The notes: generated from the letters alone by a model not told the origin. Shown: positions 1 through 53,092, numbered from the whole stretch's first letter. The stretch is 53,092 nucleotides of DNA, filler included, from Sluysia triapertura (GCA_046118255.1; 4 parts of 4 records of this genome joined end to end with filler, not necessarily neighbours in it), one strand, 5' to 3'. A program made the numbers and translations.

Positions 1-89
1 AGTGTTGACGCTCGAATTAACTCGAGTGTGCTCATTTCTGCAGGTTTACCTCGCTCGAGTTAATTCGAGTGTGCGAGATAAGGGGTTAA
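1..89. mobile_element. piggyBac-type (TTAA) non-autonomous element terminus with subterminal inverted repeat
   Basis: Perfect 16-bp inverted repeat CTCGAATTAACTCGAG (11-26) / CTCGAGTTAATTCGAG (54-69), followed by AAGGGG|TTAA (TTAA at 86-89), the CCC/GGG+TTAA end typical of piggyBac elements. The other end lies outside the window. Confidence 0.5.
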
Positions 90-481
90 TAGTTTAAAAT
101 GAATTTTACTTTAAAACTTCCCCTCATTAGATCTGGGTAATAAAAGAAATTTGTGTTAATTTTAATATTGCAATCGCGAAGATTCGACATTGGCCTTATT
201 TGCCTTGATAGCCAGTATTTTACATTGTCTTTGGTGTCTTTGTATATTTTGATATAATTTAGTGATATCGTAAAAAAGTAGATTGTGTTGGATAGTACTT
301 AAGGCAAAGTTTAAGCTTTTTTTTAATTTAAATTTGCATGATCTTTCTCTCTTGGTGCATTGTGAAATAATTTTTATATCGTTGAAGTTTATGGTGTCTA
401 ATAGTACTTAAGGTAAAATTTAAAATTTTTGTTGTAAATTGATATTTACAGTGATTCATGTATCAATTCAATTAAATTATT

Positions 482-1745
482 CTCCGAAGCACAAAAGAAA
501 GTGGCACACGCGCTGCAGAAACCGATGATCAACGAGAAGCAAGACTTGAAGTCGATTGGGTACGTACTTCTGAAGCCAACGAATACTGGACGCTGATTTA
601 AATCTTGCTGTATTCAATTACGATCCAAATTATGAACATAGTAATCATCCCATTGTGTGTATTGCAAAATCCTCTAACTTAAGAATTAAACATCTGGAAT
701 GTGTTATGCAAGAGGAAAATCTCAACCTCGATGCAAACATACAGTAGTTCGAAGCAACAAATATTGTGCGCGAAAATTACATGTCCACATTCAAAGTTCA
801 AGAGAAAATTTATCATCGTGCTACTTCTACCAGATGGAGATAAAAAAATTTCTTCAACTTTGATAGGAAACATTGACTAACAAATCGACCAACGTTGTCA
901 ATTTAATGCTGGCACTAAATTTATTTGATCAAAACAATGAATTAATTCGATTGTTCAGATGTGACCTTGAACAAATTCAAGCTCATGACTACAAAATTGT
1001 CAATAGATCAGAAAAAACACCCATCGGGCAACACACTAACAATTAATAACATAATTCTTTATCTCAGAAATGGTGATGTTCAGCGAGTTTCAGAAACTCA
1101 TCGCTCATGCGACGCACTACGATATCATCTCAACTTAAAATTAAGAAATCCTCAAACCAATGAGGAAACGAATAAGAAAGTGACCTCCTATTCATATCGA
1201 GTGATGATTCGTGAAAACGCTGAATCAAACAAAGTTGCGTTCCGAATACATTCATTTACATGATGCAATTGTTAATGACGGAATTGTGAATCCCAATGAA
1301 TTAGGTAAAATGGTAAGTCCACAGAACATGCATAAGTACATTCAAGATACAATGACGTACGTTCATACTTAAGGTCGCTTGGATTTATTTTTTCATTTAA
1401 ATGTAATCCTGTTTGGGATCTTCATGACATTGCCGTGTGTGTTTTCAAAACAAAAATTGAAAGCTTTGATAGATTTTATTGTCAAGCATCATGTTTTTGG
1501 GGAAACACGCTGTTGAATGTATTACCTCGAATGGCAAAAACAAGCATTTTGATTTGGTTAATAGAAAAGTCACACACCAAATCAAATTCATTATCAGTTC
1601 AGTAGAAATATCAAAAAATACCGACGTTGATTCAGAATTATTTCAAATCGTCATCAAAAACGTTACTCATGGTCCGTTTGACTTAACAATAATTCACCGT
1701 TCCTGTTTGATTGGAAGTGTACAAAACAATATCCAAGTGACGAGA
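482..1745 (+). mobile_element. Helitron Rep (RepHel N-terminal half) pseudogene, frameshifted and internally deleted
   Basis: Manual translation across frames gives Helitron motifs in order: RAAETDDQREARLE; NLAVFNYDPNYEHSNHPIVCI; FKVQEKIYHRA; YIHLHDAIVNDG...ELGKMV..SPQNMHKYIQDTMTYVHT*GRLDLF..FKCNP; KLKALIDFIVKHHVFGETRC*MYYLEWQK (the following GLPHAH HUH motif is deleted); IISSVEI...DSELFQIVIKNVTHGP...KCTKQYP. Confidence 0.9.
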
Positions 1746-2042
1746 GAAATTTCATCTGCTTTTTCCGACATAATTTGTTTGACTATATTTTTGAATTTTT
1801 CCATGATTTAAACAATTCAATTATTTTCTATATCCATCTTTTTTAATTATATTTATTGATTACATTTTTTATTTTTTTTTTATTTTTTATTTCTGACATT
1901 AATTATATTTTTAATTACATTTTATTTCGACTTTATTTTTTTCCTATTTCGTATAATATTTTTAATACTCCTAATATTTCAATTTAGTCTCCCGTTAACC
2001 CTATTAAATATGAATTTTGTCTAGATAAATTATTAAACTTTA

Positions 2043-2192
2043 GTAGCTAACATGAATTATCAAAGAGGTTACTGTTCCTGTATCCCTCAATCCTGATAAT
2101 ATTATTCCATTTACTTGTATATCTAGCATGGGTATTCTTGTACTATTGTAATTGTTATTTGCGCATATTATATTTCTTGGAGATTGATATAA
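2043..2192 (-). pseudogene. Retropepsin-like aspartic protease fragment (N-terminal half), in frame with the envelope tail upstream
   Basis: Reads LYQSPRNIICANNNYNSTRIPMLDIQVNGIILSGLRDTGTVTSLIIHVSY*. Catalytic DTG at 2084-2076, same frame as ORF 2193..2432 and separated from it only by TAA at 2195-2193. Confidence 0.65.
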
Positions 2193-2880
2193 TTATTGAT
2201 TTTCCTCAGTTATTTTTTCAATATTACTTAAATTTGAATTAACTTGGTCAATATTAATTGTTTGTAATGCTATTTCTTCTGCTTGTTTTCTTTCTTTCTT
2301 TAAAGCATTTAATAGAGAATGAGCATGATGATGTAATAGAAATTTAGCCAAAAATGGGAAACATCCAATTATTAGTTTCCATGTAAATCCTGATATCTTG
2401 TACATGCCTATTACAGAAAATACTTGAGGCATTATGAGAGCAATGGCATTGATTATATATATCCTGAAAATGCGTGTCCTAATACTAAAAATTTCGCCAT
2501 ATTTGTTTTAATGTATTATATGCTGCCTTTTTAAAATGGTCTGGCCATTAAAGTAATTCAAAATTTACTTTGCCATCTTTCTTAACAATAGCTTTATCGA
2601 CTATATCTGAGCACTTTTGATCTCTTAATAGGAAATAAATTCTTGATATAGGGATATGTTTTGTAGCTGAAAATTTTAATTTTGTTTTTAATTCAGTTAA
2701 ACCTATGGTTTCTGGAGTTTTGACTTGGCTACGGCGTGGTAGAGATATCCATAAATTATCATCGATTTTATATACAGAAATTATAATTATTGGCATAATT
2801 TGTTGGCATAATTATTCTTGTGACTGGCTCAAAATAGGTTTGTTGATTTCTATCAGTAACTGATAATTCATATAGCAGCA
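2193..2880 (-). pseudogene. C-terminal part of chuvirus-G / herpes gB-like (class III) envelope glycoprotein of a retroelement, decayed
   Basis: Motifs in order: CCY.ELSVTDRNQQTYFEPVTRII (cf. CYxELPV...FxxPxTRI); SVYKIDDNLWISLPRRSQVKTPETIG...IPISRIYF (cf. YxxxxxW...GIY); membrane-proximal IWR.FLVLGHAFSG; IINAIALIMPQVFSVIGMYKISGFTWKLIIGCFPFLAKFLL (cf. YGWSxxLL..). Several stops and frameshifts. Confidence 0.7.
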
Positions 2881-3540
2881 CATACATATATGTGCTTGGC
2901 TTTCGTTATTATTGACTTGTTACTAACACCATTGTTGTTCTTATTATCATTGCCATCATTATACCATTATTATATCATGTCATTAGTCATTTTTAATGTT
3001 GCCTTTCCTATCCTCATTATCACTTTTTTCTTGTTTACCACCAGCGTTTTATTCTTACCCCTAATATTTTATCACATTGCATATATCGTTTCATTTTCCT
3101 ACTATTATATTGTATTTTTATTCTATTTCTATTTATTCAAGTACTAATTGATCAACAAGCGCTATTGAATCTCATGGATAATTTCAAGCATTTCAGAATC
3201 GATTAATCGACTTACTTAGTTTTATATATCGATCATTTATGTTTACACTTATGGATTATTTTATAATCTACTATAAGCAATAAATTATTTATTATTGTTT
3301 TAATCGTTTCCATTTATTAAATAGACTTATTTAAATCTTAATACTAGTATATCTTGTATTCACATATATTATCAAGTTAATAAAAAATTTAATTATATAA
3401 TTATCAATAAATCGCATTTTATTTTCAAACATTATCTGCATGTTAAAAATAAAAGGCTTCACTTTTATATTGTAAATCAACTCGATTTGTCAACAAATAA
3501 TCATACTGAATTTACAACTAATGATATGTATAAATATGCC

Positions 3541-3844
3541 TGTTATGACGAATAATATGTTAGACCTTTGTCTAATGTGTGTGTTCCTAGAACCCTTTTT
3601 TAATTTGGGTTCTTCACACCAATTTTCGAATGGTTTCGGTTTGGGTAATGCTGTAAAACGTACAAATCAGGCTCAATGTAATAGAATTGTACATTGATGT
3701 TGATGTTTGATAGGAATGAAGTTAACCCGAAACTTCAATCTAATACATACTAAACTTGACGTTTATTTACAATATAAAATCATATTATCTTTTATGAATA
3801 GAATTAAGGTAAAACAATAATAAACGAGATTATTAATTATAACA
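3541..3844. repeat. Candidate solo LTR (~304 bp)
   Basis: Bounded by inverted TGTTAT (3541) ... ATAACA (3839-3844), with AATAAA ~25 bp before the right end. No target-site duplication or second copy seen. Confidence 0.3.
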
Positions 3845-4039
3845 CATATTTGCAGAATATGCAATATAATAATAAAATATAAATGTTATTTGAAATAAAA
3901 GACGTGTCAATGAATAATTTCACATTATTCTGTGCTTCTTAACTCTATATGGTTTTCAAGTTTATATGTCTTTAAAATTAACATTATTTTTTTTACTGGT
4001 TATAAATAATTGAATTGATGACAGTGGTCTCAAAACATC

Positions 4040-4386
4040 ATTACGAATTTCAATAAGCATACCAAGGTTTCCTTTTAAAACTATATCTTCTATTTGTAGA
4101 TAATTACAAATTAGCATGCATTCTATTAAATGTATTAATAGTAATGAGAGTATTAGAATATTAGTGTGATTTATTTGCAGACATTACTAAATAATTTTTG
4201 GAACAGCTTTTTAACATCTAAACTAGTAGCAAACAAAAATAGCTTAACTATTGAACGAAATAGAGGTACTTCATTTTTGCTTATATTATCAAAATAAATA
4301 TTATATTCAAGATGGTTTACGCAGCACCTCATTACTTGTATGCTTACATTACCAATGTGAATATTGCACTTAACCATGTTAATCAA
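4040..4386 (-). mobile_element. Maverick/Polinton major capsid protein (double jelly-roll) internal fragment, decayed
   Basis: ORF 4171..4386 (CNIHIGNVSIQVMRCCVNH...ISKNEVPLFRSIVKLFLFATSLDVKKLFQKLFSNVCK) matches the recalled MCP pattern (I.xa.L.vrkv.v...YP..R..vk.f.i....nlF.g..P). Continues degenerately as NTFNRMHANL..RRYSFKRKPWYAY. Confidence 0.5.
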
Positions 4387-4404
4387 GTTTTTAAAATACT
4401 AAAA

Positions 4405-5290
4405 TAAACCGTAAATTTGACAGAGCAGAGGAAGATCTCTGCGATTTCCAATTTGAATATAAAAGAATAGCAGAAGCAAATGGCTGGAATGAAGCCGAAA
4501 AAATAAAACGGAATGGCTATCCAGACTTATAAGAAATAAGCAATAATAATAAGCAAACTTGGAATGAATTTGTTAATGAATTTACAGAAGAAATAGCTCT
4601 TGATGACCTGGGTAAATATTATACTAAAATGTTAAATACTAGAATACAAAAACCAAATGAATCTGTATAGGAATATGCTTGTGCTCTTAAAAGCCTTGTT
4701 GCTAGAGCTAAAATCCCTGAAAACAAAAAAGAAATAACATTAATAGATAAACTAAAAACTGGATTGCGACCAGAATTAATAACATATGTTACCTTAATAG
4801 AATGAAAACCCTTTAAAGAAGTAATGAAGAAACTAAGAAGTATAGAACGCTCAATTAAGAAGAATAAGAATGATATTGATTATATAAGTGATAATGAAGA
4901 AAAAGGAGATAACTGCCCAAAATTAACAAGAAATACGAATAATTATGATAATAATAAATTTAATTATGAAGAATATAATGACAGTAATTACAATTACGAA
5001 GGATATAATAGCCCACGTAGAGGCAATGATAATTCGAATAATTTCAGACATAATTTTAGAGGAAATTCAAATAATTATAGAAGTAACTCAAATAATTATA
5101 GAAGCAGTTCAAGCAATTGCAGGTGTAATTCAAATAAGTATTATAGAGGAAATAATAATAGAGTAATAATAATAGAAATAATAGAACAAGTTACTATGAT
5201 GCTTCTAATTATGAACAAAGACTAGCACCGAGATGGCCACCAAGTTCCAACTTTAATAGGAATAGAAGTAAAAGTCCAAATAAAAATTCG
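4405..5290 (+). mobile_element. gag: Ty3/Gypsy gag remnant (capsid plus N/R/S-rich C-terminal region)
   Basis: KFDRAEEDLCDFQFEYKRIAEANGWNEAEKIKR; YRIQKPNESV*EYACALKSLVARA (major-homology-like QxxxEsVxxY); KLKTGLRPEL; then ORF 4824..5225 with NNYRGN-type repeats. Paralogous to the gag at 11041-11990. Confidence 0.8.
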
Positions 5291-5394
5291 AAATTCAATA
5301 ATTAATCCAATAAAATAAAAATTATGTTTCAACAAAATATATAAAATCAATAAATGTTTTATATGAGTTATATGAACAAATAAACAGTGTTGTT

Positions 5395-5645
5395 GTCAGT
5401 GTAATTGTGTTTACAAAATTAATCTTAACTGGAGGTATGAATTAGTATACTCGTCCTCGCTGTTCAGGATAAAGTGCTTAATAATTTGTTAATGAGAGTT
5501 ATACGGTTATGCTTTAATCAACATTCAACTGTAATTGAATTTTATTCGTGTCAATTTAATCACTTAGATAAATTATTATTAATTCGATTATAATTATTTA
5601 GTTCAGAATTTACTACTGCAACTTATTACTCTATCTTCAATTTGG
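5395..5645 (-). repeat. Dispersed repeat family B copy (partial, inverted)
   Basis: Reverse complement contains GCAGTAGTAAATT...CGAATAAAATT...GGACGAGTATACTAATTCATACCTCCAG, colinear with 26800-27020. The last motif also occurs at 52552-52579. Confidence 0.65.
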
Positions 5646-6059
5646 CACTTGTATATAAATTAACTTTTAGGGCAACACTCTAAATTTGGTTAAGACAAAA
5701 ATAAAAACTAAATTATTTATTTATAAATTAACACAAATTAAATTATTACAAAATGAATGTAAGAACGTAAAATTTTATAAAATGTGCAATTTTGATTTTA
5801 ATATAAACGTTTAAAAACGAAGGACAATTAATATCACTTACTCACAATAATTTCAATGTATTTGCTTAATAACTGGAATTACTTGGCTAAATTGGCAACT
5901 TGAATCTTCTGTTATTTGTAAAATTTTTTGGTATGTAATCCCTTTATACTGAGATTTTCAATAATAATTACAAAATTATAAAATTAATTTGAATAGGTTA
6001 TTTCCAATTAATCAGTTCTATGTTCAATTTGAATACATAGTATTAGATTAAGTCAATAA

Positions 6060-6148
6060 CAATTTTAATATATAGTATTAAACCAATAAATGTACAATTT
6101 TAATATATAGTATGCAATTAAATGTGTAATTTTAATGTATAGTATTAA
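6060..6148. repeat. Minisatellite, 3 diverged copies of ~33 bp
   Basis: The core AATTTTAAT(A/G)TATAGTAT occurs three times at a 33-35 bp period. Confidence 0.6.
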
Positions 6149-6589
6149 TTTTCTATCAGTTCTAATAATTTTCCTACATAGTAGTATAGTAACAATAACA
6201 ACAACAATAATAATAATTTATAATTGATGTTATTTAAATATATTATTAAATTTCAAAATAAATTATTATAAACATTATAGAAAAACAACAAATGATAATT
6301 TAAGTTAGTGTAATATTAAATTTTACAAAACAATGTTTTAAATAATTATTAATTAGTAAAAATTAACATGAAAAAAATATTATTTTAATACAACGATATT
6401 TAAAATAAAAATTCGTCAACTTAACATAACATTATGATTACATATATTCGAAAAACCTTAATAAACAATGAATAACTTTATTTGAACTTTATCATTTACA
6501 TATTTGCTAATGTTTCGAAAATTCAACAGTGTCATTACTGAATGTGATATATCAAGTTAAATATTGTTTACCAATAAAATGGTCCTTGG

Positions 6590-6878
6590 TGTAACAATCA
6601 CTTAACAAATAATAACAATAATAATAAGAATAACAATACCAATAATAATACATTGCCTTCTACGGTTTATGAAATACTATATCAATTTTAATTTAATTTT
6701 TTATTACTTTAAAATTATTTTATTATATTAACTGTTAAATCTTATTTGAAAATGATTTGAAAAGATTTTAATAAACAAATTTATTTGAAATGGAATTTAA
6801 AATCTTTTATTAAATATTAAGTTAAATTATATATTAAATATTATGTTATTAAATATTATGATCAAATAATATGTTACA
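6590..6878 (-). repeat. Candidate 3' LTR (289 bp) preceded by polypurine tract
   Basis: Minus strand reads ...ATAGGAGGAAAC|TGTAACA at 6878. An inverted copy of the 7-bp terminus lies at 6590-6596. The right boundary is better supported than the left because there is no second LTR to compare. Confidence 0.5.
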
Positions 6879-7182
6879 GTTTCCTCCTATGGCAGGTAAG
6901 CTTTGTCCCAAAGCTAAAAGGAAATCAATGACTATTAGATGAAGGATTTGCATATCTTACAGGATGTATGGAGTATATGTTCAAGGATTTATAAAAATTC
7001 TTTAATTGTGTCGACGTTGTGACGGAGTCAGTGCAGGAGACAAATCAGGTGGGACGGTAAAGGCATACTAGAATAGTATTGAGGGAATTGGTGTGGTGTA
7101 ATGGATGGAGTAGATGTATGATGAAACTCGAAAAAATTACGGAAGTATCCTTTAAAATATGAAGTATAGCGGCGTATTTCGG

Positions 7183-7323
7183 TCAGGCGAAAGCACATGT
7201 TGGAAACTTTGTGGTATTGGCACTAAATAGGCTTATGGCGCATTTATAATCGTATTTATGATTGCATGGAGTACTTTCAACATAATATTCATTTAAGGTA
7301 TTTTTACAAATTGGACAGGTCAT
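7183..7323 (-). CDS. Small RING-finger ORF (46 aa, partly degenerate) inside the Gypsy element; below the ORF-track cutoff
   Basis: MTCPICKNTLNEYYVESTPCNHKYDYKCAISLFSANTTKFPTCAFA*: C-x2-C-x13-C-x-H-x2-D-x2-C-x11-F-P-x-C, with ligands 5 and 7 substituted (each one base from H and C). A polypyrimidine tract plus AG (7350-7349) lies 25 nt upstream of the ATG. Confidence 0.7.
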   Translation of the reverse strand: MTCPICKNTLNEYYVESTPCNHKYDYKCAISLFSANTTKFPTCAFA

Positions 7324-7497
7324 TTATTACATATTGAGAGTGGAACCACTAAAAAAGAAAAGAAAATACTTTTTATTAACCTATGTACGAATCCTACTTA
7401 TTCGGCAATCGTCGATCATGTGCCAACTACCCAGCAAGGCTGAGATCAGTGGACTCCATATATCGAGATTGAAACCTATAAAAGCTACAATAAAATA

Positions 7498-7887
7498 TCA
7501 TACAGACAAAATAAAAATAAAAATGCGTGCATACAGATGCTTTGTTAATTTATCCTTATATCTCCGCAGCAACCGCTCACTTACTATATGAGTGCTAAAC
7601 CCGTAAACGGATGTACAACTACGTATGGTATCTAATCCGATAATACATGATGTAGGACAATTACTGCTTACTCTAAAGGTGACTAACATTCTTCGGTTTA
7701 AAATATCGACTTCATTTGTAATTAATCCAACTACAGGTACGTCACGATCCATGCAATCAACTAACTGACCAGCAGTTGGTTGAATAAATGGTAATTCACA
7801 TATCTGTAAAGATGCAAAATGACGTATTGTATATGGAGCAACGGTATCGAGAAGTGCACGTACCAGTATTCCATTAATTTTTATATT
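7498..7887 (-). pseudogene. Retropepsin-like aspartic protease located downstream of integrase
   Basis: Frame open 7887-7498: NIKINGILVRALLDTVAPYT...GQLVDCMDRDVPVVGLI...VTFRVSSNCPTSCIIGLDTI. DT(G>V) at 7848-7840, flap region and C-terminal IIGxD motif present. Confidence 0.75.
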
Positions 7888-7996
7888 CTACCACACATAA
7901 AGTTTGTCGATTATAGGGTTTCCGAGTGTTAATAGTGGTATTGGATTAGATATGGTTAGATTTTTCTTTTGTCTTACAGACTTTTTTGGGTTTCGA

Positions 7997-8890
7997 TCAG
8001 CGAAAAATTGAAATAATAATAGAGATTACAGTCCAGCTGAATTCTATTATTATTGTTGCAATTAGAATTTTTATTAAGTTAGAAAGAGTATAAATTGTCT
8101 CATCCTTTAAGTAAGCCGTTGCTGAGATTGAATCCTTGTTTGTTGAATTCGATGTACGATTACAGTAGTAAAATGTTGACATATTTTTAGATTTTTGGAT
8201 TTTAGAAAAACTGAAATTATTTTCTTTGTTGTTATCTTCTAAAAGTGTTTCATTATCATCAGATGGGTCTCTTGTTATTTCGTATAAAATATCATAATCA
8301 CCTTCTTCATAGGGATGATTGAAATTTTCATAAGTTTTGTAAGTCGAAAGTCCAAATCTAAAACGACGGTGTTCCATAAAGATTGGTATCGGAACAGGTA
8401 CTTTACAGATAGTATCTGAAGATAATTGTTTGCAAATAGCCGGTTGATTTATTCGTGCTATTTTTATTCTCGAATTTGGACATTTAACAAGAACTAAAAT
8501 GGTATAATTATTAAAGATAATTTTATAGATTCCGATGTAGTTGAGATTTGTAGGTAATTTGTAATTCTTTTAACAGTTTCATCAGCTTGTGGATATTCGT
8601 TTATTTTTAAGGTAAAGATAAAGTTTTGAACAGTTAGTTGTTGTTTTTTATAAGTTGGATTTAAGTTGGTTATAGATATATTATACTTTCGATTAGGTTG
8701 TAACTGTTTAAAATTAACCAGTATTTTTGAATAAGGTATATTATTTGTTGTATACCTATAACATTCTCTTGAAATACTTATTCTTAGTGACATATTTGAT
8801 GGAAGGTCTGCATGTATTGTTATTCCATGTGTTTGTAAGGAAAATGATAAATCCGATATCCAGTGTTTGTAAATGCCACTTTCTCAAGTT
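7997..8890 (-). pseudogene. Predicted single-pass membrane glycoprotein with FN3-like segment (accessory ORF, interrupted by a stop)
   Basis: ORFs 8494..8793 and 7997..8377 plus linker. VNFKQLQPNRKYNISITNLN resembles the FN3 LxPxxxYxxxV motif. Several NxS/T sequons and a C-terminal hydrophobic helix (LIKILIATIIIEFSWTVISIIISIF) followed by basic residues. Confidence 0.45.
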
Positions 8891-9340
8891 ACCATAAGTG
8901 AGTGACTGCTTGCTTGCATATGGTGGGGGTGTCATGTTATTCATTGATTCTTCATACGGCGGTGGACTTTGTCTTTGTAAATTGTAGAATTTCCAAATCT
9001 TTCGTACGATTAACAAAAGAATTAATGTAAGTGTCATTAAAAAAAGAAATGGGATTATTAACATTAAGGTAAATAATGATTCGTGTAATGCGACTGAGGT
9101 AATGGTTGTATTTAAATCTTCATTTTGGTACTGTAATATCCATGTATGGGATTCTTACCACAGTACAATAACAAGTTCTAGCCTTATAATCTGAACATTT
9201 TATTGAAAAGTGTAACTTATTTTCATTTAAATGAATTATATTCGTAATAATTGTACAATGGTGTTAGTCGCAAGAGGGTTTGCAATAAAGTAATAAATTA
9301 GAAGTGTTATTTTTAAGATATACTGAAAGTGTATAATTAT
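8756..9340 (-). pseudogene. Small type I membrane protein with tandem PPxY motifs (accessory ORF)
   Basis: ORF 8756..9064 has a TM segment (MLIIPFLFLMTLTLILLLIV), basic stop-transfer RKIWK, then SPPPYEES and TPPPYAS. Upstream frameshifted pieces give a signal-like YILKITLLIYYFIANPLAT and a Cys-containing KCSDYKARTCYCTVV. Confidence 0.55.
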
Positions 9341-9457
9341 TTCTTTCGAATTCTACAGGAAATTCCTTATGATTTTCTCTTTTACATGTTTATTGATCCG
9401 TTTACATTAAAGTAACTTGTTTTTCTTGATTGAATTAGACAAATTTTATCTTTTGTC

Positions 9458-10669
9458 TTAAAACGAAGATTGTACAACGATTCTTTCACTGCCATTTGCG
9501 TGAACAATTTTTGTTTTCTTTGAACTTTTATTCATGACTTCTAAGTTAGTGGGAGTTACGTTAATAACTTCATATGGCCCTCTAAATGGTATGTTTAATT
9601 TGGGCGTTTGTCCTTTTGAAATTACTGAATCATAAATTAAGACTTTATCACCAACTCTAAATTTATGAGGTTTAGCCTTTTTATCATAATATTCCTTCAT
9701 ACTTTCTTGGTTGTGTTTAATATTTAAACCAGCTCTATTCCAAGCATCATATAATCTGGCTTTAACAATTGACATGTAATCTGGTGTATCCATATATTGT
9801 GATTGGGATCCTGACCAGTCCAAATCAATTGGCATATTGGTATGTCTGCCATACATTAGATAAAAAGGTGTTTCTTTTGTTGTTGTGTGAATAGTATTTC
9901 TATAAGCAAATAGATATGGTTTAATATATAAATCCCAATGTGTTTGTTTTGAATTTACGTTAGATTGCAACGTAAGATTTATTAATGTTTTATTAAATCT
10001 TTCTACTAGACCATCCGTTTGTGGATGATATGGTGAAGTATATATTCTAATAATTCCAAAGAAATTTGTAACAGCCGCTAGTGTTTCACTTACAAAATTT
10101 TTACCTCGATCGGTTAATAGTTTTTTAGGTGTTCCGTATCGATATATTATTTCTTCTATAAACAATTGCGCTACTGTTTCTGCTTTCTGATCTTGCATGG
10201 GAAAAGCTTACGGCCATCTAGATGTGACTGGTAATGGTCCATCGCTGTAATTTCCATAGGACTTGTTGGTAGTGACATTGGTTGTAATGGTGTTTTTGTT
10301 TTTGATCCTGCATTTTTTCTTGACATACATATCTGACATGTATTGTACCATTCTTTGACATCTTTACATAAAGTTTTCCAATAATATTTTTGTTGAACTC
10401 TTTTTTAATGTTTTACCAGCAGATAAATGCCCTCCTAATTGTCCATCATGGTATTGTATCATTAAAGAAACTTTTCTTGTTTCTGGTACTACGATTCGTA
10501 ATTCATCCTTAGTTACGTATTTTAATAATCTGTTTTCCAATTTCCATTTAGCAGCTAATTCGTTTGTTATTTCATTATCGATAATAAGATCGATTATAAG
10601 TTTTAATTCAGGGTCCTCTCTTTGGGCTTGTGCCATTGATTTTTCGTTTTTACTAGAATCTATCATCAT
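9458..10669 (-). mobile_element. pol: Gypsy integrase (HHCC, DDE core, GPY/F), frameshifted
   Basis: ORF 10364..10669 has YHDGQLGGHLS and is followed by YNTCQIC (~10345-10325). ORF 9458..10198 has YGTPKKLLTDRGKNF, TSPYHPQTDGLVERFNKTL, FRVGDKVLI and FRGPYEV. Confidence 0.95.
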
Positions 10670-10689
10670 TGCACATATTTCTCCTTTTC

Positions 10690-10910
10690 ATTAACGTTTT
10701 CTAATCTTGACATAAAATCTGCATTGTTATTATAAACTCATTTTCTATAAGTTATTTCGATACCATATTCGGCCAATGTTAAACTCCATCTAGCTAATCT
10801 TCCTGTTACATTTCGAATATCTCTCAAATACATTAATGGTTTATAAGCGCTGTTATTAATGTTTGAAAAGCATTTTCTTGAGTCTCTGTCCATATAAAAT
10901 TTTTTATTAG
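10690..10910 (-). mobile_element. pol: Gypsy RT connection / RNase H remnant
   Basis: FIWTETQENAFQTLITAL joined by a deletion to YKPLMYLRDIRNVTGRLARWSLTLAEYGIEITYRK*VYNNNADFMSRL. Confidence 0.9.
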
Positions 10911-11040
10911 TTTGCCTTTTTCTTTTACATCCTTACATTCCTTTTTTGTTCAAATCAAAAATCATTTCGTCTTGGTGAATTATTCGATCTTGTCCAAATT
11001 TTATAGGTGAAAATCTAGGAGATCCTCCTCTAAATCGTGT

Positions 11041-11990
11041 TTAATATATATTACGTGCAGTTGAATTATAAAATTGTCCACTTTTTTCATAAGGTATGTA
11101 ATGGTTTTGTTTATTTTCTGAAAATTTATTTGCATAATTGAATTTATAAGAATAATCATTATTACTTTGAGGTGACTTCGGTCTATCTATTTGTTCTTGA
11201 GTAGTATTTTTCATTATTTTTTTCAATTTTTAATCACTATAATTTACTCTTTTAACATTTGAAGATCTTGATCTCTCCTTTGTAACTTTATTCGATTCAT
11301 TTATTAAATTTATATTACGTTCCTTATCATTAATTTGTTTCTCTAATTCTCTAGCTTTTTCTAATGTTGCTTTATATCCTTCAGTATTAGAAGCTCTCAA
11401 TAAAGTTCCTATATTCTTTTAAAGTCCTTTAATAAATCTTTCTGTTAATTTTTTATCAAACTTTTTTCTTTCCTATTCATCATTCATATTGGACGGGTAA
11501 GCCCTTTCAGCTCAAATTCTTAATTGATAAGCATATTCTGCGTCTGTTTCTTCGCGTTGTTGTGTTCTTTCCCTAAACAAATGTTTATTTAAATTTCTTA
11601 TATTATCTCCTACTATATCTTTTATAAAAGCTACTTTTAATTTTTCCCAATCATGTTTCTCTGAATCTGGATTAAATTTAAATACATTGGAAGCATGTCC
11701 AGTAAAAGAGGAAAATTTCAAGCATTTTTCTTTTTCAGTCCATCCAATTGATTCAGCCTCTTCATTATATTCTGATGTGAAATCTAATAATTTATTTTCA
11801 TCTCCAGAAAATTTTTCTACTTTTAGACTTTGGTTAAGTAGAGGGCGATTCATCGCCGTTATAAATTCTGCCATTTGTGCTTTAGTAATAAAATTTTCTT
11901 CAATTATATCATTATTAATAATATTTTCTGCTGTCTTTTTCGTCTGTATCTATAAGACATTTACTACCTCTTCTAGTTGTCAGGTTTATC
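11041..11990 (-). mobile_element. gag: Gypsy gag, decayed
   Basis: ORF 11512..11874 (VEKFSGDENKLLDFTSEYNEEAESIGWTEKEKC...RTQQREETDAEYAYQLR), then RFIKGL and ATLEKARELE, then the low-complexity tail ORF 11041..11226. Confidence 0.85.
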
Positions 11991-12129
11991 TAAAATCTCA
12001 ATAAAATATAACAAAAAATATAAAAGGATTACACAATATATAAAACTTTAATTTAAATAAATTTATTTATTTATCAAGTCTTATAACACACAATAATTAA
12101 AGTGGCACACAATAATAAGTGACAAACAA

Positions 12130-13243
12130 GTAAAAAATGTACCAAATAATGCGACTAAAGCTTGGAAAACAGTGGAAAACACAATATTTTCAGAAGTGGT
12201 CGATTTAGATGACCCTGATTTTTATGAATTGCTAAATAAAATAGAAAATGATGACACAATCAAAGATAATGATCCAAAGGAAAATGAAAGTGAAGTAAAA
12301 AAACAATAATTTAAAAGAAAATAATGATAATGAGATACAAAAGTTAATAAATGAAGTTGGAAACGCTGTAAAACAGAATTATGAACAAAATAAATTAACA
12401 AATACATACAAACTAGAAGAACAGATAGACAAAAGTTTTACAACACAAATTAAAAAGACAAAAGTGCAAAAATTAAAGAATAAACCAAAAGATTTACCAT
12501 TTGCCCAAGAAGCAATGAGAAAAAATAAAACAAAAAATAAAAATAATGTGGGAAATCAAAGATATAAGGAACAATTAAAAGAAGTTGGAGCATCTCTTGA
12601 AAGAATATCATTAAAACCAACTGATAGAGTAAGAATGTTATGCATTATGAAATGCATAAATCCTAGGAAATACTATCAATTTAAAGTGAAGCCTAATGAA
12701 ATAGAAACCCAGTTAGCTGAACTAATTAAAGAAAAGATGTCACAGGTTAGAGCAGGATCTTTAGGATTCATACAACATAATACAATATTGTAATACGAAG
12801 GTGGAGTGATAATTCGACGAACTATAATAGATGGCATCACAAATAACAAGATTACAAGTATAATGGTGCATTTGGCTGTACAAATTTATGACAAAACTAC
12901 ATTCTCGTACGAAGAAAAAGCATGTAAGAAAGCAGTTGAATTATTAACAAAGTATTTATTAAGTTGGATCACTCAAAAAGGAGTATGAAAGGAAGTGATA
13001 GAAGAAATAAAAAATAATAGTCCAAGAATAAACCCACGTCAGGCAGAACTGAACCAGGTAAGTATTAGTCAAAATTTTCAAAGATTACTGACAATAATTT
13101 TAATTTTATGTGGAATAAAACTACCTGGTACAATAGTGGCATATGATTACAGTCATCCGGAGATCGGAAGTAACTTCTCATTAATCGATATAGAAAACTG
13201 TCCAGAAGCAACACCAACTAGACTATTTAATTTAGGAAATTAA
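12130..13243 (+). pseudogene. Long leader plus N-terminus of chuvirus-G / gB-like envelope glycoprotein; truncated by contig end
   Basis: ORFs 12464, 12806 and 12995 are in the same frame, separated by single stops. They end in an internal signal sequence LLTIILILCGIKLPGTIV followed by AYDYSHPEIGSNFSLIDIENC (cf. conserved AYDC...SLxDxxxC; TAC is one base from TGC). Confidence 0.65.
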
Positions 13244-13253
13244 GTACACCATA

Positions 13254-13353
13254 NNNNNNNNNNNNNNNNNNNNNNNNNNNNNNNNNNNNNNNNNNNNTTA
13301 ATTAATTAANNNNNNNNNNNNNNNNNNNNNNNNNNNNNNNNNNNNNNNNNNNN
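13254..13353. other. Artificial contig spacer
   Basis: 44 N + TTAATTAATTAA (stops in all six frames) + 44 N = exactly 100 bp. Confidence 0.98.
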
Positions 13354-14860
13354 GGACTTGAAAAACCTTTAGAAGCATTAAGGTACCTTTGAACTTTAGA
13401 TCATTTAAGACCTTAGTAACCTTTAAGTATTTTGGAACATCGATGAGCATTTGAGATCCTTTAGTAATCTTATAGCGTTTAAAATCTTTAAAATAGTTGA
13501 GAAATAAAATCATTGTTATTGGTATTAGGAATAAATCTAGTATTGTAATAATTAACATGAAGAAGTAGGAAAGGGAATCAGAGAGGTGAAGGTGAAAACA
13601 TTAAGAGCCTCCTGAATGCCTTATAAACTACTAAATAAAACATTTAGACATAAAATAAGATAGATTAAAAATAGATTAATTAATTAAAATCTTAATTAAC
13701 ATAATTAAGAAAAAGTACGTTTTTTGTGAATAACTTTTGAATGCTGAATGCAGTTAAATTTGAAACTGTGTATTTATTTTGAGAAGACCTTTCGATGAAG
13801 GTATGGTTTGACCGAGTTTTAGTTAATTTTTAATTATGGAATGTTGAATTTATTAAACTTAGAATCATGCAAGTACAATGAATTTAATATGAGATTATTG
13901 CTATAGAAGAGAATCTATAAGTAAGTTTGAAATATTTTTTTGAGAATAAGAAGCCTAAAACATTTTCATTAGAAAAATAGGTGTGAAAAACTAGAAATCG
14001 ATTAAATTCTGAAAACTAAAATTAAATTACTTATTTTTTATGCATGTTAACAATCATAATTGTTACATTAATGTGAGAATTAATTTTAGTAAAAGTAGAT
14101 TGAGTAGAGTAAAGGAAAATAATAAATAATCGTAAATGAAATTAAAGTTCTGTATCTATTAAAGTTTGACAGTCTGTACCACGTAAGTATCAAAGGTATT
14201 ATTGTCAGATTAATTCTCAAATAATGTTGCAGTGATATATGTGAAAGAGTGTTTAATCACAAAATTAGAAATTATTGGATAAAATATAAAAAGGAAAACT
14301 TAAAAATTTTATAACACTACGCAGCAACAATTACAATAACAATACAAAAATAATAACAATTAGTAATGCAAATGAAAAGATCCATGCTTAAAGAATATTT
14401 TGAATTTATTTTATCATTAAAAATAATATTATGTTTTGGAGGATTTTATTAAAATAGTTTTTTTGTTCTTGTGTTATGTTGAACAATTTATATTTGATAA
14501 TCGTGAATAATATTTAATATTTTTCTTAGTGTTGCATCACCTGTGATTTCTTTTGATAGATTGTTATATCCTTGAGACTATTATAAACATTATTGTTAAT
14601 CTCGTCATTTTATTCATTTTTAGTACTGCTTAATAGAGATTTATAATAATACTAATTTGTAGTTGATTTTTATTTAACCATTAAATTGTTGTGTTATTGA
14701 TTTGATTTTCCAAGAGCTTAATTTTGTGGTGAATAATTATTGATATTAAATAAGAGAATTATTGAAAATTTATATTTAATCTAGTGAATACTTAAAATAT
14801 TGAGATTCTTTTTACGCTAATTAAATTAATATTTCTTTTTAAATAATTTAATAATTTTCA
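13354..14860 (+). repeat. Dispersed repeat family A copy (unclassified, ~1.5 kb)
   Basis: Colinear with 36990-38540, e.g. TTGAGAAATAAAATC.TTGTTATT, TAATAATTAACAT.AAGAAGTAG, GGTGAAGGTGAAAACAT...GAGCCTCCTGAATG, TTCGATGAAG.TATGGTTTGACC, ATCTAGTGA.TA. Confidence 0.85.
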
Positions 14861-14867
14861 AAAACGC

Positions 14868-14926
<59 letters not shown>

Positions 14927-14943
14927 TAATAGTAATAATAATA
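14868..14943. repeat. (AAT)n microsatellite
   Basis: About 18 perfect AAT units, then degenerate units. Confidence 0.95.
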
Positions 14944-15356
14944 GATGTGATTAATTAATTTTATATTACATCATGACGAACACTCTCGAATTAAAATGAC
15001 ATTTACTAATACCATATTTCCTCACATAACTATTAATATATATTGTTGACATTGACATACTGTATCGAAAGTTATTATGGAAAATAAATTTGTATTTAAA
15101 TGAAATTATGTTAAATTTAAGTTGATACATTATTAAAACAGTAAAGGTGCAAAATTTTGATTTAGCTATATTAATTAAGATAAGAGGACTATTAGAAATA
15201 TTACAAAGGACTACCAATCATCTTTGGTAATTGCTGCGATTTAATAAATTGGAAGCTATCGGAAATTCGATGGAAATTATCGTTGAATTTAGATTATTTA
15301 ACTAGGTTGGCTTATGACCAGCGCAAGGAATAAGTAATTATACAAAGTGAATGTCG

Positions 15357-15529
15357 AATTTCCAACTTCCACAATAATTATTTACTGCTGTATAAGTCAT
15401 CGCTTAAATCATGCAACAGTAGCAGAATAAATTATTAAATTTATACTTCTATTGGTAAATACTTCGACATTAAGTTTAGCAAATGATCGAAATTAGCATA
15501 TTTTGGTATTATTGTGGAAGCTTGAAATT
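15357..15529. mobile_element. MITE-like inverted repeat pair
   Basis: AATTTCCAACTTCCACAATAAT (15357-15378) versus ATTATTGTGGAAGCTTGAAATT (15508-15529); 20/22 complementary. Confidence 0.45.
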
Positions 15530-16130
15530 AAGGTACCTCTGGACTTGTGAACGTTTAAATCATTTAAGACCTTATTGACTTTTAATTAGACTTGAAGCTC
15601 TCAATAAGCATTTAAGATCCCTTAGAACTTTAAAATATTTGAGAAATAAAATCATTGTTATTGGTATTAAAGTGAAATCTACTATGGTAATAATTAACAT
15701 GAAGACGTAGAAAAGGAATCAGAGATATGAAAGTGAAAACATCAATTAAATTCGAAAAACAAAAATTAAATTCATTATTTTTATGTATGTTAACAGTAAT
15801 AATGATTGTTATTTTAATGTGAGAAGTAATATAAGTAAAAGTAGATTAAATAGAGTAAACGAAAATAGATGATCATAAATCAAATTTTTGTTTTGTACTT
15901 AATAACGTTTGACAAGCTGTACCACGTAATTGTCAAAACTATTATTGTCGGTTTAATTCCCTGAAGTTTGATTATTTGTGTATCTGCTTGATTGTGAAAC
16001 CGAGGATTGATTGGATGATGAAAAAATATAAAAGGAAATACTTACAACCATTAATGCGGGATTATTGTCTTGAAGATAGAGGATTAATGTAGGTAAAATT
16101 TTAATTTACTTTATTTTATTATTTGGTTAT
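15530..16130 (+). repeat. Dispersed repeat family A copy (internally deleted; may extend to ~16700)
   Basis: Shares ATCATTTAAGACCTT, TTGAGAAATAAAATCATTGTTATTGGTATTA, AGTAAAAGTAGATT and CTGTACCACGTAA with 13354-14200. Confidence 0.85.
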
Positions 16131-16699
16131 TTTAATAATTAAAATATTCTTTAAAAATTTTATATTTTATTATTAAAGAATAAATTTGAGCTACAGCTAA
16201 AATATTATATTTAGGAAAGACTATTTAGTGCGTTATATATAGTTCTTACGTTTTTGTCGAGATTTAACAATTATTAATTTTGAAGTTACAATCATAATAA
16301 ATTTTGGAAGATTATTTATTTATTTAAAAATATTTAGAACCTCTTTTAGAGGAAGTAAATAATTTACGTTTTGTGTTATGTCAGTCCTGGTCTTTTTTGT
16401 GTAAACTATTATTTTAAATTATTATAGATGACAGTATTTTTTGGATATTTTAGAATTTTTGTTTGATAACTTCATTTTGTAAAGTTTTATTGTTTCATTG
16501 TTATATTTACATTATATTGAATATAATGAAGTTTGGATCTTTTGATTTAATTATTCTTAATTTTAATTAAGTAATTAAATTGATTTAATAGTAACAAGGA
16601 ATAAATTCAATTTAATTAAATAAATTGATTTGGAGTGTAGATAAATAAAAATTATATGTAACATTTGTATTAGATTTAATAATATTCATATTCAGATTT

Positions 16700-17330
16700 C
16701 ATTTTCACATTCATCAAGATTTCAAGTTAAATTGATTTTGCTATTATGTTATTGTTATATATCATTAAACAAAGACGTAATAAACATAACACAGAATTTT
16801 AATTAACACTTTTTACATTATTTTTGTATTATTTTGGTGTTCATTACACTGATAAATTTCATTATTTATACTAATCTCTCAAATATTCATAACATTTACA
16901 AAGATATTCAATTAAGATGGTTTTAAAATGATTTATATTAATATTAAATTTATTGAAAATCAAAACTTTATCATATGAACATTTCATTCAACTATCATAT
17001 GTACAAATTAATAACTAATTTATTTCATTCCCACCTTTCTTTATATTACAACTGACTCTTTCATATAAACCTCATCCTTCAACGACAAAAATTTTTCGTG
17101 CTCTAAATTTTAATATTCCTAACATTTAAACCTCACATCATATTTGTTTATTAAATTAATAAATAAAACTAATACTAATAATTTCAACCATACACCACTC
17201 TTTAAACAACGTGCACAGATCATATACTGATCTATTACACACTAAAAAATATTTCCCTTTTACTATCACCAAATCCAAGTACAAGATAACCGTCAAAAAG
17301 TGTCAGCACCAAACCAATTAAAACCACATG
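16700..17330 (-). repeat. Highly diverged inverted copy of repeat family A
   Basis: Reverse complement of ~17067-17096 (AAAAATTTTTGTCGTTGAAGGATGAGGTTT) matches AAAAATATTTTTCGATGAAGTTATGGTTT at ~37393-37421. Boundaries approximate. Confidence 0.4.
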
Positions 17331-17539
17331 TTCGAGAATGATAACTCTACAGAACACGTCGCATTTATCTATTAATGATTATTAATTTTCTAAATGAATT
17401 AAACTTCAATATCATAAACGAGACAATGGGTGGACTAAAAACTTGCAAAATACAATACAGATACGTACCAATTTCGAGACAAAAAAGAAGTGTTAACAAG
17501 AATTAATTGGGTGATTTAAAGTAGTATGTCATAATTATG

Positions 17540-18285
17540 TTATACTTTCGACAGCATGATACCACTTAATTAATTCAGGATTCAGAAACTAAAATTTACT
17601 GAAATTAGTTTTCATATAACAAAAATGTTATTAAGAAAGGACAAGAGCAAGGTCGTACACAATTTTTAAGCATTGTATGAAAATTTGAGTTATTTTGCAC
17701 AATGGGAATATCTGTGACAATGAGAATATCTGTGATTACCTAGGAATGTTAAAAAGTAGGATGAGATCAGCTCCAAAACTGTATTTAGTAAAAATCCATT
17801 TTCGATATTTTATCTAAGTTAGTTATAAATGAATATTTGAATATAGATCTCATGATAATGTAGACACTTAGACAAATACAATATGCACAAATAAATTACA
17901 CAAGATTAGAAGAGCGAAAAATTCCATTTAAAATATTGTCAATGTCATAAATTAATCCGGGTCAAAAAGGCAATTAAAGCATTTTTAAAAATATAACGTC
18001 AGAGTGGAAACTTATTAATACGTGCTAATGGTCAAATATGCATTCGAAATGAAAACGGGAATATTTACTTGACCATGTTTCGCAATGCTAGACATGAAAA
18101 ATGCAACAGAGAGAAGAAATGATTCGCAGCCATTAGGTGAATCATTTCAAAAAATTATACTGATTTTGTGGTTTTCTCAAAATTTTTGTACAAAATAAAC
18201 ATCGTTTATGCTTGGAATGATTGACCACTGTAGTTTATTATACGTGTCAGGTCAGAGCATTGAAACAATGATTAAAATAAGGTAA
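17540..18285 (+). mobile_element. Heavily decayed LTR-retrotransposon pol remnant (RT end to integrase)
   Basis: Fragments in order: SFHITKMLLRKDKSKV (RT thumb-like), *WSNMH...REY (integrase Zn region), QPLGESFQKI/YTDFV, FMLGMIDHCSLLYVSGQSIETMIK (integrase core start). Confidence 0.45.
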
Positions 18286-20155
18286 GAAGTTACGAACACA
18301 CGTAATTAAAATCTTTAATTCCGAAAGTTAATCTTTTTGGTATTAAATTTTAAAATAATTCAATAATTTAGTTAATTTAATTTTATATCAAGTTTCTATA
18401 ATCCAACACAATTGTTACATTAATTGTCAAATTTAAAATTCAAATCAAATGACTCGAATTATAATGACTAAAACCCAGAACAATTAATTCCAAATTGTCA
18501 ATTAGTTATCTTATCTGTTATGTCATCATTACCAGTGGAAACTTTAATTTATGTAGTATATTTCACTGTAGTTTAATTCCATTCATTCCATACTTCATTT
18601 CTCCTATAGTGATACTCTATTAAATAGTTAATTTAATTTTTTATAGTATCCTATAATTGATTTTAATACATTGTCGTGATAATATAGCCAATTTCATCTG
18701 TATATTAATTAATTTTCCTCTACAACATTAATTTGGACATACATTAATACATTTATTTAGTATTTACATTTATTTGCATTAGTTTCTATTATTAGTCTTA
18801 CTTTTTATTTCTATTTTGGCTTTCTTCGGTGCCTCTGTTTGACCTGTAAACTTAATTCACTACTAATTAGCTGTAACACTTTTACATTCTGTTTTTATGG
18901 TTTACTATCCTTTACTCCTTGATTTCAGAACTTTTAAGATATTTATATTAAAGTTACTGAGATATTCTTTTAAAATTACTAAAATAGATTAATTTTTTAA
19001 GATTTACTATAAGGCAAATTAATATTTGAATCAATAGTAGGCGTATACACACCTTATATTTAGTCATACTTCGACATGGAAAAATTAATAGATAAAAGAA
19101 ATATCCGTAGAACATATTCATCAACGAACTTCGTTCAACAGTTTTGCATTTTTAATTTTTAAATGTACATTTTTACACTTCACTGGTACTATCAAGCATT
19201 TATTACTGAAACTATTCGCAAATATTATATTGATACTTTTCCTTTTTTGAATATTGATTTTCATTTAGTTCGATTTGTTATATTTTTCACTCATATTATT
19301 TAGATACATAGTTAAATTGGATTCTAAATGGAAAACTTTACCTGCTTTATCCGACAGAAAGAAATATGCATCTTTATAAAATCAATATTCCAATTAAATC
19401 AAATAATTTTAAATTTTCTTTACTTTGGAAATAATATTCAATAGGCATTATATTTAGTATTGAACGTTATTCGATTTTGAAATTTGTTTAATTATTGGAC
19501 TGTAGTGTAAGATAACATTTAGTAATTGCACATATTAGATGAAATATTGTCACATTAAACATTTCCTAACTATCTGTGGATTACTGATTATAAATTCGTA
19601 AGCCATTATAAAAGATTAAACAAGATCCAGTAGCTTTGTTATTGTTTATAATAAACATGCATTCTAGTTTCAATAGAGATTAATAGTGTTACTATTAATA
19701 GTGTTATTCATTAATGCAAAATTATTTTATTTATCTTTTTGATTTTTATATCATTTTAAATTAAAATAATTAACATTACAATCGAAATTAAATTACATTA
19801 TACAAAAAATAAAAACTTTAGGAATTACAAAGTTATAAATTAGAGTGTTTTAATTAATAACCAACCTTCACAATATCCAATTCTGAAATGTTTTGACTGA
19901 TGCTTGATTATCTAAATACAAAAAATACTTTACACAAATACCCTCGGATTTTCGTAATAATACGACCCAAACACAATCAATTAAAGAAATGCAAACCACA
20001 TAAACCAAACACGCCAAAGTAAGAATGTTAAATATATATTCACAATTTATTTTTTATAAATTACAGAACAAAATAATAAACATTAAATCATTAAAATCTT
20101 GTTCTAAAAATAATTTTCAATACTGTACTAATGATGATAATGACGGTGACAAAAA

Positions 20156-23100
20156 TTAAGTTATTACAGTAGGTTTATTTTGTTCAATGAGGCGGTCATC
20201 TTTGTGTATGAAACCCGACGAACCATTCCGATGGCGACTTGATAACCAATTTTTGAAACATTCATTACTATATTTAATTGCACATTCTGCTGAACAAAAT
20301 TCATCATTCCACTGTACATTTGAAATCGCTTTTTTAGCACACTTATCACGTATACATTTGATGTGTTTCTCTTTATTTACGCTTATATCTGTATTATTTG
20401 TTATTTGAGTTATTGTATCAACTGCATCCATATATTTTGTGAATGGAGAAACATCTTCATTTGTGGTCTGAAAATGGCGGTTATAGTTGAAAATGTAAAT
20501 AAAATATGTAAATTGTAAAGTTCAATTTCGTTAAATTAACCGCTTATATTTGTAATTAAATTGTGTACTAAACCTAACAAACTTAAGTAGTATATTTATG
20601 TATACTTTAACTTCACCCGAAGCAGCCTTTTCCTCAATGACCAATTCATATTTGTTTTATTTAAGCACATAGGATAAACTAAATAAATTCTAATTCTTAT
20701 TACTATTCATAAATAATGAGCAACTTGTCATTTGCAATATGTAACTGCAAGCATTGTATAATTTTATACTTTATATATTGTAAAATACTATCGTTTATTT
20801 ATTTACAAGTAATTTACACAATAATTTAAAACTGTATTACAATATTTGTATAACTGAAGTTTTGTTTCAATGTTTTAGCAAATTATATTTTACTCAATTC
20901 TAATACCAGTTACTAATAACTATTCTTAGTTCCACGTTACGCATATTAACCCTTTCGCGCCTAATGGTTAATGTATCCTACTAAATGTACTAAATATATT
21001 GAAATAAGTACACGGGGAAATCGATTTCGCTTAATATATTATATCGCTACTAATACATAAAAAACGCAAATCATGTAATATACGACGGTTACTAATGATT
21101 CAGTTGCAGATATGTAGTGAAAATTTGTAAATTACGAAATTAAGTCGGCGCGAAAGAGCTAAGGTAATTATGTTAACTTACTCAGTTATTAATGTTTAGC
21201 GAAATTTTGTAGTTAATTATTAAAATTAAAAATTAATTTATTCGTGAACTTGACAAACATAATTAATCTAGTTTCACTCTTACTTCATTTTGATAAATAG
21301 ACCTGCAACGTTCATCAACTTTGTATTTCTGATATTAGACTAATCAATTGTTTTATCTTTTTGCGAAATTAGAAAATCTTAATTTTACTTAAATCTTAGA
21401 CATCTGTTTGTGTTTTAATTAATGATAAATGTGGAATATTTTTTGCATTATTTATTGTAACTTTAATCATAATTTAAAACTCATTTATTTATGCTAAAAA
21501 TATTTCTCGATTTTCAAAACTCAAACTTTAATTCACATAATTTATAACACTGTTAAAATCAAAATTAGGTTGATAGCAGGATCATTTATGAGCAAATTTT
21601 TCTATTATTTTATTGTCATTTTTCTTATTTACGGAATGTAGCCTACAATTATCTTTTTTATTTATTGATTTTTAAAAATGATAGAGAAATGTGTAATACA
21701 AATTTTCAAGATGTTTCCTTTACGCAAATTTATTTCAATTTCAAAAATCAACGTGCATCGCAATGCAATGAAGATGAGTACATTTTATATTATTTTCATT
21801 TATATAGTCATTTATTTTATATTCAATTAGTTTACAAATGTATTTATCTTTTAGTTACATTTGAAATTAAAAACTGAATGTTTTAATGTAATATTAAATT
21901 CGATAGAAATGATTAACGATGTCATCACATGCCATACCTTCGTTAATTTCCAACGAAATGTTAATGGTTGAAAATTAACTCTAAAAATACCGAAATATAA
22001 AAATTTACATTATCACACAATTTTGTTAATTTTTCTAAAATTATTTGGTATCATATTAAATGTATTCAATTCCTGCTTTGAGACAAAACAACATTTAAAA
22101 TATAAACTAACTATTCAATATGGAATAAAATATAAATTTTTACATCACATATAGTTAAATTAAAATTAATCCATGTAACTTATTTAATTTCACTTGTATT
22201 AATTTCAAAATTTATAATATTTTATTACTCTAAAATATTTGTTACTTTCAACAAAATTAATCTAAAAGCACAAGTGACTTTAATAAAACCGACGCAAATT
22301 TTCTCCACGTCGTAATAGGAACAGTAATCGATAAATACGAAATTTACAAAACAATATATTCTGAACATTATTTTACTGTAATCCATGATTTTGATCAAAG
22401 ACTATAAATTAAAATAGTCAGTAAATTTTAATGCTATATTACTTACATTTAGTTGGAGAATTAAATTTTGTATATTATTTTTCAATTATGTTTACTTTTT
22501 ATAATTTTATTGTAAATGTCGCGAAAATGAAGCTTACCAAATGTAACTAATCATACCTAATATATATTAACACATCGTATGCAGGGCTGGGTTAATGTGA
22601 CTTGCTATTTGTCGTGGTCAACTAGTCATTATAAATTAGTGGAATTTTCAAGTTTTAAATACAAATAACGTGTTACTCTAAATATAAACTAACTGTGAAC
22701 ACAGTCACCCACTTTTAGAAGTTTTTCATAAAATATATTAATCTTTTTCAAAAGGACAGTAATTCCCGTTTCCGGCATACAATGCGTTAATTACAAAAGA
22801 TAGTGTAAAAAGAAATTTAAATAAAATTTGCTGCCTCAAAAGATTAAAAATTCATAATTACGAATAATATAACACACGTCAAATTTTATAACATTAAAAC
22901 GAAAACTAACTTGTCATTCCATCAAACATAAAATCACAATATTTTATTTCCACAATTTTAATTTGTTTCATTAAACTTATATAAAAAAAACTTCAAAATT
23001 TACTTTTTATCACAAATATTGATTAAAATACCTTGTTGAAATTATTTAATTTTTTTTACCTAAATTGGATAAGAAATGTCCCCAATAAAAATATAAATCT

Positions 23101-23837
23101 TACGTATCAAAATTATTATAATCAACCTTTTTTATCTTGGTAAGAACAAGACGTATTTTATGACATTATATAAAAACATGCTAAATAAAGCAATATGAAT
23201 GATATTTAAAAAATCTTAATGATTAAAATAATTTTACTAATCCCTAGCAACTAATCCAATTTAATTTTAAGAAAATAAACACTACATTTTCGAATTTTAA
23301 TGACGTGCTATTTTCTTCAATCTTAGATTTAGGCAAATTTGTTGAAATTGTTCCATTTGAAGCTGCTGTTAAAACTGTGTTGTCATCTGATTTTGCTGGT
23401 TTTATCGATGAAGATTTTGGTGGTGATTTAGCTGTATTTGACTCACCAACGCCATCTTCATCACAAATAGTTTTTATTATTGCTGTCTTTTTCGGTATTT
23501 TAGGCATTGATAATATATCAATTTTAGATATTGATTTAACTGGTGATATATTGTTACTTATTATTAAAGGTGATACGTTATTTAAAGGGCTCGAATTTGA
23601 TGTCCTCTTAGATTTCTCAAGTTTCTTGAAAGATTTTGAAGAATCGCGTTTCAATATATTGTTTTCTGTGACAATCACAGTATTGCCTATGGAATTTGTA
23701 GGAGACGTAGAACTGGAACTAGACGTAGCGTTTATAACATCAGTATTGTATTTGATTTTCTTTTTGGGCGGTAAAACTAGTTTGGGTTTCGCTTCAAGAA
23801 CTTTCTCTTGAGAATCTGCTTGCACTTTAGGAAATAC
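20156..23837 (-). CDS. TOX4: TOX/TOX4-like protein, last two recognisable exons (23837-23286 and 20467-20156); HMG-box exons not in this contig
   Basis: The terminal exon encodes KCIRDKCAKKAISNVQWNDEFCSAECAIKYSNECFKNWLSSR, matching the TOX4-type C-terminal Cys motif (CVRSGC...WDNEYCSNECVVKHCRDVF.AW). Phase-0 AG acceptors at 20469-20468 and 23839-23838, GT donor at 23285-23284. The upstream exon is S/K/P-rich with an NLS-like PPKKKIK; its linkage to the terminal exon is inferred. Confidence 0.75.
20950..21158. mobile_element. piggyBac-like MITE (209 bp) in TOX intron
   Basis: TTAA|CCCTTTCGCGCC ... GGCGCGAAAGAG|CTAA: 12-bp TIR with 1 mismatch and a TTAA/CTAA target site. Confidence 0.7.
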
Positions 23838-24357
23838 CTAAATATCGATATTAATTATGTAAAATAAATTTCCCGTTTTATGAATAATATAATGTACAAA
23901 CTCCTTAATATAAAATTATACTTATATATATTGTTTTCTATAAACATGTAAAACAATGATATTGAAAATATAGTTGACATTGAAAGTAAACATGGAAGCC
24001 ATATTTTTAAGTTGTGTACATTCAATTGCTAATAACAATGACTTTAATTAAAAATATTTACTACTTAATATTACAATAATATTACTTTAAAATATTGATG
24101 TCTAATTTATATTTATATAATGAGACCATTTTCTATGCATTAGTTAATTTTTTACTATAATATTGGTTTGGTCATATTATAATTTATCTATTTATTTTAT
24201 AATTTATCTATTTATCTATTATAATTTATTTATTTAATATTATTTAGTATTCATTTGTATTGCTAATATTCAATTTCATTTTTATCCATTAGGCTGTTTT
24301 CAAATTTTTCATGAATAAAAATAAAATCATTTGGATTTGAAATTTTGTTCTTTTCGT

Positions 24358-24544
24358 TTAACCTTTATATACTTTCCATTTACTAAAATGAGTCGCATAC
24401 ATACGACATACGGTACCATAACCCAGCGTCGCTTGTAGGCGATATAAATATAACGTTAAGAAATCCAATGCCATTAAAAAAGAAAATTTTCTTTGGGATA
24501 TGATATAAGTTTTTCTTCTCAAGCTCTGGTAGCGAAAGCATTAA
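24358..24544. mobile_element. Degenerate piggyBac-like MITE
   Basis: Right end GGTAGCGAAAGCA|TTAA and weak left end TTAA|CCTTT. Internal imperfect palindromes GTCGCATACATACGAC and TCGCTTGTAGGCGA. Confidence 0.35.
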
Positions 24545-24587
24545 TATAATTATATTTTGCTATTGTTACATTATTAGGTTGTATATA

Positions 24588-24687
24588 NNNNNNNNNNNNN
24601 NNNNNNNNNNNNNNNNNNNNNNNNNNNNNNNTTAATTAATTAANNNNNNNNNNNNNNNNNNNNNNNNNNNNNNNNNNNNNNNNNNNN
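24588..24687. other. Artificial contig spacer
   Basis: 44 N + TTAATTAATTAA + 44 N. Confidence 0.98.
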
Positions 24688-24772
24688 ATACATTTTTCCT
24701 AAATCATCATCTATAAAGACAATAAATCACCATATATCTTAAGGAAAAAAAATTCGGGGCTGAATGGGTTAA
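24688..24772. mobile_element. piggyBac-like element right terminus at contig start
   Basis: TCGGGGCTGAATGGG|TTAA ending at 24772. Confidence 0.4.
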
Positions 24773-25389
24773 AATCAACTTAGTTATTTTACCTTTAAAT
24801 CTTGCGACGAGCCCTTAATTGTGTAAGACTCGGATCAGAGGCGAACTCCCTAATGTAGAGAGAAACAATTTTACTGCTTGTTGGTTCATACAAATAGAAT
24901 GAAACTAATAAATTATTTGGTCATACAATAATATTAGAATAAACACTGTGTAGCGACAATGCAGTAAATAAATAATACAAGTCTTTAAACATTATTTGAA
25001 CGAATTGAATTTGGTTACTATTCGAACTGCTCAGTTTATCGAATTCAATTGAGAATGCGTGTATTAAAATTAAATTTAACAAAATAGAATTTTTAAATAT
25101 AAAATAACTATTTTTACTAAGTTCGGTTCTTTGGTTACACCGTTATTTTTCATAATACATCTTAAAGCAATTGGTTACTTAATTCACTTTCTAAGTTTAG
25201 AGACATAAATAGTTAAATTAAGATTAAAATATTTATTAAAATTTGCACTTCCATTTGTACCATCATCAGAGACGAACTAGTTCGGTCGACTTACTTTACA
25301 ATGCGAATATTCGTAAAACTAGAATTGGAAATTTATCACGAGATTTCGAATAATAATTTATCATGCTAAATAATTAAACGTAAAATTCA

Positions 25390-25440
<51 letters not shown>
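25390..25440. repeat. (TAT)n microsatellite
   Basis: 17 perfect units. Confidence 0.95.
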
Positions 25441-25441
<1 letters not shown>

Positions 25442-25442
25442 A

Positions 25443-25637
<195 letters not shown>

Positions 25638-25699
25638 TAAACAATAAACATAACATAATAGTCATTTTTGATAGTAATTTAAAATAATAATTTTAATAG

Positions 25700-27140
25700 T
25701 AAATTATCAATTTTAATTCTTCGTTATTATCTACTTTATCTCTTTTAATAAAATAAACTTATTTTAATGAAATATTGTTTAGGAATAATTATTATAATAA
25801 TAATTATTATAATGTTTAATATTAATTTAAAATGAGATTACATGTAGTTATTATAAATTCAAAATTTAACAACAGATAACAATTAAATTTAAATTAAAAT
25901 TGTAGGAGTAATTATTTCAAAGTGAGATTCTATAAGGATAATACGAAATCAAAATATATAAACATTAAACCTAATTATAATAGTCAATAAATCATTTTAA
26001 ATTAAGAATTAACAATAGTGATATGAAATTAAATTTTAACATAAAATTCGATTAATTATTTTAAAAACATGATTTAGAATATATAGAACAAATTATATGT
26101 AGTCAAAATTTAAGAGCATTTTAATCGAATAAAATCATACTAAATTAAATAGAACCAGTATGAAATTAAAAATTTATAACACAATTTTCGACTAAAAAGA
26201 AAATAATTCTTATATTATAATTTTATTTTAAACAGTATAATTAATTGTTAACATTTATATTAGTGGAAATATTATTATGAAATTTTATTGGATGTATTTT
26301 TGTATTAAAAATATTATTATATATTATCTCAATAATTTTGCACTATATATTATGTTTAATTGTAATTAATAGTATATTTATTGGGAATATTTTTGTATTA
26401 GAAATTTTTAACTTTAATCAATTTTTATCGGAAATTTTATGTGTTGGAAATAATTAAAAAGAATACTATAAAATGGATTACTCTGCATCGGAATCTGCAT
26501 AACTGAACTTAGAGAAATCATTTATGGAAAGAAACCTGTAATCAATTTCGAGATTCAGAAATAATGTATCAAGAAATTTATACAAACAAATTCGGGATTC
26601 AGAAATCATTTATCGAAAAACTTTTATAATCAAGCTTCAAAGTGAAAATTATTTTCTTTGTTTTGGTCGAAAATATTAAATTTATAATTAAAATTTTATT
26701 TATAAAGAAAATAAACTTTCTAATAATTGTTTTTATTTATAATTTATTAATAAATATTCATTATAATTATTTTTTTTACTATTCTATTATTTATTATTGG
26801 TTGAAATTAGAGGAGTAGAGTGCAGTAGTAAATTTTAGATTAAGTAATTGTAATCAAATTTAATCGTCAAGTTTGAATTAAACATTTTCGAATAAAATTT
26901 AACTAAAATCGAATATTAATTAAGGTATAGTTACATAAATATCGATTAGTCATTATTAAGCATTTCCATTCTAAACACCAAGGACGAGTATATTGATTCA
27001 TACCTCCAGTTAAGTTTAATATAAAGTGATAACATTGATAGAAAAGTTCAGAATATTATATGAATTCATAAATAGATTTAAATTAATAGTAAAGAACAAG
27101 AGTTTTTCAAGTTCGTACAAAATTTGTAAAGTATAAAACA
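25700..27140 (+). repeat. Dispersed repeat family B copy (~1.4 kb), including three ~43-bp internal tandem units at 26508-26640
   Basis: 25800-26180 is colinear with 51370-51795 (AATTTAAAATGAGATTACAT, TATAAATTCAAAATTTAA, TAAACATTAAACCT, TAATCGAATAAAATCAT). GGACGAGTATA.T.ATTCAT.CCTCCAG at 26982 is shared with 52552 and, inverted, with ~5430-5457. Confidence 0.8.
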
Positions 27141-27895
27141 GTATTCAGGCACATTTAAATTTGACGAAAGCTTAATACAGTAAAGTCAAAGAAACAACGC
27201 ATAAATTTTTAAAGACTTAGAAGAAGCAAAGAGAATTTTGCATTAACACATACATTAAAATTTTATTACACCATATAGAAGTGCAAAAATTACAATTAAT
27301 GAATCAATCAGCAAAACTAATTTTCCAAGATCTCATATAACGCCTTATATTAAAGAACTACAAGTGGTTACCAATAAAGCAGTAGTAGAATTCAAAGTCA
27401 TGACAATAATTTACAAATATTTACATTATGTAACTCCTGAAAATCTCTTAGAAATAATAAAAATTCGGAAACCAAAATGAATGTTATTAAGATATGATAA
27501 TTTGTACATAACCCAAAGTGGCGATAAGCCAGGTGATAGGTTGTATACCGTAAATGTTTCAAATATGTACAACAAGTTACTAGAAAATGCTAATTTACTG
27601 ACAGAATACAAAATATTTAAAAAGCAAAGTTTTTTTCTGTTTTACTGAATAATTTATTTTAAGCGCGTTTACAGTAGATATTAGCGCAATATAACTTAAT
27701 ATATTATTATTTTCGTTTTCTCTAAATTCGAAATTATTTTCTAAACAGTCAAAGTGAGTCGTTTTCTGCAGATTATCTTAAAATGAGACTTCATAAATAA
27801 GCCAGTTATTTGAATTATATTTCTATTTGGCACATTCAAAGTTCATAGAAATGTAATCGTAACAAAATCATTAATTTTTATATTGCGCTTTTCTA

Positions 27896-28081
27896 CAGTG
27901 GTGGCCAAATTATTAGACTAAAACAGGAAAAATATGTTTTTCTTTGGTTTTCTTAATATTTGCTTCCATCGCCTGGAAACTCTCTACACGTGAATCCCAT
28001 AGAAAATCTGTTCGATATTGTCAAAAAGAGTTTCTACCTATAAACCCTTTGTTAAATTATTCTATGATTTGGCACCCCTTG
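27896..28081. mobile_element. Tc1/mariner-type MITE (degenerate right end)
   Basis: TA|CAGTGGTGGCCAAATTATTAGA on the left and TCTATGATTTGGCACCCCTTG on the right (imperfect inverse). Confidence 0.5.
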
Positions 28082-29006
28082 TTCCTAAAAAATATATTTA
28101 ATGTATGTTATCCTGAAACGTGGAATATGGAAAAAGTTACGTTTTCATGGCCATAAAGAGAAAAGAGAATAAGAACGTTGAATTTTATTTTGAAAAATGA
28201 AATTAAAATAAATGATTTTAGATTTTTGGTAGAAAACGCACAAACTGGAAAATTCCAAATCGAAATTCCCAACACAGTGAAAAAAGCCAAGGTCATTATA
28301 GAAGCAATCGTAGTTAGCATCGTTACAATCAAAAGATCTTCTCTCACTTTTAAACACGTTTCGGATTTTGACGATATAATTAAATGGAAAATCTTTGGAA
28401 GAATTTAATCCTAACTCGGCTACGGATAAATCTAAAAGATCACAATACGTAAAGCAGGAAGGAAATATAGTATGGCAACTTCTGACAAAAGTTGTAAATA
28501 TTTTTACTACAAGAAAATATAATATTGTTATTTTGTAAACAAAAACCATTTAAATAACATTATTTTGTTTTTATGTCAGTAGTAGTGACACATTGCTAGA
28601 ATACTTGTTCATGCGATTCTCGAGAAAAACATTTAATAGTTAAAAATTTCGAGTTAAAAATTTCATAGCTCACCACTGAATATATATCTTAGTTAACCAC
28701 ATATAATGACCCCCTTTGAAAATGTAAGAAAATATAAGAACCGAATATGATTGAACCTGAGAATTTGACAGAAGGTGAATGTGTCTGTAATGAAAAACAT
28801 TTTATTCTTTTCGAAATTTCTATCTAATTTTATTATTTATTTCCTATTGTACCCATGCATAATACAATACGCACCGCAATGATCATAGGGACATATATAC
28901 TTGAATTATGTTGCTGTATGATGATTTTATAAATTTAAATAGTTGAAAATGCATCGATTCAAAAATAAATTAAGGCATGAGAAAATATCACTTATTTATT
29001 TCTAAC

Positions 29007-32000
29007 CTGTCAACTGTATGACGTTAAGATATTTTCCAGTATTAAGAACATTGTCGACATGAGATTCCAGAAATTTCGGCACTAGTGACGATATGATGTG
29101 GTACCGCTTTGTCCAATAATCCGGTCCAATAGTACCATCTGGAGAAGTTTGAATTTGGTTTTCATATATAAAAAATTCTTTATAAGCATCTGATATAATA
29201 CCACGATATATCCACAAACGCAGCATTCGAAAAAATGGAACTGTAACCTAAATGCGAAATTATTAAAGCAAGAATTTTATAATTGTAACTAATACAACCA
29301 TTTTAATTCATTGAACACATTGAATGCCATGGGGTCACCAGTGACCGGCGAAGCCAAGATTAAAATAAGTGCCTTTCAGCGACGTGGGAGGCAGCGGTTA
29401 CCTCAGTGAATTAAGTGCGTCACGAATGATTACAATAATTAATTGTTCTATTGTAAATAATATTTCATCAAAATATGCAACACATATTGAGAAATTCATT
29501 TAGGCCTGACGGGCAAGCCATGTAAAATTAGCGTGGCATTCAATTTGTTCAGAAAATATTAGTCTATTATTGATTTAATATGAAACTATTGTAAAATAAA
29601 ACAAATAAAGAGATTTCACAGTTTGTGTATTATAAGAAAACAGATCAAAATTAAGATTTTTTCGGTTTTTAAATTATTTTCTGTGATGTACCATTAAAAA
29701 TGTATAACAAATTATGGAAATCGATCAAAAATAGATTTTCTTAGCAAGTTCATAAAGGATAAACAAATAATTTATAACAATGGCAATACACAGGATTTTG
29801 CAATCCTATATTAACTTAATAAAAAATTTTTTTAGAACCTATATGGCAAGAAAGGTTCGAAAGGTTATTAGAAAAGACTTATGATACATTATTTCAATGC
29901 TTAAAATAAAATGTCAAACAATTTAAGAGATATCTTCATCTTTCCATGATTTTACAATTAAGAGAAACTAATCAATTAATTTTTAATACTGTAATCTGTA
30001 ATAGTGTCATAATTCAACAGGAAATGTTTCAAGCTTCAAGAGATACAGTATACCACAATTTCAAGGTCTAGAGTTTCATGATAAATATTACAAGGAAAAG
30101 GCTCTATTTCGTGCCAGAAGAACGAAATACTATCGAGAAAATTAATGTTCCTAAATTGAATAAATTTTAGTTATGTTAATATATGAATGCACACCTGCTA
30201 ATATACGATTGCAAAACTCTGTAATAATGGTAATAATATATTAAATTATATTTCTCTTATATATACTGCCAAAGAAGTTCTCAAAAGCACTTATAATAAA
30301 TCATTCATAATTTTTCTGAAAAGAAAGATCATTACTTTTTTCTTAAATATTTCATAATCTTCTAGAAATCTAACGCTCCCTGGTAGATGGTTACATATTT
30401 TTGAAACAAACATTGCATTTCATTTTCAATTCTGTACAAATTATTATATCTTAATGTCATCAATTTTGGTTTCCGGATTTTTCATTATTAGGATTTCCAT
30501 AATGTAAGCATTTCCCTCTCGCTTTTTTTGATAACCAATATAATTCTTTAAGATAAGATGTTATAAAAAATTAAGCTTGCCGGTTAATTCAATAGTAATT
30601 AATGCAGATAAATTAACAAATGGTCATAGAAAAATATAAATATAAACAATTTAATAGTAATTCTGAAGTTTAGGAATTATTTTTCAATTTATAAATAATT
30701 TGGTTTTATAATTTCGTAAATAAAGAAAACATAATGAAAATAAAGAGGTGATACAATAATAATTTTAATTAATTTTATACTATTTTCAAATTTAAAATTA
30801 ATTAAATGAATAGATAAATAAGCTTACATATTCCATAAGATATGTGTAAATGTTTTTATCAATAGGTGAACCACTTGATGCCAAACGTTTACAAAGATGC
30901 GTTAGAATTGTACCACCATGTAATTTATTTTCTCCAACTACTGTACAAACATCTGCTAAAACTCGTAATGCAGGCTCTGGACCTTGACACAGTTGACTTA
31001 ACAATTGAGATGGTGTTAAAGCATCTGGAGGTGGTAGTAGTGCCTCCGCTTGAGAACGACATACTTCGAGACGAAATTGTCGTAACTGACCACTCATTGC
31101 TGCTGCTAATGCTTGCTTAATACAGCCGCTTTCACAACCACAATAATCTTTAATATTTATATACAAAATAAACTATTAAATATAAAATTACCATCAATAA
31201 ATTTAGCTATTGTAGAAACATTTCTGCAAATTTTTAAAACGTGTTCCACTATACATTTATTACCAACACCTAAATTTCGAATTTAATTCTTTAAAATTAA
31301 TTACTAATTGAGTCATGAATGGAGAATTCTAAACCATTAATTGGATCATATCGTGGTCGTATGTAGATGCCATGGTTATTCTGAATATTTCTAATTTATT
31401 TTTTAAACAATTTACAAACCATTAAACAATAAATCAAATCTTTAGTGACAAGTACATCTTCTTCATAACTGCTAACGTCACTAAGATTTAAAACAGGATT
31501 TGAAAACTAAAAGTGAATATTTAAGAAACGAAATTACTTGATTTAACAACGAAGATTCTAAATAATTCAAACACGTAAATTTATTATTCTGCATAAAACC
31601 GGTATTTCCAGTATTTGATAAAGATGATTGTGACTTTAAAAAATCTGACTTTTTCAAAGGTAAACTCTTATTGCCACCTCTGGTATATAAATTTTCTTTT
31701 TGCTGTTATATTAAAATATAATTGGAAATATTACTTCTATTTTTTCAGCTTTTAACATTTCCATTACTTCAGGTTTCGATTTAATAACATAAAGAAACCT
31801 TATGTACCTCGAAAGCTCTTTCACACTTAATTGATTTATAATTTTTTTGCTATAATTTACTTTCGAACATCAAGCTGTTCATATAAGTTCTGAAAACGCT
31901 GACTATGTGGATTATTCTGTATAAGTGTAGGTATAATATGATTAACTCTATGCTACAAAAAATAATATTTAATATTTTACTTACTCCTGCAGAATCAAAT

Positions 32001-32135
32001 TTTTCGTATAATTTATTTACAGAATTAGCAATTTCAACTTGATCCGTGCAGCTATCATATAATTAAATTTATTTAATTTAATTACTTCAGTTTTTTAAAA
32101 ATTTCTCTAACTAGATGAACATCTTCCCCCTGCAT
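29007..32135 (-). CDS. TUBGCP2: Gamma-tubulin complex component 2 (Spc97), 5' half; 10 exons: 32135-32086, 32051-31985, 31952-31861, 31825-31735, 31702-31538, 31506-31420, 31380-31305, 31269-31192, 31147-30828, 29247-29007
   Basis: All GT-AG introns keep frame from ATG 32135. GRIP1 motifs: EEDVLVTKDLIYCLMNNHGIYI; ESGCIKQALAAAM; LHGGTILTHL; VPFFRMLRLWIYRGIISDAYKEFFI; DYWTKRY...VPKFLESHVDNVLNTGKYLNVI. The last exon ends in a GT donor, so the gene continues. Confidence 0.92.
29312..29551. mobile_element. MITE (240 bp) in the long GCP2 intron
   Basis: TGAACACATTGAATGCCA (29312-29329) versus TGGCATTCAATTTGTTCA (29534-29551), 17/18. Subterminal near-palindrome GGTCACCAGTGACC. Confidence 0.75.
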
Positions 32136-33035
32136 AATACTTTAAATATAATTTTTAATACTTATATTATTTAAAATTAGTTGAAATATAAAAACAAGAT
32201 TGTATATAGTTTAGTAAAATTAAAATATATAAAAACTTTATATTGTTAGAGTAGAATAATATTTATAATATAAGCTTAATAGTTATAAAATAAGATAAAA
32301 TAAATATATTATTAATGATTAATAAATTTAATAACATCGTTAGAATTTAATGTTATGTAAACTTTCGTGAAAGTGAAGGTATTTCTAGGGAAAGACTAAC
32401 TTCACATATTAAACATGCATATTAGTCAATCTAATTTAATACAATAGACATTAAATGAACTTCGATCAAATGGAAGATAGATAATGAGAATCACGTAGAT
32501 TGTAGATAAATATAGATCACGAAGTCAGGTCGACATGTAGTTACTATCAACGTCAATGATAAGTCAGAATAATGAAGCCTTGTCGGATGTAAGAAAAGTA
32601 CACAATATATGTGCGTTGATAGATACGGTTCCATTAGAATTACTTATGAATAACGAAAAAAGTAAATTTCCCTCTAATAGAAGTGACAATGACATCTTAT
32701 GAATTAATAATGGAATGCGGATTTTTGGCGTTTAGATTAAATTCGGTTAAAATTCAAGTTTTAGCAGGTCATTATAAAGATTTTGAATGTTTAGTTACAA
32801 GACTATTTAATGAAAGGTAGACTACTAGTTTTTCAGTTTAATAATCTAGAATATTTAATTTTAAAACAGGTTTCAAAATATTTAAATAACAATGAAATAA
32901 TACATTACACAATAATGGAATTCAAATTTTAAAAGGTCATATTTACTCTATGAACTTAATACAATAATGGTTAATTTTCAAAATTTGAATTCCTTGATAG
33001 AAAAAATATATATACTGTAACAAAATATTATGAAA

Positions 33036-33058
33036 AGGGCCACGGGTTGCCCATCATG
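33036..33058. mobile_element. Isolated hAT-like MITE terminus
   Basis: GGGCCACGGGTTGCCCATCATG resembles the common hAT end (GGGCCGC...TTGCCCA.C.CTG). Partner end not found. Confidence 0.3.
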
Positions 33059-33739
33059 GATTTTGTAGGATTCAGTTGTATTCAATAAGATTTGACACAA
33101 TGTAGTTTCATTATTATTGATAAATTGCAAGAAAGGATATCACAGATTGTTTATAATTTATAATTTATTTTTATAATTTATTTATTTTAAATTTCAGATT
33201 AATAATTAAGTAGTAAAATGTACGTAATACATCTTATTCATGTTTACCACCGATTTAATGAGGAGAAAATTCATTATTAAAATCCAAACATTATAAATTA
33301 AAGTTAAAAAAATTTTATAAATTAATTTTTACTAATTCAATATTATTTTTCATCTTCTTAATATGCAAAGTTTGACCTTATTTACATTTTATTTACGATT
33401 ATAAAAATATTAATTCAATTATCATAATTTTATAGTTTAGTTTAATTATAAGTAGCATGCAATTTGAACCCTTAATATTATTAAATAAGAATCATACATT
33501 AATGAGTAGATTATTAAAGTTGTGTCTTTGTTACTATTACTTTACAATATCAACGTGCAACTCAATAATTAAACAAATTAGCGATCTCAATACATTCTTT
33601 AAATTATCATAATATATAACAAATATTCTTATATAATATTCCAACTCTAATATATATAAAATTCTTTATCAATAATATACCTTCAATATATGTTATTATA
33701 CTTTTTAAAAGCTATAATTAATGACTATTCTCATACAAA

Positions 33740-33860
33740 GTTATAAATCTCTAATTATGAAACTCTAAATATTCAGAAATTATTAACAAAGATGACACAG
33801 CATTTATAAATGTTGACGCCCGTATTAAAAAGAATTAAAATAACAAAAGTATCATGTTAA
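33740..33860. repeat. Dispersed repeat family C core (inverted copy at ~43340-43470)
   Basis: ATAAATGTTGACGCCCGTATTAA here versus TTAATGCGGGCGTCAATATTTAT at ~43387-43409. Flanks weakly similar. Confidence 0.55.
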
Positions 33861-34490
33861 ATTCCTTTATTGCGAACTTTAAACTTCAATCTCATTGTTT
33901 AAGGTAGTGCCCTTAAATTTTAAAAGGAAGTCTTAATTTTTCGCTTTTGTCTTTTTTATAATAGTTGGACAATGATTATGAGATTGGAAATTAGACAAGG
34001 CAGGAATTACTTTGTTTATTCTTTTTAGTCAGCTACAAACCGATCAATTTTTATGATTAAATTCCAACAGTAATTTCAGCCTATGTCCAATTTGTAATGG
34101 GATTTGTGTTAAACAATCTCCTTATTTTTTCAACATAATTAAATCGAAATTTAATATCATTATTACATAGATATTCTATCCACAAAGTAATTTATTAACT
34201 TAAATAAACTATAAAATTAATGAAATAGTAAATTTAATTTTCATAAATATAGGGAGTTAAATTTTGTTTTGGATATTTATATGGAGTTAAATGATATAGA
34301 ATTATTTTGTTTATGCTTAGTTTATTTATTATTCCATTAAGATTTATTAAAATCAATTTAAAAATTTTGTAATGATAATTTAAGTTAAAGTTAATTAAAA
34401 TAATTATTTAATTTCTTTGATAGAGAAAATCGACGAAAAAGACATTAATTTTTTTAATTCTAAATTCTAATGTTACAACAAGATTAAATT

Positions 34491-35350
34491 CTAATAAGTT
34501 ATTTCTGATATTCGACGGGATGTTTGCATTTTGAACAATTTTTTCTCAAATTGTGGATTTCTAAAATAAGAAAGATCAAATTCAATTAGTGGCCGAATAG
34601 AAAATATAAAAATTACTTTAAGTTGCACGTCATCCGTACAGCTAATAAGTTGATTAATTTCAAGGACATCATTATGATTCATGTTATCTATCAATTTGTT
34701 TTTTTACTAACATCTTGTGTAGCCATTATTAGATTGTTTACACGTTGTACATGATCATAAATAACGTTTGATTTAGTATCAATATAACTAATTTCATTGA
34801 TATTATGATAAAAGATGCAAGATGGTCCGAATTTACTGCATTGACTTAATTCATTCGATTGGAATGGACATTGTGCTGTTCTAAATAGTTTATAATTTTG
34901 TTGGTTTGAAACAATGTTGATTAGAGGTGAAACAATTGAAGTAGCAAGATTGTTTGAGACATTAAGTTCTGTTGAGTAATCTGCTGTGATTTTACTATGA
35001 CAAGCGTCGACATTATGTGTATCACGATCTGATAGAATTGTACTAACATTAGTACTTTTATCTTTCATAGAGTCATATATATATACATACGAACTTCGTT
35101 GAGGAATATATGGTGAATAAGGTGTAACATAAAATTTAACCACTAAGTCGGAATCTATTTCAAAATTATTAATTTCTTTTTATATTATGTATAACACAAC
35201 CATAGCATTACCATAATTTATGAGCAATTTTATATTGCTATTCATTTCTTGTGTAACGTCATTTAAGGACTGTACAAATCTCCAAATGTTTGAAAAAGAA
35301 AACACTTGATAAAAATTTTGTATACAAACTTGACAAAAATACGATGCCAT
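34491..35350 (-). CDS. CCCH zinc-finger protein (Unkempt-like finger spacing), spliced; 3' end uncertain
   Basis: ATG at 35350, exon 35350-35212, 57-bp GT-AG intron, then an exon from 35154 in frame with ORF 34691..35143. Contains KLFRTAQCPFQSNELSQCSKFGPSCIFYH (C-x9-C-x6-C-x3-H). ORF 34491..34694 may supply further exon(s). Confidence 0.55.
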
Positions 35351-35397
35351 AATTATTTAAGAAATTTCGAACTTATGTTTAATGATAGTTCATCAAT

Positions 35398-35775
35398 TCA
35401 TATAATATAATGATTGAAGTTGACTGTATCAGTTATAGACGTCAACCTACTATTTGCAACTATGTTTAGTGATTCTGCTTACCAAGTAAAACTATCTGGA
35501 TGATGAATTCCAATCAGTATACAACCTGATGATAGGCATATTGGTATGTTACTAAAGTTATCAGTAGAACAAGACATAATGAAAGATGACAGTTGATCAC
35601 GATGTGCTTTCGGCATTGAAGACAAATCTAAGAAATTAATAATTTGCACTTGGTTTAGTTTGAGTTGGAAATTCACATTTATCTGGGCAGAATGTGATAA
35701 AATCACATCTTAGACCTTGGATATGAATCAGTGAATTGAAAATTTAAAGGTTTTATTTCATTATGTTCAGACGCT
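35398..35775 (-). CDS. Small spliced gene of unknown function (5' structure unresolved)
   Basis: Exon encoding LSSMPKAHRDQLSSFIMSCSTDNFSNIPICLSSGCILIGIHHPDSFT, a 36-bp GT-AG intron (35482-35447) and terminal exon WLTSITDTVNFNHYII* (stop 35400-35398). Confidence 0.4.
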
Positions 35776-36929
35776 AAAAGTCATACCAAATGCTTGACAC
35801 TATTTTATCATTTAAATCTCATGAGTTATTAGTTTTGACTAAATTATTGAGTTCATTAGTCTGGTCGTCTAAACCCTTCTTGACTTACTTTAATAAGAAT
35901 CATGTAGGAATTAATAATTCACGACAATAGTTCGAGATCGCAATTTGACTTAAATTTATTATGCATTAATTACAAAATACTAATTATTGAGCTATATTAC
36001 TAACTAATTAAAAATAGACTGTTATGATTGGTATATTGTAAATGACATTTAACCAATTATTGAATTGTTCTAATTATACTCATTATAGATATCATATTAC
36101 ATTAAATTCGTCTGTATGCATGGTAAATTAAAAGTACTAATAGTTCATTATACTGACTGCCTGTGTAACTTAATTTTAAACTAAGCTTGTGATAGTGATA
36201 GTGTTGTCGCAAATGATAGATTCTGTCTAATTTATTTGATAGTAAAATTAATAAAGCTATTCGATCGAAACTGTGATAAATAAGAATAATAATGATAATG
36301 ACAATAAAAATGGTGATAACATAATAATAATTTATTCTTCCTTAACATATGAAATTGTCAGAGTGTATTTTGTAGTTCATAATTTATATTCTTGTATAAT
36401 TTGTATATTATTTCTTTTTATGTGTATTGTAACGTTGTATTATTATTGAAAATTTCGACAATGTTTGTTGTGACGATTTATCATTATTGACAATGTGTTT
36501 AATAACAATACTCTTACGTTTCATTATTTAGTGTTTACATTTTATTATTATTATTCATTGATCTTTAATAATATTATTTATTTTATTAAATATCGATTTT
36601 ATTTTACAATTATTTTGGAATTAATTATTTGGAAATTTTGGAATACAATAATTATTTTTATTAAACTAACGTAAATATTTTTAACATTATTAGATTCCCA
36701 AAATGACTTTGGTTTTATCACTTTCATCACTGTCAGTGAAACAACATTTTATTGAATTCTGGCCCTTATTTATATCGATTTTTTTCCAATTTCACATCTT
36801 TCCTACTTATTTCTTCTCCAGCAGTTGGATAATCCTTTTCGTTAGGATGGATGGGAAACGATTGAAATTATACGTGTATGAAGAATTAATACTAAATGAT
36901 GAAGATAGTAACAATTATCTTCTGTTGTG

Positions 36930-38540
36930 AGCTGAAGAATACCTTTGAGTTCAAAATACCTATATAAGGGTTTAGGACCTTACGAAAGCTTGAAATGGAC
37001 TTGGAAAACCTTTCGGTGCTTTTGAAATTGTAAACTTTTAGATCATTTTCGATCTTATTAATCTTTAAGAATTCTTGAAACCTTGATAAACACCTAAAAT
37101 TTTCGAGTAATCTTATAAAGTTTTTAAAATCTATAAAGTATTTGAGAAATAAAATCTTTGTTATTAATGTTAAATTTAGTATGGTAATAATTAACATAAA
37201 GAAGTAGAAAAATGAATCACTTGGGTGAAGGTGAAAACATATAGAGCCTCCTGAATGTCTTATAAACTAATAAATAACTTTAGAACATTAATAAAATCTT
37301 TAAACATAAAATAGGATTAAGTCAAAAAATTAAGTCTAACTTTTGAATGTGGAATGCTGTGTTAAATTTGAAACTGTGTGTGGATTCGTTTTAAAAATAT
37401 TTTTCGATGAAGTTATGGTTTGACCCAGTTCATGCAATGAAATCCTTAATATTGAACAAAGTCAAATTTTAATTAATTATTAATTATGAAATGTTGAATT
37501 TTTCGTATTTAACATGATGAAAATATAATATAAGATAATTTCTATGAAAAAGGAGAATCTAGAAATGAGTTTGAAATGTCTATAAAGTGGTTCGTTTAAG
37601 AATAAGATCCTTAAACATTTTCCATAAAAAATCGAAAATCAATTAAATTCTAAAAAGTGAAATTAAATTCATTATTTTTAAATATGTTAACATTATTGTT
37701 GATTGTTATTTTAATTTAAGAAGTAATTTAAGTAAAAGTAGATTATTTAGGAAAATAATTCATGATCATAAATTAATTTTTTGTGTTTGGTACCTAATAA
37801 AGTTTGGCAGACCGCACAATCAGATAGTAAACAATTATTACTAAAATCCATGACTATGGTAAGGCTTTTAATTTTTTTATTATTTTAATTATTATTAAAA
37901 ATAACTTTTTGAAGTAATTTCCAGTTAACTTTTGCTATTATTAGTATAATTTTTTAGATATTAATGAATTGATTTTTAGGAGGATCCCTGCCTAAATTAT
38001 TTTGCAATTAAGTTAAAATATTTGAAAATATTTAAGTTTTAATATTATTTTGACTTTCTTAATTTAGTTAAGCTAATTTTTGCGAGGATCCCTGCCCAGA
38101 TTGTTTAATGATATTGACTGCATTTAAGTTAAAATAAAATATCTTAAAATTTTCAAGTATTATTATTATTCTGATTTTTTTAGATATTAATAATTTTATT
38201 TTTATTACATCATATCTGGTTTCTTTCAATGGATTATTGTGGTTTTAATATTGCCATAAATATTAATGTGTTTTGAAATTTAGTCATTTTTTTTTAAATT
38301 CACTTGTATTATTGTTAAATCAGAAACTTATAATAGCTGCTTGCATTTGATTTTGTAATTATTATATTATTGAGTTATTTTTACTAATTTGAATTGAAAA
38401 TAGTAATCTTTGGGTTGAATAAATATCATTATTAAAATAAGAAAATGTGTTATTAGTTATACTTGATCTAGTGAGTATTGAATTATTAAGTAAATTAAAC
38501 TGATATTGACTTATTGTTACGAATAATTTCGAACACAAAA
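36930..38540 (+). repeat. Dispersed repeat family A, longest copy
   Basis: Colinear with 13354-14860. Contains the duplicated subunit GAGGATCCCTGCC (~37980 and ~38084). Confidence 0.85.
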
Positions 38541-39099
38541 AATTTCAATAAATTTCATACGTCTTACATTTTATATAAGGTTACTTTGACTTGTGAGAAG
38601 TTTTTGTGTCTCAAATTAAAATTATTAACAAGAACTTAATAATTGAATTAACTCGAAATTTTTAATATACTTCTGCGTCTTTAAAATTATTAGCTATTAC
38701 GATTCAATATTAACTTAGTTAGCTTAAGGAACCTTAATAATTTAAATCGTCAGTATATCAAATATATTTTTGCAGTAATCTTCTTTTATAATATTAATAA
38801 CTAGTATCCCCAAATTTAAGTTCTTGACAATAACAATCAAAAATAAGACAATAATGTACTATTAAACAAAAATTCGTAATATAATTTATTATCATTATAA
38901 ATCTTTACTAAATGCTGAGAATCATTAAAACGACAAAAATAACAATCAAATAATAATAAAATCAAATATATTACAATCCAATTAAGACAAGACAACAGAA
39001 GTAACGCAACAGACACTAACAATACAATATCTAGAAAATTAAAAGTAATTATGTTGTTTAAATATTTTAGGTCAACGTAACAAAGATTGCAATAAAATC

Positions 39100-39954
39100 C
39101 TTTCGTAACAATAACTTTAAAGAAAAACGTAACATTAATTTCTAAGGATAAAACACTTGGTATTTTGATAAATTAAATTGCTTAGGGATATTCTTCTCAA
39201 GTATCTTAAAAATATCTAAAAATTAAATATTATCTTTAACAAAAATTACTTGGGGCGTTTCCAAAAAATTTTACCAGTAACAAAAAAAATCAAACATTTA
39301 AAAATTTACCAAAATTGCATAGGGTGTTTCCCACAGAACTATTTTAATAATAATTAATAGCTTATATTAAATTAAAATATAATCTATTACTTATCTTATT
39401 TTAATATAATAAAATAAAGTAAAAAATTAATGAAAACTTTACCTTATGCATGGATCTTCATACCATTGTGCCATTTTACCATGGTTTCATCGTTGTTATT
39501 GTGTTGTAAAAATTTAGAAATCTTTATTTTATACTCTTTCATCATCCAATCAATTCATAATCTCACAACCAAACATTCTCTCACACAAATCATCCAAACC
39601 TCTTTGAGAATCAAACCTACAATAACAACTTTGACAACTACGGTTTGTCAAACTTTATTACGTACAAAACATAGAAATCTCAGTCTGTTTTTACTTAAAT
39701 TACTTTTCACATTAAAATAACAATCAGCAATACTGTTGACATACATAAAAATAATGAATTTAATTTCACTTTTAATTAATTAAATTTAATTAATTTTCTA
39801 TTTTACACACCCAATTTTCTAATGAAAAATGTTAAAGATTCTTATTCTCAAATGAACCATTTTACAACCATTCTCCTTTTCATAGCAATCATCTCATATT
39901 CCATTCATCATATTTGCATCACTCTAAGTATTAAAAATTTAACATTTCATAATT
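39100..39954 (-). repeat. Dispersed repeat family A, inverted copy truncated by contig end
   Basis: Reverse complement matches 13830-14220 and 15750-16110 (AATTATGAAATGTT.AATT, ATTAAATTCATTATTTTTATGTATGT, AAAGTTTGACA, GATTGGATGATG). Left boundary approximate. Confidence 0.75.
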
Positions 39955-40054
39955 NNNNNNNNNNNNNNNNNNNNNNNNNNNNNNNNNNNNNNNNNNNNTT
40001 AATTAATTAANNNNNNNNNNNNNNNNNNNNNNNNNNNNNNNNNNNNNNNNNNNN
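39955..40054. other. Artificial contig spacer
   Basis: 44 N + TTAATTAATTAA + 44 N. Confidence 0.98.
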
Positions 40055-40859
40055 TTTAATAGTACATCATTGTCTTAGTTTTGATTTGATTTTCAAGAAT
40101 TTAAATTTGGTATAATAGTTATTGACATAGTAATAAAAAAGGGATTGAAATTATTAAGATTTGAACTGATCAAGATAAAAATAGTGGGCTTAATATTTAA
40201 CGAGTTTTAAAGACGTAACATTAATACCAATAATAATTTGCTACATTCACAACAATCATTTGGCAAATTAATTATTTTTGAACTAGCAGAATCTAAAGAG
40301 CTACATAATGACTCAGATCATTTAGTGTATCAAGGTGAGAAATTATCAGAATTATTACTCAAACTAAATGATGAAATCCGATATACTTGTTTGTTAAGAA
40401 ATGAAGTTTACTGTCTACAAAGATTACTGTATTAATGTATTAAAGATTGCTATTAATGTACAAAGCAATGAAAGTTTAACAAATGAAATCAGAGAAGAAG
40501 ACAATTATCAAGTTAGTTGTAGAGTTATATGTCACACTAGTGTTCACAGAGTACTGAAGTTTTATTTGATTAAGGCAGCTGTAGAATATATGAGGCAAGG
40601 TCAAGTCTTAGATACATTATTTTAATGTTATTAAAGAAATATTTTACTTTTATTATTATAATTAACAATAATAAAATTCCTTCTAATTTAAATATGAAAA
40701 CAGTTGATATTAAGAGAGTCACTGTATTTAAATCCAAAGTTTATCGTTTAATCTCATATTTTTCTTTGACAAAATATTTTGTATTAAGAGAGAATATGCT
40801 CATCATAATGCGTTATCTCATTTCTCTATCTAATCTCCAACGATCTTTGAATTATCATA

Positions 40860-41600
40860 TATTAATATCTATACATTTATTTATAAAACATAACAATTTC
40901 TTCGAATATATCTGTCGGTGTTCATGTGTAGAAACTTCTTATATCAAATTTGTATAAACGAGTCAATTGATTTCTTACTTCTTAGCAGCACGCGGCTACA
41001 CCCATCCATGTTTTCAAGATCAACCCAAATCTCGTAGATTCATTCTGTAAATAAAGAAACAGTCTATTTATCTCAAGTATTATATTTTGATTATATAACA
41101 AATATATTATGTTATATGTTTGAGATAAAGTATTCGTCTTTGTAAATAGTGTTGATAATATAATATAATCGTGATAAATGGTTGAATTACCACAGCATCT
41201 TAATACAAATGTTCTGCATTCAAATATTTCTAGATCGCTTTTGAAGTATCATTTAGTACAAAAAACGAACTTCCTTAAATTTTACACTGATTACCCAGGT
41301 ACTAAACCAAATATGCAAGTAAACTACCGAAACCGTTTAACTTCAAATTAGATTCAGAATTGGAAATATTTTGGAAAAGTACTATCCTATAAAATCAGGA
41401 AAACTAATCGGTTATGAACTTTCAACTGTTTTAGCTAATGTTAACGGTAGCAGTCCTATAAATTATAATAGAATAAAAGATTCAAATGTGAATATCAAAC
41501 TAGATTTGAAATTTAAAGTTTTAACCTATACTTTATTTGTAGCTACTTCTCTAAAATACAAAATTATATTACAGGAAATGTTGTGATTAGATAAGGATAA
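40860..41600 (+). mobile_element. Maverick/Polinton capsid remnants (possible minor capsid piece, then internally deleted major capsid)
   Basis: FEYICRCSCVETSYI (penton-like); LNTNVLHSNISRS (cf. MCP N.lHSlFs); YPGTKPNMQVNY; GKLIGYELSTVL...RIKDSNVNIKLDLKFK.LTYTLFVATSLKYKIILQ (cf. MCP C-terminus G.tl.afDL...G.l.l.l.F...t.iv.a...i.I). Confidence 0.45.
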
Positions 41601-43911
41601 GGAGAAACATAAGGGAAATGAATCACGATATAATAAATGAAATAAACGTCATCGAGGAATTAACATAAAGTATTTTGATGAATTGTAATAACAAAATAAG
41701 AGTATAGCATATTTGAATAAAATACGAAGAAATAGCCCTTTATAAGGTTTTGTTTTGTTAAAGTATTAAAGTATATTTGTCAATTAATTTAATTAAAATT
41801 TGTTTAATTGGATAACTTAATGAAAAATATTTTCTCATTATCAAATAATATTAGATTTAGTGTATAATGATGAGTTTTATTTGTATTTTTAATGGTAAAT
41901 GTTACGAAGCAAGTCAACGTAGATAACTGTAAAAATTTGTTACTTTAATTAGTTTTGTGATTTAAAATTAAAGTTACATATGTTCTGATGTTTAAGTATA
42001 ATTAAAGTACATATATTAAATTAATGCTATTGACGATATCAGTTCAAATATTTTATTGAACTTGATGTACTCTTGACACAAAACATATTATACATATTTC
42101 CATCAGATTTCTCTGAAAAATAAATTTAATATTTCATTAATTTTTTCCTTAATTTAAATTGTGTTATTGATAAAATAATGATATTAAATTTTAATTTAGT
42201 TATGCTGAAAAGATAAGGGGATTGATTATTGTAAAAGATAATAAAATTGAACATCGGCTGAAATTACTATTGGAATTTAATCATTAAAATTTGTCGACTT
42301 ATCACAGAAAGAATGAAACTGTCCAATTTCAAATCTCCCAAATAATTGCCAACTACTATTTAGCAGTCATATTTTTGCTAAAAAATCCGAACACAAAATA
42401 AAGGAAATATAAAGAAGAAATTGAAGACATTTTTAGCTTTAAGTATGCTCCCTCAATTCATTTATGGGAAACAGTGAAATTGAGGCTTATTTTTCAGCAG
42501 ACGACTAAAATAAATGTTAGGTTGTCATTACAATCCTTTAAAATCATTATACTTAATATAAGAAAGCAATTAAAATCATTAAAGTCCTTAAAAGAATGTT
42601 ATTTTCCAAAAAATAAAATGATTTTCTAAAAAATAAAATTCCTTACTAAAAAGAGAAAAGACGCTTCTAAAATGCCTATGATTTATTGTGGGTTTATATA
42701 AATAGCCATAGATAATCATAAAGAATCTCAATTTTAAAACATAATTTGCTCTCTGATTTATTACCTCCATATTGGATTTGCAAATTTTATTCCTTTTGGT
42801 TATTCTTTCCGGCATTCATTTTGCTCCAATCTTTATTCCATGCAATGAGTAAACATTTTTTATTATTAGGGGCGTTTTGATTTTAATAATAAAAGTATTA
42901 AAATTCATGTAAAATCTGGACTACATTGTATTATTTTAAAGTCCTGATCTAGTTCCGATCTGATTTTAATATAAAAATCAAAGAATATTTTAACTACTTG
43001 ATTTATATTCCTAATTTTCTAACTACAGTTATAGTTCTGTATATAAAATATTTAGTATTATTTTAATAAAATCATTATTCATTGAGTTTTTATTAAACGG
43101 TTAATTTGATTTCGTTCCGTTATATAAGTTCTAATTTGTATAAGGTTATTTAAGACTCTCTCTTAAGCAGTTTTGATTATATCTTTAGTTAGAGACGTAT
43201 TAGAAGTGTTTTTAATAAATGTATTAATATTAACTTAAAGTTACAAGAACGCCCACTATACGTTTACTGTAACCAGATCCTGCTCAATTTTTTATTTTGT
43301 CATAGGTTTAGATTTAAGAAAACCACATCATAAATATTATGCATCTAAAAAAAGGTAATTTACTTTTTTATTTATTTTTCGTCTTATTAATGCGGGCGTC
43401 AATATTTATTGATTTTATTTAAGTTGCGTCATCCTTTATAGTAATTTTTATTTAGAGATTTTGTTAGACTTCATAAAATGGACCGACCGGTCATGCAGTT
43501 CGATGCTCAACTACAGAGTTATCAGCTCCATAGTCAATTATACTATCATTATTCTATGGCACTTATAACAACTTGAGGTGATAATAAAATTATATATTGA
43601 AGACATTTTATTATTGAAATAGTAGTCAATTTAACTTATATAACTAATAACACAATTAATAAATATTTAAACACAAATTATTGAATTTTATCAATACTTT
43701 TTAAATGACATTTTAATTCCGTAAATTATCCCGTTTTAGATTTAACCGTGTAAATTTTTTTAGTAATTTAGATTCCCATTTATAAAAACTGCGAAAATTA
43801 TTCAACGCATACTTAACACTAATTAGGATAATTTTCATAAAACAATTAAAATTAATTTACTGGAAAGTTACATAAACACGGTAAATTTTTTATTTAACAA
43901 AATTTGAAACA

Positions 43912-44538
43912 TCAGAAGTCCTTTTTGAATCTGTTGGGAAATACCATATTACGAATGACACCTAGTGCATAATACATATTATAACGCTTCCTAGACATAA
44001 AATTTGTTACAAAATCTTGAGATGAATCATCTTTCAAATTGTTGAGAAAAGGAACATATACATTTGAATTAGAACATCCAACTGATAAACTAATCAAAAA
44101 CATAAATGGACACATTAATACACACACTGCCAAATACGCACATATATTATCGAAGTTCAACATTGTATCGCTCATGTCATCGTAATAAAAATAATACAAA
44201 CTAGCAACAATGTGTAACACAAACATTGCAACACTTGATATAAACTTTACACTTCTTATTTTTATATAAGGAAAACCAATTAAAAGAAAAAAATATGACA
44301 AATGCGACATAATTCCAAACATAATAATTAAAGGAGAAATAGTATCACTTTCAAATATGAATAACGCTACATTTATCACTATTTGAAATACCAGTACACA
44401 GATTATTGTATACGCAAACAATTGAGAATATTCTTCAATAAATTCTGTAAAATAATATAATGATATAAATATGCTAAACAAAAAAACTAAAAATACGAAG
44501 ATATACCAGAATAGAGAGAGCACATACAAAATAGTCAT
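43912..44538 (-). CDS. TEX261: TEX261 / Svp26 family ER-Golgi cargo adaptor, intronless, 208 aa
   Basis: Full-length colinear match to family motifs: LYYFTEFIEEYS (LYYLAELIEEYT), LLIGFPYIKIRSVKFISS (LLQTFPFIMLTSPNFILS), AYLAVCVLMCPFMFLISLS (AYFTFCLWIIPFAFFVSLS), DFVTNFM (DVVSNYF). Confidence 0.93.
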   Translation of the reverse strand: MTILYVLSLFWYIFVFLVFLFSIFISLYYFTEFIEEYSQLFAYTIICVLVFQIVINVALFIFESDTISPLIIMFGIMSHLSYFFLLIGFPYIKIRSVKFISSVAMFVLHIVASLYYFYYDDMSDTMLNFDNICAYLAVCVLMCPFMFLISLSVGCSNSNVYVPFLNNLKDDSSQDFVTNFMSRKRYNMYYALGVIRNMVFPNRFKKDF

Positions 44539-44825
44539 AATAAATTAATATAGATTTTATTTTGTAAGAAAAATAAAAAAAACTAAATAGTAATTAAATA
44601 GTAATAAAAAAGCGATTGAATTAAATTAATTTTAAAAACGCTCATTATAATTAATTTTAAAAAATATTAATTTTAATAAATTATTATATTAACTTAATTA
44701 TTAAAACAAAAATCGCAAAAGATAAAATAAGAAATTTTCAGATTATTTAATATTTTATTTATATTAACATTTTGGAAAATAACAATAATGTATTAATTTA
44801 TATTGCGCTCATATCCATTGCAAAA

Positions 44826-45743
44826 TAAGTACTCAAAAGCGCTTAAAATAAATCAGTCACTATAATATTTCTGAAACAGAAAGAACTTATTCTTTTTCTT
44901 AAGTCTTCCAGTAATTTGACATTTTTTGTCAGGTAGTTTTATGTTATTGAATCATAAACGGTATGTGACCTATTTTATTATCACTATGGATTCTGTACAT
45001 ATTATTGTGTCTCTGCTGTGTTTTTCTTTGAAAACTTTATTCGCAAAACAAGATGAACTTACGGCTGCGCTTGTAGTCTACGACTTATTTAAGCGTGTAT
45101 ACATGAAAAATGTAATAAGGTAATTAAGATATGATTAATATATGCTTATTTATTAATCTATCCGAGGGTTTTAAAATCCTATTAAATGAGAATAATTAAC
45201 TATAACGATTAAATGACAATAACAACGCTAGTGTTCATTAACAAAAATTATCTTGAGACACTATTAGAGTTTTAATGTTTTTTAATAATATTATATTATG
45301 GTCCAACTGTGGATCCGGAGATGTGTGAAGAACACAGAACTATACAATGAAGGAAGAACTCATACAAATGGATGGATTGAACATTACAACATTGTTGGAA
45401 CAAGAATCCTGAAAGTGAAAACATATAAAATGTTAACATCTAAAGAATGCACTGGAGTTCGAGACCTTATGAAAGTTTGAAAGCATTAGAATACCTTCGA
45501 ACTTGTGAACTTTGAGATCATCTAAGACTTCATTAACCTTTAAGCATTATTAATATACATGGTTATTACTATCCCTATATATCACAATAAATTGAACACT
45601 ATCAGACAATAATATCTTAATAAATAATTGTAACAAATAATAAACAATAATAACAATAACAAAAGTATAATAATAATAATATCAATAACGACAACATGAC
45701 AATAATAATAAAAGTAATTATTTTAAGCGTTTTTGAGTACTTA
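44826..45743. mobile_element. TA-flanked TIR element (~0.92 kb) with nested family A fragment (~45290-45550)
   Basis: ATAAGTACTCAAAAGCGCTTAAAAT (44825-44849) versus ATTTTAAGCGTTTTTGAGTACTTAT (45720-45744), 24/25. The internal GACCTTATGAAAGTTTGAAA...AGATCATCTAAGAC matches family A. Confidence 0.65.
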
Positions 45744-45785
45744 TATGAATACAATAAACATCAACACAAACAAACCAGATGTAAC

Positions 45786-46046
45786 TTATAAAGGACACAA
45801 TAAAAGAAAAAAAAATAAATATAAATGATCTTCTTGGATTTGATCAACACTGTTTCCAACAAAATGAATAATGTTATTTACTAAATCTCTGATTGTACCA
45901 AGGTAATCATAGTTATAAATATCTTCATCTAAAAATAAAAGATTAATAGTTAAATCACATCTTTCGGCATTTATTTTCAAATTTTTTGTAAGTTCAACTT
46001 GAACACTGAGGTTATCAGTTACAACATCGAATCGTAGAGCTGTCAT
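45786..46046 (-). mobile_element. Possible Maverick minor capsid (penton) N-terminal fragment
   Basis: DNLSVQVELTKNLKINAERCDLTINLLFLDEDIYN resembles the recalled N..s.F.v.L...l.L.g.weVaL..l.....i.N pattern. Weak. Confidence 0.3.
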
Positions 46047-46841
46047 TTCAAGACTTTCTTCGGGTTATTATACTAAAGTCCATATCTTGTTTGCTGTTAA
46101 TTTCCGTTCAATGTTTTAACGTAAAAGCGTATTAAAATAAAGCACAATAGTGGAATTAGTGCAGACTGGTATTTGAAAAAATAATTATAAACAATATTAA
46201 TAATGGTACTAGTTTCGTTGTGTGCTAATCGTGGTTGTCAAAAACTAAAAGCGATGGTAATTTATGAAAAATACTAGGAGCTTGATTTTTAATATTTAGC
46301 ATTATTTCACTTTTATATGTACTACTTTATAATATTAACATTATTTGATTTCAAAAAAATATTTAATTTTAGAATTGATTTATTTAAAAATTGGCGCTTT
46401 ACTTTAATTAAACATTTTTTCTATACAAAAGAGTTTAGTAAATATTTGGATTTTTTGGATCTCCAAATTTCTCACACCTAGAATCAGATTTATTTGTACG
46501 AATTATTGGATAGGTTACAGTAATCAAAGTTTAATTATAATGGCCATCACGATTTAAACTATACTTTGAGATTTGTTAAGGCACATTTTAATATAGTTGA
46601 TGAAATTAAATGCGATAAATTCAAAAAAGTGGCTGTGCTTCCTACAATAAGTTTTAATGATTTATTTAATGATGATAAAGGTAATATCAATTACCCTGAA
46701 TTTTACCGGTCTCATTACCTTTGTTGCTAAAGTAAAATCAGAATTAGATTCTGAAATTGAGACATTATCATGGAAGGTGATTCGTTCGTTCGTTCGTTTC
46801 TTGATGGATTATCAAAGTTTGAAAAAACCGACGATTACTCC

Positions 46842-47012
46842 GGTAATACTGCTGAAATAATATGTGAGATTTTGGCATTTGAAGCAGATAAACGATCTTT
46901 TATAATTACTATCTATAGTTTTATACTGAACTAACGAAATAATCACGTTGAGTTACATCCGAAATGCGGTCATTTATTTCCTGATGATTTATCGATGTTG
47001 GGAAAATCTGGC
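46842..47012 (+). pseudogene. ATP6V0D1: V-type ATPase V0 subunit d internal fragment, frameshifted
   Basis: GNTAEIICEILAFEADKRSFIITIYSF / TELTK* / HVELHPKCGHLFPDDLSMLGKS versus conserved [57 protein letters not shown]. Confidence 0.88.
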
Positions 47013-50000
47013 CAACAATTATTATGAACTAAAACTTAGGTGTTTTTATTATAATATGTTTCATTCATTTATTATTATTATTATGTTCCAATTATTTGTT
47101 AACTCTCACTAAAGTAATTTTTGTTTCTAACGCCAAAATACTAATTATTCTAGGTTTAACAATAAACAATATGTGTACAATAGGTTACAATATGTCTAGT
47201 CAAAAAATCATTAAGTTTTTTAACACAATATTTAGCTACAAAATGACCAAACAGTTTCTTACATTGTCTTGAGTAAGGTCTTTAAGCGTAGATAATATTA
47301 AGCAAATCATATTGTATATTTACAAAATGAAGTTAAATCTTAAATATAATTTATATTATATCCATTCTAATTCTAATTTTTAATCTTACACAAAGCACGC
47401 AATTCTTTCATTTACTAATTTCATTAATGCAAAAAACTTTTTCTGACATTCGTTATCAAACAAACAATCGCATAATACTTCATATAACTCGCAAATATTT
47501 CATGACTATCAGGCTACATCAAATAAATATTAAAATTTCCCCAAACAAATAACAGATTATTCTGTGCTTTTATTGAAACAACCTGAAACTCAAAGAGTCC
47601 TGATAAAATCCACGACTTATAATGCAAAGTAGACGTATCTATAACTATTTTAAATATCTAAGTATATTAGGCGAATGCATACCCTTAAATATTCTTAATA
47701 TTATATTTAACAACTAAAACACTACTCGTTATAAATTATGAACACAAGAAAACAAATGAAAAAATATTCAGATGCGAACAATTTACAGTATTTATTACTT
47801 CAATAAGATATCTGCGTATTTAATTGATTTTGTGTATATTTTAAGGTTTGCTAGTGATTCTCAACTGTTCAACTTTATCTGCGTGCTTATAATACTATAT
47901 GTTGTTTGGTCTAGAGTCGACTTATTGAAATGCTCTATAGCAGCCTATAATACAGATACGTCAATCATTTGAACAAGCGAAAATTTTTAAATTATCATAT
48001 TGTTTATATTAGTTTGCCGCCAAATATTTCAGTTATTAAAATTGTTATGATAAGCAAACCCAAAACAAATTAATATATAAATGTAAGCTTACAATTTATT
48101 GAGTTCCTGAATAAATTTTGTATTTAAATTTCTCTGATTAACTTAAAAATTCAATTAAATTTTATAAAAACAAATTGAGTTTTAAACTTCATAATATACA
48201 ATGATGTATATAATTATTAATTACAATCATTACATACATTACAATAAAACTGTTAATTTTTATTACATTTCCTAGAATAAAATGTTCATTTCCTAAATAA
48301 ACCTATAGTAATCACTTAAACAATACTAGCATCTGTAATTTTAATTCATTATATTGGTAAATATTATACATAAATTTTTATGATTGAATCTGTTATTATA
48401 TATTTGCTATTTATTACATCTGTACGAGCTTTATAAAAAATTCTGCATCACTAAAATTAAAATTATTTTGTTATGATTAATTTTCTGTGAGACTAAAGCA
48501 TCTTTTTGTGATGAATCGTAATTTCCATAACCAAAACATCATGATAATTTGGAAAATATAAAAACAATTTATTGATTATAAAATCTTTGAATGTTTCACC
48601 ATTCTTGATTTCAAATGAAACTTTCTTAATTTGAAACTCATAATTTGTCCTTGTTGTTTTTAACAATTTTAAATGTTTTATTACTTTTGGGAAAGTAACC
48701 TAAAAGTCTGGTAAAATTTTACCAGTTTTATCAGGAAAACCAATTTTTCTTTAGCTACATATTTCATAATATTACTTTATATCAATAGTTTTCTTCAGGA
48801 AGTTTAGTTAACCATTTCTGATATGGTTCCATATTTGTGATAGTAATACTTTGGAATTATAATAATGCAGTCTGTTTCAATATCAGCAAATTCCTTTCTT
48901 TTGCATATAAATTTCATAGTCGTATTTCCGTCACATATTTTGTTAATTATTTCACAAATAAAAATAAAGAAATGTCATCTTCAATCGCTTCCCGATCGTC
49001 TTAATTACATCAATAATGATTAGTGTTCATTGCCTAAATATTTTTTAATTTTTATTTGTAATTTCATTTTAAAATTATTCTAATGTATTAAATAAGTAAT
49101 AATATAACATTTGATATTTTGGGTTATATATTTACATTTAAATATCTATCTTTTCTATCTTTTTTGGAATTAAACATATACAATTTGAAAAAATAAATCA
49201 TTACTCATTTAAATTTAATACTAAAAAATTCTAACAATATTTTTCTGTAAATATATTTTCTTATTTTAATTTTATTGAACATAACAATGTCTGAATAAAT
49301 TTTTTATGAATAATACCTGTGCTAATCAAATTTACAAAGCATTTAATTAACTTTTGTAATCTTATTCTATAATACCATTACAAAATATATACTATTTTAA
49401 ACTGAATAAATAAATAAATAATTTAGAAATTAAAATTAAGTACAAATTTGTTTATCAGAAGTCTGATCACACAATTTTTGGTTTTTATCAGTTTGTTTTA
49501 TGATTATAATTTAATCAATTTAGATGAATAAAGAAGGAAAAGGGACTCGAATAATTGATCCATTGGTTTGTTGTTCATTCCAATTTGACATATTTCCCAT
49601 TAATTTTTTCGCATGATAATATTGTTATTGTTAAAATCAAATTCTTTTATTGCCTAATATTAAATTATATCTATTTTTATTTTATTTTCTTTATATATCC
49701 AAATAAAGGTAATTTACAATAGAAAGTAAATAATGCAAAATAATATTGTAAAGATGTATAACTTTATATAATAAAAGATATATAATCTAATTGTTTTGTT
49801 TGAGTATTCTTAGATAATCTTTAAAATTTTTATAAAATTATGTTAATATTCATTGAAAAATGAAGATGAATTAAACTTTCTTGAAATAATATCGTATTGC
49901 TAATTAAACACTACATATTCTTTTTAATTTACATTTGCACAAATATTGTAATATGTATTTTAACACGGTAACTACACTAATCACTGTTTTTTCATATTTT

Positions 50001-50349
50001 TATTACTTGCTAATCTGTTTAAGGTAATTATTAATTCACATTACAATTACATTTTAACCTTTTCTTTTGTGTTACCACTATAAGAATGTCGCTTCTACAT
50101 TTCATGCATCACAAGGATTTTTTAGTTTCGATAAGTTTTGAAATAAAGGTTATTGGCGTATTTGTTAAAGAAGCTAAAAATAGTGTTATCTTACATATTT
50201 CTTCAATAAATAATGGTTTGTAATTGGTTATCATTCATCTAATTATCATTGTTCTCTAATTTTAATAATAACAATATTAAATTCAGTTTCATTGATACTC
50301 GATAAAATTTGACATTTCGCTAAATTAAATACTATTTTCGATTGCATAG

Positions 50350-50937
50350 TATTTCCCATATATTTTTATATGAATGAATTAACATGTTAAATTGCATGAT
50401 GAAATTAATTTCAATAATGGGTGCATGGTTTTAATAAAACAGGTGATTTGTTTACTTTATTGTTTTTATTATTTTTAAATTTATATTTTTTAGTTTTGCT
50501 TATTTTTATTTCAGCAATCAGTTATTGTTATGTCATCATTGTATCATGCTTTCGTATTATGTCAGGTTAGCTTATTTTACATTACTTTTAATAGATTTAC
50601 TTACTAAAATAAGTATATTATAATTAATAAATATTGTTTTTAGCTATGGACAATGTATTGTGAAACGGCAGCCAATTTACAACCTGTTGGTTCCCAATTA
50701 CATTCTGATGCTATTTTGAAAGCTATGGAATTTTGGATGACAATTTTACCTACAATTTTACAACTTTTAACTATTTCTGATGATGTTAGATTTAAAGAAT
50801 TTGTTACATTTGTACACTATATGATTAAAGATGAAACATTTATTTATCACAAATTAATTTACTATGTGAGACTTAAAGCAGATTGTTATTCCAGCACAAT
50901 TAATGATGCAAATTGTAATTTTTTGTCTCAACATTAA
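50350..50937 (+). pseudogene. UNC79: UNC79 (NALCN channelosome subunit) C-terminal exons, probably a decayed duplicate
   Basis: Exons 50515-50565 and 50644-50784 splice in phase 0 to QSVIVMSSLYHAFVLCQ|LWTMYCETAANLQ...DAILKAMEFWMTILPTILQLL, matching the recalled UNC79 YHAFIFAQLWTVYCEQ...AILTALEFWSRVTPSILQL. The preceding AG..GT-bounded block 50350-50442 has stops in every frame. Confidence 0.7.
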
Positions 50938-51166
50938 ACATTTTTTGTGAATTAAACATTATCTGTTTACATTCATATTACATTATTAATTTTTAAATCG
51001 AACATTTAATTTGCAAGATATATCGATTTAACCCTTTAGCCAAATGTTAGTTATAGAATATACTTATTTAAATTTACTGATTCGTAAGTCATGTAAAATA
51101 TTTTATAAACTAAATATGTTGTTAAAAGAAAGTTAATTAACATAAAGAATTTGGGCAGTCACAATC

Positions 51167-51167
<1 letters not shown>

Positions 51168-51224
<57 letters not shown>
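51168..51224. repeat. (AAT)n microsatellite
   Basis: About 19 perfect units. Confidence 0.95.
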
Positions 51225-51225
<1 letters not shown>

Positions 51226-51279
51226 TAATATCTTGTAAACATAATACTCATTTTTTACTATTAACATTTTAAAAATAAA

Positions 51280-52890
51280 TAATGTTTATTTTAAAATAAA
51301 CTTGATTTTAATAAAATAATGTTAAAATAATTATGTATCTTAAATTAAAATGATATTAATCAAAAACTACTGAGATTATAATGTTTTAATATAAATTTAA
51401 AATGAGATTACATACGGTTAATATAAATTCAAAATTTAATAACAAATAACAATCAAATTTAAACTAAATTTGTATAAATAATCATTTTAAAGTGGGATTC
51501 ATTAAAGACAATATGAAATTAAAATTCATAAACATTAAACCTTACTATTATCTTAAAATAAGAATTAATAGTAACAATATGAAATCAAACTTTAAGAACA
51601 TAAAATCCGATTAAAATTATCTTACAAACATGATTTAGGATATTTTAAGACACGAGATAAATTATATTAAACTAAGATTAAAAATTTGATAGAATAGGCA
51701 ATATTGTATGTAATCAAAATTTAAAAGCATTATAATCGAATAAAATCATTTTAAACTAAGAATCAATAATAGAAATATGAAATAAAAATTTACGAACATT
51801 ATAATAGCTGGAAACACTTCCATATTAATTGAGAACAATTTTATAGGAGTGATTATTATTTATATAATGCATATATGAGTGATTGATTTATATATGAGTG
51901 ACTGTTATTATAATTTATATAACTTAGTAAGTATATATAAATATGAAGTATCTGACTAATTATTGATTAATTTTTGTTATTAATATTGACAAAATAATTT
52001 TGCAAGTAAATTATATGTGGATTTAACTGTACAAACCGTGCTAGTAAAGTAAAAAAGACAGACACAATAAGTTATAACAAAGGAATATATCATGAAAATT
52101 TCCAAAAGTTACTGAAACACTATTATTCAGTCACATTGGATTTCGAAAATATCCACGCTTGTTTACGATTTTTGAAAATTAGATAAGTTATATTAACAGT
52201 GTTGTCATTTAACTGAATCTTGAGTCACAGAGGCACAATTCAGATTTATTTACGATTTGAGAAGATTAAGGTAAGGATTATTTTCAATTTAGTGGGAAAG
52301 ATCCAGCCTTATTTTACCAAGATAAAATTATGTATAAAATTTCTTTTATACATAGTGGTTAAAGTAATTGTATAATTTTTATACCTATTTAAAGTGAATT
52401 AATAAATAGTTCGTGTTATTCTTCATATTTTACAACTAAACTAAAGGGTTTGATACTAGAGCCCATAAAGTTAGACCCTATCTCTAAATAATAGAAATAA
52501 TTATTAAAAGATTTTACAAATAAATATTAAAATAAATATCCTGCACAACTAGGACGAGTATACTAATTCATGCCTCCAGACAATTTGTTTAATTAATTAA
52601 TATAATACTTAAAAATTAGGTAGTTAATTAAAAGATACATATAGTACATATAAATCTTGAGTTTAGTGAAATAGTAACAATTATTATATTATATTATTAT
52701 CTTCAGTTAAATCCAAGTAGAAGAGAATATTATTATTAAAGAAGTTTAAATTATAAGAATTCATTCAAGTAAAGAAAGTCAGATTATTACCCGTAACATA
52801 TAGTTCATATTAAGAAAGGTTAAAAGTGCATTACAAGTATAAAATATAAACAGTGTTCGAACATATACAAATTTTGTAAAGTAAAACTAA
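51280..52890 (+). repeat. Dispersed repeat family B copy
   Basis: Colinear with 25700-27140 at both ends; includes GGACGAGTATACTAATTCATGCCTCCAG and GTTCG...TACAAA.TTTGTAAAGTA. Confidence 0.8.
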
Positions 52891-53007
52891 AGTAAGAATC
52901 CTAATTAGTAAAGAAATTATACGAATTCTATTATAAAATATAAGATAGTATTCAAACACAGTTGAATTATGTAAAAAATATCCATTTCATAAAATTATAA
53001 TATTTAC

Positions 53008-53009
53008 AA

Positions 53010-53063
<54 letters not shown>

Positions 53064-53075
53064 TGATGATGATGA
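53008..53075. repeat. Compound (AAT)n(GAT)n microsatellite
   Basis: An AAT array grades into GAT units. Confidence 0.9.
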
Positions 53076-53092
53076 AAAAATTAATAGTTGTT

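Follow-up and report, generated by a model that had tools for sequence, protein, structure and literature searches.

What does a Ty3/gypsy element of Sluysia triapertura carry between its integrase and its 3' LTR, and how would this load have been expressed? The question arises from a window of 53,092 nt (GCA_046118255.1; the window is the whole stretch of DNA that was analyzed, four parts joined with filler), in which an initial annotation described a PPxY membrane protein, an FN3-like membrane protein, a protease and a RING finger behind the integrase and took them for accessory genes of a complex-retrovirus-like lineage that act on membrane trafficking and ubiquitination. The parts of the element copy are as follows:

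6590 to 6878, minus strand: putative 3' LTR of 289 bp (TG...CA, 7-bp inverted ends)
6879 to 6890, minus strand: polypurine-tract-like stretch, from the sequence (purine run 6888-6880)
7186 to 7323, minus strand: RING finger (Pfam zf-RING_2 and zf-C3HC4; Cys or His at 6 of 8 ligand positions; Met start after two stops)
7420 to 7524, minus strand: hydrophobic stretch in the interval from protease to RING (hydropathy 2.3; in the frame of the RING, one stop inside)
7618 to 7887, minus strand: extra retropepsin behind the integrase (clade protease profile, tblastn; Pfam below cut-off)
7997 to 8500, minus strand: likely second FN3-like repeat (8500-8393), stalk with five N-glycosylation sequons, TM2 (8068-8003) and basic residues (profile rank, sequons, hydropathy 2.4)
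8494 to 8883, minus strand: likely first FN3-like repeat (weak Pfam fn3, profile rank 2, low-confidence beta-sandwich model)
8756 to 9154, minus strand: single-pass membrane protein ORF (TM1 9061-9005, basic patch 9004-8990, PPxY at 8965-8954 and 8929-8918)
9270 to 9319, minus strand: signal-peptide-like stretch (hydropathy 1.75; relatives have a signal-like stretch at the same distance behind the integrase)
9433 to 9474, minus strand: the clade's post-integrase linker motif, in the frame beside that of the 9458 stop
9458 to 10690, minus strand: integrase with zinc finger, core and GPY, frame-shifted (Pfam Integrase_H2C2 and rve; 50-59% identity to eight relatives)
10696 to 10930, minus strand: pol scraps, RT connection and RNase H end (Pfam, frame map, comparison with relatives)
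11000 to 11949, minus strand: gag with stops (Retrotrans_gag E 0.019; tblastn of P0123 gag E 4e-7)
12097 to 13243, plus strand: remnant of the pre-env spacer and the start of a gB-type env (env 12299-13243; Monjiviricetes_fusion E 0.007; tblastn of P0123 residues 1149-1319, E 1.7e-6)

The window element is a decayed Ty3/gypsy copy. The end of an RNase H precedes an integrase with H2C2, core and GPY/F motif; the protease and RT of pol are absent together with most of RNase H, and the copy has large deletions, stops and frame shifts. A scaffold gap at 13254 cuts the plus-strand env remnant, and several Gypsy scraps in both orientations lie around the element. A design with an antisense env was considered and not adopted, given that env is sense-oriented in the relatives and that the nearby scraps run both ways. 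As described initially, the four modules behind the integrase share one strand, the minus strand. No inner LTR lies among them. The sequence TGTAACA stands at 6878 and its inverted mate ends at 6590. Because the window holds no second LTR copy, the LTR is called from its ends and the polypurine tract alone.

Several observations bear on whether the modules are real. First, four ORFs of at least 125 aa never arose in 1000 dinucleotide shuffles of the stretch 6890-9457. Second, in the ORF at 9154-8756 a strongly hydrophobic segment (Kyte-Doolittle 3.0) stands together with a basic patch behind TM1 and tandem PPxY motifs. This pair accounts for two of the three PPxY across the six frames of the whole window, and a close pair was absent from all 1000 shuffles (two PPxY anywhere, 19 of 1000), so that the proposed PPxY membrane protein stands. 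Third, the RING finger exceeds the Pfam cut-offs (zf-RING_2, 28.9 bits versus 27.3; zf-C3HC4, 25.7 versus 21), and a RING-like pattern was found in 0 of 1000 shuffles, in agreement with the initial identification. Because shuffling fails to reproduce them, we regard the modules behind the integrase as real, with FN3 as the weakest part. The protease call is likewise upheld: the retropepsin at 7887-7618 matches a profile of seven protease domains from relatives with E 5.6e-13 and was also found by tblastn with the relatives P0004 and P0009 (E 1e-4 to 3e-4). It lies below the Pfam cut-offs (E 0.02), and its catalytic motif has the noncanonical form D-T-V.

Protease, hydrophobic stretch and RING occupy one frame with four stops. 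Because its Met start follows directly after two stops, the RING may be an ORF of its own. This frame had no relative among 508 long candidates, and a search of 1.84 billion representatives gave only two matches, both rejected as not true relatives. One was a bacterial FN3-repeat protein, whose match covered a 36-aa stretch of the protease and came from summing over its repeats; the other was a RING-H2 repeat protein of a plant, a generic RING-H2 match.

The FN3-like membrane protein is the weakest call. The ORF at 8569-7997 has a Cys-containing front, the sequons and a second transmembrane segment, but FN3 was not significant by any test in the window copy. The Atlas gave no usable match for the 190-aa ORF. 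Pfam fn3 reached E 0.046, under the cut-off; the single-sequence fold had a pLDDT of 48; Foldseek returned no match to this model under E 0.001, with C2 domains on top; and VIA gave a best Z of 5.7, to mixed beta-sandwiches. The model is too poor to name a family, and the C2 matches were rejected. In a search of 3,528 window chunks with an FN3-repeat profile of the clade, 8709-8638 ranked second and 8473-8393 third, at E values of about 1-1.5 and behind an unrelated chunk at rank 1; a six-frame profile search of the window without chunking gave no match. The position of the two repeats is suggestive of FN3-like domains, although the match is not significant. Basic residues after TM1 and TM2 and the sequons before TM2 are compatible with an N-out topology, but the first FN3 follows the PPxY tail so closely that a signal peptide would hardly fit in between.

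The relatives of the element place these modules in context. A search of longer proteins with the integrase gave 514 matches; among the 120 best, which were examined, eight at 50-59% identity stood apart from the rest. In a quick maximum-likelihood integrase tree with 45 of 116 proteins and 25 of 39 loci, the window and 12 rows form one clade (SH-aLRT 98), which after removal of two identical pairs comprises 10 distinct relatives. Nine of these run in frame beyond the integrase into a signal-like or membrane tail; seven tails end in a transmembrane segment, two leave their contig, and P0005 is without such a tail. Among the matches listed, a hydrophobic tail is present in only 2 of 103 other integrase matches with a GPY/F motif. 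Starting from one seed repeat, repeats were recruited in seven of the 10 relatives and in neither of these two outsiders. For a repeat pair of P0009, the predicted structure (pLDDT 88) consists of two seven-strand sandwiches, which match fibronectin type III (best E 3.7e-7; 311 structure matches under 0.001; Atlas fn3 0.90) and also phage FN3 proteins. As modeled for this pair, the repeat of the clade tails is predicted to fold as FN3. A search with the FN3-repeat alignment found only four proteins, which belong to the clade or are nearly identical to one of its members.

The most complete layout is that of P0123, a single ORF of 3,735 aa that encodes, in order, gag, a spacer, a gB-type env (Monjiviricetes_fusion E 1e-91), a transmembrane segment, two proteases, a spacer that matched weakly, RT, RNase H, integrase, a signal, two FN3-like repeats, a transmembrane segment and a Pro-rich tail. 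P0009 has a signal-FN3-TM unit both before its protease and behind its integrase, and a transmembrane segment followed by a protease recurs as env-TM/PR in P0123 and as FN3-TM/PR in P0009. In L001, the frame continues behind the integrase with a protease of canonical motif, ankyrin repeats (above cut-off), FN3-like repeats and a transmembrane segment; separate ORFs further on encode a DEDD exonuclease (above cut-off) and give one weak ubiquitin match. PR-RT lies upstream of RNase H in P0004, P0007, P0009, P0123 and L001. PPxY follows a transmembrane segment in two of the 10 relatives (the env TM of P0123, the last TM of P0011); a RING and tandem PPxY were each found in none of the 10. From the layouts of L001, P0123 and P0009, the region behind the integrase is a cargo bay whose content varies within the clade, and a post-integrase protease is not unique to the window. 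By eye, short hydrophobic Cys-containing words flank the integrase of the window on both sides and also precede the extra protease, and similar words occur at several domain borders of the relatives. Among 168 metagenome and genome loci, only L001, L081 and L082 belong to the clade, and the window modules other than integrase and protease had no match in these loci at E 0.05. In viral_contigs, the window integrase had no match and the clade alignment found 10 distant loci.

Are the modules part of the element, or did they come together in this copy by accident? Contigs of one DNA run (X1) were placed on the window at 80% likeness. Their summed depth, which is not a copy number, was 4,666-34,946 in the eight bins of the tail (7200-9399) and 17,225-38,402 over the integrase, with 1,452 at 6925-7199 and 102 in the flank at 5825-6099; all bins from 6925 to 13240 were deeply covered, the RING bin with 12,748. 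The single contigs listed had depths of 16-27. One contig of ∼84% likeness, with 99 differences, covers 8203-8829, and same-direction skip joints were found at 9155-9560, 8051-10617, 7310-7624 and 6935-7225 (short side 21-35 letters; 15 of 167 joints shown). With a depth as high as that of the integrase, the tail is plainly just as repetitive, which a lone pseudogene of the host would not be. Together with the joints and the tails of the relatives, this speaks against unrelated insertions and against host pseudogenes and supports the initial assignment: the modules very probably belong to the element. In this run no single contig spans the whole stretch, and the exact order IN-TM(PPxY)-FN3/TM-PR-RING-PPT was not recovered in a second full copy.

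The same data bear on a patchwork confined to this one copy, in which recombination or mis-assembly would have joined a captured host RING to segments from several elements, such as the front of another pol with FN3-TM-PR, as in P0009. Such an origin would fit the Gypsy scraps in both directions nearby, the large deletions and the inverted env piece beside the gap, the FN3-TM unit before the pol protease of P0009 and the restriction of the RING to the window copy among the relatives. However, coverage is deep throughout 6925-13240 including the RING, the joints and the diverged contig link neighboring modules in other copies, the modules share one strand with no LTR among them, the extra protease is followed by a hydrophobic stretch and not by RT, and L001 has a protease behind its integrase. 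We consider a patchwork very unlikely.

If the modules are part of the element, are they genes of their own or the tail of its polyprotein? The initial annotation took 9458 as the integrase stop. In eight of the 10 relatives, the motif Y-[PNK]-[LF]-R follows shortly past the integrase end. In the window, this motif, which was picked after viewing the relatives, has three matches in 106,184 codon positions, one of them at 9474 (expected 0.002), in the frame adjoining the one that is stopped at 9458. A profile of the post-integrase linker did not place 9474 in its top eight in the window, so that only the short motif identifies this site. The motif and the read-through of the relatives suggest that pol in its intact form likely continued past 9458, with the stop there being a frame break of the window copy, and, for that reason, that the cassette is likely a polyprotein tail rather than a set of separate genes.

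Separate accessory genes like those of complex retroviruses, expressed through splicing or re-initiation, are the alternative. They would agree with the Met start of the RING, with the separate exonuclease and ubiquitin-like ORFs behind the polyprotein of L001 and with rotifer LTR elements in which cargo is encoded in a separate ORF3, as far as the available part of PMC5408684 describes them. By contrast, nine of 10 relatives read in frame through the integrase, the linker motif stands at 9474, the RING is in frame with the protease and the hydrophobic stretch, and the signal-like stretch at 9319-9270 lacks a nearby in-frame Met. We judge separate genes to be quite unlikely; if they exist, the RING alone is the likeliest case, as it may be a separate ORF outside the polyprotein tail. 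For the most part, the cassette is probably an in-frame tail of one giant polyprotein. Membrane and ubiquitin-related cargo thus survives from the initial reading as a trait of the lineage, whereas its four separate genes probably do not.

PPxY motifs bind WW domains of NEDD4-family ligases and thereby connect to ESCRT, which is the logic of late domains. We suggest that in the live family a single reading frame would have run from gag through the tail modules. The polyprotein would cross the ER membrane several times, signal peptidase would open each lumenal part, and a retropepsin right behind a membrane anchor would free the cytosolic cargo. The PPxY membrane protein would recruit NEDD4-family ligases and ESCRT, the FN3-TM protein may work alongside the gB-type fusogen in attachment or adhesion, and the RING may act as a membrane-near E3 ligase for ubiquitin tagging. 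On balance we favor, by a modest degree, the complete reading of a Burro-like decayed copy with a tail cut into PPxY, FN3, protease and RING products for budding, attachment and ubiquitin; the budding and attachment role of the tail, taken by itself, is only tentatively proposed. In a bolder form, which is speculative and which we hold to be unlikely, an enveloped member of the Metaviridae would act like a complex virus, with a gB-type fusogen, a separate FN3 attachment protein, an ESCRT-calling PPxY protein and several proteases parked at anchors that cut swappable cargo (RING, ankyrin, exonuclease) from a giant protein.

The tail could also be real and yet serve to manipulate the host, with ubiquitin-driven endocytosis removing or masking host surface and defense proteins. 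A membrane-near RING and a PPxY membrane protein form the toolkit of viral down-regulators. The cargo also varies among the relatives (ankyrin, exonuclease) and from the RING of the window, as it would under conflict with the host, and the cargo of Burro is rich in ubiquitin and apoptosis domains (PMC6431247). Against this, the FN3-TM unit is kept in seven of 10 relatives, more like a core part, and PPxY is also present in the env tail of P0123. We regard host manipulation as a serious but rather unlikely alternative to the preferred role of the tail in exit and attachment.

How does the element compare with described systems? In the available text of PMC6431247, Burro/GYPSM1 of planarians has one ORF of ∼5,000 aa in which env separates gag from pol; a dUTPase-like domain is present, and the cargo comprises ubiquitin-like, MATH, BCL2, BIR and ankyrin domains. 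The clade resembles Burro, so far as it is described there, in the giant ORF with a mononegavirus-type env between gag and pol (P0123), in a dUTPase-like stretch between PR and RT and ubiquitin-like and ankyrin cargo (in the relatives P0123 and L001), and in a host rich in A+T (the window has 17-36% GC per kb). For Burro, that text does not name an FN3-TM tail, a protease behind the integrase, a PPxY protein or a free RING, and none of the MATH, BCL2, BIR, ankyrin and ubiquitin-like domains was detected by Pfam in the window frames. Burro exceeds 30 kb and has kilobase LTRs, whereas the putative LTR of the window has 289 bp and its element is far under 30 kb, with coverage dropping by 6099; moreover, the env remnant of the window lies upstream of gag on the other strand, while P0123 has the order of Burro. 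Likened by these descriptions, the window element is likely of the same lineage as Burro, with a flatworm as the likely host; because of the short LTR, the other cargo and the env out of place, we do not file it as Burro itself.

Similarities extend to other elements. Six GAG-ENV-POL elements with a gB-type env are reported from Schmidtea (PMC13524379). The env of P0123 shares, by eye, the cysteine and motif pattern of the gB-type errantiviruses described there (Platyhelminthes_C1a), of which the window has only the env start, inverted and outside gag-pol; fibronectin, accessory, ankyrin and exonuclease had no matches in the text of that paper. Juno, Vesta and TelKA of bdelloid rotifers have variable cargo behind pol, including small TM ORFs and the DEDD exonucleases that L001 has as well, but they differ in the separate ORF3 and in an F-type env where one is present, and FN3, protease and RING are not named for them in the portion of PMC5408684 covered. 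The sORF2/FAST-like proteins of the MDG1 group are small single-pass proteins with a basic patch after the transmembrane segment, sometimes located downstream of pol; sORF2 is a myristoylated ORF of 63-107 aa with a 30-aa ectodomain in env-less elements (PMC11952523). The window ORF differs from it in the signal-like stretch upstream, the PPxY motifs that follow and a lineage with env; the ORF at 9154-8756, whose front is broken, has no start with an N-terminal myristoylation motif. Troyka was rejected for its CG ends (PMC12440569, in the text available).

The initial annotation did not recognize the combination from described elements. This does not hold for the giant gag-env-pol ORF with ubiquitin cargo, a kind already described as Burro/GYPSM1, on the evidence of the part of PMC6431247 that we used. 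In the literature examined, no description of an FN3-TM tail, a post-integrase protease, PPxY or RING in such elements was found; Grohme et al. 2018 and Repbase may already show part of this. Planarian genomes are filled by Burro-type elements, which have been proposed to be proviruses acting on ubiquitin and apoptosis. An FN3-TM protein beside a gB-type env, a post-integrase protease and PPxY/RING cargo would add testable parts for the exit of such elements from cells and their entry into them, and the clade would illustrate how a retroelement can gain genes by lengthening one polyprotein across the membrane. Altogether, the giant gag-env-pol layout and the ubiquitin-related cargo are known already from planarian Burro and Smed GAG-ENV-POL elements, and what is new, as far as the literature examined goes, is the clade-wide FN3-TM tail, the protease behind the integrase and the PPxY/RING load.

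Beside the decayed gypsy element, whose closest relatives carry a gB-type env, the window holds further pieces of the same lineage, a gag-like frame and fragments of host genes:

12097-13243 (+), beginning of a gB-type env together with the spacer that precedes it, same lineage
2058-2869 (-), further lineage remnant, end of env with TM followed by the start of a protease
4170-5225 (+), gag-like decayed frame with an Asn/Arg-rich tail, recognized by eye
30798-31172, gamma-tubulin complex component
43912-44544, Erv26/TEX261-like
34691-35179, Unkempt-like zinc finger
45786-46064 (-), poly(A)/CCA polymerase head

The env piece at 12097-13243 lies head to head with gag, is truncated by the record join that starts at 13254, and may represent a second copy or an inversion. 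In the remnant at 2058-2869, the env end matches P0123, a relative in the integrase clade (E 2e-21), and the protease start is detected at E 0.002. The gag-like frame overlaps bin 5000-5274, in which depth, i.e., contig depth summed from one DNA run at 80% likeness rather than copy number, reaches 30,786.

Elsewhere in the window, a dispersed repeat family (74-89% alike, both directions) occupies 13395-14216, 15554-15959, 37037-37764 and 39684-39852. The filler at the three joins (13254-13353, 24588-24687 and 39955-40054) carries an identical 12-base palindromic word flanked by two 44-N runs.

L081, L082 and other loci recovered in the same collection search are eukaryotic retroelement contigs within prokaryotic genome bins and are, therefore, likely contaminants of those records. 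P0123, from an 11.5-kb metagenome contig, encodes gag-env-PR-PR-RT-RH-IN-FN3-TM as a single ORF of 3,735 aa. In the related locus L001 (3630-11517), the integrase is followed by a protease, ankyrin repeats and FN3-TM, and then by two exonuclease-like ORFs, one of which passes Pfam RNase_T, with short tandem repeats between them; alongside these lies a ubiquitin-like ORF (a weak ubiquitin match).
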